A stretch of DNA of 64,000 nucleotides from an uncultured Acidimicrobiia bacterium (lineage in GTDB: Bacteria; Actinomycetota; Acidimicrobiia; Acidimicrobiales; AC-14): the NCBI GenBank assembly GCA_963836205.1, contig CAWIIV010000006.1, positions 192,001 to 256,000 on the forward strand, in the 5' to 3' direction. Shown here piece after piece: positions 1 through 64,000 of the stretch. Every line of letters starts with the position of its first letter. Position 1 is the stretch's first letter. Position numbers and translations under genes: made by a program. Under the pieces are notes generated by a model, which was not told the origin of the DNA, did no database searches, and saw only the letters and a program-made list of their open reading frames with translations.

Positions 1-259
1 ATACGGGCACCCGCTGTGCCATCCGCACCTGCTGGCGCAAGAACTGGCCGGGGGAAGGTCGAACGTGCAGTGTCGGTTCTACACCGGCCGCCCCGACCCC
101 AACGAAGATCCCGCCAGAGCCCGCAGCCTTGATCGCCGTCTCAGTGCGATGAGGTCCGTCGGCGTTACGGTGGTCACTAGGCCGCTCCGATACCACTGGG
201 ACTGGAGCTACAGAGGACAAGGAGTACCCCGGGCATCGGCACGCGCATCGCCAAAGCAG
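1..259 (+). pseudogene. NYN (PIN-like, LabA/DUF88) domain RNase, 5' part (start outside window), interrupted by IS256
   Basis: Frame reads YGHPLCHPHLLAQELAG...VQCRFYTGRPDP...GVTVVTRPLRY. Removing the IS restores the frame ...ASPKQ|VTLTPWQRPHEKGID. Confidence 0.8.
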
Positions 260-1690
260 GGGTCACGTCCACGGACGTGGTGTATGACCACCACCACGTC
301 AACCTCGGGGACTTGTTTACCCCACCTTGGCCAGGTCGGTGTCGTTGGTCGTGTCATCGAGCCCTCCGTCGATGACGATCATTCGGGCCTTGGCCAGCAG
401 CTCGGGGGACATGTAGCGCCGGGCGACGGCCCACTCGTCGTTCTGCTCGGCCAGCACTGCCCCCACGAGGCGGATCACGGCGGCCCGGTTGGGGAAGATG
501 CCGACCACGTCGGTGCGCCGGCGCAGCTCCTTGTTGAGCCGCTCCTGGGGGTTGTTGGACCAGATCTGGCGCCAGTGCTCCTTGGGGAAGGTGGTGAAGG
601 CCAACAGGTCCGCCCGGGCGTCGATGAGCATCCCGGCGGCCTCGGGGTACTTGGCCACCAGCTGTTCCACCACCCGGGCGTGCTGAGCGACGACCTGGGT
701 GGCATCGGGCTGCTCGAAGATGGTGCGCACCCCCGTGGCCACCATGGTCTGGGCCGAGCGGGGCACCTTGGAGAGCAGGTTGCGCACGAAGTGGGTCCGG
801 CAGCGCTGCCAGGTGGCGCCCGGCAGCACCCCCGCGATGGCGGCCTTGAGGCCCTCGTGGGCGTCGGAGACGACGAGGCACACCCCCGACAGGCCCCGGG
901 CCACCAGTCCCCGCAGGAACGTCGTCCAGCCTGCTCCCGTCTCGGTGGTGAACACGTCCATGCCCAGGATCTCCCGGTGCCCGTCGGCGTTGACGCCGCA
1001 GGCCACGGCGCAGGCGATGTTGACGATGCGGCCCTCCTCCCGCACCTTCTGGGTCAGCGCGTCGATGGCCACGTAGGCGTAGGGCCCGGCGTCGAGGGGC
1101 CGGGAGCGGAAGGCGTCGACGGCGGCGTCGAGGCTGCGGGCCATCTCCGAGACCTGGGACTTGGAGATCCCGTCGATGCCCATGGACTGCACCAGGGCGT
1201 CCACCCGCCGGGTCGACACGCCGGCCACGTAGGCCTCGGCCACCACCGCCACCAGGGCCTCTCCGCCCGCCGGCGGGGCTCGAGCAGCCAGTCGGGGAAG
1301 TAGCTGCCCGAGCGCAGCTTGGGCACGGCCAACTCGATGGTGCCGGCCCGGGTGTCGAAGCCACGGCCGCGGTAGCCGTTGCGGGAGTTCACCCGCTCCG
1401 GGCTGCGCTCGCCCCAGGCCGCGCCGCAGGCGTTGTCGGCCTCGGCCGACATGAGCTGCTCGGCGAAGACCTTGACCATGTCGCGGATGACGTCGTTGCC
1501 GCCCTCGCCGTCGATGTGCTTGCGCAGCCAGGCGAGTGCGCTAAAGGTGTCAGGGACCACCGTGTTCCTCCTCAGTTGGTTGCTTGGTCTCTTCCTTCTG
1601 AGGTTGACGCGGTGGTCGTCGCGTCGGGGGGATGGTCAGGCCGTCAGGCCCTCAGCGCCGACTCGTACACCACGTCTGTGGACGCAACTC
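260..1690 (-). mobile_element. IS256-family insertion sequence
   Basis: Terminal IRs GGGTCACGTCCACGGACGTGGTGTATGA and (rc) GAGTTGCGTCCACAGACGTGGTGTACGA. Flanking direct repeat AAAGCAG at 253-259 and 1691-1697. Confidence 0.92.
317..1560 (-). CDS. IS256-family transposase (one frameshift near 1258)
   Basis: Motifs NSRNGYR, TRAGTIELAVPKLRSGSYFP, AYVAGVSTRRV, SDAHEGL, WQRCRTH, IWSNNPQERLNKELRRRTDVVGIFPN. Confidence 0.93.
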
Positions 1691-2057
1691 AAAGCAGGTG
1701 ACGCTTACCCCTTGGCAACGCCCTCACGAGAAGGGCATCGATCTGGTACTCGGGCTCGATGTTGTCGAGTTCGTTCTGACTGGCGTATGCAACGTGGCCA
1801 TCATCGTGAGCCTCGATCGCGATCTCTTCGAGATTCCGCTGGCACTTCAGAACCTCGGGAACCTGGTCCCCAAACCCGTTCGCCTTGAAGCGGCCGTCCC
1901 GGTTCCCGAGGGCCAGAAATGGCCCAAGGTGCTACCCCGGTTCTCCTACACGCACCAGATCACGCGATCGATGTTCGAGAAGGTCAGGGACGACACGAGC
2001 TACACCGTCCCGGAGCACCTCTGGACTCCCCCGACCTTGCCGCTACACCTGCCGTAG
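1691..2057 (+). pseudogene. NYN domain RNase, 3' part
   Basis: EKGIDLVLGLD and AIIVSLDRDL match the NYN acidic motifs EKxxD and SxDxD. Confidence 0.8.
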
Positions 2058-2080
2058 ATCGCCCGGCAGCGACGGGCCTA

Positions 2081-2179
2081 AGAAAAAATCGGGAGGCCCG
2101 CCATGCGAGCCTCCCGATCGTACACAGGCGTTCGGGGCCGATTCTTCGTCTCCGAGCGACCGTCGCTTCTTAGCAAGGT
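2081..2179 (-). ncRNA. Candidate ~100-nt sRNA whose 5' end is antisense to the adjacent tRNA anticodon arm
   Basis: -10 TAGACT (2192-2187) lies 7 nt before ACCTTGCTAAGAAGC. Internal hairpin AGCGA-CGG-TCGCT. Ends in an intrinsic terminator. Confidence 0.55.
2083..2118 (-). terminator. Intrinsic terminator
   Basis: ATCGGGAGGC...GCCTCCCGAT stem followed by a T-tract on the minus strand. Confidence 0.8.
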
Positions 2180-2205
2180 GGGACTAAGTCTAGCGTCAGC
2201 GGTGT

Positions 2206-2233
2206 CAAGTGTGTCGCCTTTGGCGACAACTTG
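2206..2233. other. Hairpin/inverted repeat between the tRNA-like gene and the sRNA
   Basis: CAAGT-G-TGTCGCC-TTT-GGCGACA-ACTTG. Confidence 0.65.
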
Positions 2234-2238
2234 GTTCG

Positions 2239-2310
2239 AGGCCGGGATGGGATTCGAACCCACGTGCGCCTCCTTGCTAAGAAGCTACCTAGCCACTCGG
2301 TCACCCGGCC
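2239..2310 (-). tRNA. Atypical tRNA: Cys-like body, U73, 8-nt anticodon loop UUAGCAAG, no encoded CCA
   Basis: GGCCGGG TG ACCG AGTGGCT AGGT A GCTTC TTAGCAAG GAGGC GCAC GTGGG TTCGAAT CCCAT CCCGGCC T. Perfect 7-bp acceptor stem and canonical T-loop. Confidence 0.85.
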
Positions 2311-2321
2311 TTCCGGCGGAC

Positions 2322-2330
2322 AGGGTACCA
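2322..2330 (-). promoter_or_regulatory. Extended -10 promoter for the tRNA-like gene
   Basis: TG-G-TACCCT, 11 nt upstream of the tRNA 5' end. Confidence 0.6.
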
Positions 2331-2640
2331 CCGCTCTCTCTCTGGAAGAACAGCCGTGTAATTCCGGGCGCCACGACCGCCGAGATCCTGTCGGTATGAG
2401 CAGCTCGACGGCGGGCTCGCTGCTGTCGTAGGTCGTGGATACCCTCAGCCCCAACTATCGGCCAGGCGAAGAGAAGCCTTGACCTGGCACGTGTCGAGCT
2501 GCGGGGCTCGGGACGATGGAGGGCGAGATACCGGGACCCGGACGGCCGCGAGCGACCGAGGACCTTCGATCAAAAGGCGGATGCCGAGAGATTCCTGACC
2601 GGTCTGGCCTGACTCCGAGGACCTCACGAGGCGCTCAATC

Positions 2641-4098
2641 GAGGTTGTCCCGGTCGTCGTAGAAGTTTGAGGTGGCGGTCCCCCGCCTGAGACCTGCCGG
2701 ATGGTAGGTGTCGGGCGACCGCCAAGTCACTCGACCAGCAAGGGGACCGCCAGTGAAGAAGAACTATCAGACCAAGGCCGCGCACGCGGCGACCGCCGAG
2801 CTCGCCCTGCCCGACACCGTGAGCCTGGCCATGGCCGAGCTGGCCGAGACAGTGCGCGAGGGCCTTCTCGCCTTGGCCGTCGGGGCTGGGCTGCAGGTCA
2901 TGCACGTGATGATGCAGGAGAGCGTCACCGCCGCCTGCGGGCCCAAGGGCGTCCATGATCCCGATCGAACCGCCGTCCGCCACGGAACCGAGGACGGCTC
3001 GGTGACCCTCGGCGGGCGGCGGTTGCCGGTGCAGCGGCCGCGCATGCGCAGCGCGGACGGAACCGCCGAGGTGGCGGTGCCGGCCTACGACCTGTTCGCC
3101 TCCACCGAGCTGCTCGATTCGATGGCGCTGGAGCGCATGATGGCCAAGCTGTCGACTCGGCGGTACTCGGCCGGACTCGAGCCGGTCGGCACCGGGGTCG
3201 AGGCAGCAGCTCGATCGAAGTCGAAGTCGGCGGTCAGCCGGCGGTTCGTGACCGCCACCGAACGGCCCTGGCCACCATGTTGGCCGCCGACCTGTCGGGC
3301 CTCGACCTGGTGGCGCTGATGATCGACGGCGTGCACTTCGCGGACCACGTCTGCGTGGTGGCACTGGGGATCGGCATCGACGGGACGAAGCACCCGCTCG
3401 GGGTGGTGGAGGGCGACACCGAGAACGCCACCATCGTCAAGGACCTCCTCACCGGCCTTCGGGATCGGGGCCTGGACACCACCAGGCCCATCCTGTGCGT
3501 GCTCGACGGGGCAAAGGCGCTGGTGGCGGCGGTCAAGGCGGTGTTCGACCACCCGGTCGTGGCTCGTTGCCAGCTCCACAAGATCCGCAATGTCGAGTCG
3601 CGACTGCCCAAGGACATGGCGGCCACGGTGGCCCGCAAGATGCGAGCGGCCTACCACGACGCTGACGCGTTGGCCGCCGAGGCGACACTCGAAGCCCTGG
3701 CCCGGGATCTGGACAAGGGCCACCCCGGTGCCGCTGGCAGCCTGCGGGAGGGCCTGGCCGAGACGCTCACCGTCAGCCGCCTCGGGGTGCCGCCGACGCT
3801 GGCCCGAACGCTGCGCTCGACCAACGCCATCGAGTCGATGATCGAGATCTGCCGGGATCACTCGACCAACGTGAAGCGCTGGCGGGACGGGACGATGGCG
3901 CTGCGCTGGTGTGCGGCGGGCATGGTGGAGGCGGCCAAGCAGTTCCGCCGGGTGAACGGATTTCTCCACCTGCCCGCCCTCCGGACCGCCCTTGACGCTC
4001 ACGTCACGAAGGTTGTCGCACCCCCGTGCGAGGATGGGGAAGTAGCCGCCTGATCATCGGGGCCGCCACCGAAGTTCCACGGAACTCGGGACATCCTC
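2641..4098 (+). mobile_element. Second, distinct IS256-family element
   Basis: IRs GAGGTTGTCCCG and (rc) GAGGATGTCCCG. Flanks CGCTCAATC (2632-2640) and CGCTCTATC (4099-4107), a 9-bp repeat with 1 mismatch. Confidence 0.88.
2753..4053 (+). CDS. IS256-family transposase (frameshift near 3265)
   Basis: Motifs RHGTEDGSVTLGGRRLPV, LMIDGVHF, VLDGAKAL, RCQLHKIRNV, LRSTNAIES. Confidence 0.9.
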
Positions 4099-4176
4099 CG
4101 CTCTATCGACGCGGCATTCGGCCGTCTCGCGGCCTTTCCGCGGCCTGCGACGAACGCTCACCTCTAACATCGCAGG

Positions 4177-5047
4177 TCAAAGTCCGCTCTTCAAGCGATC
4201 GGATGGCCAGTTGGGCTGGAAGAGGTGCCATTGCTCAGGGGCGCGGCGGATGAGATTCTCGAGCTCGGTCGCCATGCGTTGGGTGACGTCGGACACCGTG
4301 CCCTCCAGCGATACGGCCGGGCGGATAACCACGTGGTGGCCGCGGCCGCGGAAGAAGATGGCGGTGGGGTGCAGGGGCGCCTTCATACGGCGGGCCAGCA
4401 TGGCGGGGCCGGCGGGCAAGGTGGTGCGCTCGCCAAAGAAGTCGACCTCCACTCCGCCACCGCCGATGTCACGGTCGGCGAGGAGGGCGACGATCTGGTT
4501 GGCCCGCAGCGCTCGCACCAAGGCGGTGCCGGCCCGCATACCGAGGGGCACGACCGTGAAGCCGAACGACTCCCGGAGCTTCACGAACCAATCGAACAGC
4601 TCGGGCGGCTGGAGGGCCTCGACGACCACCGTGAGCGGGAATCCCTTGCGCACGAACCACGTCCCGCCCACCTCCCATCCGCCGAGGTGGGGAATGGCCA
4701 GGACCGCCCCGCGGCCGGCGGCGAGGGCGTCCTCGAGCTGGCCCAGGCCCTCGATGGACAGGCCGGCCGAGATCCGCCCGGGATCCATGGTCGGCACCCG
4801 CAACGACTCCATCCAGTACCGCCCGTACGATCCGAACGCGCCTCGCACCGCCCGGTCGACCTGACGCGGGGTGAGGGCCCGAAATGCCGCCCGCCGCTGG
4901 TGGCGGGCGACGATCTCCCGGTTGCCGACGAAGGGCACCGCCATCGACGCCAGCCCCCGAGCGAGCGGGACCGCGATCCGCTCGGGGAGGGCGTTGGCCA
5001 CCGCCGACGCGGCCCGGAACACGTAATACGGCCGCAAGCGACGCCAC
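4177..5047 (-). CDS. patA: Phosphatidylinositol mannoside acyltransferase (lipid A lauroyltransferase-like); start uncertain
   Basis: Motifs YGRYWMESLR, PHLGGWE, LLADRD, VDFFGE, PEQWHLFQPNW. Lies downstream of pgsA. Confidence 0.85.
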
Positions 5048-5384
5048 TCCGGGACCGCCTCCTTGCCAGCCGCTGGTCCGAGGTCGTTCTCCGCGGCGCG
5101 TCCGAGTCGCCTGCCGACCGAATCGGGCCCCGAAACCGGCGAATCCGCCGCTAGGGGTGGCGACGCCTTCGCCGCAGTCGGCGCGCCGGCGGCCGCTGGT
5201 GCGTCGGCGGACGTAGCCGGTGCCGGGTCGCCGGCCGGGACGGGCCGATCGGGGGCCGGAACGACGGGTGGGTCGACCGCGGCCTCAGGCGAGTCGGTGG
5301 CGGACGGCGAGTCGGTGGCGGACGGCGAATCGGGTGCCGGGACGGGCGGGACGCCCGGGACCGGCGGGTCGGCGGGGGGCGGGT

Positions 5385-6140
5385 CTACGGTCGGCGGGGG
5401 CGGCGGGGGGCGGCGTCGGAACGCGGGCCGCCGGCGGTGCCCGTCCCCCAACGAGGACGCTCCTTGCCCCGGGTGACGGGACGGGAGCTCACGCTCGGGG
5501 TCCAGCCCCGCCAGCGCCCGGCCACGCCGGCCAGGGTGGGCTTGGGCTTCGCCGGGCCAACCGTGCCCGCCTGGCGCCACACCATCACGAAGCGGTGGCC
5601 GGCGGTGAACAACGTCAGCGCCAGCATCACCCACAGGATCGGCACCATCAGGGCGCTGAACAGCAGGCTCGCACCCAACGCGAGCATGCGCTCGGCCCGT
5701 TCCATCAGCCCGCCGCGGGCGGTGAACCCGAGCGACTCGGCCCGGGCCCGCTCGTAGGACACCAGGCTGGAGGCGGCCATGACCGCCAGCGGCAGCATGG
5801 CCGCGTGCCCGCCATCGACCGACGTGAGATACCAGGCGAACCCGCCCAGCACGACCATGTCGCTCGCCCGGTCGACGACCGAGTCGAAGAAGGCCCCCCG
5901 GGGCGACGCCGTGCCCGACGCCTTGGCCACCGCCCCGTCGAGCAGGTCGGGGACGGCGGAGGCGGCGAGCAGGAAGGCGCCCAGCCCGAGGCGCCCCTGG
6001 GCGACCGCGAAGGCGGCAGCGACGGAGATCACGAGGCCCACGGCGGTGAGCTGGTCGGCGCTCACTCCGGCGCGCTTCAACCCCGTCCCCACGGGGCGCA
6101 AGCCCCGCTCTACACCCGCGCGGCACCGCTTGTCGAACAT
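5385..6140 (-). CDS. pgsA: CDP-alcohol phosphatidyltransferase (PI/PIP synthase)
   Basis: DLLDGAVAKA...RGAFFDSVVDR motif, VSYERARAE, GLMERAER. Confidence 0.9.
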   Translation of the reverse strand: MFDKRCRAGVERGLRPVGTGLKRAGVSADQLTAVGLVISVAAAFAVAQGRLGLGAFLLAASAVPDLLDGAVAKASGTASPRGAFFDSVVDRASDMVVLGGFAWYLTSVDGGHAAMLPLAVMAASSLVSYERARAESLGFTARGGLMERAERMLALGASLLFSALMVPILWVMLALTLFTAGHRFVMVWRQAGTVGPAKPKPTLAGVAGRWRGWTPSVSSRPVTRGKERPRWGTGTAGGPRSDAAPRRPRRP

Positions 6141-6233
6141 CCGACTCCCGACGGTAGCAGCAGGTACGGTTGAATTGGTCGGAAACCCCTGGTTAACACT
6201 CCTCCGCAAGGGCGCCCAAATGAGGTCAACTCT

Positions 6234-8288
6234 GTGAAGAGCTTCTCCCCTGCCCAGATCCGAAACGTCGCCCTCGTCGGCCACGGCGGAGCGGGCAAGA
6301 CCACTCTGACCGAGGCCCTGCTGTTCTCCGCCGGCGCCATCAGCCGCCAGGGACGGGTGGAGGACGGCAACACCACCACCGACTTCGACCCGGAGGAGGT
6401 CAAGCGTGGCATCTCCCTGGCCCTCTCCCTCGCCCCCTTCGAGTTCGAGGGCCACAAGATCAACCTTCTCGACTCCCCCGGCTACGCCGACTTCGTCACC
6501 GACCTCGAGACCGCGCTCGACGTGGCCGACCTGGCCGTGATCGTGGTCAGCGGGGTGGAGGGCGTGGAGGTGCAGACCGAGGCCGCCTGGCGCCTGGCCG
6601 CCGAGCGGGGCCTGCCCCGCATGTTCTTCGTCAACAAGCTCGACCGGGAGCGGGCCAGCTTCGACCGCACCCTCGACCAGCTCCGCGACATGTTCGGGGC
6701 CGGCGTCGCCCCCCTGGAGCTGCCGATCGGCGAGGAGAGCGGGTTCCGGGGCATCGCCGACCTGCTCACCGACAGCGCCGTGTTCTACGAGGGCGGCAAG
6801 GCGGTCAAGGGCGAGATCCCCGACGACATGACCGAGCGCGAGCACGAGGTGCGCGACAACCTGGTCGAGGGCATCGTGGTGGCCGACGACGACCTCACCG
6901 AGCGCTACCTGGAGGGTGAGACCATCAGCCCCGCCGAGCTGGAGAAGGCCCTGGCCAAGGGGGTGGCCGAGGCCAGCGTGTTCCCCGTCACCTGCGGTTC
7001 CGCCACCAAGCTCATCGGGATCGACCGTTTGGCCCAGCTCATCTGCGAGGTCGGCCCGTCGCCCCTCGACCGCCCGCCGGTGACGGTGGAGGCGGGCGAC
7101 GGCACCGCCGAGGTCACCCCCGATCCGGGCAGCCAGCCCCTCGCGCTCGTCTACCGCACCATCGCCGACCCTTACGTGGGGAAGGTCTCCTTCCTCAAGG
7201 TGCTGTCGGGCACGATCCGGCCCGACGTGGTGCTCACCAATCCCCGCACCCACTCCGACGAACGCCTGCACGGGCTGTTCACCATGCGGGGCAAAGAGCA
7301 GGTGCAGGTGCAGTACCTGCCCGCCGGCGACCTGGGGGCGGTATCGAAGCTGTCCGACACCTCCACCGGCGACACCCTGGCGCCCAAGGGCACCCCCGTC
7401 ACCGTGCCGGCGCCCGAGGCCCCCGTCCCGGTGCTGTCGGTCGCCATCCTGCCCAAGTCCAAGGGGGACGAGGACAAGCTCATGACGGGCCTCCACCGCC
7501 TCCAGGACGAGGACCGGTCGCTCTTCGTCCGCCGCGACGACGAGACCCACCAGACGATCCTTTCGGGGATGGGTGAGACCCACCTGTCCATCGTCACCGA
7601 ACGACTGGCCCGCAAGTTCGGGGTGGAGGTCCAGACGGAGGACGTGAAGGTCGCCTACCGGGAGACGATCACCGGCAGCGCCGAGGCCGAGGGCAAGTAC
7701 AAGAAGCAGACGGGCGGCCACGGGCAGTTCGGGGTGGCGTTCCTCAGGGTCGAGCCCCTCGAGCGAGGCGGCGGCTTCGAGTTCGTCGACAAGATCGTGG
7801 GCGGGGCCATCCCCCGCCAGTTCATCCCCGCGGTCGAGAAGGGCGTGGCCGAGACCATGGTGACGGCCGGCGTGTTCGGCTACCCGGTGGTCGACGTGCG
7901 GGTCACCGTGTTCGACGGCAAGTTCCACCCCGTCGACTCGTCGGAGATGAGCTTCAGGATGGCGGGTTCGCTCGGGTTCAAGGAAGCCATGGCCAAGGCC
8001 GGGCCGGTGCTGCTCGAGCCCATCTCGGTGCTGGAGGTGACGGTCCCCACCCAGTACCAGGGCGACGTCATGGGCGACCTCAACTCCCGCCGGGGACGGG
8101 TGCAGGGCACCGAGGCCGTCGGCAACGGGGAGCAGACGATCACCGCCCAGGTCCCGACGTCGGAGGTCCTGCGCTACGCCATCGACCTCCGCTCGATCAC
8201 CGGCGGCCGGGGACGCTTCACCGTCGCCCACGACCACTACGACCCGCTGCCCCCCCACCTCGTCGACAAGGTCGTCAAGCCCGGGTGA
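6234..8288 (+). CDS. fusA2: Elongation factor G-like protein (EF-G II)
   Basis: GHGGAGKT, RGISL, DSPG, NKLD, GMGETHL, KKQTGGHGQF, HPVDSSE. Confidence 0.93.
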   Translation: MKSFSPAQIRNVALVGHGGAGKTTLTEALLFSAGAISRQGRVEDGNTTTDFDPEEVKRGISLALSLAPFEFEGHKINLLDSPGYADFVTDLETALDVADLAVIVVSGVEGVEVQTEAAWRLAAERGLPRMFFVNKLDRERASFDRTLDQLRDMFGAGVAPLELPIGEESGFRGIADLLTDSAVFYEGGKAVKGEIPDDMTEREHEVRDNLVEGIVVADDDLTERYLEGETISPAELEKALAKGVAEASVFPVTCGSATKLIGIDRLAQLICEVGPSPLDRPPVTVEAGDGTAEVTPDPGSQPLALVYRTIADPYVGKVSFLKVLSGTIRPDVVLTNPRTHSDERLHGLFTMRGKEQVQVQYLPAGDLGAVSKLSDTSTGDTLAPKGTPVTVPAPEAPVPVLSVAILPKSKGDEDKLMTGLHRLQDEDRSLFVRRDDETHQTILSGMGETHLSIVTERLARKFGVEVQTEDVKVAYRETITGSAEAEGKYKKQTGGHGQFGVAFLRVEPLERGGGFEFVDKIVGGAIPRQFIPAVEKGVAETMVTAGVFGYPVVDVRVTVFDGKFHPVDSSEMSFRMAGSLGFKEAMAKAGPVLLEPISVLEVTVPTQYQGDVMGDLNSRRGRVQGTEAVGNGEQTITAQVPTSEVLRYAIDLRSITGGRGRFTVAHDHYDPLPPHLVDKVVKPG

Positions 8289-8830
8289 GCGACGCCGATC
8301 CCGATTGCGAGGAGTGCGGGTTCGTCTACGGAGACCTGGCCGCAGCCGACGCCCCCGCCGCCATCCGGGCCTTCGCCCGCCGCTACCGGGCGCCCCTCAC
8401 CCGCTTCCTGCCCGGGGAGGACGGCGACGCCCTGGTCCGCCGGCGGCCGGCGCCCGAGACGTGGTCGGCGCTGGAGTACGCGGCCCACGTGCGCGACGTG
8501 TTCGGCAACTACGACCGGTGGGTGCGCCTGACGTTGGTCGAGGACCGGCCGCTGCTGGAGGGGCCCGGCCCCGACGAGCTGGCCGCCGACGGGAACTACA
8601 ACGCCGACGACCCGGCGGCGGTGGCCGACGCCCTGGCCACCAACGCCGAGCGCCTGGCCGCCACCGTCGAGGCCGTCCCCGACGACGGCTGGGACCGCGT
8701 CGGCCTCCGCCGGGACGAGGAGCGCAGCGTGCTGTTCACCGCCCGCCGGGCCGTCCACGAGGGCAACCACCACCTGCTCGACATCGGGCGGGGCCTGCGA
8801 GCGGTGCGGGAGCAGGCCAAGCAGGCCTGA
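8285..8830 (+). CDS. DinB-family protein
   Basis: CEECGF N-terminus, WSALEYAAHVRD, HEGNHHLLD. Confidence 0.85.
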   Translation: MSDADPDCEECGFVYGDLAAADAPAAIRAFARRYRAPLTRFLPGEDGDALVRRRPAPETWSALEYAAHVRDVFGNYDRWVRLTLVEDRPLLEGPGPDELAADGNYNADDPAAVADALATNAERLAATVEAVPDDGWDRVGLRRDEERSVLFTARRAVHEGNHHLLDIGRGLRAVREQAKQA

Positions 8831-8998
8831 GGCCCCGCTTCCGGCGCCGCGCTCTTGCCGGACCCTCGGGCGAGTGCCGTCGGATCACTTCGCAGTCCTG
8901 GCCCGGTGGCTGACCCATCACGACTTCGGCTGAGAGGCCGACCGGCGCCGAGGCAGGGATCGCCTGCGTAGCGTCGGCCCGGGCCGTACCGTCACGTC

Positions 8999-10033
8999 GT
9001 GGACATGCTCGCCCTGGTGAAGGCGGCCCCTGGTCCGGGCCTTGCGCTGTGCCACGTCCCCCGTCCCCGGTTCGGGATCAACGACGTGCTCATCCGAGTC
9101 CTGCGCACCGGGATCTGCGGCACCGACCTCCACATCGACGCCTGGGACGGGTGGGCCCGGCGCAACGTCAAGCCGCCACTCGTCGTGGGCCACGAGTTCG
9201 TCGGGGTCATCGAGGACGTCGGGTCGAACGTCACCGGTTTCGCCCCCGGGGAGTCGGTCTCGGGCGAGGGACACGTGGTGTGCGGGCGCTGCCGGCACTG
9301 CCTGGCCGGGCGGCGGGAGCTGTGCGCCCACACCGTCGGACTGGGCGTGGGGCGCGACGGCGCCTTCGCCGAGTATGTCGTCCTGCCCATGACCAACGTC
9401 TGGCGGCACTGGCCCGGCGTCGACCCCGACGTGGCCGCCGTGTTCGACCCGCTGGGCAACGCCGTCCACACCGCGCTGGCGTTCCCGGTGCTGGGCGAGG
9501 ACGTGCTGGTGAGCGGGGCCGGACCCATCGGGCTCATGGCGACCGCGGTCGTCCGCCACGCCGGCGCCCGCCACGTGGTGGTGAGCGAGCCCAACGCCTT
9601 CCGCCGGGAGCTGGCCCTGAGGATGGGGGCCACCGTGGCCATCGACCCGGCGGTGACCCGTCTCGACGACGTCTTCCGCGACCTGGCCATGGTGGAGGGC
9701 TACGACGTGGCGTTGGAGATGTCGGGGAACCCCTCCGCCCTGCAGTCCGCCATCGGGGCCATGGCCCACGGCGGGGGCATCGCGGTGCTCGGCCTGCCGG
9801 CCGACGACGTCCCCATCGACATCAGCGAGGTCGTCCTCAAGATGCTCACCATCCGGGGGATCTACGGCCGGGAGATGTACGAGACCTGGTACAAGATGAC
9901 GGTGATGTTGCAGTCGGGGCTCGACATCCTCCCCGCCATCACCCACCGCTTCGACTTCCACGACCACGAAGCCGCCTTCGCCGCCGCCCGCTCGGGGGAC
10001 TCGGGCAAGGTCGTCATGAACTGGGCGACGTGA
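8999..10033 (+). CDS. tdh: L-threonine 3-dehydrogenase
   Basis: GICGTDLH, GHEF, EGHVVCGRCRHC, FDPLGNAVHT, GIYGREMYETWYKM. Confidence 0.95.
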   Translation: MDMLALVKAAPGPGLALCHVPRPRFGINDVLIRVLRTGICGTDLHIDAWDGWARRNVKPPLVVGHEFVGVIEDVGSNVTGFAPGESVSGEGHVVCGRCRHCLAGRRELCAHTVGLGVGRDGAFAEYVVLPMTNVWRHWPGVDPDVAAVFDPLGNAVHTALAFPVLGEDVLVSGAGPIGLMATAVVRHAGARHVVVSEPNAFRRELALRMGATVAIDPAVTRLDDVFRDLAMVEGYDVALEMSGNPSALQSAIGAMAHGGGIAVLGLPADDVPIDISEVVLKMLTIRGIYGREMYETWYKMTVMLQSGLDILPAITHRFDFHDHEAAFAAARSGDSGKVVMNWAT

Positions 10034-11238
10034 GCGACCCGTCGCCGGCCGACCCGCTGGCGTTCCTGGAGGCGGAGGTGGCCGCCCTCCGGGAGAAGCA
10101 CTTGTACCGGTCGCTGCGGGTGATGACGAGCGCCCAGGGACCGGTGGTGGAGGTCGACGGGCGGCGGCTGGTGAGCCTGTCGTCGAACGACTACCTCGGC
10201 CTCACCCACCATCCCCGGCTCAAGGAGGCGGCCCTGGCCGCGGTCGCCGACTTCGGGGTGGGGTCGGGGGCGGTGCGCACCATCGCCGGCACCATGGCCG
10301 CCCACGAGGCCCTGGAGGCGGAGCTGGCCGAGTTCAAGGGCGTGCCCGCGGTGCTCACCTTCCAGTCCGGGTTCACGGCCAACACCGGCCTCATCCCCAC
10401 CATCACCGGCGAGTCCGACCTGATCGTGTCCGACGCCCTCAACCACGCCTCGATCATCGACGGGATGCGCCTGTCGAAGGCGCCGAGGCGCATCTACCCC
10501 CACGCCGACGTCGAGGCCCTGCGCGTCATCCTCGACGAGGCCGTCGCTGAGAGCCGCTACCGGCTGATCCTGGTGGTCACCGACGGGGTGTTCAGCATGG
10601 ACGGCGACATCGCCCCGCTTCCCGGGATCGTGGACGCGGCTGAGGCGGCGGGGGCGGCGGTGCTGGTCGACGACGCCCACGGCTCGGGCGTTCTCGGCCG
10701 CCAGGGTCGGGGGACGGTCGACCACTTCGGGCTCACGGGGCGGGTCTCCATCCAGGTGGGGACGCTGTCGAAGGCGGTCGGCGGGCTGGGCGGCTACGTG
10801 GCCGGGCCCACGGCGTTGCGGGAGATCCTCACCCAACGGGCGCGTCCGTTCCTCTTCTCCACGTCGCACCCACCGTCGGTGGTGGCCGCCTGCCGCGCCG
10901 CCCTCCGGGTCATGCAGGACGAGCCCGAGCTGCTCGAGCGGCTGTGGGCCAACACCCGCCGGTTCAAGGCCGAGCTGGCGCGGCTGGGCTTCGACATCGG
11001 CCGGTCGGAGACCCCGATCACCCCGGTGATGATGGGCGACCCGGAGACGGCCATGCACTTCTCCGATCGCCTGGCCGACGAGGGCGTGTTCGCCCAGCCG
11101 GTGGTCTTCCCCACCGTCGCCCTGGAGAAGGCCCGCATCCGCACCATCGTCACCGCCGCCCACACCGACGAGCACCTCGACCGGGCCGTGGCCGCCTTCG
11201 CCACGGTCGGCCGGGAGCTGGGACTGGTCGGCGGCTGA
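10030..11238 (+). CDS. kbl: Glycine C-acetyltransferase (2-amino-3-ketobutyrate CoA ligase)
   Basis: SNDYLGL, SDALNHASIIDG, DGVFSMDGD, VDDAHG, GTLSKA. Overlaps the tdh stop. Confidence 0.92.
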   Translation: MSDPSPADPLAFLEAEVAALREKHLYRSLRVMTSAQGPVVEVDGRRLVSLSSNDYLGLTHHPRLKEAALAAVADFGVGSGAVRTIAGTMAAHEALEAELAEFKGVPAVLTFQSGFTANTGLIPTITGESDLIVSDALNHASIIDGMRLSKAPRRIYPHADVEALRVILDEAVAESRYRLILVVTDGVFSMDGDIAPLPGIVDAAEAAGAAVLVDDAHGSGVLGRQGRGTVDHFGLTGRVSIQVGTLSKAVGGLGGYVAGPTALREILTQRARPFLFSTSHPPSVVAACRAALRVMQDEPELLERLWANTRRFKAELARLGFDIGRSETPITPVMMGDPETAMHFSDRLADEGVFAQPVVFPTVALEKARIRTIVTAAHTDEHLDRAVAAFATVGRELGLVGG

Positions 11239-11249
11239 GCCCGAGAGCG

Positions 11250-11296
11250 AACCGGTGACGGTGAAGGTCGTCAGACGAGGTTCACCGTCACCGGTT
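11250..11296. repeat. 16-bp perfect inverted repeat (REP-like or bidirectional terminator)
   Basis: AACCGGTGACGGTGAA...TTCACCGTCACCGGTT between convergent genes. Ends resemble the array at 50.8 kb. Confidence 0.75.
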
Positions 11297-11301
11297 GCTG
11301 G

Positions 11302-11949
11302 TCAGTTCAGGCGTTGCAGGTAGCCGTTGTCGACCAGCCACAGCACGTTGAGCTGGGCCGGCGCACCCGGGACGAGCGAGCCCTGGAGCATGTACTGGAC
11401 GCCCTTGCCCGGCTGCCCGAAGGCGGGTGCGATGGGCCCGCCGTCGACCCGGAACTCCTTGAGCACCCGGTAGGCCCGGTAGTTGCACTTGGCCGGCGTG
11501 GTCGTGTTGTCGAGGCTCTGGGGCGGGATCGCCCGCTGCGAGTAGAGGATGCCGAACGGGGCGAGGAACGCACCGAACTCGCTCCCGTAGCGGTCGACCT
11601 GCTGACCGATGCGCAAGGGGATGGGCGCCTCGATGGGCTGGCCGTCGGGACCGACGAGGAAGCCGTTGAACGGCGGGTAGCGCCAACCACCCTGGCCCCC
11701 GAAGGCGGTGGGATCCCAGTAGGTGGCGATGAAATCGTTGGGACTGAGACCGGCGAGCCGGTCGTACCGGGTGAGCTCAAGGCCGACCGAACCGGTGGTG
11801 GGGAGATCTCGCGGACCCAACCGGGCGTCGCCGTTGAAGTTCTCCTCGGAACACTGGTTGGGCGGCGTCGCCGTCGCCGACAGCGCCGGCGATCCCCACG
11901 CCCAGACCAGGGTGATCACAGCCGCCGCAAGTACGCGCCGAACCTTCAT
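11302..11949 (-). CDS. Secreted TNT (DUF4237) domain protein, putative NAD+ glycohydrolase
   Basis: Signal peptide; WRYPPFNGF, DRYGSEFGAFLAP, RAIPP, IAPAFGQPGKGVQY. Confidence 0.85.
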   Translation of the reverse strand: MKVRRVLAAAVITLVWAWGSPALSATATPPNQCSEENFNGDARLGPRDLPTTGSVGLELTRYDRLAGLSPNDFIATYWDPTAFGGQGGWRYPPFNGFLVGPDGQPIEAPIPLRIGQQVDRYGSEFGAFLAPFGILYSQRAIPPQSLDNTTTPAKCNYRAYRVLKEFRVDGGPIAPAFGQPGKGVQYMLQGSLVPGAPAQLNVLWLVDNGYLQRLN

Positions 11950-12074
11950 CCGCGCCTCCCTACTCGATGGTTGCGGGACATTACCCCGCCGCGGTCGCGA
12001 GGTCGGTCTGGCATCATGCTTCTGTACCCGCAAGCACCTCCCTCGACGGCGGGGACGGGATCGGAGACGAGCGG

Positions 12075-13640
12075 ATGCTCCTGCCCATGCTGTTGAGCAG
12101 CCAGACTCCCAGGCTGGCCGCCATGGTGGGCAAGGTCCCACCGCTCACGGAGTGGATCAGCCGACGGGTGATCGAGGGGTACTGCTCGGCGACGGTGCCC
12201 CGGCCCCGGGCGTTCTCCATGGCCGGCGACTACACGACGTGGCGGGGTCTCACCGACCGGAGGTGGACCGGCCGGCACCTCCCGGCGGTGGCGGCGTCGA
12301 CACAGGTCGACCTGCCGAGCGCGGCCGACGTGGTCGCCCTGTTCCGGCGGGAGCAGGAGGTCAAGTCGACCGACACCAGCGTCCTGTTCGCCTTCTTCGC
12401 CCAGTGGTTCACCGACAGCTTCCTGCGGACGAGCCACGGAAAGCTGAACCTCGGGAAGAACACGTCGAACCACGAGATCGACCTGTGCCAGATCTACGGG
12501 CTCACCGAGGACAGGACCACGATGCTGCGCTCGGGGGGCGGTGGTCGCCTGCGCACCCAGCTGATCGAGGGCGAGGAGTACCCCGACTATCTGTTCCAGC
12601 CACGGCAGCCGGCCGGTCCTCTGGCCGTCAAGCCGATCTTCGCCGGACTCCACGACGACAAGTTCCTCCTCGACGTGATCCTTGGCGAGGTGGCCGACGA
12701 GCGCAAGGACTTCGTCTTCGCCGTCGGGCTGGAGCACGGCAACGCCACCATCGGCAACACGATCATGAACGTCGTCTTCGTGCGAGAGCACAACCGGGTG
12801 GCCGGCGTGCTTCAGAAGGCCAACCCCGGATGGGACGACGAGCAGCTGTTCCAGACCGCACGCAACGTCCTGACCGTGATGCTCCTGAACCTGGTGGTGC
12901 AGGAGTACATCGTCCATATCGCACCCATCGACTTCCCCCTGAAGCGGGTCCCGTTCCTGGCCGACGAGGCGGGGTGGAACCGGTCGAACTGGATCGCGAT
13001 CGAGTTCAACCTCCTCTACCGCTGGCACTCGCTCGTACCCGATGTCATCGGCCAGGGTGACACGAAGATCGAGCCGCAGGACTTCCGCAACAACAACCCG
13101 CTGGTTCTGGCGAGGGGCATCGAGTCCCTGATCTCCCAGTTCTCGAGCGAGAAGGCGGGACGGATCGGCCTCATGAACACCCCCCGGTTCCTCGTCGACC
13201 GGCACGACCCGAGCGAACCCTCCACCGAGGAGCGGACCGTCGACCTGATGCGCAACGCCCGCCTGGCGTCGTACAACGACTACCGGACGAGGTTCAACCT
13301 GGAGCCGTACACGAGCTTCGACCAGCTGACCAAGAACGCCGCCCTCCGGGCTCGGCTGGAGGAGCTCTACGGAACCATCGACCGGCTCGAGTGGTACGTG
13401 GGCATCTTCGCCGAGGACTACGGCAAGAACTCGATGATGGGTGGCCTGCTCACCACGATGGTGGCCTACGACGCCTTCACCCAGGCCCTGACCAACCCGC
13501 TGCTGGCGCGACGTGTGTACACCGAGGCGACGTTCTCGGCCGCCGGACTGGCGCAGATCGAGTCCACCGAGAGCCTGCAGCAGATCGTCACCCGCAACTC
13601 GGATCCGGGGAAGAAGGCCCACGCCCGCTTCAAGATCTGA
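12075..13640 (+). CDS. Animal-heme-peroxidase / cyclooxygenase-like fatty-acid dioxygenase
   Basis: FAFFAQWFTD, IDLCQIYG, REHNRV, WDDEQLFQTAR, EFNLLYRWH. Confidence 0.88.
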   Translation: MLLPMLLSSQTPRLAAMVGKVPPLTEWISRRVIEGYCSATVPRPRAFSMAGDYTTWRGLTDRRWTGRHLPAVAASTQVDLPSAADVVALFRREQEVKSTDTSVLFAFFAQWFTDSFLRTSHGKLNLGKNTSNHEIDLCQIYGLTEDRTTMLRSGGGGRLRTQLIEGEEYPDYLFQPRQPAGPLAVKPIFAGLHDDKFLLDVILGEVADERKDFVFAVGLEHGNATIGNTIMNVVFVREHNRVAGVLQKANPGWDDEQLFQTARNVLTVMLLNLVVQEYIVHIAPIDFPLKRVPFLADEAGWNRSNWIAIEFNLLYRWHSLVPDVIGQGDTKIEPQDFRNNNPLVLARGIESLISQFSSEKAGRIGLMNTPRFLVDRHDPSEPSTEERTVDLMRNARLASYNDYRTRFNLEPYTSFDQLTKNAALRARLEELYGTIDRLEWYVGIFAEDYGKNSMMGGLLTTMVAYDAFTQALTNPLLARRVYTEATFSAAGLAQIESTESLQQIVTRNSDPGKKAHARFKI

Positions 13641-13749
13641 CCCCCAAGGGTCCGGACGGCCCCGTAAGCAAGCCCGGCCTGACGCTGGGCCCCGGGATCG
13701 TCCTCCAACTCGCCTCAAGGCGACGCTCGCTCATCGGCGATCGCGCCAT

Positions 13750-13964
13750 GCTGCGGCCGGTGGCGACATCCAGGACGACAGGTTCGACGCGAAGGACTCG
13801 GTCACCGTCTGCGCGTTCACCACGGATCTATCCGAGGCGCCGCTGATCAGACTCTCGTCGAAACCGGACGACATCAACGGACTGCGGGAGAGGTGCAGCC
13901 TGATGGTCGACAAGATCATCACGATCCCCGCTCGAAGCTCGGCGAACACGTCGGTCGAGTCAAC
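13750..13964 (+). pseudogene. Truncated duplicate of the downstream mazF/pemK
   Basis: Near-identical to 14317-14530 (IQDDRFDA.DSVTVCAFTTD...CSLMVDKIITIP). Lacks the 5' end and is frameshifted at the 3' end. Confidence 0.85.
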
Positions 13965-14021
13965 AGTGTTCGACCGGCGATAAGGGGTCAGTGTTCAGGC
14001 GGTGCGACACGGCGGCGTCGC

Positions 14022-14033
14022 GTTACATGTAAC
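14022..14033. promoter_or_regulatory. Palindromic operator upstream of the TA operon
   Basis: Perfect palindrome GTTACATGTAAC 9 nt before the antitoxin start. Confidence 0.65.
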
Positions 14034-14042
14034 AATTGCCTC

Positions 14043-14264
14043 GTGGCCACGCCGCAGGAGAAGTCGGACACCACGGCGCGCGTCCGTGACTACCGCACGC
14101 GACTTCGGGCACAAGGCCTGCGTCCAGTACAGATCTGGGTACCGGATGTCCGATCGCCGCTGTTCGCCGAGGAGGCGCATCGTCAATCGGCCGCCGTGGC
14201 CAACAGCGACTGTGCCGGCGACGACCAAGCCTTCATCGACGCTCTCAGCGCCGAGGACGGGTGA
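14043..14264 (+). CDS. mazE: MazE-like antitoxin (DUF3018)
   Basis: RVRDYRTRLRAQGLRPVQIWVPDVRSP...EAHRQS...DDQAFID. Confidence 0.88.
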   Translation: MATPQEKSDTTARVRDYRTRLRAQGLRPVQIWVPDVRSPLFAEEAHRQSAAVANSDCAGDDQAFIDALSAEDG

Positions 14265-14590
14265 GGCGCAGCGAGATCTGGACCGCTGCGGCCGGAAGCG
14301 GCTACGCCGGCAAGCCGCGGCCGGTGGTGATCATCCAGGACGACCGGTTCGACGCGACGGACTCGGTGACCGTCTGCGCGTTCACGACGGATCCCACCGA
14401 GGCGCCGCTCATCAGACTCCTCGTCGCACCAGACGACATCAACGGACTGCGGGAGAGGTGCAGCCTGATGGTCGACAAGATCATCACGATTCCCCGCTCG
14501 AGGCTTGGCGAACACGTCGGTCGACTCAGCGACGACGACATGGTGCGGCTGGGCCGCGCCATCCTGGTCTACTTCGGCCTGGCGGGCTGA
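14261..14590 (+). CDS. mazF: PemK/MazF toxin
   Basis: GYAGKPRPVVIIQDD, LMVDKIIT. GTGA overlap with the antitoxin. Confidence 0.92.
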   Translation: MRRSEIWTAAAGSGYAGKPRPVVIIQDDRFDATDSVTVCAFTTDPTEAPLIRLLVAPDDINGLRERCSLMVDKIITIPRSRLGEHVGRLSDDDMVRLGRAILVYFGLAG

Positions 14591-15104
14591 GAGCCTCCGA
14601 CCGTCGGTACCGCTCCTCCCGTGGGACACGAGGGCCTCGCGTCGAGCGACCGAGATGGCACGTTCGAGGACGGCGCCGCCACGGCCGGGATCCGCGCTTG
14701 TCGCCCGCCCCCGATCCGAACCACCGGGTCACTCCGGCGGCATCCGACGTTTCTGGTTCTGGGACACCGCTGTCACCTCCTGTCGCGCCCGGAACCGTCG
14801 TTCGGCCACGGTAAGGGGGGTGCCGAGCGCTGTGCGCGGTCTCGTAAGAACCGATCGGTCGCCTCGACGGTTGCCGTGGTCATTTGCTTCCCGCCGGTAT
14901 GCCCGGTGTCGACAACGATCACGGCTGCGTCGGTCCATGCCTCCGCAAGGAGCCACGGCGCGCCCACGCTGCCGCCGTGCAGACTGATCGCACGCCCAGT
15001 GCGTGACAGCCATGAGACCAGTGCCGCCCTCCGGCGCGATGACTGAGCAGGTAGGGGCGGCCCGTGGAAGGTCCCCCGACGGCGTTCAGTCGGAGGAAGC
15101 CACA

Positions 15105-15713
15105 ATGATGCTCGGTGTGAGGATCGGCGTTTGTTCCGACGTGCACGGTCGGCATGACCGGCTCCTGACTGTGCTCGGCGCCATGGCGGCGGCCGGGGTC
15201 GACGAGCGCTGGTGCCTCGGTGATCTGGTCGGAAGCGAGCCGGTCACGGCTGAGCTGGTGGGCGCGGCTCGCCAACTCGACCTGCTCATCGCCGGAAACC
15301 ACGACGCCTGGGTGCTCGGGCCAGACCGGGTCACCGCCCACGGGCGCGACGTGTTCAGGTTGGCGAGGCGCGCGATGGCCAGCCGTCACGGCATCGACTG
15401 CTGGCACGGCTCGCCGCGCCACCCCCTGCTCGGTTTCCTCACCGAGGCGTCTGCCGCCCGGGTCCTGCCCGACCGCCCCCTGGGCTCGCTCGGCCTCGTC
15501 GGCCATACCCATGAACCGGCGCTCTTCGCCTACGACGGCGCCACGACGCGCGCGGTCCGACCCGTCCCGGGCGAGTCGTACGACTGGCTCGGGACCGGCG
15601 CCTGCATGGCCAACCCGGGGGCGGTCTGCGGCAACCCGCGTGACGCCGCCAGCTGGTGGCTCATCGTCGACATTGATGCCCGCGTGCTGCGGTGGCAGCG
15701 CGAGGAGCTCTAG
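15105..15713 (+). CDS. Calcineurin-like metallophosphoesterase
   Basis: SDVHG, CLGDLVG, GNHD, HGSP, GHTH, NPG motifs; GGAGG RBS. Confidence 0.85.
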   Translation: MMLGVRIGVCSDVHGRHDRLLTVLGAMAAAGVDERWCLGDLVGSEPVTAELVGAARQLDLLIAGNHDAWVLGPDRVTAHGRDVFRLARRAMASRHGIDCWHGSPRHPLLGFLTEASAARVLPDRPLGSLGLVGHTHEPALFAYDGATTRAVRPVPGESYDWLGTGACMANPGAVCGNPRDAASWWLIVDIDARVLRWQREEL

Positions 15714-16179
15714 TCCGAAGACGCTGCCGCTGCCGGCTTGCGGTCGTCCTCACCACCGGCTCGGGAGGGTCCTGGAGCTGGCCGTGACCGAGCGCGGCGA
15801 GTCCCGTTTTCTCAGGCAGCGACAGGCGCGTCCGATGGCGGCGACGGTCGGCCGGAGACGGGCCGTCCGAGCCAAAGCGGGAAGTGCGGCGCCGGCTCCA
15901 CGCGAGAGCTCGTCGTTCGTGAGGCCCGCGAGTCGTCGGGAGGTGCGGGCGAACCTGTCGTCGGATTGGTCGACAAGCAGATCGCGGACGTTCATCGGGT
16001 TCCTCAGGGCCGGAATGATTGGCACGGCCCACCCGCCGAACGCCCCCAGCCGTCCGCGCAATTGGTTCCTGGGTCAGAGATCTCGCGCCACTACTCGGCC
16101 TTGCCTCTCCCGCCGTGGAGCACTATGGCGCGCCAGAACCACACCCCGAAGAGCACCAGGCGTGCCGCGAGCGGCCGCG

Positions 16180-17115
16180 TCAGTCCCGCTTCCACGCCGG
16201 TAGAGAGGTTGGCGCCTCCCCCCGAGCTTCGGCTCTGACAGCCACCAAGGCCAGCTCCGAGTGTCGAGGGCGATCTCCGCGTACTGCGGCCTGAAGGGCG
16301 TAGTCGCCGATGGTCGGTGGACGGAAGCTGGAATTCCAGGTCCCGATGCCGTTGGGTTGGAGCAACAGCGTCGTCACGAACTCCCCGTCCCTCGTGACGA
16401 CCGCACATGGGGCGTCGGCAGCGGTCGCCTCACCGAGGCGAACCGTCACGGCGACCTCCCCGTTCGGTGCCACTTCGCTCGGGCTCGCGTCGATCGTCAG
16501 CCTGCGGGTCGTCAGGCCAAAGACGATGACACCGATGTTCTCGGCATCGCCGGTCTCGTTCCGTACGAACAACTCACCATCGTGCGGAGAGGTGATCGCA
16601 GCGGTGACCACCGGGGCACCAAGCAGGTCCTCCCTGCTGAACTCGGCGCCGTCCATGCTCGCTGAGATGCCATCTACCCCAGGCAGGATCCACAGGAGGG
16701 CGGCAGACGCGCCGTCGAAGTTGACCGGGAAGGTGGCGGTTTCGCCGCGTGGCACCGTCTGCGCCTGCTGGTCGATGACGTCATAGCCCTCGGGCGCAGC
16801 TTGGCCGAGGATCGCTGAACCTGAGCCGGGGTCGTCCGCTGGGTTGGCCTCGCAGCCGGACGTAGGTCGGTCGCTCGATGTCGGGGTCGTCGAAGCCTGA
16901 CTACCAGAGCCGGTCGAACCAGCCTCGATAGTCGGGTCCGGACCGCCGCAGCCACTCCCGAGAGCGATGATCGCCGTCACCGCCACGACCCAGCGATGTC
17001 CTCTCGATCCGACGGCCTCCAGGCCGTGGCCGTCGGCTGGCGCCACACCTTGCGTGCCCTGAGCCTGCCTGGCTCCAAGTCGGAGGAGCGTGCGAGTGCG
17101 CCCGTCGCTCATCAT
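16180..17115 (-). CDS. Hypothetical lipoprotein
   Basis: Hydrophobic stretch ending ALGSGC, Ser/Thr linker, beta-rich domain; GGAGG RBS. Confidence 0.6.
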   Translation of the reverse strand: MMSDGRTRTLLRLGARQAQGTQGVAPADGHGLEAVGSRGHRWVVAVTAIIALGSGCGGPDPTIEAGSTGSGSQASTTPTSSDRPTSGCEANPADDPGSGSAILGQAAPEGYDVIDQQAQTVPRGETATFPVNFDGASAALLWILPGVDGISASMDGAEFSREDLLGAPVVTAAITSPHDGELFVRNETGDAENIGVIVFGLTTRRLTIDASPSEVAPNGEVAVTVRLGEATAADAPCAVVTRDGEFVTTLLLQPNGIGTWNSSFRPPTIGDYALQAAVRGDRPRHSELALVAVRAEARGEAPTSLPAWKRD

Positions 17116-17993
17116 GAACCTCCGCCGGCGGCTCGGTTGACCCTAAGACTACCGCTGCGAGGCGGCTCGTAGTCGGCGAGCGCCAATTCATTCTCGGGCC
17201 GAAAACCCTTCGGGAGCAATGTCGAGGGCACCAGGCCACACGAGGACGACACCAAGCTTCCGGCAGAGGTCGGCCCAAGTCGGACCGGACGGCCGATGCT
17301 CGACGGCAAGGACTGCGGTTACAACGTCCGAGTCGTCTCCCCTATGTCCCGCTCCCAGAGCGGCTGGCCGTACCGACGGTCTGGGGTCCCGTCAAGGTTG
17401 ACCCGGGCCGGGCGGCCCGTGGCGGGTCGAACATTTTCGAGAACGCCAGGGCGCCCCGCTGGATGCGGCATCGCTCGATGCAGGATGCGGTAGGGCGGCG
17501 GGCCGGCGGCCGCGAGCAAGCCTCGGTTGATGAGCGCGTGCATTTCGCTCACGGACGCCCAGCAAATCGCGCCGCCCCGTCCTCGTCCAGCCACTCACCC
17601 TCGATGGCGGTCGGGACGCGAGAGTACAGAGCACGCAGGGCACGGCGGCGGGGCCGCTGCATCCACCCGGCGGCTCGAAAGACCACGTGGCGGCGCGCTC
17701 CCCTGGTTGTCATGGAGGGTCCGAAGTCGCGACCCGCCACCCTCCCCTCCCTCCCCTGCCTTTGACATCACCGCCATCAGGCTTTCCGTCCCTGAGGGGA
17801 ACCCCGGGAAGAGCGCGGGCGACGACGCTGACAAGTCGCTCGTTATGAGAATGAGTCGGTCGTGAGGGGAACCGTCACGCACCGGCAACGGTCTCCACAT
17901 GTCGTCGGCCGCCGAGCACGGCTACGCGTGACTGCGTTTCAACATCGATGCCGGCGGTTGAGCCTGCCCGGGTCGCCGCTGGTCCCGTGACTC

Positions 17994-18534
17994 CTACTTG
18001 TCGAACTGGGCCCAATCTTCGGGGTTGTCCTCCACGAAGTGGTCGAGGACGGCGCCGTCGACACCGTCGACGAGCACGAGACCCCTTTGCTTGGGGGGCT
18101 CGTCGTTGGAGTAGAGGAGGATGCGCCACGTGGGGCGGCTGCGGAGGCCGCGCCAGCCGAGTTGGGCGGACGCGTGGCCGACGGGGAAGCCGACCTGGCC
18201 GGCCGCGGCCACCAGGGCGTCGCCGTCGCGAACCTTCAACGGCCAGGCCGCGGCCAGGTGGTAGGCGCCGATGGCGAGCAGGGCGATGGCTCCGCCGAGC
18301 ATGCCGTCGTTGACGAGGACGGCGTCGTCGCCCCGGCTGGTGGCCCACAGGGCGAAGCAGGCGGTGGCGACCAGCAGGTACACGTACGCCGGCCACCGGC
18401 GGCGGCGGATGTCGGGGAAGGTGTACTGGCCCACGTAGGCGGTGACGTCGAGCTCGGCCGGGAGGGTGTCGCCGCGGTCGGCGTGGTCGCCGGCGGCGGC
18501 GGGAGTGAGCCGGCGCCTGCTTGTCGTCTTCCAT
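17994..18534 (-). CDS. Hypothetical membrane protein (probable frameshift near 18502)
   Basis: DTLPAELDVTAYVGQYTFPD, two TM segments, GWRGLRSRPTWRILLYS. The ATG at 18534 is in a neighbouring frame. Confidence 0.7.
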
Positions 18535-18561
18535 CTCGGGTGCCAGCGTACGCTCGTCTCC

Positions 18562-19572
18562 GTGAGCGACCTGCCGCCTCCGCCGCCCGAGCCGCCGCCG
18601 CGCCCACCGCTCGAGGCGCCGCGCCGGCCGCCCGAGCCGCCGCCCGAGCCGCCGCTCGATCCATCGGTCGAGCCTTCGCCTCCGCCGGCCGATCCGCCGT
18701 TCGAGCCATCGCTCGCACCCCCACCGCCCGAGCCGCCGGCCGAACCATCGCTCACACCGCCGCCGACTCCCCCGCCGCCCATCCCGACGCCTCCTTCGCC
18801 GCCCCATACTCCGCCCGAGCCGCCCGTCGAGGCACCGCTCCCGCCGCCGCCGCCGCCGCCTCCTCCTCCACCGCCTCCTCAGCCGCAGTTCCCGCCGGCC
18901 CTGCCCAACCTGCCGGCCGCCGAGCGGGTGCGCATCGCCTACCAGCGCCGGTACGAGACCGACTACCTCTTCGACTTCTGGACCGCCCTCGGCTGGACCG
19001 TCCTCACGTGCGGCGTCTTCGGGTACTACGTGATCTACCAGCTCGTCCGGCGCATGCGCGACCACAACCGTCGCCGGCTCGACCTGCTTGAAGCGGGCAT
19101 CGCCTTCGCCTGGGAACAGGCCCAGCGGCGGCCGGCGGTGGCGGACGAGCTTCGGCCCACGTTCGAGTCCATGGCTTTCAACCTGGGCGTCCTCCGTCAG
19201 ATGTCGTCCGACTTCCGCGACCCGGCCATCTGGACCCTTCTCACCCTCGTCAGCAGCGGGATCGCCACCGTCGTGGCCTTCGTCCTCCTCGACGGCGACC
19301 TCGTGCGCCACACGGCCGCCGAGCGGGCGGTGCAGGCCGACCTGGCGCGGGTCTACACCCGCCTCGGTCACGACCTGGGGCCGGTCGGCGACACCCAGGC
19401 CAAGGGCCGCCACAACTACGGCGGGCGGATCGCAGCCACCATCTTCAGCCTCGGGATCTACCTCCTGTGGTGGTACCGCGACGTCATGAACGAGCCCAAC
19501 CGGCACTTCGCCGAGGACTGGGCGTGGGAGGACCGGCTCGGTGCCGCCGTCCACGCCATGACCCCCGCCTGA
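18562..19572 (+). CDS. DUF4234-like membrane protein with Pro-rich N-terminus
   Basis: Poly-Pro N-terminus; TVLTCGVFGY and TIFSLGIYLLWW motifs. Confidence 0.75.
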   Translation: MSDLPPPPPEPPPRPPLEAPRRPPEPPPEPPLDPSVEPSPPPADPPFEPSLAPPPPEPPAEPSLTPPPTPPPPIPTPPSPPHTPPEPPVEAPLPPPPPPPPPPPPPQPQFPPALPNLPAAERVRIAYQRRYETDYLFDFWTALGWTVLTCGVFGYYVIYQLVRRMRDHNRRRLDLLEAGIAFAWEQAQRRPAVADELRPTFESMAFNLGVLRQMSSDFRDPAIWTLLTLVSSGIATVVAFVLLDGDLVRHTAAERAVQADLARVYTRLGHDLGPVGDTQAKGRHNYGGRIAATIFSLGIYLLWWYRDVMNEPNRHFAEDWAWEDRLGAAVHAMTPA

Positions 19573-19722
19573 GGCTTTCCCGGGGACCGGAAAGGGGTGG
19601 TGCTAGCACCCCCCCGGAACACGCATGGAGGCACGGTTCCGATTCCGCCGCGGCCGTGACTGAATGGTGTTCACCGAACAGAAGGTGAACGACCGGGGTC
19701 AGTGGGACGGAGGGTTGTGGCG

Positions 19723-21873
19723 ATGGCGATCGACACGGTTGACCGGCGGCATCCGGGGACCACGGACGTCGTGGCCCTCGACGACCCAGAGGCGGCGAAC
19801 TCGCAGCTCACGGGGGCCAAAGCGGCGGCCCTGGCCCGGGCCGCGGCCGCCGGCCTCCCCGTGCTGGCGGGGATGGTGGTGACCACCCACGCCGCCGGCC
19901 GCCCCGAGCCCGAGGTGGAGCAGGGACTGCGCACGGCCTGGTCGATCGTGTCCGACGGCGGGCGCCGGCCGATCGTGGTGCGGTCTTCGTCGACCATCGA
20001 GGACAATGCCACCAGCTCGATGGCGGGGATGTTCACGTCGGTGCTCGACGTGACCTCGTGGGACGGCTTCCGGATGGCCCTCGACGCCGTCCTCGCCTCC
20101 AGCAACGTGGTCGCCCTCACCGGCCCCGACGTCGGCCGCCGGGACCGGGCGCCGATGGCCGTCCTGGTCCAGCCCCAGCTGGCGCCGTCCGTCGGCGGCG
20201 TGCTCTTCGGCCTCGACCCTGTCTCCGGCCGCCGCGACCGCCTCGTCGTCTCCGCCAGCGAGGCGGGACCGTCGGCAGTGGTGAGCGGCGAGGTCGACGG
20301 CACCCGCTACGTCCTCTCCCGGCACGGCCGGCGGGTGGAGGGACCGGCGCACACACGGGGCAAAGGAAGCGGGCCGCTCACCGCCGGCCAGCTGCGGCAA
20401 CTGGCCCACCTCGCCCGCCGGGCGGAGGAGGTCTTCGGCGGTCCCCAGGACGTGGAGTGGGCCTTCAGCGCCGGCGGGCGCCTGTGGCTGCTCCAGAGCC
20501 GGCCCATCACCGCGGCTGCGTCCGACGACGTGCCCGCCCACAGCCCCGTCCTCGGCCCCGGGCCGGTGGCGGAGACCTTCCCCGACGCCCTCTCGGCGCT
20601 GGAGGAGGACCTGTGGGTCGCGCCGCTGCGGGACGGGCTGCGCTCGGCCCTGGCCCTGGCCGGCACCGCCCCCAAGCGCCGGTTGGCCTCCTCGCCGGTG
20701 GTCACCACCGCCGGCGGCCGGGTGGCCGCCGACCTCGAGCTGCTGGGAGCGGACGACGGCCCCCCCTCGTTCCTCCGCCGCTTCGACCCCCGCCCCCCTG
20801 CCCGCCGCCTGATCGCCGCCTGGCGCGTCGGCCGGCTGCGGGCCGCCCTGCCCGCCTTGGCCGACGACCTGATCGCGGTCGCCGATCGCGACCTCCTCGA
20901 CGTCCCCGACCTCGCCACCCTGTCCGACCGCGACCTTCTCTCGCTCCTCGGTCGGGCGGGGACGGCGCTGTCGTCCCTCCACGGGCACGAGGTGCTCATG
21001 GGGTGGCTGGTGACGCCGACCGGCGGCTCCACCACGTCCGCCGCCTCCGTCGCCCTCCGGGCCGTCGCCTCGGGTCGGGCCGACGGCCTGTCGGACGAGG
21101 AGATCGTCGCCACCTACCCAGGGGTGCTGGCCCTGGTTCCGCCCCGAATCGGCGTCGCCACCGTCCTCCCCCCCACGCCCGACTCGCTGGCGGCCAAGGA
21201 GTCCTCCGGCGACGGCGCCTCGCCCGGCGACGGCCTCGGGCCCGAACGGGCCGCGGTCCTGCGGGAGGCCCTCCGGCTGCGGGCCCGCTGGGTCCACGAG
21301 TTGACGGCCAAGGCGGCCGAGGAGCTGGGCCGGCGCCTCCAGGCCAAGGGCGTGCTCGCCGGCGCCGAGCAGGTCCGCCACCTGCGGCTGGGCGAGCTGG
21401 CCGAGGCCGTCCGCCACGGCCGGGTGCCCGACGACATCGACGCCCGGGGCCACGCCCTGCGGGGCGCGCCCCTTCCCACCCGGTTCCGGATGACCGCCAA
21501 CGCGGTGGTCGTTCCGGTCGGCGGACGCCGGCGGTCCAGTGCCAGTGCCAGAGCTGGGGCCGGCACTGGCGCCGGAGGCGGCCGGGGCATGGGGCCGGTG
21601 CACACCGGCGACGGACCCCCCGCGCCCGGATCGGTCCTGGTCGTGCGCACGCTCGACCCGGGGCTGGCCTCGGTGCTGCCCCGCCTGGGCGGGCTGGTGG
21701 CCGAGACCGGGAGCTTCCTGTCCCACCTCGCCATCCTGGCCCGGGAGCTCGGTATCCCCACCGTGGTGGGGGTCGACGACGCCCTCGGCCGCTTCCCGGC
21801 GGGGTCGGTGGTGGTGGTCGACGGCACGACCGGCGAGGTCAGCCGGCAGGACGTGGAAAGGGGTGCGGCATGA
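19723..21873 (+). CDS. PEP-utilizer / PPDK-family (rifampin-phosphotransferase-like) ATP-dependent phosphotransferase
   Basis: GAKAAAL, VVRSS, MAVLVQP, PQDVEWA, LQSRPIT; C-terminal phospho-His domain LSHLAILARELGIP. Confidence 0.85.
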   Translation: MAIDTVDRRHPGTTDVVALDDPEAANSQLTGAKAAALARAAAAGLPVLAGMVVTTHAAGRPEPEVEQGLRTAWSIVSDGGRRPIVVRSSSTIEDNATSSMAGMFTSVLDVTSWDGFRMALDAVLASSNVVALTGPDVGRRDRAPMAVLVQPQLAPSVGGVLFGLDPVSGRRDRLVVSASEAGPSAVVSGEVDGTRYVLSRHGRRVEGPAHTRGKGSGPLTAGQLRQLAHLARRAEEVFGGPQDVEWAFSAGGRLWLLQSRPITAAASDDVPAHSPVLGPGPVAETFPDALSALEEDLWVAPLRDGLRSALALAGTAPKRRLASSPVVTTAGGRVAADLELLGADDGPPSFLRRFDPRPPARRLIAAWRVGRLRAALPALADDLIAVADRDLLDVPDLATLSDRDLLSLLGRAGTALSSLHGHEVLMGWLVTPTGGSTTSAASVALRAVASGRADGLSDEEIVATYPGVLALVPPRIGVATVLPPTPDSLAAKESSGDGASPGDGLGPERAAVLREALRLRARWVHELTAKAAEELGRRLQAKGVLAGAEQVRHLRLGELAEAVRHGRVPDDIDARGHALRGAPLPTRFRMTANAVVVPVGGRRRSSASARAGAGTGAGGGRGMGPVHTGDGPPAPGSVLVVRTLDPGLASVLPRLGGLVAETGSFLSHLAILARELGIPTVVGVDDALGRFPAGSVVVVDGTTGEVSRQDVERGAA

Positions 21874-22397
21874 GTCCGAGACGGTTGGCGACGCTGTTCG
21901 GCGTGGCGGTGATGGCCGCCGCCGGCCTGTACTTCTTCGTCTACCTCTGGCGGTGGGAGTGGAACCGGGCCCTCGTCGCCGGTGTCCTCTTCGTCGCGGC
22001 CGAGGTGGCCATGCTGACGGTGGCCGTCCTCGAGCGCATCCGCCGCCTGAGCGACCACGTCGATGCCCAGCTGGACAAGGGCTTCGACCGCCAGGTCCTC
22101 AACCGGATCCACCAGTCGGCACCGCCGGCCCACGACCACTTCGCCTGGCTCTCCCCCACCCGCGGCCACACCAACGTGTTCGTGCCTGTCCTCATGGGGA
22201 TGGGCGTGGTCATGTCGGCCCTGGCCTGGCTGGTCGAGCGGGTGGCCCGAGCCACCGCCGCCCCGGCGTTGGAGCGGGGCCTGGCCGGCCGCATGAACAC
22301 CCTGGCCTGGCCCAAGGGCGGGCTGCTCGTGCCCCTGCCGGTCGACGAGCCGTCGGAGCTGCTCGCCCGGCCCGTCCGCCGGGAGTTGCACCCGTGA
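21870..22397 (+). CDS. Hypothetical membrane protein
   Basis: ATGA overlap; YLWRWEWNRAL; three hydrophobic segments. Confidence 0.75.
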   Translation: MSPRRLATLFGVAVMAAAGLYFFVYLWRWEWNRALVAGVLFVAAEVAMLTVAVLERIRRLSDHVDAQLDKGFDRQVLNRIHQSAPPAHDHFAWLSPTRGHTNVFVPVLMGMGVVMSALAWLVERVARATAAPALERGLAGRMNTLAWPKGGLLVPLPVDEPSELLARPVRRELHP

Positions 22398-22792
22398 AGC
22401 GGGCCGCCTTCGTCCTCCTGGCGATGGCCGCCCTGGCCGTGTTCGTCGACGTCCTGGGCGACCTCACCCAGGACCGCCCCGATCGGGTGCAACCGGGGAC
22501 GCAGAGCGAGATCGTCCTCCAGCTCCGCGCCAAGGACTACCTGGGCTCGGCTCTGGGCGCGGCCCAGGGCCTCTGGGGCGCCTGCTCCGGCACCGTCACC
22601 CAGCAACTGGTCGACCCGGGCGTGGTCGACCTCGGCGGAGGCCAGTTCCGGCTCCTGACCGATCGGGCGATCGGCGAGCATTCGTGGCGCCGCCTGCAGG
22701 GCTGCCTGGAGGACGCCACCATCGACCGGGTGACGGCCGAGGTGGTGGCCAAGCGCGACGTCCTGCTCACCGCCGAAGCCGCCGCTAGCTGA
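22394..22792 (+). CDS. Hypothetical exported/membrane protein
   Basis: GTGA overlap; N-terminal hydrophobic helix; RRLQGCLEDATID. Confidence 0.7.
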   Translation: MKRAAFVLLAMAALAVFVDVLGDLTQDRPDRVQPGTQSEIVLQLRAKDYLGSALGAAQGLWGACSGTVTQQLVDPGVVDLGGGQFRLLTDRAIGEHSWRRLQGCLEDATIDRVTAEVVAKRDVLLTAEAAAS

Positions 22793-23480
22793 CGCGGGTC
22801 CAGATCCGGCGGGGGGCGTCGAGCACCCGGCTGACGGCGGTGAGGAGGGGGTTGGGGCGGTCGACATCGCCCTGGTCGAGCCCGAACACGAACGCCAACT
22901 GCTCGAGGCTGGGTGGCCCCACCGCCAGGTTGCGACGAAGGGCGGCGGTGCCGAGGCCGCCCTGGTCGACAAGGTAGGCACCCACCATGGTGCCGGTGCG
23001 CCCGACGCCCGCCCCGCAGTGGACGAACACGGTGCCGCCCGCCTCCTGGGTGGCGGCCAGGAACTGGGCGACCTTGTCGGACGACGGCGCCTGGCCGTCG
23101 CGGATCGGGATGCTCACCAGCTGCATACCCAGCTCCGACACCAGGCGGGCGTCGGCGCCCAGCCCGTCCTCCGCCCGGAGGTCGACCACGGTGGTGACTC
23201 CTGCCGCGGCCAGGTTGCGATAGCCCTCCTCCGACGGTGCCCCGCCCCGCCACAGGTGGCCGTCGACGGCGGTGAGGTTGGAGATGCCGGCGACGTTGTC
23301 GATCGGGACCGCCGACATCGTGCCCTGGGCCCACCACGAGGCGGCGGCGATGGCGAGGTTGCCGAGGACGAGGAAGGCGGCCATGCCGGCCACGAGCTTG
23401 GTCCCGAGGACCGCGACGCGTCTGAACGAGCTCAGGGCTTTCCCTCCACTTGGGGCAACGCTGTCAGCCGGGGCCGGCAA
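22785..23480 (-). CDS. Dual-specificity/tyrosine phosphatase-family protein with N-terminal TM
   Basis: VVDLRAE and the CX5R motif HCGAGVGRTG. Confidence 0.85.
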   Translation of the reverse strand: MPAPADSVAPSGGKALSSFRRVAVLGTKLVAGMAAFLVLGNLAIAAASWWAQGTMSAVPIDNVAGISNLTAVDGHLWRGGAPSEEGYRNLAAAGVTTVVDLRAEDGLGADARLVSELGMQLVSIPIRDGQAPSSDKVAQFLAATQEAGGTVFVHCGAGVGRTGTMVGAYLVDQGGLGTAALRRNLAVGPPSLEQLAFVFGLDQGDVDRPNPLLTAVSRVLDAPRRIWTRVS

Positions 23481-23528
23481 CAGTCAAAATTCGATCAACA
23501 ACCTCATCGGCACGAGGTGCCGAAGGCC

Positions 23529-24053
23529 TTAGCCGTTCTCTTTCCCCGGCCACGCCGTCCGAACCCGGGCGAGGGTCTCGGGGAGCGACTCCGGCAGCAC
23601 CCGGGTCTCGGCCACGGTGGTCATGAAGTTGGTGTCGCCGTCCCACCGGGGGACGCAATGGAGGTGGAAGTGGGCGGGGATGCCTGCCCCCGCCGGCCGG
23701 CCCAGGTTGGCGCCCAGGTTGAGGCCGTGGGGGTGGTAGGCGGCCTTGAGGGCGGCCACCGCGGCCACGACGGTCGACCACAGGGCGGCCCCCTCGTCGA
23801 AGTCGAGGTCCTCCACCTCGGCCACGTGCCGCACCGGCATCACCAGCAGATGGCCGGACGTGTAGGGGTAGGCGTTGAGGACGGCCGCCACCCGGTCGTC
23901 GCGCCACACCACGTTGGTCTCCTCCGGGGGACCGTCGCTGGCCAGGATGCGGCAGAAGACGCACGCCTCCTGCGACCGGTCGTCGGGATCCTCCTCGGCG
24001 GCCCGGGTGACGTACTCCCGCCGCCAACCGGCCCACAGCCGCTCGAGCGTCAC
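23529..24053 (-). CDS. HIT-family hydrolase (Ap4A phosphorylase type)
   Basis: CVFC, LNAYPYTSGHL, HFHLHCVPRW; follows thrS. Confidence 0.9.
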   Translation of the reverse strand: MTLERLWAGWRREYVTRAAEEDPDDRSQEACVFCRILASDGPPEETNVVWRDDRVAAVLNAYPYTSGHLLVMPVRHVAEVEDLDFDEGAALWSTVVAAVAALKAAYHPHGLNLGANLGRPAGAGIPAHFHLHCVPRWDGDTNFMTTVAETRVLPESLPETLARVRTAWPGKENG

Positions 24054-24077
24054 TCCGCGACGATCACGACGGGACGA

Positions 24078-26015
24078 TCACGACTTGGTGGCGACCTCGT
24101 CGGACAGCCGGGCCAGGAAGTCGTCGACGGCCACGCCCCGCTCCACCTCGCCGCCCCGGGGGTTCACGCCGACAGTGCCGGCGGCCACGTCGGCGTCGCC
24201 CACCACCAGGACGTAGGGCAGCTTCTCCAGCTTGGCCCGCCGGATGCGCCCGCCCAGGGGCTCGTCGGCCGCCACCGTGTCGACCCGCAGGCCGGCCGCC
24301 TTCAACTTCCCCACGACCGAGTCGGCGTACGGCTGGTGGTCGTCACGCACGGCCAGCACCCGGGCCTGCACCGGCGACAGCCAGGCCGGCAGGGCGCCTG
24401 CGTAGTGCTCGAGGAGGATCCCGAAGAAGCGCTCGACCGACCCGAAGAGGGCTCGGTGGATCATGAACGGCCGGTGCCGCTGGTTGTCGGCGCCGACGAA
24501 CTCCATGTCGAAGCGCTGCGGCATCTGGAGGTCGACCTGGAGGGTGGAGATCTGCCACCGCCGGCCGATGGCGTCCTTGACGTGGACGTCGATCTTGGGG
24601 GCGTAGAAGGCGCCCTCCCCCTCGGCCAGCTTGTAGGGGATGCCCACCCCCTCCAGCGCCTCCCGGAGGGCGTCGGTGGCCACGTCCCACTCCTCGGGCT
24701 CGCCCACGAACTTGTCGGGACGGGTGGCCAGCTCGGCCTCGAAGTCGGTCAACCCGAAGGTGGCCAGGATGCGCAGGACGAAGGCCAGCAGCGAGGTCAG
24801 CTCGCCGGCCAGCTGGTCGGGGGCCACGAAGATGTGGGAGTCGTCCTGGGTGATGCCCCGGACGCGGGTGAGGCCGTGGAGCACGCCCGAGCGCTCGAAG
24901 CGGTACACCGTCCCCAGCTCGAACAGCCGCAGAGGCAGCTCCCGGTACGACCGGGCCTGCGACTTGTAGATGAGGATGTGCATGGGGCAGTTCATGGGCT
25001 TGGGGTAGTAGGTGGCGCCCTCCATCTCCATGGGCGGGTACATGCCGTCGGCGTACCACCCGAGGTGGCCGGAGATCTCGAAGAGGGTGGACTTCGACAG
25101 GTGGGGCGTGAAGACGAAGTCGTAGCCGGCCTTCTCGTGTTCCTCCCGGGAGAAGTCCTCCATGAGCTTGCGGATGAGCCCGCCCTTGGGGTGGAAGACG
25201 GGCAGGCCGCCGCCGATCTCGGGCGGGAAGTGGAACAGGTCGAGCTCGAGCCCGAGTTTGCGGTGGTCGCGGCGCTCCGCCTCTTCAAGCCGGTGGAGGT
25301 GCTCGGCCAGGGCCTTGTCGGACTCCCAGGCGGTGCCGTAGATGCGTTGGAGCTGGTCGCGGTGCTCGTCGCCCCGCCAGTAGGCGCCCGACACCCGCAT
25401 CAGCTTGAACGAGCCCAAGCGCTTGGTCGTCGGGACGTGCGGTCCCCGGCACAGGTCGGCCCACCCGTTGTTCTTGTACACGCTGACCGCGCCGCCCTCG
25501 GCCCCCTCGGCCGGGTCGACGCCCTCGATGATCTCCACCTTGAACGGCTGGTCGGCGAAGCGGGCCAGACCCTCATCCCGGGACAGCTCCTCCCGGACGA
25601 AGGGCTGGTCCTCGGCCACGATCTCCCGCATGCGGGCCTCGATGCGGACGAGGTCGTCGTCGGCGAAGTGGGCTCCGCCGGGGAGGGCGAAGTCGTAGTA
25701 GAAGCCGTCCTCGATGGCGGGACCGATGGCGTACTTGGCCCCCGGGAAGAGGTCGGTGACGGCCTGGGCCATCACGTGGGCGGTGGAGTGGCGCAGGACG
25801 TAACGGCCCTGGTCGGTGTTGGTCGTGACGATGGCGACGGTGGCGCCGTCGGGCAGAGGGGTGGTGAGGTCGACCTGGCGGCCGTCGACAGTGGCGGCCA
25901 CCGCCGCCTTGGCCAGGCCCCGGCCGATGCTGGCGGCCAGGTCACCGGCCGTCGCCCCCCCGGGCAGGGTGCGGGCGGAACCGTCGGGCAGCGTGACTGA
26001 AATCTCTTCCGGCAT
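24078..26015 (-). CDS. thrS: Threonine--tRNA ligase
   Basis: TGS domain, HSTAH, DLCRGPH, RDHRKLG, KPMNCP, IHRA. Confidence 0.97.
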   Translation of the reverse strand: MPEEISVTLPDGSARTLPGGATAGDLAASIGRGLAKAAVAATVDGRQVDLTTPLPDGATVAIVTTNTDQGRYVLRHSTAHVMAQAVTDLFPGAKYAIGPAIEDGFYYDFALPGGAHFADDDLVRIEARMREIVAEDQPFVREELSRDEGLARFADQPFKVEIIEGVDPAEGAEGGAVSVYKNNGWADLCRGPHVPTTKRLGSFKLMRVSGAYWRGDEHRDQLQRIYGTAWESDKALAEHLHRLEEAERRDHRKLGLELDLFHFPPEIGGGLPVFHPKGGLIRKLMEDFSREEHEKAGYDFVFTPHLSKSTLFEISGHLGWYADGMYPPMEMEGATYYPKPMNCPMHILIYKSQARSYRELPLRLFELGTVYRFERSGVLHGLTRVRGITQDDSHIFVAPDQLAGELTSLLAFVLRILATFGLTDFEAELATRPDKFVGEPEEWDVATDALREALEGVGIPYKLAEGEGAFYAPKIDVHVKDAIGRRWQISTLQVDLQMPQRFDMEFVGADNQRHRPFMIHRALFGSVERFFGILLEHYAGALPAWLSPVQARVLAVRDDHQPYADSVVGKLKAAGLRVDTVAADEPLGGRIRRAKLEKLPYVLVVGDADVAAGTVGVNPRGGEVERGVAVDDFLARLSDEVATKS

Positions 26016-26061
26016 GATGGTCCGAGGTTACCGGCGGGCGTGGCGGGGTCCGTCTGAGCAA

Positions 26062-26685
26062 CTGGCATCCATCGGGGACCGGTTCGAGTATCGCAACGTG
26101 GGGGTGGACGGGGACGGCGGCCGGGCCATCGTGGCCGGATTCTCGGCCCGCATCCCGGCGGATGGGCTGACGGCGATGGTGGGGCCGTCGGGGGCGGGGA
26201 AGACCACCCTCCTCCGCCTGCTCAACCGGCTCGACGACCCCGACCGGGGCGAGGTCGTCTTCGACGGCCACGACGTGCGCTCCTCCGACGTCATCGCCCT
26301 CCGCAAGCGGGTGCAGTACGTGGGCCAGGTGCCGGTGACGTTCCCGGGGACCGTCGCCCAGAACCTCGGTCCGGGGGCCGACGTGGCCGCCATTCTGGGG
26401 CGGGTTGGCCTCGACCCGGCCCTGGCCGGGCGGGTGGCCGACCGGTTGTCGGTGGGCGAGGCCCAGCGCAGGTGCCTGGCCCGGGCCCTGGCATTGGCCC
26501 CCGAGTGCCTGCTGCTGGACGAGCCCACGTCGGCGTTGGACGCCGGCTCCAAGGCCGGGATCGAGGTTCTGGTCCGCTCGCTGGCCGACGACGGGCTCAC
26601 CGTGGTCATGGTCACCGACGACCGCCGCCAGGCCGAGGAGGTGGCCGACCGCATGCTGGTGGTCGCGCCCGCGCCACCGTCATGA
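26062..26685 (+). CDS. ABC transporter ATP-binding protein (FetA/YbbL-like); start uncertain
   Basis: GPSGAGKT, LSVGE, LLLDEPTSALD. Confidence 0.8.
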   Translation: MASIGDRFEYRNVGVDGDGGRAIVAGFSARIPADGLTAMVGPSGAGKTTLLRLLNRLDDPDRGEVVFDGHDVRSSDVIALRKRVQYVGQVPVTFPGTVAQNLGPGADVAAILGRVGLDPALAGRVADRLSVGEAQRRCLARALALAPECLLLDEPTSALDAGSKAGIEVLVRSLADDGLTVVMVTDDRRQAEEVADRMLVVAPAPPS

Positions 26686-27086
26686 CCGACCTCAGCGGGC
26701 GCATCTCCATCGCCGACGTGGGCCTGTCCCTGCTCCTGGTCCTGGTGGCGGTGGTCGTCTCCCGCACCCGCAAGGCCGACCTGGAGCGCGACATCGTCGT
26801 CGCCACCTTCCGCTCGTTCGTCCAGCTCCTGGCCGTGGGCTTCGTCCTGGACTTGTCTATCGGCGGCCAGACCAAGGTGGTGGGCCTGGTCGCCCTGCCC
26901 GGGGCCATGACCGGGATGATCCTGGCCGGAGCGTCGCCGACGGCGGCCATCCGCCTGCAACTGGTGGTGATGTACATGCTCCTCGGCGGCAACGCCTTCG
27001 CCGCCCTGGTCGCCGGCCAGCTCACCGTCCGCCGCCTGTTCACGGCCGACCACCAGCTCATCCGCTCGCTCTCGCGCAACGGCTGA
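26682..27086 (+). pseudogene. FetB/YbbM (UPF0014) permease, internally deleted
   Basis: N-terminal RSFVQLLAVGFVL runs almost directly into C-terminal TKVVGLVALPGAMTGMILAGASP; only 134 aa. Confidence 0.7.
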
Positions 27087-27635
27087 TCAGCCCAGGAGCC
27101 CGCGCTCGCCCTTCAGCGTCACTTCCACCTGTCGGGGAGCGTTGGACGCGGCCACCGCCAGCTTGGCCGCAAACTCCCCGGGCTGGGGCGCGGCAAAGGT
27201 CACCGTGATGTCGCAGCTGCGACCGGGCGCCAGCGTCGAGTTGCAGTCATCGTCGGCGACGGTGAAGGCGGCCTCCCCCGAGCCGGAAAGGTCGGGGGCC
27301 CGAATGGTGAGGGGGATGTCGCCCGTGTTGCGGACGGTGATCGTGGCTTCCTTCGTCTTCAGGGGCTCGAAGGTGATCGACTGCGGCTCGACCTCGAACT
27401 CCCCGACGCGAGTGGTGGCCGTCGACGGCGACGAGGTGGTCGTCGCCCCCCGCACGGTAGGCGAGGTGGTGGTGGCCACACCGTCGGTGGACGAAACGGA
27501 CGCCTTGTCGTCGTCGCCGCCGATCCATCCCGCCTGCACCGAGATGCCCAGCAGGCCGACGATGGCGGTCACGATGGAGGCGATTCCGGTGACGACGCCG
27601 GGCATGGTCGACCAGTAGGACTTCCCGTCACTCAT
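27087..27635 (-). CDS. Membrane-anchored Ig-like (choice-of-anchor D / ASH-type) domain protein
   Basis: TM helix, Thr linker, ITVRNTG, CNSTLAPGRSCDITVTF. Confidence 0.75.
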   Translation of the reverse strand: MSDGKSYWSTMPGVVTGIASIVTAIVGLLGISVQAGWIGGDDDKASVSSTDGVATTTSPTVRGATTTSSPSTATTRVGEFEVEPQSITFEPLKTKEATITVRNTGDIPLTIRAPDLSGSGEAAFTVADDDCNSTLAPGRSCDITVTFAAPQPGEFAAKLAVAASNAPRQVEVTLKGERGLLG

Positions 27636-27805
27636 CTCCTCCGACCCTAACGGCCGGATCCGGGGGGTCGTGACGCACGCGCCGGATTCCGCCGGGCCCA
27701 CGGCGAGCGATTGGCGCGGGAGCCCCAGCGGAGGGGGTGCTCGTGGCGATCGCTCGATGGTGGGACGCCGCGCCGGGTGTCGCAGGCGATCGGTAGGCTC
27801 CGGGC

Positions 27806-28366
27806 ATGGCCGTCGCCGTGGGGCGCATGAGCGCCCAGGACTACCTCGCGACTCCCGAGAGCCGCCCTCGTCACACCGAGTTGATCGACGGGACGGTCGT
27901 GGTGAGCGAACCGAGATTGCCCCACGCTCGGGTCCAAACCGAGCTCGTCTACCGGCTCCGCCTCTGGATCGACGGTGGCGAGGGGCGGGGCTACGTGAGC
28001 ATGCCCTCCGACATCGTGATCGACGAGACCAACGTGTTCGCCCCCGACGTCTGGTGGGTGGGCGAGCATCGCCGGCCGACGCTCGACCAGCTCGACCTCG
28101 AGGGCCTGCCCGACCTGGTGGTCGAGATCCGCTCGCCGTCGACGTGGGCCCGTGATCTTGGGGTCAAGCTTCCCCGCTACGAGGCCGCCGGTGTCCCTGA
28201 GGCGTGGTTCGTCGACACCGAGGCCCGGACCGTGCTCGTGTTCCGCCGCTCGCAGCCCGACGCCGCCGAGTTCGACGTCGCGCTCGAGGTCGGCGTCGAA
28301 CAGGAGCTCACGTCGCCGTTGCTGGACGGGTTCGTCCTCCGGGTGGGGGCGATCTTCGGCGGCTGA
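27806..28366 (+). CDS. Uma2-family endonuclease
   Basis: ELIDG, PDLVVEIRSPST, KLPRYEAAGVPEAW; -10 TAGGCT suggests a leaderless start. Confidence 0.9.
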   Translation: MAVAVGRMSAQDYLATPESRPRHTELIDGTVVVSEPRLPHARVQTELVYRLRLWIDGGEGRGYVSMPSDIVIDETNVFAPDVWWVGEHRRPTLDQLDLEGLPDLVVEIRSPSTWARDLGVKLPRYEAAGVPEAWFVDTEARTVLVFRRSQPDAAEFDVALEVGVEQELTSPLLDGFVLRVGAIFGG

Positions 28367-28372
28367 CCGGGG

Positions 28373-29494
28373 TCAGTCGCCGGTGACCACCACGCCCAGC
28401 ATGGCGGCGGCCTGGCTGATCCCGTGGCCGGCAGCGGCGGCCTCGTCGACGGCGGCGATGGCCCGGGGGAAGTCGAGGTCGTCGTCGATCGCCTCGCGCA
28501 CCGCGTCGAGGGCGTCGTCGCCCGTGCCTGTCGCCCGCCACCGGGCCAGGCGTTCGGTGGCGGCCGGGAGCAGGCCGTCGTGCCACGACCACGGCGCCCG
28601 GTAGGAGTGGTCGAGGATGGCCAGTCGCACCGCCATCGGGTCCCACTCCCTGACCAGCTCGCTCACGAACACCAGGTTGCCCAGCGACTTCGACATCTTG
28701 ACCCCGTCGAGCTCCACCATCGGGGCGTGCAACCACCGGCGGACGAACCGTTCGCCGATGGCGGCCTCCGACTGGGCCGCCTCGCACTCGTGGTGGGGGT
28801 AGATGAGGTCGCTGCCCCCGCCGTGGAGGTCGATGCTCGTGCCCAGCTCCCGCAGGGCCAGGGCCGAGCACTCGATGTGCCAGCCGGGCCGTCCCGGTCC
28901 CCACTGCGACGGCCACGAGGGCTCGTCCGGCGCCGACGGCTGCCAGAGGACGAAGTCGAGGGGGTCTCGCTTCACCGGATCGTCGACGTTCCCGCCCCGC
29001 TCGGCCGACAGCTTCAGCATCTCGTCCCGGTCGAGGTGGCTGACCTGGCCGAAGCGGTCGAACGAGGCCACGTCGAAGTAGACCGCCCCGCCCGCCGGGT
29101 AGGCGTGGCCCCGGTCGAGAACCATGCCGATGAAGCCGAGGATGTCGTGGATGGCGGAGGTGGCCCGAGGCTCGCTGAAGGCGGGCAGCATGCCCAGGGC
29201 CTTCATGTCGGCGTCGAACCTGGCCACCTCCCGGGCGGCCAGGGCGAGGTAGTCGATCCCCAGCTCGCGGGCCTTGCGCAGCAGGTCGTCGTCGACGTCG
29301 GTGACGTTGCGCACGCACAGGGTGCGGTGGCCGATGTCGCGCAGGCGGCGCTGGAGGACGTCGTAGAGCAGGTAGGTGGCGGCGTGGCCGACGTGGGTGG
29401 CGTCGTACGGCGTGATCCCGCACGTGTACATGGTGACGACCGGGCCGGGCGAGAAGTCCACCACCTCCCGGCGAGCGGTGTCGTAGAACCGCAC
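28373..29494 (-). CDS. mshC: L-cysteine:GlcN-Ins ligase (CysRS-like)
   Basis: MYTCGITPYDATHVGH, GRPGWHIECS, KMSKSLGN; no anticodon-binding domain. Confidence 0.82.
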   Translation of the reverse strand: MRFYDTARREVVDFSPGPVVTMYTCGITPYDATHVGHAATYLLYDVLQRRLRDIGHRTLCVRNVTDVDDDLLRKARELGIDYLALAAREVARFDADMKALGMLPAFSEPRATSAIHDILGFIGMVLDRGHAYPAGGAVYFDVASFDRFGQVSHLDRDEMLKLSAERGGNVDDPVKRDPLDFVLWQPSAPDEPSWPSQWGPGRPGWHIECSALALRELGTSIDLHGGGSDLIYPHHECEAAQSEAAIGERFVRRWLHAPMVELDGVKMSKSLGNLVFVSELVREWDPMAVRLAILDHSYRAPWSWHDGLLPAATERLARWRATGTGDDALDAVREAIDDDLDFPRAIAAVDEAAAAGHGISQAAAMLGVVVTGD

Positions 29495-29498
29495 CGGC

Positions 29499-30152
29499 CT
29501 AGGCCTGATGTATCGGGTCGATGCCGGTGAGGCGGAGGCTGGCCTTGCGGAAGCGGACGAGCACGGCGGTGAAGGCCTCCACCGTCCCCGCCATGGCCAG
29601 CGAGCCGGCCGACAGGGGGCGCAGGCCGGGGATGGCCCGCACCAGGGCCGACGTCGCCTCCAGGGCCTCGGGGTGCTCGGTGCAGATGAGGACGTCGCCC
29701 TCCATCACGTGGTCGAGGTGGCCCAGCTCCTTGGCCGGGACGTGCTGGAAGGCGGCCGCCACCAGGGCGTCGGGCGCCGCCGCCTGCACCGCGGCGGCCA
29801 CCGATCCCGCCGGCAGGTGCACCGGCAGCAGCTCCCGGCCCACCTTGGCCAGGGCGTTGCCCATGGAGACGACGACCTTGCCCCCGAGGGCGTCGACCAC
29901 CGAGGCCACCGTGGGCTCGGCCGCCTCCCACTGCGTGGCCACGACCACCAGGGACGACTTGGCCGCCCCCTCGTTGGTGGACGGCTCCAGGCTCAGGGTG
30001 TACCCCGGCCACCGGGTGCGCAGCTCGTCGCAGACGGCCGCCGCCTTGTCGTGCGACCGGGAGCCGACGACCACGTCGTACCCCACCGCGGCCAGGCGGA
30101 CGGCGAGTGCCCGCCCGGCGGGGCCCGTGCCCCCGAGGATTCCGACGTCCAT
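29499..30152 (-). CDS. npdG: NADPH-dependent F420 reductase
   Basis: GILGGTGPAG, VVGSRS, AAFQHVPA, VEAFTAVL. Confidence 0.82.
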   Translation of the reverse strand: MDVGILGGTGPAGRALAVRLAAVGYDVVVGSRSHDKAAAVCDELRTRWPGYTLSLEPSTNEGAAKSSLVVVATQWEAAEPTVASVVDALGGKVVVSMGNALAKVGRELLPVHLPAGSVAAAVQAAAPDALVAAAFQHVPAKELGHLDHVMEGDVLICTEHPEALEATSALVRAIPGLRPLSAGSLAMAGTVEAFTAVLVRFRKASLRLTGIDPIHQA

Positions 30153-30267
30153 CCCGCCAGACTGGCACGAACCGGCGGTCGTGTCGCAACCCGGACCCGC
30201 CTGACCCTCCGGGGGACCTGGTGGGCGCGCAGTTCGCCGATCGATCATCGATGGGTACAACAGGGCC

Positions 30268-32364
30268 GTGGAACCCACCTTCCGGCTGCTGCGCCTGCGT
30301 GGCATCCCGGTGGGTGCCCACTGGACGTGGCCGGTCGCCTTCACCGTCGTGGCCTGGACCCTCGCCCGGTCGGTCTTCCCCTCCGCCTACCCCGGGGTCG
30401 GCGACGGTGGCCACCTGGCCATGGCCGTGGCCGCGACCGGCCTGCTCTTCCTGTCGGTCGTGCTCCACGAGCTGGCCCACGCCGTCACCGCCCGCCGGGA
30501 GGGCATGCCGGTGCACGGGATCACCCTGTGGCTGCTGGGCGGCGTGTCCGACGTGGGTGGCCGGCCCCGCTCGCCGGGCCAGGAGCTCCGGGTGGCCGCC
30601 TCCGGTCCGGTGGTGTCGCTGGTGCTGGCCGCGGCGCTGGCCTGGATGGCGGCGGCGGCCGAGGGCCGGGGTTGGCCCGAGTCGGTCCACGGCGTGCTCG
30701 AGTACGTGGCCCGCCTCAACGTGGTGGTGGCCGCCTTCAACCTCATCCCCGCCCTCCCCCTCGACGGTGGCCGCATCCTGCGGGCGTGGCTCTGGCGTCG
30801 CCAGCGCGACCTGCTGGCCGCCACCCGGTCGGGGGCCCGGGCGGGACAGGCCTTCGGCCTCACGCTCGTGGTCGTCGGCGTCCTCGACCTGGGGGCCGGC
30901 GCCGGCCTGGTGGGGCTGTGGCTGGTGGTGCTGGGCGCCTTCCTGCTGCGGGCGGCGTCGTCGGAGCTGGCCGACGCCCGCACCCGCCATCGCCTCGACG
31001 GCCTCACCGCGGCCGACGTGATGGCGTCCGACCCCGGCGTCGTGCTCAACGACACCCCGGTGGCCCGGCTGGTGGCCCACCCGCCGGCGCCCGAGCGCAC
31101 CGGCTACCCGGTCCTGGGCGGGGGACGCCTCCAGGGGGTGGTGCTGCTGGCCCACGCCCGGCAGGTGCCGGCGGGCGAAGCCGCCGAACGCCGGGTGGAG
31201 GACGTGATGACGCCCCTCGACGACGTCCCCATCGTCGACGCCCACCTGCCCGTGGTCGACGTCGTCGAACGGCTCAACGGGACGAACCGCACCGGGCAGG
31301 TGGTCGTGGTCGACGACGGCTGCGTCGTCGGCATCCTCGACGAGGACGACGTGGCCGGTGCCCTCGACCGAGCCCCGGCGGCGGCAGGCGGGCGGGGGCG
31401 CGGGCGCGCCGCCGGCCCCTGGGCCTGGGCCGTGGTGGCGATCGTGTGCCTCCTGGCCGGGGGCGCCCTCTATCGGCCCCCCTACGCGGTCGTCTCCGCC
31501 AGCGCCCCGGTCGACGTGACCGGCGACGTGTCGATCACCGGCGTCGCCGTCACGCCGGTAAACGGCCGGTACATCGTCCCCCGCGTCGAGTACCGGCGCA
31601 CCAACGGCCTGGCCACCCTCGTGGCGGCCGTCCGCGACCGGCACCGGGTCGTCCCCGTCGGCCAGGCGGACGACGACGAGGCCGTCGACGCCCCCGGTCT
31701 GTCCCGGGAGGCCCGGATCCTGGCCGCGGTGGCCGCCGCCCTCTCCCAGGGGCTGCCGGCGACGGTCACCGGCACCGGCGTCCGGGTCGTGGCCGTGCGG
31801 GCGGGCTCACCGGCGGCGGGCGCCCTCCACCCGGGCGACGTGATCCTGGCCGTCGACGGGCGCCCCGTCAGCCAGGCCGCGCTGGTGGCCGAGCTCGTCC
31901 GGGCCGGGCCCCCGGGGACAGCCGTCACCCTGTCCGTCGAACGGGCCGACAGGGTGGAGCACGTCGCGGTCACCACCGGCATCCAGGGGATTGGGATCAC
32001 GCTCGAGACGCGCGACCTGGCCGTGGAGCTGCCCTTCGAGGTGCGGTTCTCGGGGGGCGTGGGCGGCGGACCGGACGCGGGGCTGGCCTACGCTCTGGCC
32101 ATCGCCGACCTCCTCTCCCCCCGCGACCTGGCCCAGGGCCGAACCATCGCCGCCACCGGCTCCGTCGACGCCGACGGCCACGTCGCCCCGGGGAACGGGA
32201 CCGGTCCGGACGCTACGGGGCTGGCCGAGGCCGCCGCCCGCGCCGGCGCCGCCCGCCTGGTCGTGCCGGAGGGGCAGGCCGGCGGCGCCCGCGGGGACGG
32301 GCCGGCGATGGAGGGGGTGGAGAGCCTGGCCCGGGCCCTGGAGGCCCTGTCGACCACGGTGTGA
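30268..32364 (+). CDS. Site-2 protease (M50)-CBS-PDZ-Lon-like fusion protein
   Basis: HELAH, FNLIPALPLDGG, CBS pair, TM, PDZ (GSPAAGALHPGDVILAVDG), GGPDAGL...IAATG. Confidence 0.82.
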   Translation: MEPTFRLLRLRGIPVGAHWTWPVAFTVVAWTLARSVFPSAYPGVGDGGHLAMAVAATGLLFLSVVLHELAHAVTARREGMPVHGITLWLLGGVSDVGGRPRSPGQELRVAASGPVVSLVLAAALAWMAAAAEGRGWPESVHGVLEYVARLNVVVAAFNLIPALPLDGGRILRAWLWRRQRDLLAATRSGARAGQAFGLTLVVVGVLDLGAGAGLVGLWLVVLGAFLLRAASSELADARTRHRLDGLTAADVMASDPGVVLNDTPVARLVAHPPAPERTGYPVLGGGRLQGVVLLAHARQVPAGEAAERRVEDVMTPLDDVPIVDAHLPVVDVVERLNGTNRTGQVVVVDDGCVVGILDEDDVAGALDRAPAAAGGRGRGRAAGPWAWAVVAIVCLLAGGALYRPPYAVVSASAPVDVTGDVSITGVAVTPVNGRYIVPRVEYRRTNGLATLVAAVRDRHRVVPVGQADDDEAVDAPGLSREARILAAVAAALSQGLPATVTGTGVRVVAVRAGSPAAGALHPGDVILAVDGRPVSQAALVAELVRAGPPGTAVTLSVERADRVEHVAVTTGIQGIGITLETRDLAVELPFEVRFSGGVGGGPDAGLAYALAIADLLSPRDLAQGRTIAATGSVDADGHVAPGNGTGPDATGLAEAAARAGAARLVVPEGQAGGARGDGPAMEGVESLARALEALSTTV

Positions 32365-33797
32365 CGTTCGGCCACGGCGTGGCCAGTGGCGATCCCCTGC
32401 CCGACTCGGTGGTGCTGTGGACCCGCTCCCCGGGTGCGACCGAGGTCGAGTGGGTCGTCGCCCCCGACCCCGAGTTCCGCCAGGTCGTCGCCGCGGGCAC
32501 CGCCACCACCGGCCCCGACGCCGATCACACGGTGAAGGTCGACGCCGGCGGGCTGGAGCCGGCGACCACCTACTGGTACCGGTTCTCGGCCGGCGGTGAG
32601 ATGTCGCCCACCGGCCGCACCCGCACCGCGCCCGCACCGGGCGCCGCCGTCGACAGCCTCCGCCTGGGCCTGGTCTCGTGCGCGTCCTACGCCGCGGGCT
32701 GGTTCCACGCCTACCGCAACCTGGCCCGGCGCGACCTCGACCTCGTCGTTCACGTGGGCGACTACCTCTACGAGAACGGCCGCCACTCGGGCGGCGGCCC
32801 CCGCCGTCACCCGCCGGGCCGGGCCGTCACCCTCGACGGCTACCGCACCCGCCACGCCCTCTACAAGACCGACCCCGACCTCCAGGCACTCCACGCCCGC
32901 CACCCGATGGCGGCCGTGTGGGACGACCACGAGCTGGCCGGGGGGGCGTGGTCGGGCGGCGCCGGCGAGCACAACCCCCGCCGCCACGGTGCGTGGGCGA
33001 CCCGCCTGGCGGCGGCCATCCGGGCCTACTGGGAGTGGATGCCCCTCCGGCAGCCCGACCCGGCCGTCCCCGACCGGATCTACCGCACGCTGCGGTGGGG
33101 CGACCTGGCCGACCTGGCCCTGCTCGACGCCCGCCTCATCGGGCGGGACGAGCCCGTCGGCCGGGGCAAGGGCGTGGTCGTCACCGTGTCCGACACCGGT
33201 CGCTCCATCCTGGGAGCCGCCCAGCGGGACTGGCTGGCGGCGGAGATGGCGTCGTCGACGGCCCGGTGGCGGCTGCTCGGCAACCAGGTGGTGCTGGCCC
33301 CGATCCCCCTGCTGGCCGGGCGCCTGCTCAACCCGGGCCAGTGGGACGGCTTCCCCGAGGAACGGGCGTGGCTCTACGGGGTGCTGGCCGCGGCCCGCGG
33401 CGACCGGGACGGCCATGGGCTCCCGGGCGGCAACGTCGCCGTCCTCAGCGGCGACATCCACTCGTCGTGGGCCAACGACCTTCCCGTCGGCGCCGAGTTC
33501 GTGTGCCCCTCGGTGTCGTCGCCCAGCTTCTCCGCCATCCTCGTCCCCGGGGGGCGGCTGGGCGCGGCCGCGGGCGCCCGCCTGTTCCGGTGGCAGAACC
33601 CCCGCGTCCGCATGGTCGAGCTCACCCGACACGGGTACGTGGTGGTCGACGTGACGCGGGAGCGGATACAGGGCGACTGGTGGCACCTCGACACGGTGAC
33701 CGCCCCGTCGCCGGCCGAGTCCTTCGCCGGCGGCTGGCAGCTGCACTGGGACCGGCCCGGGCTGGTGCCCGTCGACACCCCGGTGGGGCCCCGGTAG
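32361..33797 (+). CDS. phoD: Alkaline phosphatase D
   Basis: FGHGVASGDP, HVGDYLYE, WDDHE, WDGF, LSGDIH. Confidence 0.92.
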   Translation: MTFGHGVASGDPLPDSVVLWTRSPGATEVEWVVAPDPEFRQVVAAGTATTGPDADHTVKVDAGGLEPATTYWYRFSAGGEMSPTGRTRTAPAPGAAVDSLRLGLVSCASYAAGWFHAYRNLARRDLDLVVHVGDYLYENGRHSGGGPRRHPPGRAVTLDGYRTRHALYKTDPDLQALHARHPMAAVWDDHELAGGAWSGGAGEHNPRRHGAWATRLAAAIRAYWEWMPLRQPDPAVPDRIYRTLRWGDLADLALLDARLIGRDEPVGRGKGVVVTVSDTGRSILGAAQRDWLAAEMASSTARWRLLGNQVVLAPIPLLAGRLLNPGQWDGFPEERAWLYGVLAAARGDRDGHGLPGGNVAVLSGDIHSSWANDLPVGAEFVCPSVSSPSFSAILVPGGRLGAAAGARLFRWQNPRVRMVELTRHGYVVVDVTRERIQGDWWHLDTVTAPSPAESFAGGWQLHWDRPGLVPVDTPVGPR

Positions 33798-33799
33798 AG

Positions 33800-34999
33800 C
33801 TAACCGGCGGAGGCGAGGAGCTTGCCCAGGCGGGTGAGGCCCTCCTCCAGGGCGTCGTCGCCCAGGGCGTACGACAGGCGGGCGTAGCCGGGGGCGCCGA
33901 ACGCCTCCCCGGGGACGATTGCCACCTTGGCCACGTCGAGCACCACACCGGCCAGCTCCAGCGTGGAGTCGACCCGCCGGCCGCCGATCTCCTTGCCCAG
34001 GACGCCGGCGAAGGACGGGAAGGCGTAGAACGCCCCCTGCGGCTCCAGGACGGTCACGCCGGCCATGGCCGAGAGCATCTCGAACATCTTCCGCCGCCGG
34101 CGGTCGAAGGCCTCCCGCATGGCGGCCATGGGACCCATGTCGCCGGTGAGGGCGGCCACCGCCGCCATCTGGGACACGTTGGCCACGTTGGACGTGGCGT
34201 GGGACTGGAGGTTGACCGCGCCCGCGATCACGTCCTTGGGGCCGATCATCCACCCCACCCGCCAGCCGGTCATGGCGAACGTCTTGGCCACCCCGTTGAT
34301 CACCACGCTGCGGTCGGCCAGCTCCGGCACCACCGCGGGCATGGAGGAGAACGTGTTGTCGCCGTAGACGAGGTGCTCGTAGATCTCGTCGGTGACCACC
34401 CACAGGCCCTTCTCCGCCGCCCACCGGCCCAGCTCGGCGGTCTGCTCAGGCGTGTAGACGGCGCCGGTGGGGTTCGACGGCGACACGAACAGCAACACCT
34501 TGGTGCGCTCGGTGGTGACCGCCTCCAGGGCCTCGACGGTGGCCCGGAACCCGGTGGTCTCGTCGGTGGGCACCACCACCGGCACGCCCCCGGCCAGGCG
34601 GATGGCCTCGGGGTAGGTCACCCAGTAGGGCGCGGGCATGAGGACCTCGTCGCCCGGGTCGAGGAGGGCGGCGAAGGTGTTGTAGACCGCCTGCTTGGCC
34701 CCGTTGGTGATCAGGACCTGGGCCGCGGTGGTGGGGTACCCCGAGTCGCGGGTGGTCTTGGCCGCCACCGCCTCCCGCAGCTCGGGCAGGCCCGCGGCGG
34801 GCGTGTAGCGGTGGTTGCGGGGCACCCGGCAGGCGGCCATGGCCGCCTCCACGATGTGGTCGGGCGTGGGAAAGTCGGGCTCACCGGCCCCGAAGCCGAT
34901 GACGTCCTCGCCGGCCGCCTTGAGGGCCTTGGCCTTGGCGTCGACGGCCAGGGTGGCGGATTCTTCGATGGATGCAATACGGGCGGATACACGGGCCAT
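33800..34999 (-). CDS. aspC: Aspartate aminotransferase (class I PLP)
   Basis: [27 protein letters not shown]. Confidence 0.9.
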
Positions 35000-35018
35000 G
35001 TCTGTAAGAGTTGCACAG

Positions 35019-36158
35019 GTGATCGCACCCCCCGTTCCGGATATCCGCCTGCCCCCCGATCTGCGCCCCTCCGACGGGCGTTTCGGCAGCGGGCCGTCGA
35101 AGGTCCGCCCGGCAGCCGTGGAGGCCCTGGCCGCCGCCGCGTCCGGCTATCTCGGCACCAGCCACCGGGCCAAGACCGTCCGCACGATGGTGGGGCGGCT
35201 CCGATCCGGGCTCTCCGACCTCTTCCGCCTTCCCGACGGCTACGAGGTGGCGCTGGGCAACGGCGGGGCGGCCTTGTTCTGGGACATGGCCACCTTCGGC
35301 CTGATCGAGCGGCGCAGCCAGCACCTCACGTTCGGGCAGTTCTCGGCCTCGTTCGCGGCCGCGGCCAGGGCGGCCCCCTTCCTCGACGACCCCGACGTGA
35401 TCGAGTCGGCGCCCGGCACCCACCCGCTCCCCCAGCCCAACCCGGCCGTCGACGCCTACGCCCTCACCCACAACGAGACGTCGACCGGGGTGGCCATGCC
35501 CGTGGTCCGGCCCGCCGGCGACGGGCTCGTCCTGGTCGACGCCACGTCGGCCGCGGGCGGGATGCGGGTCGACCCGGCCGAGTTCGACGCCTACTACTTC
35601 GCCCCCCAGAAGTGCTTCGCCGCCGACGGGGGCCTGTGGCTGGCCCTGCTCTCCCCGGCCGCGGTCGAGCGGGTGGAGCGAGTGAGGGCCGGGGGCCGGT
35701 GGACTCCCGCCCTCCTCGACCTGGGCCTGGCCCTCGAGAACTCCCGCCTCGACCAGACCTACAACACACCCGGGCTGGCCACCATCTTTCTCATGGCCGA
35801 GCAGGTGGAGTGGATGCTCGCCGGCGGGGGACTCGATTGGGCCGCGGCCCGTTCGGAGTCCTCGGCCGCGGTTCTGTACAACTGGGCGGACGAGTCCTAC
35901 TACGCCAGCCCGTTCGTGGCCGACCCCGCCCAGCGCAGCCCGGTGGTGGGCACCGTCGACCTCGACGCCTCGGTCGACGCCAACCTGGTCTCCGCCGTCC
36001 TGCGGGCCAACGGCGTCGTCGACACCGAGTCCTACCGCCGCCTGGGTCGCAACCAGCTCCGCATCGCCATGTACCCGGCGGTGGAGGCGTCCGACGTCGC
36101 CATCCTCACCCGGGCGGTCGACCACGTGGTGGGCGAACTGCTCACACACTCCTCATAG
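35019..36158 (+). CDS. serC: Phosphoserine aminotransferase (actinobacterial type)
   Basis: [39 protein letters not shown]. Confidence 0.92.
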
Positions 36159-36200
36159 TCCGGTGGTCGGCCGATCACGCCGGGCGCCGACAGTGGGGGC

Positions 36201-36680
36201 ATGCGAATGAGACGAATCCTCGGAGTGGCAGTCGGAGCGGTGGTCGTGGTGGCCGGCGCGGGCACGGTGGCCTGGGCCGGGCCGGGGCGGGGCGATCCCG
36301 TCCTACGGGAGGCGGCCAAGGCGTGCGTGGCGGAGGCGAAGGCGGCCAACCCCGACGCCGACCGGGCCACCATCCGGCAGGCGGCCACGCCGTGCCTGGA
36401 GGCGGCCGGGATCGACGTGCGCGACCTCACGCCCGAGCAGGAGGCCCGCCGCCAGGCCCTGCGGGAGTGCGTCAAGGCGGCCCGTGACGGCAATCCCGAC
36501 GCCGAGCGTCCCGCGCTGCGGGAGGCGGTCAGGGCCTGCCTGGGCGAGGCCGGCATCGAACCGGGCGCCGCCCGCGAGCGCCTGCGCCGGTGCCTGGCCG
36601 ATGCCCGGGCCGCCAACCCCGACGCCGACCGCCCCGCCCTCCGCCCGATGGTGCGGGAATGCATGGCCCAGGGCGGGTAG
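36201..36680 (+). CDS. Secreted protein with three Cys-paired helical repeats
   Basis: Signal peptide; three units of C..ANPDAxR..C. Confidence 0.75.
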   Translation: MRMRRILGVAVGAVVVVAGAGTVAWAGPGRGDPVLREAAKACVAEAKAANPDADRATIRQAATPCLEAAGIDVRDLTPEQEARRQALRECVKAARDGNPDAERPALREAVRACLGEAGIEPGAARERLRRCLADARAANPDADRPALRPMVRECMAQGG

Positions 36681-36722
36681 CGGGTCCTTCAGTTTGGTCG
36701 CCGTTCCGCCGATGACGGAACG

Positions 36723-37244
36723 GTGGAACTCCACCCGGCCACCGACCTGGCCGCTCTCTACCGGGAGTTGCAGCCGGGTCTGTTGCGGTACCTGCGGGCG
36801 GTGGCGCCGGCGACGGCCGAGGACCTGGCCGCCGACGTGTGGGTGGAGGTGGCCGCCGCCGCCCACCGCTTCCAGGGTGACCAGGCCGCCTTCCGGGGTT
36901 GGCTCTACACCATCGCCCGCCGGCGGGTGATCGACGGCCAGCGCCGGGCCGGGCGCCGCCGCACCGACCCCGTCGCCTGCGACCGGCTGGCCGGCTACTC
37001 CGGCTGCGACCGGCCCGAGGACCTCGTCGTCGACCGGGCCAACACCGAGGCCGCCATCGCCTACGTCGTCGCCATCCTGTCGCCCGACCAGGCCGAGGTC
37101 GTCCTCCTGCGGGTGGTCGGGGGCATGCGGGTGTCCCAGGTGGCCGAACTGCTGGGCAAGCGCCCAGGCACCGTCCGTGTCCTCCAGCACCGCGGCCTGC
37201 GCCGCCTGGCCGACCACGGCGCCCGGGAGTCGATGACGGCCTGA
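36723..37244 (+). CDS. ECF sigma factor
   Basis: AEDLAADVW, FRGWLYTIARRRVID, region-4 HTH VAELLGKRPGTVR. Confidence 0.88.
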   Translation: MELHPATDLAALYRELQPGLLRYLRAVAPATAEDLAADVWVEVAAAAHRFQGDQAAFRGWLYTIARRRVIDGQRRAGRRRTDPVACDRLAGYSGCDRPEDLVVDRANTEAAIAYVVAILSPDQAEVVLLRVVGGMRVSQVAELLGKRPGTVRVLQHRGLRRLADHGARESMTA

Positions 37245-37412
37245 GCCGGCGAGGCGGGGCCGAGGCCGTAACGCCCGCCGCCCCTCGCACGATTGCCCTC
37301 GTAGACCCGGCGCCGCCGGCTCGCTCGACGGCCACGCCGTCGGCCCGTCCTGCGCAGCCAGGTCTACCCGGGGGGGCCGCAGGCCTGTCCCCAGGAACGC
37401 TGCCGGGGAGGA

Positions 37413-38438
37413 TCAGCCTCCGGACACGTCCTGGGGACGGGCCTTGCCGGCGGAGATCCACGGCATCATGCTGCGCAGCTCGGCCCCGACCTTCTCGATG
37501 GGGTGCTCCTTGCCCTTGGCCCGCAGCTCGTTGAACTTGGGCCGGCCGGCCTTGTTCTCCGCGATCCACTCCGCCGCGAAGCGCCCGTCCTGGATCTCGT
37601 CGAGGATGCGGCGCATCTCGGCCCGCACTTCCTGGTTGATGATCCGGGGCCCGCGGGTGAGGTCGCCGTACTCGGCCGTGTCGGAGATGGAGAAGCGCAT
37701 GCCGGCGATGCCCTGCTCGTACATGAGGTCGACGATGAGCTTGACCTCGTGGAGGCACTCGAAATAGGCCGATTCGGGCTGGTAGCCGGCGTCGACCAGC
37801 GTCTCGAACCCGGCCATGACCAGCTCGGTGAGGCCCCCGCACAGCACGACCTGCTCGCCGAAGAGGTCGGTCTCCGTCTCCTCCTCGAACGTGGTCTCCA
37901 GCACGCCCGCCCGGGTCGCCCCCAGGGCGTGGGCGTACGAAAGGGCCAGCGCCTTGGCCTTGCCCGACGCGTCCTGGGAGACGGCGATGAGCGACGGCGT
38001 CCCCCCGCCCGACTCGAACGTGCGCCGCACCAGGTGGCCGGGGCCCTTGGGCGCCACCATGGCCACGTCGATGCCCGGACCGGGGTTGATCAGCCCGAAG
38101 CGGATGTTGAGCCCGTGGGCGAAGAACAGGGCGTCGCCGTCGCCCAGGTTGGGGGCGATCTCCGACTCGTACACCGCCGCCTGCTCGGTGTCGGGGAGCA
38201 GGATCATGACCAGGTCGGCCTCGGACGCGGCCTGGGCGATGGTGGTGACCTTCAGCCCGGCCGCCTCCGCCTTGGCCCACGAGCCCGACCCCTCGCGCAG
38301 GCCGACGCGCACGTCGACCCCCGAGTCCATGAGGTTGAGGGCGTGGGCGTGGCCCTGGGACCCGTAGCCGATCACGGCCACCTTGCGACTGCCGATGAGG
38401 CCGGCGTCGGCATCCTTCTCGTAATAGACGTTGGCCAT
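37413..38438 (-). CDS. ilvC: Ketol-acid reductoisomerase
   Basis: [32 protein letters not shown]. Confidence 0.97.
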
Positions 38439-38486
38439 CGGAAGTCCTCCTGGGGTCGTTGGAAAAACGGTACCCGGCGGGCGGCT

Positions 38487-39015
38487 TCAGCCGGCGCGGC
38501 GCAAGCCGGGTGGGGTGGGGCTGGCGCTCCAGCCGGGGCAGTGCGACCCGCCCGGTGCGCTGGAGCTGGGTGATGCCGATGCCCCGCATGAGGTCCTCGA
38601 AGTCGTCGAGCTTCGAGGGCGGACCGGCCAGGACCACCGTGACGGCATCGGTGCCCACGTCGATGATGCGGCCCTCGAAGACCTGCACCAGCTCGATGAC
38701 CTGGCCCCGCCCCGCGCCCTCGGCCTTGACCGTGACCATCATCAGCTCCCGCTCCACCGCGTCGGCGGGGTCGAGCTCGCTGATCTTGACCACGTTGATG
38801 AGCTTGAAGAGCTGCTTGGTGATCTGCTCGAGGGGGGTGGACTCCACGTCGACCACGATCGTGATGCGGCTGAAGCGCTCGTCGTCGGTGGGGGCCACGG
38901 CCAGCGAATAGATGTTGAACCCCCGCCGGGCGAACAGGCCGGCGACGCGGGCGAGCACACCGGCCTTGTTCTCCACCAGCACGGTGAGGATGTGGTGTTT
39001 CGACGTCGAGCTCAT
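38487..39015 (-). CDS. ilvN: Acetolactate synthase small subunit (probable 1-nt error near 38515)
   Basis: LTVLVENKAGVLARVAGLFARRGFNI, QRTGRVAL. The TGA at 38487 is reached if one C-run base is removed. Confidence 0.93.
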
Positions 39016-39117
39016 CGGCGGGGCCCTTTCGGTTCATGCGCTCGTAGCGGGGTGAACTCGCCCGAAAATGCCCATGGCACCCCGCCCCGGATGCGGCAAA
39101 CCGGCAACGAGTCCATG

Positions 39118-40860
39118 TCAGTGACCCCCTGGGCCGAATTCGGGGCCCAGGATGATGTCGTCGTTCGACGTCCCGGCCGCGACCATCGGGTACACCTTCT
39201 CGTCGGAGTCGCAGCGGAAGTCGATCACCACCGGCCGGTCGTCGATCGAGTTGGCCTTCTCGATCGTCGCCACCACGTCGTCGGGATGTTCCACCCGGAA
39301 GGCGATGCAGCCCATGGCCTCGGCCCACATCTTGTAGTCGGGGAGGTCGGGCGACAGGTAGACCTCGCTGTAGCGCTCCTCGTAGAACAGCTCCTGCCAC
39401 TGTCGGACCATGCCCAGGTAGGCGTTGTTGAGGATGGCGACCTTGATGGGGATGCGCTCGGCCGAGGCCGTGACCAGCTCCTGGGCCGTCATCTGGAAGC
39501 AGCCGTCGCCGTCGATGGCCCACACCGTGCGCCCGGGCATGCCCACCTTGGCCCCCACCGCAGCCGGCACCGCGAAGCCCATGGTGCCGAGGCCGCCCGA
39601 GTTCACCCACGTGTAGGGGTGGTCGAACTTCCACAGCTGGCTCGACCACATCTGGTGCTGGCCGACGCCGGACACGACGATGGTGTCGTCGGGCGAGTTG
39701 GCGCACAGCGACTCGACGCAGAACTGGGGCTTGAGCTTGTCGCCCTCCTCCCAGCCCTGCTCGTAGCGCAGGGGGTACGTCTCCCGCCAGGAGCGGAGGG
39801 TGTCGTTCCACTCGGTGCGGTCGGGCTGGGCCTCGGCCCCGCCCAGGTCGCGCACGGCCCGGATCAGCTCCTCGATGACCAGCCGACAGTCGCCCACGAT
39901 GGGGACGTCGGGCCGGCGGACCTTGCCCAGCTCGGCGGGGTCGATGTCGACGTGGATGATCTTGGCGTCGGGGGCGAAGGCGGACACCTTGCCCGTGACC
40001 CGGTCGTCGAACCTCGAACCCAGGGCGATGAGCAGGTCGGCCTTCTGCATCGACGTGACGGCCGTGTAGTTGCCGTGCATGCCGGGCATGCCCAGGCACA
40101 GGGGGTGGGAGTCAGGGAACGCGCCCCGGGCCATGAGGGTGGTGACGACGTGGATCCCGGTGAGCTCGGCCAGCTCCCGCAGGGCCTCGGCGGCCCGGGC
40201 CTTGAGGATGCCGCCGCCGGCGTAGATGACAGGCCGGCGGGACTCGCCGATGAGGCGGGCCGCCTCCCGGATCATCTTGGGGTGGCCCTTGGTGGTGGGC
40301 TTGTAGCCGGGCAGGTCGATGGAGTCGGGCCAGTACCACTCCATGGCCGAGTTGGGGTGACGGGGGTCGACGATGTCCTTGGGGATGTCGACCAGCACCG
40401 GGCCGGGACGGCCGGTGGTGGCGATGTGGAAGGCCTCGTGGATGACCCGGGGGATGTCCTGGGCCGACGTGATCAGCTCGTTGTGCTTGGTGACCGACCG
40501 GGTGATCCCGATGGTGTCGCACTCCTGGAAGGCGTCGGTGCCGATGGCCATCGAGGGCACCTGGCCGGTGATGACGACGATCGGGATCGAGTCCATCAGG
40601 GCGTCGGCGAGGGGGGTGACGATGTTGGTGGCCCCCGGCCCGCTGGTGACCATGGCCACGCCCGGGCGCCCGGTGGCGTGGGCATAGCCCTCGGCCATGT
40701 GCCCCGCGCCCTGCTCGTGGCGGACGAGGATGTGACGGATGGGCGAGTCGATGATGGGGTCGTACACGGGCAGGATGGCCCCGCCCGGGAGGCCGAACAT
40801 GACCTCCACCCCTTCCATCTCCAGGCTCTTGATGAGGGCTTGCCCCCCGTTCAGCTTCAT
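39118..40860 (-). CDS. ilvB: Acetolactate synthase large subunit
   Basis: [42 protein letters not shown]. Confidence 0.97.
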
Positions 40861-40887
40861 GGTCCGCTCCCGATAAATGTGGCTGAC

Positions 40888-40917
40888 AAAGAAAACGACC
40901 CCCCGTCTGGGAGGCCG
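40888..40917 (-). terminator. Attenuator terminator upstream of ilvB
   Basis: CGGCCTCCC-AGAC-GGGGGGTCG followed by TTTTCTTT. Confidence 0.8.
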
Positions 40918-40947
40918 TGAGGCGCACGCGCGAGGTGACGGCGTGCG

Positions 40948-40983
40948 CTAATCGATACGTACGAGTCCGGTGGAGGAGATCAT
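40948..40983 (-). CDS. ilv leader peptide MISSTGLVRID
   Basis: Short ORF with Ile/Leu/Val codons after -10 TACACT (40997-40992), followed by a hairpin and the terminator. Confidence 0.7.
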   Translation of the reverse strand: MISSTGLVRID

Positions 40984-41083
40984 CCGCCCGGAGTGTAGGC
41001 GGGCCGGGCGCCGGCCTGCAACACAACATAAGAGGCCGACCGGCGAACCGGTCGGCCTCTCCAGAGATGTCAGCGGACGGTGG

Positions 41084-42460
41084 CTACCAGCGGACGACGG
41101 TGTCCCACTCGGTGGAGGACACGCCGCCGATGACCCGGACCGGCGACAGCCGGCGGCGGGCGGTGATCAGCAGGCCCATCCCCGCCAGCACCAGGGCGGT
41201 GGCGACCAGGGCCAGGCCGGACTCGAAGCCGGTGCGGGCCAGGGTGCCGGTCTGCACCGCGGGGGTGACGACGATCGGCGTGGGGATCGACGGGACCACG
41301 ATCGGGCCACCGGTGATCGGGTTGCGGATGAAGGGCTGGTTGCCGCTTCCGCCGCCACCGCCGGTGGGAACCTCACCGCAGAACTGGTTGACGGTGGTGC
41401 TCGACTGGTTGCCGGAGGCGTTGGCGGCCCCGGTGTTGATGGTGGCGGTGCCGGTGGAGTTGTTGGTGGGGCTGCCCAGGTTGACGTTGAGGCCGATGAG
41501 GCCGCCGGAAGCCGTCTGGTTGATCGTCTGGGTGTTGGTGGAGTTGTTGCCGATGGCGGTGTTGTTGCCGCTGGAGGCGACCGCGTTGCCCGAGTTGTCG
41601 ACGGAGGCGCTCTGCCCGCTGGGGCTGTTGAGGAACGGGTTGAACGGGAAGAACCGGCCGCTACAGGGGTCGAAGGAGCTTCCGAAGCCGCTCACCGTGC
41701 CCGGGAAGGTGCCGGGGAGGAACGGGGTGGCGTTGATGAACCCGGCGGGAGCGCCGCCGGCCCCGCTGCCGAACCCACCGCTGCCGAACCCGCCGTTGTT
41801 GGCGACCTTGGCCTGGTTGACGCCGTTGGTGGCCGTGTTGCCCACCGCGTTGGCCGGCCCGGTGGTGATGGCGGCGGTGCCGGTGGAGGTGTTGACCGGA
41901 GCGCCCAGGGCGACGACGGCGTCGACTGCGCCTTCACCGTCGGGTCCGCCGATGGAGTTGGTGGAGTTGTTGCCGGTGGCGGTGTTGCTGCCGGTGGTGG
42001 CCGCGGCCAGGCCGTCGTTGTTGACGGTGGCCGACTGGTTGCTCGGCGTGCCCCCGCCGAAGGGGCTGAAGGGCGTGAAGGTGGGGGTGCCCGAGCCGGT
42101 GGTGGCCTGGTTGACACCCGTCTGCGACTCGTTGCCGCTGGCGTTGGCCGCGCCGGTGTTGATGGTGGCGGTGCCGGTGGAGGTGTTGGTGGGTGAGCCG
42201 AGGCCGACGTCGGCGTCGACCAGGCCGCCGGTGGTGGCGCCCGGGCTCCCGATGGAGTTGGTGGACGCGTTGCCGGTGGCGGTGTTGTTGCCCGAACTGG
42301 CGATGCCCGAGCCGCTGTTCCCGATGCTGACGCTGGCCAGCTGGCCGATGGCCAGGGGAGCGCGCGCCACGCTGAAGAGCGCCAAACCAGAGACAACCGC
42401 GAGCGAGCCCGCGATCGTTCGCGTCCTCCCCCGGTTCCCCAACCTCTGGACGTGCCTCAT
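41084..42460 (-). CDS. Secreted Asn/Gly/Thr-repeat surface protein with LARTG sorting-like motif
   Basis: Signal peptide, three ~70-aa repeats, LARTG + TM + RRR. Confidence 0.8.
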   Translation of the reverse strand: MRHVQRLGNRGRTRTIAGSLAVVSGLALFSVARAPLAIGQLASVSIGNSGSGIASSGNNTATGNASTNSIGSPGATTGGLVDADVGLGSPTNTSTGTATINTGAANASGNESQTGVNQATTGSGTPTFTPFSPFGGGTPSNQSATVNNDGLAAATTGSNTATGNNSTNSIGGPDGEGAVDAVVALGAPVNTSTGTAAITTGPANAVGNTATNGVNQAKVANNGGFGSGGFGSGAGGAPAGFINATPFLPGTFPGTVSGFGSSFDPCSGRFFPFNPFLNSPSGQSASVDNSGNAVASSGNNTAIGNNSTNTQTINQTASGGLIGLNVNLGSPTNNSTGTATINTGAANASGNQSSTTVNQFCGEVPTGGGGGSGNQPFIRNPITGGPIVVPSIPTPIVVTPAVQTGTLARTGFESGLALVATALVLAGMGLLITARRRLSPVRVIGGVSSTEWDTVVRW

Positions 42461-42579
42461 AACGCAATCTCCCCGCTCTACGGTGGGCAGCAGTCTCTCC
42501 CACGGGAGTCTACAGAAGCAAGCTTCTCCCCCGCTGCACGACGTTAACCTCGGGCCACTTCCGGTCCTCGGAGGCCGGA

Positions 42580-44250
42580 TCAGGGCTCGGTGATGGCCCC
42601 CCGCTCGGCCCCGGTGACGAGGCGGGCGTACTTGGCCAGGACCCCCGTGGTGTACCGGGGCGGCGGCAGCTTCCAGTCCGCCTTGCGGGCGGCCAGGGTG
42701 GCGTCGTCGACCAGGAGGTCGATGGTGCGGGCGTCGGCGTCGATGACGATGCGGTCGCCGTCGGCCACCACGCAGATGGGCCCGCCGTCGACCGCCTCGG
42801 GGGCGACGTGGCCCACGCAGAATCCCCGGGTGCCGCCCGAAAAGCGGCCGTCGGTGACCAGGGCGGTGTCGGCGCCCCGGCCCGCCCCCTTGAGGGCGCC
42901 GGTGACGGCCAGCATCTCCCGCATCCCGGGTCCGCCCTTGGGCCCCTCGTAGCGGATGACGAGCACGTCGCCGGGACGGATGCGACCGGCCAGGATGTCG
43001 TCCATGGCGGCCGTCTCCCCGTCGAAGACCCGGGCCGTGCCCTCGAAGCGCATGGTGTCGATGCCCGCCACCTTGACGACCGCCCCGTTGGGGGCCAGGG
43101 AGCCCCGGAGGACGGCGATGCCGCCCTCGGCGTGGATGGGGTCGTCGAGGCGGTGGATGATGCGGCCGTCGGGCGGGGGCGGGTCGAGGGCGGCCAGGTT
43201 CTCGGCCATGGTGCGGCCGGTGACAGTAAGGCAGTCGCCGTCGAGCAGGCCCGCCTCCAGCAGGTGGCGGAGCACCATGGGGACGCCGCCCACGGCGTCG
43301 AGGTCGGTCATGTGGTACTTGCCGCCCGGGCGCAGGTCGGCGATGTGGGCCACCCGCCGCCCGATGCGGTTGAAGTCCTCCAAATCGAGCTCCACCCGGG
43401 CCTCGTTGGCGATGGCCAGCAGGTGGAGGACGGCGTTGGTGGACCCGCCCAGGGCGTTGACCACCGCGATGGCGTTCTCGAAGGCCCCCTTGGTGAGGAT
43501 CTGGCGGGGACGGATGCCGGCCTCGATCAGCGCCATCACCGCCTGGCCGCTGGCGTAGGAGTAGTCGTCGCGGCGGCGGTCGACGGCGGGGGCCGACGCC
43601 GACCCGGGCAGGCACATCCCCAGGCCCTCGGCCGCCGCGGCCATGGTGTTGGCGGTGAACATCCCCGCGCAGGAGCCGATGGTCGGGCAGGCGTTGCGCT
43701 CGATGAGGGCCAGCTCGTCGGCGGTGAGCCCGCCGGCGGAATAGGCCCCGACCGCCTCGAACACGCTCACGATGTCGAGGGCCTCGCCGTGGGCGCCCCG
43801 TCCGGGGAGGATCGTGCCTCCGTAGACGAAGACGGACGGGACGTTCAGCCGGGCGGCCGCCATGATCATGCCGGGGAGGGACTTGTCGCAGCCGGCGAAC
43901 GTCACCAACGCGTCGAAGCGCTCGGCGTGGACCATGACCTCCACCGAGTCGGCGATCACCTCCCGGCTGACCAGGGAGGCGTGCATCCCCTCGTGGCCCA
44001 TGGAGATGCCGTCGGACACGGCGATGGTGACGAACTCGATGGGGAAGCCCCCCGCCGCCCGCACGCCGGCCTTGGCCCGCTGGGCCAGCCGGGAGAGGGA
44101 CATGTTGCAGGGGGTGACCTCGTTCCAACTGGTGGCCACGCCCACCTGGGGCTTGTCCCAGTCGTCGTCGGTCATGCCGATCGCCCGCAGCATGGCCCGG
44201 GCCGGCGCCCGCTCGTACCCGCCCGTCACCTCGTGGCTTCGCAAGTCCAT
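42580..44250 (-). CDS. ilvD: Dihydroxy-acid dehydratase
   Basis: [38 protein letters not shown]. Confidence 0.97.
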
Positions 44251-44304
44251 GGGGATGATCGTGGCACAGGTAGCCCGACCACGAGCCCTAGAATCGTGAC
44301 CGGC

Positions 44305-45624
44305 GTGGACCGGGAAAATGGGGACCTCCGACAGCGGCTGGCCGACGAGCTCGAGGCGGTGCGGCAGCGGTCCCTCGACCTGTTGTCCCCCCTCGACGAC
44401 GATGCCCTCTTCCGCCAGCACTCGCCCCTGATGTCGCCCCTGGTGTGGGACCTGGCCCACGTCGGCAACTACGAGGAGCTGTGGCTGCTGCGGGAGGTGG
44501 CCGGGGCCGCACCCATCGACGCCGCCCTCGACGACGTCTACGACGCCTTCCGCCACCCCCGCGCCGGGCGTCCCTCGCTGCCCCTGCTGGGGCCGGCCGA
44601 GTCCCGCCGCTACCTGCTCGACGTGCGGGGACGGGCCCTCGACGCCCTGGAGCGGGCCGTCCTCGACGACGACGGTGGCGGCCGCCCGCTGCTGGCCGGC
44701 GGGTTCGTGTACGGGATGGTCGTCCAGCACGAGCACCAGCACGACGAGACCATGCTGGCCACCCTCCAGCTCATGGCCGGAGACGGCTACCGGCCGCTGG
44801 CCCCGTCCCCGCCGGGGGCTGCCGATCCCCCGCCGTCGGGCGAGGTCTTCGTCCCCGGGGGGCCGTTCGTGATGGGCACCGACGCCGACCCGTTCGCCTA
44901 CGACAACGAACGCCCGGCCCACGTGGTCGACCTGCCCGCCTTCCGCATCGACGCCGGGCCGGTCACCAACGGCCGCTTCCTGGAGTTCGTCCTCGAAGGG
45001 GGGTACGGCCGGCCCGAGCTGTGGGAGGCCGAGGGGTGGGCGTGGCGGGAGGAGAACGACGTCGGCCACCCGCAGTTCTGGGTCCCCGAGGGCCGCGACT
45101 GGTCCCGGGTGCGGTTCGGGTTCCACGAGGACCTGCCCCTCGACGAGCCGGTGCAGCACGTGTGCTGGTACGAGGCCGACGCCTTCGCCCGGTGGGCGGG
45201 CAAGCGGCTGCCTACCGAGGAGGAGTGGGAGAAGGCGGCCTCGTGGACGCCGGAAGGAGTGAAGCGCCGGTACCCGTGGGGCGACCAGGCGCCGACGGCG
45301 GGCGGCGGCCCGGCCAACCTGGGCGGCGGCCTCTACCGGCCGGCCCCGGTGGGGGCCTACCCCGACGGGGCCAGCGCCTACGGCTGCCACCAGATGGTGG
45401 GCGACGTCTGGGAGTGGACGGCCAGCGACTTCGAGCCCTACCCCGGCTTCGCCTCCTTCCCCTACCGGGAGTACTCCGAGGTCTTCTTCGGACCGTCCTA
45501 CAAGGTGCTGCGGGGCGGGTCGTGGGCCACCTCCCCGGCGGCGGTGCGAAACACGTTCCGCAACTGGGACTACCCCATCCGCCGCCAGATCTTCAGCGGG
45601 TTCCGCTGCGCCCGCCCCGCCTGA
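44305..45624 (+). CDS. egtB: Ergothioneine sulfoxide synthase
   Basis: [25 protein letters not shown]-sulfatase domain, [11 protein letters not shown]. Confidence 0.93.
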
Positions 45625-45642
45625 TCGATCCCGCGTAACCCG

Positions 45643-46389
45643 ATGTGCCGCTTCCTCTGTTACCTCGGCCCGCCCGTCACCCTGGCGTCGGTCGTGCTCG
45701 ATCCGCCCCATTGCCTGAAACGGCAGGCGTGGGCACCGAGACACCAGCGGGTGGGGAAGATCAACGCCGACGGGTTCGGGGTGGGGTGGTACGACTTCGG
45801 GCGGCGGCCGGAGCCGGCCCGGTACCGCACCGCCCGTCCCATCTGGGCCGACCGTTCCTTCGAGAGCGTGGCCGGGCTGGTGACGGCCCCCGCCATGGTG
45901 GCGGCGGTGCGCGACGCCACTCCCCCGTCCCCGGTGGAGGAGACGGGCGCCCAACCGTTCATGTCCGGACCGTGGCTGTTCGCCCACAACGGCAAGGTCG
46001 AGGGCTGGGGGATCGATCCGGCGGTGAAGACCGGGCTGCGGCGGCCCCTGTCCGACCTCCGGGCGGCCGCCATCGAGGGGGGCGCCGACTCCGAGATCCT
46101 CTTCGCCCTCGCCCTCGACCGCCTCGACGACGGGGCCACGCCCGCCGAGGCCCTGGCCGCGGTCGTCGCCACCGCCACCGCGGTCGCGCCGGCCCGGCTC
46201 AACCTGCTCCTCACCGACGGCCACCAGGTGACGGCCACCGCCCGGGGCGACTCCCTCTTCGTCCTCGAACGGGTCGACGCGGTCGTGGTCGCGTCCGAGC
46301 CCTACGACGACGACCCCGCCTGGTGCCGGGTCCCCGAGGGGTCGATGGTGCAAGCCCGGCCGGGATGGGTATCGACGGTCCCGTTGTGA
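45643..46389 (+). CDS. egtC: Ergothioneine biosynthesis Ntn amidohydrolase
   Basis: N-terminal Cys (MCRFL), [24 protein letters not shown]. Confidence 0.92.
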
Positions 46390-47381
46390 CGAGTCCCGCG
46401 CCCGAGCCCCGCTTCGACGTCCACCTCGCCCCCGGCGCCATGCGGGCCGCGCTGCGGGCCGACGTGGCCGAGGGGCTGACGTCGACCCCCAAGCAGCTCC
46501 CTCCCAAGTGGTTCTACGACGACGTGGGCTCGCAGCTCTTCGACGAGATCACCCGTCTCCCCGAGTACTACCCGACCCGGCGGGAGCGGTGGATCCTCGA
46601 GCACCACGCGGCCGACATCGCCCGGCTCAGCGGGGCCGACACCCTGGTCGAGCTGGGCTCGGGCACGTCGGAGAAGACCCGGCTGCTCCTCGACGCCTTC
46701 GTGGCCCGTTCCGACGTCAGCGGGCGGTTCCGGCGCTTCGTGCCCTTCGACGTGAGCGAGACCACCCTGCGGGACGCGGCCGCGGCGGTGGCGGTCGAGT
46801 ACCCGACGGTGCAGGTCCACGGGGTGGTGGGCGACTTCGAGCACCACCTGGGCCTGCTGCCCGGCGGGGGGCGGCGGCTGGTGGCCTTCCTGGGCGGCAC
46901 CATCGGCAACCTCGACCCCAAGCAGCGGTCCCAGTTCCTGGCCGACCTGTCCGCCGGCCTGGCCCCGGGCGACGGCCTGCTCCTCGGCACCGACCTGGTG
47001 AAGGACGTCGACCGCCTGGTGGCCGCCTACGACGACGCCGCCGGGGTGACCGCCGACTTCAACCGCAATGTCCTCGCCGTCGTGAACCGCGAGCTCGGCG
47101 CCGATTTCCAACCCGACCGCTTCGCCCACGTCGCCCTCTTCGACACCGAGCAGGAGTGGATCGAGATGAGGCTGCGGTCGGAGGTCGACCAGCAGGTGGC
47201 GGTCGCCGACCTCGACCTGGTGGTCGACTTCGAGGCGGGCGAGGAGATGCGCACCGAGATCAGCGCCAAGTTCCGCCGCCCGGGCGTGGAGGCGGAGCTG
47301 GCCGACGCCGGCCTCGCCCTCGCCCGGTGGTGGACCGACCCCGCCGGCGACTTCGCCCTGTCGCTCTCCTTCAAGGAGTAA
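46386..47381 (+). CDS. egtD: Histidine N-alpha trimethyltransferase
   Basis: [37 protein letters not shown]. Confidence 0.95.
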
Positions 47382-47384
47382 GCA

Positions 47385-47415
47385 AGAAGCCCGGTCCGCT
47401 GGGGACCGGGCTTCT
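47385..47415. terminator. Bidirectional terminator hairpin
   Basis: AGAAGCCCGGTCC...GGACCGGGCTTCT between convergent genes. Confidence 0.75.
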
Positions 47416-47441
47416 CGTCGTTCTCGGGTGCGGGGGACGGG

Positions 47442-48861
47442 CTAGCCGCCACCGCCCGGGTCGGGCTCAGGCTCGGGTGCGCCGCCACTGCCACCGCCGT
47501 CGTCGAAGGCGGACAGCGCCTCGGCGGTGGCGGGGTCGAGCGGGCTGAGCACGCTGCGGTTGTAGGTGACCGCGGGCGGCGTCGCCAGCGGGCGGAACTC
47601 GGGCGCCACCGGCGGGGCGGTGGGCTCAGGGGCGGCGTATGCGACCGGCGTGAAGGTGTGCTCGGTGCGGCGGACCACCGCGCCCAGGGCGATGGCCAGC
47701 AGGGCCAGGCCGACGAGCGGCGCCAGGTTGGAGCCGGTGCGGGCCAGCGGAGGTGTGACGACGGTGGGCGGCCGGGTGGTGCTGGTGGTCGTGGTGGCCA
47801 GCGTGCTGCCGGCCGGAGGCACCGTGACGACCGGGGCCACCGTCGTGCTGGTGGTGGTGGTGGCCGCGGGAGCGATGGTGGTGGTCGTCGTGGCCGGGGC
47901 GGCCGTGGTGGTGACCGCCACCGTCGTGGTCGTCGTGGCCGGCGCCGTCGTGGTGGTCGTGGTGGCCGGCGCCGTGGTCGTCGTGGTCGTCGCGCCGGGG
48001 ATCGTGGTGGTGGTGGTGGTCGTCGTCGTCGGCGCGACCGTCGTGGTGGTCGTGGTCGTCGGCGGCACCGTGGTGGTGGTCGTGGTCGGCGGCACCGTGG
48101 TGGTGGTGGTCGTGGTCGGCGGCGCGGTGGTGGTGGTCGTGGTGGTGGTCGGAGCCACGTTCACGTCGGGGCCGGTGGCGGCGCAGTTGGACTCGGCCAG
48201 GATGATCTCGACCACGCCGAGGAGCGAGCCCAGGCCGGGCAGCACGGTGATGTGGGCGCCACGCACCTGGATGCTGGTGCTGCCGATGGCGTTGGAGATC
48301 GTCTGCTCGTTGAGGGTGACCTCGAGGATGCCGGGCAGGACGATGGAGGTGTTGGCTGCCGGGGAGCCGAGGAGCGGGTTGCCGCCCAGGACGCCGCCGA
48401 CGATCTCGGTGAAGCCGCTGGAGCCGTTGCCGTTCGAGGTGCACTGCGTCTCGATGGCGTCGATGGCGAGCGAGCCCAGGCCGACCACGACGTCGGCCAC
48501 GCTGGCCCGGCTGTGGGCGAAGCCCAGGTGGCCCGCGGGGTCACCCGCGGCGACGCCACCGCCGTCGGTGGAGCCGGTGAGCACGCCGAGGCTCAACAGG
48601 CCGGGGATGCTGAGGGGCACCGCCGCCTGGGTGGTGGGGCCGTAGCTGTCGACCGGCTCGGTGGCCGAGCCGGATCACCAGCGGCGTCGGCGCGATCAGC
48701 GAGCCGAGGAGGCCCGAGTTGACGGATGCTCCGAAGGCGCTACCGGAGACGGAGTCGACATCGGCCTGGGCCGATGGTGCGACCGCGGCCAAGATGATGG
48801 CGACGATCGGAATTCCGGCGATTGCGGCCGCTCGGAACCTTGAGGTTCCCCCTGCGCTCAT
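47442..48861 (-). CDS. Secreted choice-of-anchor-P-like protein with Thr-rich stalk and LARTG motif (frameshift near 48675)
   Basis: Signal peptide, VTLNEQ..GAHITV..IILAESNC, poly-Thr, LARTG + TM. Confidence 0.75.
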
Positions 48862-49032
48862 CTCAGCACTCCTTCGGTGATCTGGCGCTCCCCACCCCGC
48901 ACCGCCTTGGCGAGTTCAAGACGACGAACGGGCGAACCTTAGTCGACGGGTTGCGAGGTTACGAGTTTGCTGACAAGAAACCCGAAAGGCCCGACTTCCA
49001 AACGGAAGCCGGGCCCCTCGTTGCGAAAACGC

Positions 49033-50281
49033 TTACGGACGTTGGTCACCGTCGTCGTCGAACGCCGACAGGGCGTCTCGGGCGGCGGCGTCGAGCGGGT
49101 TGCGCCGCACCCGTCTGCGGGCGGCGGAGGGCCGGGCCTCGACCGGGTGGAACTGGACCGGCGCCGGCGGGCCTGACGGGACCGAGGGCGACTGCGTGGC
49201 CGGCAGGAAGCCGTCACTGCCCCGGCGGACGATCACACCCAGGGCGATGGCCAGGAAGCCGATCGCAACCATGGGCATGGAGCTGGTGCCGGTGCGGGCC
49301 AGCGGCGGCGGCGTGGTGACCGGGGGGCTGGTGGTGGACGTGGTGGTGGTGGGCGGCAGGGTGCTGCCGGCCGGCGGCACCGTGACGACCGGAGCGATGG
49401 TGGTGGTCGTGGTGGTGGTGGCCGCCGGGGCGACCGTCGTGGTGGTGGTGGCCGGCGCCGTGGTCGTGGTGGTGGTGGCCCCGACGGCGGTCGTGGTGGT
49501 GGTGGCGGGAACCGTCGTCGTCGTCGGTGGTGGTGGTGGTGGGGGCCGTGGTGGTGGTGGTCGAGGTGGTCGGGACCACGTTGACGTCGGGCCCGGTGGC
49601 GGCGCAGTTGGACTCGGCCAGGACGATCTCGACCACGCCCAGGAGCGAGCCCAGGCCGGGCAGCACGGTGATGTGGGCGCCCCGGACCTGGATGCTGGTG
49701 CTCCCGATCGAGTTCTGGATCGTCTGCTCGTTGAGGGTGACCTCGAGGATGCCGGGGAGGGTGAGGCTGGTGTTGGGCAACGGCGAGGTGATCAACGGGT
49801 TGCCGCCGAGGACTCCCCCGACGAGCTCGGTGAAGCCGGTGGAGCCGGTGCCGTCGGAGCGGCACTGGGTCTCGAGGGCGTCGATGCTGATGGCGCCGAG
49901 GGCCACGACCACGTCGGCAACGCTGGCGCGGGCGGCCGCGAACCCGAAGTGGCCGGCTGGTTCGTCGGCGGCGACGTCGCCACCCTCGACCCGGGCGTTG
50001 AGGACGCCGACGCTGAGCAGGCCGATGACGTTGACCGGGACCGACGACTGGGAGGTGGGGCCGAAGCTGTTGACGGGTTCGGTGGCGGTGCCGGAGGTGA
50101 GCGGGGTCGGCGCGATGACTGCGCCCAGCAGCGACGACTGGAGCGTGGCGCCGTAGGCGCTGGCGTTGACCGAGTCGACGTCGGCCGTCGCCGATGGGGC
50201 GAGCATGGCCAAGAGGATCGCCGCGATCGGGATGCCCGCGATGACGGCAGCCCGAATCCTCGACGTTCGAGAATCGATCAT
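49033..50281 (-). CDS. Tandem paralog of the preceding surface protein (frameshift near 49525)
   Basis: Same domain, poly-Thr stalk and LARTG + TM; near-identical segments. Confidence 0.75.
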
Positions 50282-50416
50282 CCCCCCGGACTCCTTTGGT
50301 CGTCCCTGCCCTGCCGCCGTATCCCACCCACACCTGCTCCGCTCAAGCAGACGGCGTAACCTAGCCCGAGGATCGAGCCCGACGCCAGTACTGTCGCGAG
50401 AAGGTTTTGTGAACGC

Positions 50417-50794
50417 TCAGCGGGCTTCTCGCTGCTCTACGTGGTAATTCCAAAGCTCGCTACCGGTGGCGACAGGCCCACCCTGGGTGGTCGGCGGCCC
50501 GCCCGGAGAGCCGGCGGGCGGCCCCGCTGTTCCACCACCAGGTGCCCCGCCGCCGCCCGGGCTCCCGTGGGCCTGGCCGAACGCCTGGGACGCCATCCAC
50601 GCCTGGAACGACTCCTCGTCCCGCCACCGGGTGTAGACGAGCCACGTGGTCCGGTCGTCGGTCGGGCGCAGGAGCTGGAACTCCTCGAACCCCTCGGACT
50701 TGCCCACCTGGCCGGCACGGGCCGCGAACCGCGCCGCCAGCTGGTCGGCCCGCTCCGCCGGCACGGTGATGGCATTGATCTTCACGACGCTCAT
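50417..50794 (-). CDS. mhuD: MhuD-like heme-degrading / ABM monooxygenase
   Basis: MSVVKINAITVP, FQLLRP, VYTRW. Confidence 0.75.
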   Translation of the reverse strand: MSVVKINAITVPAERADQLAARFAARAGQVGKSEGFEEFQLLRPTDDRTTWLVYTRWRDEESFQAWMASQAFGQAHGSPGGGGAPGGGTAGPPAGSPGGPPTTQGGPVATGSELWNYHVEQREAR

Positions 50795-50817
50795 GGCGCC
50801 GAACCCTAGGCCCCCCT

Positions 50818-51056
50818 CGAACTGGTGACAGATTCCGTCGCCCAGGAGCCCCGAGCCTCACCGGTTGCGGCGGCGGATCCGAACTGGTGACGGATTCGGG
50901 GGGTGGGACCCCCGGATTTGTCACCGGTTCGCCTGGGGATCCGAACTGGTGACGGATACGGGGGTAGGACCCCGGATTTTGTCACCGGTTGGCGGCGGCG
51001 GAGCCGAACGGGTGACGGATACGGGGGGTGGGACCCCCGGGATTTTGTCAGCGGTT
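50818..51056. repeat. Tandem array of four ~62-bp palindromic REP-like units
   Basis: GAAC(T/G)GGTGAC...TCA(C/G)CGGTT units starting at 50819, 50881, 50943 and 51006. Confidence 0.9.
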
Positions 51057-52490
51057 GGCGGCGGCCAGCTCGCGGAGGCGGGCGGTGACGGACTTGCCGT
51101 CGGCCTTGCCGGACGTGGCGGCCATGACCTTGCCCACGAAGAAGCCGGCCAGCCTGGCCTCGCCCTCGCGGAACCGGGCCCATTCCCCCGGGTGGTCGGC
51201 CACCACCTGGTCGACCACGCCGGCCAGGGCGTCGGACCCGAGGGCCTCGAAACCACGGGCCCGGGCGATGGCGGCCGGGTCGCCGCCGCCGGCCAGCACC
51301 TCCGCCAGCACCTGCTTGGCCTGGGTCGAGGTGAGGCGGCCGTCGCCCTCCATCACCAGGACGGCGGTGAACGAGGCCACCGGGACATCGGCCGGAGCCA
51401 CGTGGGCCGCGGCCACCTCGTTGGCCGCCCGGTTCAACGCCAGCCGGGGGTCGGCCCCACCCGCCACCGCGGCCGACACCAGCTCGTCGAGGCCCAACGC
51501 CACCACCGTGGCCACCGCCTTGTCGTCGCCGGCCACACCGGCGGCCGCGGCCAGCGACCCCCGACGGTCGGCGGGCAGTGCGGGCAGGCCCGCCCGCACC
51601 GCGTCCCGCCATTCGTCGGACGGCACCAGCGGCACCAGGTCGGGCTCGGGGAAGTAGCGGTAGTCGTAGGCCTCCTCCTTGGAGCGCATCGACGACGTGC
51701 GGCCCGCGTCCTCGTTCCAGTGGCGGGTCTCCTGCACGACCTTCTCCCCCGCCTCCAGCAGCCCGATCTGGCGCCGCACCTCGTAGTCGACGGCCCGCCC
51801 CAGGGACCGAACCGAGTTGAGGTTCTTGATCTCCGCCCGAGTACCCAACACCGAAGACCCCAAGGGCCGCACCGACACGTTGGCGTCGATGCGCAGCGAC
51901 CCCTCCTCCATGCGGGCGTCGGACGCCCCGATGGCGACGAGGATCGCCCGCAACTCGTTGACATAGGCGCGCGCCTCGTCGGCCGAGCGGATGTCGGGCT
52001 CGCTGACGATCTCCACCAGCGGCACGCCGGCCCGGTTGTAGTCGACCAGGGCGTAGTCGGCCCCGTGGATGCGCCCGCTCTCGCCCACGTGGGTGGTCTT
52101 GCCCGTGTCCTCCTCCATGTGGGCCCGGGTGACGCCGATGCGGGTGCCGTCGGGGAGGTCGAGGTGGCCGCCCACGTTGATGGGCTGGTCGTACTGGCTG
52201 ACCTGGTAGTCCTTCGGCATGTCCGGATAGAAGTAGTTCTTCCGGTGGAAGATCGACGGCCGCACCTCGCAGTGCAATGCCGTGCCCACGGCCATGGCCA
52301 GCTCCACCGACCGGCGGTTGAGCACCGGCAGCGACCCGGGCAGGCCCAGGCAGACAGGGCAGACGTTGGTGTTGGGCTCGTCGCCGAAGGCGTTGGGGCA
52401 GCCGCAGAACAGTTTGGTGGCGGTGGCCAGCTCGCAGTGGACCTCGAGTCCGATCACGGTCTCCCACGCAGTCGACACCGTTGTGGTCAT
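51048..52490 (-). CDS. gatB: Asp/Glu-tRNA amidotransferase subunit B
   Basis: [41 protein letters not shown]. Confidence 0.97.
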
Positions 52491-53905
52491 CGGGGGGCGC
52501 TCCGTTCGAGGGCGGCCGCGGCCCGGAACAGGACGGGCTCGCCGAGCGCGGGGCCGAGCAGTTGGATGCCGACGGGCAGCCCGTCGTCACCCGTGCCGAA
52601 GGGGACCGAGACGGCGGGGTGGCCGGCCAGGTTGGACGGGATGGTGCAGACGTCCGACAGGTACATGGCCAGCGGGTTCTCGCTCTTGGCCCCGACGGGG
52701 AAGGCGGTGGTCGGCGACGTCGCCGTCAGGAGGAGGTCGAACTGGGCGTAGGCGGCCTCGAGGTCGCGGATCAGCAGGGTCCGGACCCGTTGCGCCTGCC
52801 CGTAGTAGGCGTCGTAGTAGCCGGCGGACAGCGCGTAGGTGCCGAGCATGATGCGGCGCTTGACCTCGGGACCGAAGCCGGCGGCCCGGGTGGCCCCGTA
52901 CATGGCGGTCACGTCCTCCGCGTCAACCCGCAGCCCGTAGCGCACCCCGTCGTAGCGGGCCAGGTTGCTCGACGCCTCGGCGGTGGCGATGAGGTAATAG
53001 GCCGACAGGCCGAGCGTGACGGAGGGCACCGACACCTCGTCGACCTTGGCTCCCTCGGCGGCCAGGGCGGCGGCCGCTTCGGTCAGGCGGGCGCCCACGT
53101 CGGGGTCGAGCCCGTCGATGAGCTCCCGCACGACGCCCACCCGCAGCCCCTCCACGCCGTCGCCCAGCACGCCGCTCACCCGGGGCGCCGGCCCCGCGAT
53201 GGAGGTGGAGTCGAGGGGGTCGTGGCCGCCGATGACCTCGAGCAGGGCGGCGGCATCGCCCACCGTCGCCGCCAGCGGGCCGATCTGGTCGAGCGAGGAG
53301 GCGAAGGCCACCAGCCCGTACCGGGACACCGCGCCATAGGTGGGCTTCATCCCCACCACCCCGCACAGGGCCGCCGGCTGGCGGATCGACCCGCCGGTGT
53401 CGGAGCCCAGGGCGAGAGGGGCGAAGCCGGCCGCCACCGCCGCCGCGCTCCCCCCGCTCGACCCCCCCGGCACCCGGGTCGGATCGTGGGGGTTGCGGGT
53501 GGGACCGAAGGCCGAGTTCTCGGTGGACGAGCCCATGGCGAACTCGTCCATGTTCGTCTTGCCGATGACGATGGCGCCCGCCTCCCGCAGCCTGGTGACG
53601 ACGGTGGCGTCGTACGGCGGCTTCCACCCCTGGAGGATGCGGGACGAGCAGGTGGTGGGGATGCCCCGGGTGGCCAGGTTGTCCTTGAGGGCGACCGGCA
53701 CCCCCGCCAGGGGACCGGGGTCCTCGCCCGCCGCCACCTGCCGGTCGATCCGGTTGGCCGCGCCCAGGGCGTCGGCGTGCAGGACCCGGTTGAAGGCGTG
53801 CAGCTCCGGTTCGCGGGCCGCGATCGCCTCCAGGTGAGCCTCGACCACGCTGCGGGCCGAGCGCCGTCCGGCCCGGACGTCGGCCGCGATCTCCACCGCG
53901 GTCAC
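52487..53905 (-). CDS. gatA: Asp/Glu-tRNA amidotransferase subunit A
   Basis: [42 protein letters not shown]. Confidence 0.97.
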
Positions 53906-54207
53906 GGCGCTTCACCCAAGATGCGGGGCACCTTGAACCGGCCCGCTTCCGCCGCCGGCGCCGCCGCCAGCACCTCGTCGCGGTCGAGGCAGGGCCGGAT
54001 CACGTCGTCGCGCAGGACGTTCACCAATGGCAGGGGGTGGGCGGTCGGGGGCACGCCCGCGGTGTCGAGGGCGGCGACGTCGGCTGCGTGGTCGAGGACG
54101 GCCGCCAGCTGGCCGGTGAACTCGTCGATCTCGGCGTCGGTGAGGGTCAGGCGGGCCAAGACGGCAACGTGCACGACGTCGTCCCGGGAGAGGGTGGGCT
54201 TGTCCAC
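53902..54207 (-). CDS. gatC: Asp/Glu-tRNA amidotransferase subunit C
   Basis: VHVAVLARL...FKVPRIL; operon with gatAB. Confidence 0.95.
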
Positions 54208-54269
54208 CGACCCATCGTAGGACCGGGCCCCGCGGCGACTTCCGCGCGTTCCCGGCCGACAATGGCGGA

Positions 54270-55656
54270 GTGCGCGTCCGGCGGGGTCCTCTGCTCCTGG
54301 CCGCGGGCCTGGTCGCGGTCGTGATCGGCCAGGCGATCGTCCTCACCGTCCGGCTGGCCGACGACGGCCGATCCCGTTGGGAGGCGATCGCGGCCGGCCC
54401 CGGCCCGGTCGTGTCCGACATCCTGCTGACCGAGGGCCGAGTGCAGCGGGCAGTCCTCCCGGACGACCGTGACCGGCAGCGGACGCACTCCCTCTACGGC
54501 GACGCCGGCCTCGACGACCCGCTCACCGGCCCGACGCTGGCCGTGGGGACCGTGATCGACGACGCCTACGACGTCGTCCCGACCGCCGAGTCACCCGGGT
54601 TCCGAACGGTCGATCTCGACGGCCGCCGGTTCGCAGTCGGCCACGACCGGGACTGGACCTGGGTCACCTGGCGCCTGGGCTGCTTCGAGGAGTGCTTCGG
54701 CTACGTCGCCGGCCGCAACCTGCCGGAGGCCGACGTGGTGGCCGCCGCCCGCGGCGCCCAGGGCGTCACCGTCGAAGAGCCTGCGCCCACGCTCGCCACC
54801 GAGGCCCTGCTGCCGGGAATGAGTCTGCTGGTCACGGGCGGGCTCGACCTGCGGGGATTCCAACTGGACGGCGCCCAGGAGGTGACCTGGGAGACCGGGG
54901 ACGGCGGGGAGGCGTCACTCACGGTCGTCGACGACGATCGGCTCGCCCTTCTGCTCCGATTCTGGGTCGACGGCCGGCCGACGTCGGTCCGGGGACAGGC
55001 GGGATCGTCCGGCGCCACCGCCGACGTCGGCGTCGACGAGCCCTCCGCCGGTCGGGCCTGGGCGGAGGGCGGCCGGGCCTTCCTGGTGCTCGGGCGGGAC
55101 CTGCCGGACCGGGCGATCGACCGCTTCGTCGACGGGCTGCGGGCGGCCCGGCCGGGCGAGTGGGACGACCTCCGGAGCCGGGTTCTCGACGTCTCCGGCG
55201 CGACAGCCGTCGAGGATTGCCACTACCCGGACGATCCCCGGGCGCCGGTGGGACGTCAGGCCGGGCCCTACCGCTGGGCGGTGGGCTTCGCCGTCGGCCG
55301 GTTCGATCAGTTCGACTTCTGCTTCGTCGTCGTCTCCCCCGACCATCGGCTGGTCGGCGGCGCCAGTCCACCTCTGCCGGTGCCGGGCCGGCTGGCGGTG
55401 GGCGGGTACGGGCTCGGCGGAATCCGCCGAACCGGTCGGCCTGTTCGTGGCGGGTGTGGCGCCGCCCGGGACGGCGCGGGTGACGGTCGAGGTGGCCGGC
55501 CATCCCACCGTCGACGCCGAACTGGCGGACGAGGGGCCGGCGGCGGACGAGCGCTACTTCGCCACCTTCTTGGAGGGGGACCCGAGGGCCGACCCGACCG
55601 TCACCGCCGTCGACGGCTCCGGCGCAGTCCTCGACCGCCGAACGATCATGGCGTAG
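54270..55656 (+). CDS. Hypothetical exported protein (frameshift near 55425)
   Basis: N-terminal TM. The protein-like sequence continues in another frame (GLFVAGVAPPGTARVTVE...) to 55656. Confidence 0.6.
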
Positions 55657-55665
55657 CAGGGTCGG

Positions 55666-56376
55666 TCAGCCGCCGCCCCCGCACACCCGCAGCGCGAACT
55701 CGACGACCGCCGCCTCCAGCGTGTCCCGCTCGACGTCGAGGGTGGCCAGGTGGAAGCTCCGCTCCAGGAGCAGCCGCTCGACCGGGCCGGCCACGCCCGC
55801 GGCCAGCAGGTCGCTCGACACCGGCGGCACCACGTGGTCGTGGCCGCTGGTGACGATCAGGGTGGGACACGTCACCCGGGCCAGCCGGTCGACCAACTCG
55901 TCCTGGGCCTCGAACAGGGAGAGCATGGGCTCGATCGGCCACTGGGGGTAGGCGACCTCCCGGGCGTCGGGCTCCGACACGTCGTTGGCCGGGCCCGGCA
56001 CGCACGTGTGGCCGGCGGCCAGGAACGCCCGCAGCAGCTCCCGGAACGACTCGGCCGGCGGGTCGACGATGGGGTTGACGCAGGCCAGCCCGGCCACGTC
56101 CGGACGGTTCGTCGCCAGCCAGGTGGCCAGCGTGCCGCCCATCGACAGGCCGGCGACCACCGACCGCTCGTGGCGGGCGGCGAGCTTGTCCCACGCCTCC
56201 TCGACCGCGTCCACCCACTCCCCCCAGCGCCGGGGGACGAGGTCGTCGACCGTGGTTCCGTGGCCGGGCAGCAGGGGGGCCTCTACGTCGAAGCCGGCCG
56301 CGGACAACACCCCCGCCACCCCCTCCAGGCTCTGGGGCGTGCTGGTGTAGCCATGGATGACGAGGGCGCCCGGCAT
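55666..56376 (-). CDS. Carboxylesterase (alpha/beta hydrolase)
   Basis: HGYT, LLPGHG, GLSMGG, DHVV, SFHL. Confidence 0.9.
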   Translation of the reverse strand: MPGALVIHGYTSTPQSLEGVAGVLSAAGFDVEAPLLPGHGTTVDDLVPRRWGEWVDAVEEAWDKLAARHERSVVAGLSMGGTLATWLATNRPDVAGLACVNPIVDPPAESFRELLRAFLAAGHTCVPGPANDVSEPDAREVAYPQWPIEPMLSLFEAQDELVDRLARVTCPTLIVTSGHDHVVPPVSSDLLAAGVAGPVERLLLERSFHLATLDVERDTLEAAVVEFALRVCGGGG

Positions 56377-56415
56377 GTGCCGGCCAGGGTATTGGGCACG
56401 GCTACGGTGCATCGG

Positions 56416-56832
56416 ATGGACCGTTTCCCCTTCCTTTCCGACGAGTGGGTCGCGGCGGCCCGCCAGATCCGGGAGGAGTACGGCGAGCTCGACGACGGCA
56501 TCCCCGACAACATCCGCATGAACCAGGTGATCACCGAGGTGCCGTTCGGGACGGGGACGGTCAAGGCCCATCTCGACACCACGTCCGGCTCCCTCGAGAT
56601 GGACATCGGCCACCTCGAGCGGGCCGACGTCACCGTCACCCTCGACTACGCCACGGCCAAGTCGGTCTTCGTCGACGGCACCGTGGGCGCGGCCATGACC
56701 GCCTTCATGGCCGGCAAGGTCCGGGTCCAGGGCGAGATGGCCAAGCTCCTGGCCGCCCTCCAGCAGCTGACCCCGGCCGACGAGTCCTCGGCCACCGCCG
56801 TCCAGCAGCGCATCCGGGAGATCACCGCCTGA
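56416..56832 (+). CDS. SCP2 sterol-binding domain protein
   Basis: FLSDEW, ADVTVTLDY, AFMAGKVRVQG. Confidence 0.85.
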   Translation: MDRFPFLSDEWVAAARQIREEYGELDDGIPDNIRMNQVITEVPFGTGTVKAHLDTTSGSLEMDIGHLERADVTVTLDYATAKSVFVDGTVGAAMTAFMAGKVRVQGEMAKLLAALQQLTPADESSATAVQQRIREITA

Positions 56833-56858
56833 GTCGCCGCCCCCGGCTCGGCGGCGGG

Positions 56859-58973
56859 TCAGAGCAGGTAGATGGTGACCGACGAGCCGGGCGCGACCTT
56901 GGTGCCCTCGCCGGGGAGGGTGAGGAAGACGTCGCCGCCGGACGGGCCGAACTTGCCGCCGACCTCGAGCCCGACGGCGGACAGGGCGGAGGCGGCCTCG
57001 TCTGCGGAGAGGCCGTTGAGCTCGGGCACCGCCGGCCGGCCCTTGGAGATGGTCACGGTGACGGTGCTGCCCCGTGTGATCCTCTCGCCGGCACCGGGGG
57101 CGGCGGCGACCACCTTGCCTGCGGCCCCGTCGTCGTCGGTGTAGGTGTCGACCCGCTCCGCCTCCAGACCGACCGCGTCGAGGGCGGCGACGGCCTCGTC
57201 GTAGGTCTTGCCGGCCAGGTTGGGCACCTCGCGGAGGGCGGGGCCGGAGGAGACGACGATGTCGACGGTGGCGCCCTTGGGGGGGGTCTCGCCCTTCCGC
57301 GTCCAGTCGAGGACACCGCCCACGGGCACCGTCTCGTCGTTGCGGGCCGTGACTGCGCCAACCACGTGGCCCACCGCTTCGATGGCCTGGCGGGCGCCGG
57401 CCTCGTCGAGTGGGCCGAGGTCGGGCACGGCAGTCGGAGGCGGCCCCTTGGAGACGACGAGGGTGACCTGCTTGCCCTCCTTGAGGGTGGCGCTGCCGCC
57501 GCCGGGCGGGTCCTGCTCCTTGACCTCGCCCGGCGTCGAGCCGTCGAAGAACTCCTGGCGGATCTGGACGTCGAACTTGAGGTTGCGCAGGGCGGTGGCC
57601 GCCTCCAGCTCGGGCTGGCCCACGACGTCGGGCAGGGGATGGCTGGGTGCCTGGTTGCTCACCAGCAGGTACGACCCGGCACCGACGCCGCCGGCGAGGA
57701 TCAGGAAGAGGAGGACGAGGTACGGCCACCTCCGCCGGCGCCGGCGTCCGGCCTTGGAGAGCTCGGGTGGCACGTAGGGCGCGGCCGCGGGCTCGGGCTT
57801 GCGGGAAACGGCGGTGGGCGCCGCCTGGCGGACGGTGGCGTCGGTGGTGGCGGCGGCCGCCGATCGGGCCGTGGCCGGGGGGACGGTTGGGGTGGCACCG
57901 GTGGACTCGGGTCCGGGGGTGGCGACGAAGCTGGTGGCGTCGAGGTCGTCGTGGGCGCCGAGCGATGGCACCGGCGATGGCGACGGGGCCGGCGGGACAG
58001 TTCGGGCCGCCGTGGGCACGGGCGGGTCGGGCACGGCTTGGGTCGGCGCCGGTGGGCGGGCCGTCTCTCCCGGGCGGTGGCCGACGTCGGTGGGGTCGGC
58101 GATGGGGCCCAGCTCGTCGACGGTGGCCGCGCCGGCCAGCGGCAGGGGCTCGGGGGCGGGCAGGGTGAGGGCGACAGACTGGAGGGCGCTGGCCAGCCCG
58201 GCCGCGTCGAGGCGCTCGGCGGGGTCGGGGCGACCGGCCCGGGCGACGACCGCGGCCAGCGGTCCGAGCTCGGGGGGAGGCTCGATGGGGCGGTCGAGGC
58301 GGCCCATGAGGGTGGCGACGGTGGTGTCGGCCGCGAACGGCACCCGGCCGGTGACCGCCTCCACCAGCACCAGGGCCAGCGAGTAGACGTCGGCCCGGCC
58401 GTCGATGGGCGCCCCGCTCACCTGCTCGGGCGACGCGTAGCGGGCGGTGCCGAGGACGGCGCCGATGGGCTCTGTCCACGCTGCCTCGGCGAGGGCCCGG
58501 GCCAGCCCGAAGTCGCCGATGCGCAACCGGCCCTCGAGGTCGAAGAGGAGGTTGGCGGGCTTGATGTCGCGATGGACGAGCCCCCGCCGGTGGGCGTAGT
58601 CGAGGCCCCGGGCCGCCTCCAGGCCGACGAGGAGGGCCTGGGAGGGGCTCAGCCGCCGGCCCCGGTCGAGCACCGACCGCAGGCTGCCCCCGCCCAGGTA
58701 CTCGCAGACGAGGTAGGGACCCTCCTCCTCCTCGCCCCAGTCGTAGACGGCCATGACGTTGGGGTGGTTGAGGGCGGCCGCGGCCCGGGCCTCGGCGCGG
58801 AAGCGCTTGAGGAAGGCTTCGTCGTCGGCCAGGGCCGGGTGCAGCATCTTGACCGCCACCCGGCGGCGCAGGCGCACGTCGTCGGCCACGAACACATGCC
58901 CGGAACCACCGCTTCCGACCGGGGCCAACAGCCGGTAGCGGTCGCCGAGGACGCGACCGATGTGGTCGGCCAT
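56859..58973 (-). CDS. Ser/Thr protein kinase with TM and PASTA domains (PknB/PknL-like)
   Basis: VAVKML, HRDIKPAN, DFG, GTARYASPE, TM, PASTA repeats. Confidence 0.93.
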   Translation of the reverse strand: MADHIGRVLGDRYRLLAPVGSGGSGHVFVADDVRLRRRVAVKMLHPALADDEAFLKRFRAEARAAAALNHPNVMAVYDWGEEEEGPYLVCEYLGGGSLRSVLDRGRRLSPSQALLVGLEAARGLDYAHRRGLVHRDIKPANLLFDLEGRLRIGDFGLARALAEAAWTEPIGAVLGTARYASPEQVSGAPIDGRADVYSLALVLVEAVTGRVPFAADTTVATLMGRLDRPIEPPPELGPLAAVVARAGRPDPAERLDAAGLASALQSVALTLPAPEPLPLAGAATVDELGPIADPTDVGHRPGETARPPAPTQAVPDPPVPTAARTVPPAPSPSPVPSLGAHDDLDATSFVATPGPESTGATPTVPPATARSAAAATTDATVRQAAPTAVSRKPEPAAAPYVPPELSKAGRRRRRRWPYLVLLFLILAGGVGAGSYLLVSNQAPSHPLPDVVGQPELEAATALRNLKFDVQIRQEFFDGSTPGEVKEQDPPGGGSATLKEGKQVTLVVSKGPPPTAVPDLGPLDEAGARQAIEAVGHVVGAVTARNDETVPVGGVLDWTRKGETPPKGATVDIVVSSGPALREVPNLAGKTYDEAVAALDAVGLEAERVDTYTDDDGAAGKVVAAAPGAGERITRGSTVTVTISKGRPAVPELNGLSADEAASALSAVGLEVGGKFGPSGGDVFLTLPGEGTKVAPGSSVTIYLL

Positions 58974-59105
58974 CCGCGTCGAACCCACGTGCCCAAGGCT
59001 ACCGTGCCGGACCCTGCCCACCGAGGCATGCTCCCCCTGTGAGAATGACGCCACCGTGAAATCCGTCACCCGAACCACTCCCCGCCAACTCCCCGTGATC
59101 GCCCC

Positions 59106-59504
59106 GTGAAGCGCCGGATCGTCATGACCCTCATCGCCGGCGTGGCGGTGGCCGGGTTCATCTTCGCCTTCTCCGGGCCCAAGCAGGAGACCGTGGGGAG
59201 GCTGCCCCCGGCGGTCGAGCGGGTCTCGCCGCCCGGTGGCGACCTCGACCTGCGCCAGACCACCATCTCGGCCGACCTCGCCCCGAGCTACACCGGCTAC
59301 CTGCTCCTCGACGGCGTCGAGGTCCCCCGCGACGACCTCCAGTTCGTGGCTGCCCTCAACAGCATCACCCTGATGCCCCAGCCCGGGAGCGACTTCGAGG
59401 CGCTCCAGCCCGGTCCCCACTGCGCCACCGTCGTCTACAACGTGATCGGCCAGCCGGAAACGCCGGGGGCGGGCCGGTTCCAGTGGTGCTTCCGGCTGCA
59501 CTGA
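59106..59504 (+). CDS. Hypothetical exported protein
   Basis: N-terminal TM and a coherent beta-rich ORF. Confidence 0.7.
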   Translation: MKRRIVMTLIAGVAVAGFIFAFSGPKQETVGRLPPAVERVSPPGGDLDLRQTTISADLAPSYTGYLLLDGVEVPRDDLQFVAALNSITLMPQPGSDFEALQPGPHCATVVYNVIGQPETPGAGRFQWCFRLH

Positions 59505-59511
59505 GCGGACG

Positions 59512-60027
59512 GTGACCCCGCCGGCGCCGGAACCGCCGGAACCGCCGGGGCCGTCGGAGCCGCCCGACTGCCTGTTCTGCGCCATCATCGCCGGGCAGTC
59601 GCCGGCGGTGGTCGTCCTCGACGACGATCACGCCCTGGCCTTCCTCGACGTACGGCCGGTGTTCCCGGGCCACGTGCTTCTCGTACCCCGGACCCATCAC
59701 GAGACCCTCGCCGACCTTCCGCCGCACGACGTGGGCGCCCTCTTCCTCACCGCCCAACGGCTGGCCCGGGCGGTCGAGGACGGCCTGGGCGCCGACGGCA
59801 CGTTCGTGGCCATCAACAACAAGGTCAGCCAGAGCGTCCCCCACATGCACGTCCACGTGGTGCCCCGCCGGCGCAAGGACGGCCTGCGGGGCTTCTTCTG
59901 GCCCCGCACCCGCTACGCCGACGACGCCGACATGGAGCAGACGGCCGCCCGCATCCGGACCGCCCTCCCGCCGACGCCGAACCGGGCCGGTGACGGGCCT
60001 GGCTCCATCACCGGCGGCCCGACCTAG
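59512..60027 (+). CDS. HIT-family protein
   Basis: CLFC, AFLDVRPVFPGH, HMHVH. Confidence 0.9.
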   Translation: MTPPAPEPPEPPGPSEPPDCLFCAIIAGQSPAVVVLDDDHALAFLDVRPVFPGHVLLVPRTHHETLADLPPHDVGALFLTAQRLARAVEDGLGADGTFVAINNKVSQSVPHMHVHVVPRRRKDGLRGFFWPRTRYADDADMEQTAARIRTALPPTPNRAGDGPGSITGGPT

Positions 60028-61334
60028 GACTGCACGTCCACACCGTCGATGTAGAACGGGCCGTTGAACGGAACCCCGGCGGGCACGTGGAAGTGCAGGC
60101 CGAGCTCGATCCATGACCCGGCCGTGCCGCGGGTGTCCCAGGAGATCGTCTGCCACCGTCCGGGGGCAAGCTCGACATAGTCGCTCTCGGAGGAGCGGTA
60201 GCCGGGGTCGAACCGGATCAGCTTGACCGTCGTGCACGCCGACGGGCCGCAGGTGGCGGCGCCGTCGGGCACCCAGACGCGCGCCGTGACGAGCGAGGGG
60301 CCCAGACTGAGGCGCACCGCGACGTAGGAGTCACCCCCGGCGGTGCTGGTCGGCGAGAAGGCCAGGCTCGCGGCCCCGTCCCAGGCCTGGTCTGCGCTGA
60401 CCGACACCGCCTGGCCGCACACCTGGACCGAACCCCCGGGATGTTCTCCCCAGCAGCCGTTGCCCGCCTCGAAACCCTCGCGCAGGACGATGCTCGGGTC
60501 GTCGACCGGCAGGACAGGCACCGAGGTGTCCGCGGCCTGGTCGGCCGCAGGGGGTGACGGCGGCACGGGCTCGAGGTTGGCGTCGGGTTGGGCTGCGGCC
60601 GCCGGCAGAGGCGCTTGGCGACCCGGCTCGGCTGTCGTCGATACGGCTATCGGAGCGACCACCGACGTCGGCGCGGTCGAGACCGGCACCGTGGTCGGCG
60701 CCTCCGACACGAGCCTGTCGTCGTCGCGGCCAGGAGCACGGCTGATGTCCCGGGCGACGACGACGACGATCAGGGCCACGATCACCCCGGGCACCCAGAC
60801 CAACCACCGATGCCCCGTCCCCCGCTCCCGGCCCGCGGGGGTGGGCACGAGCGGATGGTGGTCGCCGGTGCTTGCGCCGGCCGCCAGCTCCGTGGTCACC
60901 TCGGAGCCGCCGGCGCCCGACCCGGATTGGGATTCGGACGACCGAGGCGATTCGAGGTCGGGTACGAGTGCCGATGGCGCGGCCGCGTCGAGCCGATCGC
61001 TCTCGGCCGGGCCCGCCTCGTCGCCCTCGGGCGGTAAGACGACCGGCATCGCCGACCCGACGGCTGCGCCGGCGTCCCGGCTCTCCCTGGCCGCGAGCAC
61101 GTCGCCCCGCAACTGCACCAAGGGAGGCTCGCCGTCGCGGGGCAGCACGACCGCGTCGAACCTCTGGCAGAACCGGAGCGAAGGATTGTCCTGGCCGGTC
61201 TCGACGCCGGAGATGTAGGCCTCGGAGAACCCGATCGCGGCATGCAGGTCGCGCTGCGAGTAACCCTCCCGGTGCCGTCGATCCCTTATCGCGGTACGCA
61301 CGACCGACCACTCGTCGACGCGAGGTCCCTCCAT
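60024..61334 (-). CDS. XRE-HTH / TM / extracytoplasmic CBM-like protein
   Basis: GYSQRDLHAAIGFSEAYISGVETG HTH; TM WVPGVIVALIVVVVA; C-terminal EGFE..W..FYIDGV jelly-roll-like domain. Confidence 0.75.
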   Translation of the reverse strand: MEGPRVDEWSVVRTAIRDRRHREGYSQRDLHAAIGFSEAYISGVETGQDNPSLRFCQRFDAVVLPRDGEPPLVQLRGDVLAARESRDAGAAVGSAMPVVLPPEGDEAGPAESDRLDAAAPSALVPDLESPRSSESQSGSGAGGSEVTTELAAGASTGDHHPLVPTPAGRERGTGHRWLVWVPGVIVALIVVVVARDISRAPGRDDDRLVSEAPTTVPVSTAPTSVVAPIAVSTTAEPGRQAPLPAAAAQPDANLEPVPPSPPAADQAADTSVPVLPVDDPSIVLREGFEAGNGCWGEHPGGSVQVCGQAVSVSADQAWDGAASLAFSPTSTAGGDSYVAVRLSLGPSLVTARVWVPDGAATCGPSACTTVKLIRFDPGYRSSESDYVELAPGRWQTISWDTRGTAGSWIELGLHFHVPAGVPFNGPFYIDGVDVQS

Positions 61335-61489
61335 CAGGCGGGCCTGATCGGAGCCGGATCGCCCTGGCCCGGGCAGAAGCCAGGTTTGGGGGTTTGGACG
61401 GCTGGCCCAAGGTTGTCCCAAGCCCTCACCCTCGGCATCACGTTGTCCTGGTCGACGACCGGGACCGGGCCCCCCGAGGAGGATGCACC

Positions 61490-63319
61490 ATGCGCGAGCA
61501 GCTCGAACGCACCATTCCCACCCCCCCACCGCCGGAGCTACGCACCGGGGCGGAGCCTACCGGCGGACGACGCGAAGTGGGTCGTCGCCGGCTGCCTGAG
61601 CCGTCGAGGATCACGGCTGCCGTCGCCGTGACGGTCCTCCTGTGCCTGTGCGCCATCGCACCGGCGACGGCCGGTGCCGGTGCGGCGACGGCGCCCGACC
61701 GGGCGTTCGAGGCCATCGGGCCGGACGGCGACTGGTTGGCCCAGGACTACGCCGATTCCCGCGGCGTCACCAGCGTCCGCCAGGTGGGCACGACGTTGGT
61801 CGCCGACGCCCGCCTCGTCGGGGGCGACTGGCAGCGGGCCAAGGGCGAGGTCTACAGCGACCTTCGCTACTTCGTCGGCGTGGAGGACAGCTACCTCGAC
61901 CTGCGCGCCCGATCGGTGAAGGCCGTCGTGCGGGTCCCCGCCGCGTTCGTCGGCGACCGGTCCCGTCCCAACGGCATCCAGGTGTTCGTGAAGGACAGCA
62001 GCTTCCGCTCGCAGTACGGGCCGTGGGTGAACGTGTCGGGTGCCGGTGACATCGCCGCCGGCCTCGCCGTCGGCACGTCGGGCGCAGCCTTCACCGCCCC
62101 TGGTTTCGATCCCTCGAAGGTGCGGGTCCTGGGCGTGAAGATCGCCATCGGTACCGGGTCGGTCGCCACCTTCACCGGGCAGGCGACTGTGCTCTCCTAC
62201 GCCGTCAACCCCGGGCTCCGGCTGGCGGCGCGTCCCCTGAGCGACGTGGCCGTTCCCGCGGCCGTGTTCCCGACCGGTCACCGGCTCGTCGCAGGGCCCT
62301 CCGGCTTCACCCTGAACGGCCGGAGGTTGTTCGCCACCGGCGGCAACTTCGTCCCCATCGAATACGGGCAGAGCTTCGGCATGACCGGCTGGTACCCGGC
62401 CGGCAACGGCGTGTCCCGCCACCCGAACTACATCGCGTCCCGCGTCGCACTTTTCCGAAAGGCACGAGCACACGTGGTCAGGGTCCCGCTGGTGGCTGAC
62501 GGGCGCTCCGTGCTCGACGCCCAGGGGGCGGTGGTCGGGTACGACGACAGGTTCCGCGCCGACGTGGGCGCACTGCTGTCGATCGCGGCGCAGAACGACG
62601 TCAAGGTCGAGCTGACGCTCGTCGACTTCCCGGTGGCCGACCGGGCCCGAGTCGTCGATGGCGTGCGCCTCGGAGGACGCGCCGCGATCTTCACCAATCC
62701 GGCGACCCGTGAGCAGTTCTTCACCCAGCTGGTCGACCCGATGCTCCGGCGCTACCGCGCCGACCCGGGCATCCAGGCCGTCGACTGCGGCAACGAGATC
62801 CTCGATTGGCTGGTCGCCGCCTCCGAGGGCGGTGGGTGGAACTACGTCGACCCCGCCACCCGGGTCGAGTCGCCGATCCCGCTCGCCGACGTGCGGGCCT
62901 TCGTCGCCCGATGCGTCGCGAGCGTCCGCGCCAACGCGCCGGGTGTGCTGGTCACGGTGGGCGTCGGCGCCCAGTTCGCACGGCTGGCGGGCGGTCTCGG
63001 GCTCGACTACCTCGCCATCCACCACTACCCCTACATGGGCAGGCTCGCCGCCCTCGTCGGCCGCTTCCCGGCCGGGCCCTGGTCGCTCGAGGAGTACCCG
63101 ACGAGCGACGCCGAGTACGCGGCAAGCGCGAGCGGAGGCGGACCCGGATCGCTGCCGGCGTATCTGGACGACGCCCGCCGCCTGGGCGCCGCCGGCGGCC
63201 TGCTGTGGAGCCTGAACCCCGGGCAGGACGGCGCCACCGCCGCCCCCGCCCGCTTCGCCGGCATCCTCACCGAGCACCTCACCTGGTGCCGGACACACCC
63301 GCCGTCATTCTGCGTGTAG
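61490..63319 (+). CDS. Secreted GH5-like (clan A) glycoside hydrolase with N-terminal CBM-like domain
   Basis: Signal/TM segment; VVRVPL, GNE (acid/base), AIHHY, LEEY (nucleophile), LLWS; GGAGG RBS. Confidence 0.72.
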   Translation: MREQLERTIPTPPPPELRTGAEPTGGRREVGRRRLPEPSRITAAVAVTVLLCLCAIAPATAGAGAATAPDRAFEAIGPDGDWLAQDYADSRGVTSVRQVGTTLVADARLVGGDWQRAKGEVYSDLRYFVGVEDSYLDLRARSVKAVVRVPAAFVGDRSRPNGIQVFVKDSSFRSQYGPWVNVSGAGDIAAGLAVGTSGAAFTAPGFDPSKVRVLGVKIAIGTGSVATFTGQATVLSYAVNPGLRLAARPLSDVAVPAAVFPTGHRLVAGPSGFTLNGRRLFATGGNFVPIEYGQSFGMTGWYPAGNGVSRHPNYIASRVALFRKARAHVVRVPLVADGRSVLDAQGAVVGYDDRFRADVGALLSIAAQNDVKVELTLVDFPVADRARVVDGVRLGGRAAIFTNPATREQFFTQLVDPMLRRYRADPGIQAVDCGNEILDWLVAASEGGGWNYVDPATRVESPIPLADVRAFVARCVASVRANAPGVLVTVGVGAQFARLAGGLGLDYLAIHHYPYMGRLAALVGRFPAGPWSLEEYPTSDAEYAASASGGGPGSLPAYLDDARRLGAAGGLLWSLNPGQDGATAAPARFAGILTEHLTWCRTHPPSFCV

Positions 63320-63373
63320 GCGGGCGACGTTGCGTCGGGGTGGCGGCCAGTACCCGGGCCGCCACCTCGACGT

Positions 63374-64000
63374 TCACAAACGGCGACTGAGCATCCCCCG
63401 CCATTCGGCGGCCAGGGCGTCGACCGCCAGCAGCTCGTCGATCAGCTCGGGCGACGCGTGGCCAGGGCGGGCGGCGTCGTGGACGGCGAAGACGGTGACG
63501 CCGGCCGGGTGCTGCTCGACGACGGCGATCGGCCCCGCCACCGGTACCGCCCCCTCCTCCAGCACCCGCAGGTACCAGCCGGTGCGGTCGGTGTCCCGGA
63601 ACAGGCGGCCGATGTCGCCCCGCCCCCGGTGGATGGCAAGCTTGTAGCAGGGCCACCGGGGCTGGCAGACCTCGAGGAGGGCGTCGCCCCAGCGCCACCG
63701 GTCGCCGATGCACACGTCCTCCTCCCGCCAGCCGGCGGTGGACAGGTTCTCCCCGAACGGTGCCGGCCCCAGGTCGGGGTCGTCCAGCTCGGCGGCCCAG
63801 GCCGGCAGGTGCTCCGACGGGTAGGCGTAGACCGCCTTGTCCCGCCCCCCGTGGACCTCGAGGTCGGCCTGGCCGTCGCCCTCCAGGTTGAGCGCCGACA
63901 GCCACAGCTCGGCGGTCCCGTCCGCCACCGGCTGCTTGGCGATGCCGCTGGTCACCGGATGGCCCCGGTGCATCCCCAGATACGCCGGCTTCCCCACGTT
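63374..64000 (-). CDS. MOSC domain protein (YiiM-like), 5' end outside window
   Basis: GDGQAD..HGG.DKAV, FGENL, QPRWPCYKL, RTGWYLRVL. Confidence 0.9.
   Translation of the reverse strand, partial: NVGKPAYLGMHRGHPVTSGIAKQPVADGTAELWLSALNLEGDGQADLEVHGGRDKAVYAYPSEHLPAWAAELDDPDLGPAPFGENLSTAGWREEDVCIGDRWRWGDALLEVCQPRWPCYKLAIHRGRGDIGRLFRDTDRTGWYLRVLEEGAVPVAGPIAVVEQHPAGVTVFAVHDAARPGHASPELIDELLAVDALAAEWRGMLSRRL

What the first reader, a model, noticed from the sequence alone, without database searches (positions are those of the whole stretch)
2239..2330. tRNA-Cys-like gene with an expanded 8-nt anticodon loop
The best-pairing fold gives stem GCTTC/GAGGC, loop UUAGCAAG, a 4-nt variable region, U73 and a Cys-type D-arm. 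That could read the quadruplet UGCU and cause a +1 frameshift at Cys codons. The 7-nt register instead gives anticodon AGC (Ala) on a body without G3:U70, which would miscode. Acceptor and T stems are intact and an extended -10 is present, so it does not look like a decaying att remnant. The extra base is unlikely to be a sequencing error because the antisense copy at 2165-2178 has the same loop sequence.
Basis: partly seen in the sequence, partly recalled or inferred. Interest (0 to 1): 0.75.

Follow-up and report, generated by a model that had tools for sequence, protein, structure and literature searches.

The report
Orphan Cys-type tRNA with enlarged anticodon loop
A well-formed tRNA gene built like a cysteine tRNA but with one extra base in its anticodon loop sits in a scrap of a dead mobile element; it is most likely a leftover, and a role as a four-base decoder is unproven.

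Summary
A tRNA gene lies on the minus strand at 2239-2310. ARAGORN reads a four-base anticodon "agca" and Rfam tRNA scores 45.1 bits. The stem, the loop UUAGCAAG, the 4-nt variable loop, U73, the TGn-TACCCT motif and the inverted copy at 2165-2178 are all present.

The body is Cys-type. In this genome only the canonical tRNA-Cys shares a 3-bp D stem, a 4-nt variable loop and U73. The only 2 metagenome contigs carrying its D-arm/T-arm signature hold tRNA-Cys(GCA).

The register is ambiguous. ARAGORN and nearest-neighbour energy favour the 8-nt loop (-28.4 against -24.3 kcal/mol). Infernal aligns a 7-nt loop with anticodon AGC.

The context argues against an adapted decoder:
- The gene sits in a unique 950-bp island between two multicopy IS elements.
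- It lies 167 nt from a truncated tyrosine-integrase gene whose relatives often sit beside tRNA-Cys.
- No tRNA was found at the syntenic interval in 5 same-genus genomes, and no homologue in 40 relatives or 400 phylum genomes.
- It scores lower than all 19 other tRNAs sampled from this genome.

The most likely reading is a mobile-element-derived relic. Four-base decoding remains possible but untested.

The parts
2239..2310 (-). tRNA gene with a Cys-type body, ending at discriminator U73 (2239). ARAGORN adds one more base (2238). No CCA is encoded.
   Evidence: ARAGORN; Rfam RF00005 at 45.1 bits; architecture table
2268..2285 (-). Anticodon arm. In the 8-nt register it is stem GCUUC/GAGGC with loop UUAGCAAG (loop at 2273-2280). 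In the 7-nt register it is loop UUAGCAA, anticodon AGC, 4 bp plus a G27.G43 mismatch, and a 5-nt variable loop.
   Evidence: ARAGORN draws the 8-nt loop. Infernal aligns the 7-nt loop. Cloverleaf energies are -28.4 against -24.3 kcal/mol.
2322..2330 (-). TGG-TACCCT, an extended-minus-10-like motif ending 11 nt upstream of the tRNA 5' end.
   Evidence: Read from the sequence. It is not reported by the promoter scan. Roughly 4% chance expectation in a 40-nt window (my estimate).
2162..2181 (+). Inverted copy of the anticodon arm: 14 nt exact at 2165-2178, 20 nt at 90%. On the tRNA's own strand it is an antisense segment in the 3' trailer. Weaker similarity to the leader and the tRNA 5' half extends back to about 2114.
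   Evidence: Extended local alignment scores 39 against 21.2 +/- 4.1 in shuffles, maximum 42.
2212..2228 (-). Small hairpin UGUCGCC-AAA-GGCGACA in the trailer, beginning 10 nt after the discriminator.
   Evidence: Sequence; present in the minimum-free-energy fold of the precursor
2087..2119 (-). Intrinsic-terminator-like hairpin (15 pairs) followed by a U run. It would end a minus-strand transcript that starts at the tRNA.
   Evidence: Terminator scan
2478..2612 (+). N-terminal 44 codons of a tyrosine integrase (…RWRARYRDPDGRERPRTFDQKADAERFL…) followed by a stop. No in-frame ATG/GTG/TTG is evident. It is cut off just before IS no. 2.
   Evidence: Translation; phrog_1 integrase E 1.3e-4; 45-68% identical to the N-termini of integrases in 34 other genomes, of which 4 of 4 tested carry PF00589
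1632..2057 (+). Small ORF convergent with the tRNA, possibly a NYN-domain (PIN-like nuclease) protein. Its first ~19 codons lie inside the end of IS no. 1.
   Evidence: No Pfam, NCBIfam or PHROG hit. The protein atlas puts 29 of 30 feature hits in NYN (PF01936) clusters at score 0.92. This is a lead only.
261..1689 (-). IS no. 1, with an IS256/Mutator-type transposase in two overlapping frames. The genome holds 5 copies at 99.86% identity or more.
   Evidence: blastn against the genome; translations. The family name rests on my reading of the sequence and its likeness to IS no. 2. Pfam was run only on a wrong frame of this IS.
2640..4098 (+). IS no. 2, with a Mutator-family transposase (PF00872) in two overlapping frames. 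The genome holds 4 copies at 99.7% identity or more.

Best explanation
This is a horizontally acquired tRNA gene of the cysteine type whose anticodon loop carries one extra base. The usual C-U-GCA-A-A has become U-U-A-GCA-A-G. It is stranded in a 950-bp remnant of an integrative element.

The remnant keeps only three things: the first 44 codons of a tyrosine integrase from a group that often sits beside tRNA-Cys, the tRNA, and a small convergent ORF. The rest was removed or replaced by two currently active IS elements.

The 20-nt inverted copy of the anticodon arm, 87 nt away, marks a past duplication or recombination event at the anticodon arm. It also shows that the 8-nt loop is a real, older feature of the DNA.

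My reading is that the gene is a leftover of that element, either cargo or att-associated tRNA, and that this genome does not need it. A canonical tRNA-Cys(GCA) and one CysRS are present elsewhere. If the gene is transcribed and charged at all, it would behave like a classical insertion-type +1 frameshift-suppressor allele of tRNA-Cys and not like an evolved decoder.

Shown: the tRNA shape, the Cys-type architecture, the extra base in both copies, the mobile-element context and the lack of homologues. Inferred: the origin from the element, the lack of selection, and any decoding behaviour.
For: (1) Context.
- The island 1690-2639 is unique in the genome and is bracketed by IS copies that are 99.7-100% identical to 3 or 4 other copies each.
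- G+C is 0.60-0.66 over 1501-2850 against 0.714 for the genome.
- The integrase fragment is at 2478-2609.

(2) Relatives of the integrase.
- 35 of 151 genomes of the order, counting this one, have a match.
- Of the 29 other loci examined, 10 have a tRNA within 1.5 kb, and 4 of those 10 are tRNA-Cys(GCA). Three of these (L277, L286, L292) lie 162-175 nt upstream of the int gene.
- PF00589 is present in 4 of 4 integrases tested.

(3) Not a conserved chromosomal tRNA.
- There are 0 tRNAs in the 12-kb stretches fetched on that side of the same acyltransferase gene in 5 of 5 same-genus genomes. In 3 of the 5 the genes on both flanks are seen.
- No full-length match in 40 relatives.
- 0 of 400 other genomes of the phylum match at E<=1e-6.
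- 0 hits for a loop-plus-arms pattern in metagenome and viral contigs.
- The island has no blastn match in plasmids or phages.

(4) Redundancy. A canonical tRNA-Cys(GCA) lies at C8:131363-131435. The genome has one CysRS plus an MshC paralogue and no extra synthetase.

(5) Quality. The gene scores 45.1 bits against 53.3-72.9 bits for 19 other tRNAs of the same genome, with the canonical Cys at 64.4.

(6) Foreign origin. The best paralogue in the genome matches only 54 of 73 bases.

(7) E. coli Cys-scaffold four-base tRNAs were among six that gave too little protein to characterise (PMC9094753, passages read).
Against: The cloverleaf is flawless and all invariant tertiary positions are kept. 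A neutral relic should eventually lose these. However, the flanking IS copies are nearly identical, so the decay of the element may be recent.

A plausible TGn -10 motif and a downstream terminator frame the gene.

The tRNA lies on the 5' side of the integrase gene and in the opposite orientation. None of the 29 related integrase loci shows this layout, so a simple attL/attR origin does not fit. No direct repeat of the tRNA 3' part was found in the genome.

The perfectly kept 14-mer inside an otherwise diverged inverted copy could mean selection on that sequence.

The absence of homologues rests on BLAST and exact patterns, on incomplete genomes, and on searches that scored few candidates per genome.
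Confidence: 0.55

Rival explanations
1. Functional expanded-loop tRNA-Cys. CysRS charges it through U73 and the GCA triplet that keeps its normal position relative to the 3' side of the loop. The extra A 5' of GCA then promotes +1 frameshifting or four-base reading at UGCU. This would serve a gene of the former element or act as a general suppressor.
For: ARAGORN calls an 8-nt loop with anticodon agca. The 8-nt cloverleaf is 4.1 kcal/mol more stable than the 7-nt one. The Cys-type architecture with a 4-nt variable loop exists only in this register and matches true tRNA-Cys(GCA) genes with an identical D arm. The cloverleaf is intact, there is a TGn -10-like motif and a terminator, and the loop sequence is duplicated in the inverted copy. 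Laboratory suppressors with an extra loop base are known: SufB2 and SufJ (abstracts seen).
Against: No target is known. The element's genes are gone, and both flanking IS transposases are split by -1 shifts, not +1 (frames taken). There is no conservation anywhere. The gene has the lowest Rfam score of the genome's sampled tRNAs. E. coli qtRNA-Cys performed too poorly to characterise, and those authors expect natural four-base tRNAs to be very rare (PMC9094753). A constitutive +1 shifter at Cys codons would be costly.
Confidence: 0.12
2. Seven-base-loop tRNA with anticodon AGC on a non-alanine body. This would be a 'dual-identity' tRNA that reads the alanine codon GCU as another amino acid, as tRNAProA does in Streptomyces.
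For: Infernal's alignment to the Rfam tRNA model uses this register: loop UUAGCAA, a G27.G43 mismatch and one inserted base in the variable loop. A tRNA with the same loop, U73 and a similar D arm exists in two Acidobacteriota genomes, where the 7-nt register pairs perfectly. tRNAProA, with AGC on a tRNA-Pro body, is an experimentally supported precedent in Actinobacteria (PMC10404621, passages read).
Against: This register leaves only 4 pairs, one of them G.U, and is 4.1 kcal/mol less stable. It destroys the Cys-like 4-nt variable loop. With AGC the tRNA would lack both the alanine identity pair (it has C3:G70, read) and the GCA anticodon that CysRS reads (established knowledge, recalled), so no synthetase is expected to charge it well. 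No extra CysRS-family synthetase is present; other synthetases were not searched. It lacks the tRNAProX marks C1:G72 and A33.
Confidence: 0.1
3. The locus is not a translation adaptor. It is a tRNA-like RNA or DNA structure whose anticodon arm and its inverted copy act together. They could be the core site of the neighbouring recombinase, or a precursor RNA in which the 3' trailer masks the anticodon arm.
For: The 14-nt exact, 20-nt 90% inverted repeat is unique among the genome's 55 tRNA calls. The 237-nt minus-strand transcript folds to -119.1 kcal/mol, z = -6.4 against shuffles, with the tRNA 5' half paired to the trailer. A tyrosine integrase gene is adjacent.
Against: The z-score is largely produced by the repeat itself and by the terminator hairpin. 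During transcription the tRNA would fold before the trailer appears. The integrase is truncated, so any recombination function is dead. No second example exists: the 14-nt inverted match near the Acidobacteriota tRNA is not significant by gapped scoring, 29 against 23.3 +/- 4.3.
Confidence: 0.1
4. Assembly or sequencing artefact. The true gene has a normal 7-nt loop.
For: The genome looks like a draft: 25 contigs, 88.6% complete. Raw reads could not be examined because no sequencing run was listed.
Against: The extra base is not in a homopolymer run. The same 14-mer, including the whole 8-nt loop, is present a second time in inverted orientation. Removing one base would still not give the canonical Cys loop.
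Confidence: 0.03

Closest known systems
Insertion-type +1 frameshift-suppressor tRNAs of Salmonella and E. coli (sufD, SufB2, SufJ and relatives)
   Same: An otherwise normal tRNA with one extra nucleotide in the anticodon loop. The 8-nt loop here keeps the cognate triplet (GCA) next to a purine at position 37.
   Different: Those are laboratory-selected alleles of chromosomal Gly, Pro or Thr tRNA genes with demonstrated suppression (abstracts of 10.1101/2020.12.31.424971 and PMC4238358 seen). This one is a wild, orphan, Cys-type gene in mobile-element debris with no known target and no functional data.
Yeast mitochondrial tRNA-Thr(UAG) with an 8-nt anticodon loop
   Same: A natural tRNA with an 8-membered anticodon loop. 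It shows that such loops can be used in translation.
   Different: It decodes triplets (CUN as Thr), is an essential part of an organelle code and derives from tRNA-His (PMC3113583 abstract; PMC7609411 passage). The tRNA here is bacterial, redundant and unconserved.
tRNAProX family (tRNAProA, ProT, ProN) of Streptomyces
   Same: If the 7-nt register applies: an actinobacterial tRNA with the alanine anticodon AGC on a body of another identity. Such tRNAs are annotated by anticodon as tRNA-Ala.
   Different: tRNAProX has C1:G72, A33 and A34 and comes with a dedicated ProRSx (PMC10404621). This tRNA has G1:C72, U33 and a Cys-type body, and no dedicated Cys-family synthetase was found.
tRNA genes as attachment sites of tyrosine-integrase elements (integrative elements and prophages of Actinobacteria)
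   Same: A tRNA within 170 nt of a tyrosine-integrase gene. Relatives of this integrase lie next to tRNA-Cys(GCA).
   Different: In the related loci the tRNA's 3' end faces the element: same orientation 162-175 nt upstream of int, or at the int 3' end. Here the tRNA's 5' end faces int and the orientation is opposite. No direct repeat of the tRNA 3' part was found. The tRNA is not the host's own tRNA-Cys.

Membership tests
tRNA (Rfam RF00005) | Score at or above the curated gathering threshold, with the full cloverleaf | tested here: met
   45.1 bits against a threshold of 29, model positions 1-71 of 71. ARAGORN also calls it. It scores lower than all 19 other tRNAs sampled from the genome, which range 53.3-72.9 bits.
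tRNA-Cys | Discriminator U73 | tested here: met
   T at 2239. In this genome U73 is also found in the Gly and Thr tRNAs.
tRNA-Cys | Body architecture: 3-bp D stem with G13/A22 unpaired, and a 4-nt variable loop | tested here: met
   This holds in the 8-nt register only. Among the parsable ARAGORN calls of the genome, only the canonical tRNA-Cys shares 'D3 + V4 + U73'. The only 2 metagenome contigs with the same D-arm/T-arm signature carry tRNA-Cys(gca).
tRNA-Cys | Anticodon GCA at positions 34-36 of a 7-nt loop | tested here: not met
   The loop is UUAGCAAG (8 nt), or UUAGCAA with AGC at positions 34-36.
tRNA-Cys | Aminoacylation by CysRS | not testable with these tools
   One CysRS (C22) and one MshC-like paralogue are encoded. 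No biochemical data exist.
+1 frameshift-suppressor / four-base-decoding tRNA | Extra nucleotide in the anticodon loop | tested here: inconclusive
   ARAGORN and folding energy favour an 8-nt loop. Infernal aligns a 7-nt loop with a mismatched first stem pair.
+1 frameshift-suppressor / four-base-decoding tRNA | A demonstrated shift of reading frame, or a gene that needs it | not testable with these tools
   No reporter or expression data; no sequencing run was listed. The two neighbouring split transposase genes need -1, not +1 (frames). A genome-wide screen for +1 sites at UGCU was not done.
tRNA-Ala | G3:U70 identity pair | tested here: not met
   The acceptor stem GGCCGGG/CCCGGCC gives C3:G70.
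tRNAProX (dual-identity tRNA-Pro) | C1:G72, A33 and A34, with a neighbouring ProRSx | tested here: not met
   This tRNA has G1:C72 and U33. The defining features are taken from PMC10404621. A ProRS paralogue was not searched for.
Integrase attachment-site tRNA (attL/attR) | An integrase gene on the 3' side of the tRNA, and a direct repeat of the tRNA 3' part at the other end of the element | tested here: not met
   The integrase fragment lies on the 5' side in opposite orientation. No direct repeat of 16 nt or more of the tRNA occurs elsewhere in the genome; the longest is 15 nt, inside GC-rich sequence on another contig that looks coding. The element is truncated by IS no. 2, so its far end may be lost.

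The most novel reading that the evidence does not exclude
This would be a naturally occurring, mobile-element-borne tRNA-Cys derivative with an 8-membered anticodon loop (an extra A 5' of GCA) that is expressed from its own promoter, charged with cysteine, and shifts ribosomes by +1 at UGCU/UGCN. The 14-nt perfect antisense segment in its own 3' trailer would act as a built-in mask of the anticodon arm until the precursor is processed. That would be a wild bacterial four-base decoder or programmed frameshift suppressor carried as element cargo.
Probability: 0.08. Interest if true: 0.8.

Novelty: new member of a known kind. Interest (0 to 1): 0.3.

Why it matters
Natural bacterial tRNAs with enlarged anticodon loops are hardly documented outside laboratory suppressor mutants and organelles. 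A wild, expressed Cys-type example would bear on how reading-frame maintenance is relaxed in nature and on the design of four-base codon systems.

As it stands, the value is more modest.
- It is a clean example of how an aberrant tRNA gene can look fully 'healthy' while sitting in mobile-element debris.
- It shows that the two standard tRNA finders disagree on its register. One reads 'agca'. The other aligns a register in which the anticodon is AGC, and annotation by anticodon would then name it tRNA-Ala.

Tried and rejected
(1) Derivation from tRNA-Ala(UGC). The best BLAST hits in relatives were tRNA-Ala(TGC), 80% over positions 16-65. I rejected this because the acceptor stem and D arm differ, G3:U70 is absent, and those loci are not syntenic with the window.

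(2) Recent duplication of a resident tRNA. Rejected: the best paralogue matches 54 of 73 bases.

(3) A wide family sharing the loop.
Almost all were noise, namely a Prochlorococcus coding region and a viral acceptor/T-arm minihelix site.
- At default ARAGORN settings, 232 of 239 matched windows had no tRNA call over the match.
- A specific pattern (D arm + loop + T arm) gave 0 hits in metagenome and viral contigs.
- Two exact end patterns gave 0 hits in viral contigs.

(4) Finding the intact parent element. blastn of the island against plasmids and phages gave no match.

(5) Read-level and RNA evidence. No sequencing run was listed for the island and no RNA holder was listed.

(6) Defining the att core of the related tRNA-Cys-targeting elements. 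No attR repeat was found in the 13.5-kb and 14-kb stretches available.

(7) A dedicated synthetase. The second CysRS-family gene, in the window at 28376-29494, scores best as MshC.

(8) The 14-nt inverted match near the Acidobacteriota tRNA is not significant by gapped alignment.

(10) Literature. Full-text term searches turned up no description of a natural bacterial tRNA-Cys with an 8-nt loop. PMC13092985, on 4-bp anticodon stems in 42,109 genomes, had none of my search terms in its main text. Its supplements and those of PMC10404621 could not be opened and may list comparable tRNAs.

Full report
**What is there**

ARAGORN finds one tRNA in the window, at 2238-2310 on the minus strand. It cannot name the isotype because it reads a four-base anticodon 'agca'. 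Its drawing shows:
- a 7-bp acceptor stem GGCCGGG/CCCGGCC;
- U8;
- a 3-bp D stem with G13 and A22 unpaired;
- a D loop containing GG;
- an anticodon stem GCUUC/GAGGC (G-C, C-G, U.G, U-A, C-G);
- an 8-nt loop UUAGCAAG;
- a 4-nt variable loop GCAC;
- the T arm GUGGG-UUCGAAU-CCCAU;
- U at the discriminator position.

No CCA is encoded. Rfam's tRNA model matches 2239-2310 at 45.1 bits (threshold 29) and is the only Rfam hit in the 64 kb. That includes the TGG-TACCCT motif at 2330-2322, although the tool's own sigma-70 scan reports no promoter there. It also includes the inverted copy of the loop. An intrinsic-terminator-like hairpin with a U run lies on the same strand at 2119-2087.

**Which register**

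Two foldings compete.
- The 8-nt-loop cloverleaf evaluates to -28.4 kcal/mol.
- The 7-nt alternative (loop UUAGCAA, anticodon AGC, G27.G43 mismatch, 5-nt variable loop) evaluates to -24.3 kcal/mol.
- Free folding even extends the first helix to 7 pairs.
- Infernal's alignment to the generic Rfam model chooses the 7-nt loop and pays for a mismatch and a variable-loop insertion.

The programs disagree, and one sequence cannot settle the matter.

**Which kind of tRNA**

Under ARAGORN's register the combination '3-bp D stem, 4-nt variable loop, U73' occurs in only one other parsable tRNA call of this genome, the canonical tRNA-Cys(GCA) at C8:131363-131435.

I scanned 241 million metagenome records for the D-arm and T-arm signature while leaving the anticodon arm free. 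That gave 2 contigs. In both, the match is a tRNA-Cys(gca) inside a tRNA array, with an identical D arm and a 4-nt variable loop UUAC.

The body is therefore cysteine-type. The simplest description of the loop is the Cys loop with an extra A between U33 and G34, plus changes at positions 32 and 38. It is not an alanine tRNA, since it has C3:G70. It is not a tRNAProX member either, since it has G1:C72 and U33, against the features quoted in PMC10404621.

**Where it sits**

The genome is 4.05 Mb, 71.4% G+C, in 25 contigs.
- The tRNA lies in a 950-bp stretch (1690-2639) that is unique in the genome and has a G+C of about 0.60-0.66.
- On its left is a 1.43-kb IS (261-1689) with 4 further copies at 99.86% identity or more.
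- On its right is a 1.46-kb IS (2640-4098) with 3 further copies at 99.7% or more, encoding a Mutator-family transposase.
- Both transposases are split into two frames related by -1, so they do not call for a +1 suppressor (my arithmetic on the coordinates).

Apart from the tRNA, the island holds a small convergent ORF and an integrase fragment. For the ORF only the protein atlas suggests a family, NYN nuclease, and that is a lead only. At 2478-2609 lie the first 44 codons of a tyrosine integrase, followed by a stop and, 28 nt later, the IS.

Beyond the IS elements the genes are ordinary chromosomal ones: acyltransferase, EF-G paralogue, ECF sigma factor and transporters.

**Comparison with relatives**

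- In 5 same-genus genomes I fetched 12 kb on the corresponding side of the same acyltransferase gene. None of the 5 contains a tRNA. In 3 of them the genes on both sides of the interval are recognisable, and the interval content differs. This is a variable region.
- BLAST with the tRNA found no full-length match in 40 relatives of the genus, family and order. The best matches were tRNA-Ala(TGC) at 80% over 50 nt, at non-syntenic loci.
- None of 400 further genomes of the phylum matched at E<=1e-6, though only 2 candidates per genome were scored.
- These tallies include genomes flagged as unpublished: G008, G009, G015, G017, G021 and G023.

**Relatives of the integrase**

The integrase fragment finds relatives in 35 of 151 genomes of the order, counting this genome. 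Four of four that I tested carry PF00589.

Of the 29 other loci retrieved, 10 have a tRNA within 1.5 kb. Two of these, L299 and L300, come from unpublished genomes. Four of the 10 are tRNA-Cys(GCA). Three lie 162-175 nt upstream of int in the same orientation. One, in a same-genus genome, lies at the 3' end of int.

The remnant therefore belongs to a group of integrases that often use tRNA-Cys. In the window the Cys-type tRNA is at almost the same distance (167 nt) but inverted, a layout seen in 0 of those 29 loci.

**The inverted copy**

GCTTCTTAGCAAGG occurs at 2165-2178(+) and 2272-2285(-), against 0.01 matches expected with up to 2 mismatches. The arms extend to 20 nt at 90%.

No other tRNA call of the genome has an inverted copy longer than 11 nt within 300 nt.

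A gapped alignment suggests weaker similarity between 2114-2181 and the leader plus 5' half of the tRNA. It scores 39 against 21.2 +/- 4.1 in shuffles, whose maximum was 42, and most of the score comes from the 14-mer.

Because of the repeat, a transcript running from the tRNA to the terminator is predicted to pair the tRNA's 5' half with its own trailer (-119.1 kcal/mol, z = -6.4).

I take two things from this. The 8-nt loop sequence is genuine, since it exists twice. And the anticodon arm took part in a duplication or recombination event, as expected near a site-specific recombinase. Whether the repeat has a function of its own is open.

**Weighing**

For a working gene: the perfect cloverleaf, the conserved tertiary positions, a plausible -10 motif and a terminator.

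Against an adapted decoder:
- the gene is an orphan;
- it lies in the debris of a dead element between recently active IS copies;
- it is redundant with a normal tRNA-Cys;
- it has no dedicated synthetase, because the second CysRS-family gene, at 28376-29494, is MshC-like;
- it scores below all 19 other tRNAs sampled from the genome, 45.1 against 53.3-72.9 bits;
- it has no identifiable target.

Published work on E. coli found Cys-scaffold four-base tRNAs too inefficient to characterise, and its authors expect natural four-base tRNAs to be rare (PMC9094753, passages read). Enlarged loops can nevertheless function. Examples are the laboratory suppressors SufB2 and SufJ (abstracts) and the yeast mitochondrial tRNA-Thr with an 8-nt loop, which reads triplets.

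I put about 55% on a mobile-element relic without a dedicated role. I put about 12% on a working +1-shifting tRNA-Cys, 10% on an AGC-reading dual-identity tRNA, 10% on a non-translational role of the arm plus repeat, and 3% on an artefact. The remainder is unassigned.

**A possible distant parallel**

It returned one tRNA, in an Acidobacteriota MAG (L034), with the same loop letters, U73 and a similar D arm. In that tRNA the 7-nt register pairs perfectly.

- It scores 52 bits.
- It lies beside an IS1-like gene.
- It recurs at a syntenic locus in 1 of 60 relatives, with 71 of 73 bases identical. Both differences keep D-stem pairs.
- Compared with the window's tRNA, each register gains one compensatory pair and loses one pair, so the comparison does not decide the register.

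I cannot tell whether the two are related or a product of my search pattern.

**Limits**

- No read or RNA data were available.
- Supplements of the papers could not be opened.
- All absence statements mean 'not found in those searched'.

Noticed in passing
L034:4570-4642 (minus strand; = G440:C2:1700570-1700642) and L316:1501-1573 (G603): Two Acidobacteriota genomes (2 of 61 searched) share, at a syntenic locus next to an IS1-like/zinc-ribbon gene, a tRNA with anticodon loop UUAGCAA (anticodon AGC), U73, G3:C70 and a 3-bp Cys-like D stem. The two copies differ at 2 of 73 positions, and both changes preserve D-stem pairs. It could be a bacterial A34 'Ala-anticodon' tRNA of non-alanine identity.
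   Followed up: partly
window 261-1689 and 2640-4098: Two different IS256/Mutator-type insertion sequences are present in 5 and 4 nearly identical copies in the genome. In each, the transposase is split into two overlapping frames related by a -1 shift. I checked this only in the window's copies; the other copies are 99.7-100% identical. It could be programmed frameshifting or shared inactivation.
   Followed up: no
viral loci L141-L256 (for example L165, L170, L190): More than 100 IMG/VR contigs of about 55-60 kb carry a conserved site TTAGCAAGG…CCGGGGTTCGATTCCCCGGCTTGCT. It looks like an acceptor-stem plus T-arm minihelix (a tRNA 3'-half-like attachment or tRNA-like element), often preceded by repeated TTAGCAAG words.
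   Followed up: no
window 28376-29494 (minus strand): A CysRS-family gene that scores best as the mycothiol ligase MshC (412 bits, below NCBIfam's cut-off of 485). With the DinB/MDMPI-type protein at 8285-8827, this points to a mycothiol-using actinobacterium.
   Followed up: partly
G000 whole genome (ARAGORN output): About 15 of the 55 ARAGORN 'tRNA' calls are 83-100 nt long with irregular structures inside GC-rich, coding-like sequence. These are probably false positives. No tRNA-Ala(UGC), tRNA-Phe or tRNA-Glu(UUC) was found in this 88.6%-complete assembly.
   Followed up: no
L263 and L264 (metagenome contigs): Dense arrays of 8 and 14 tRNA genes in low-G+C sequence. The order Lys-Tyr-His-Cys-Gly-Gly-Leu-Arg is shared by both, which suggests a phage or a small-genome organism.
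   Followed up: no
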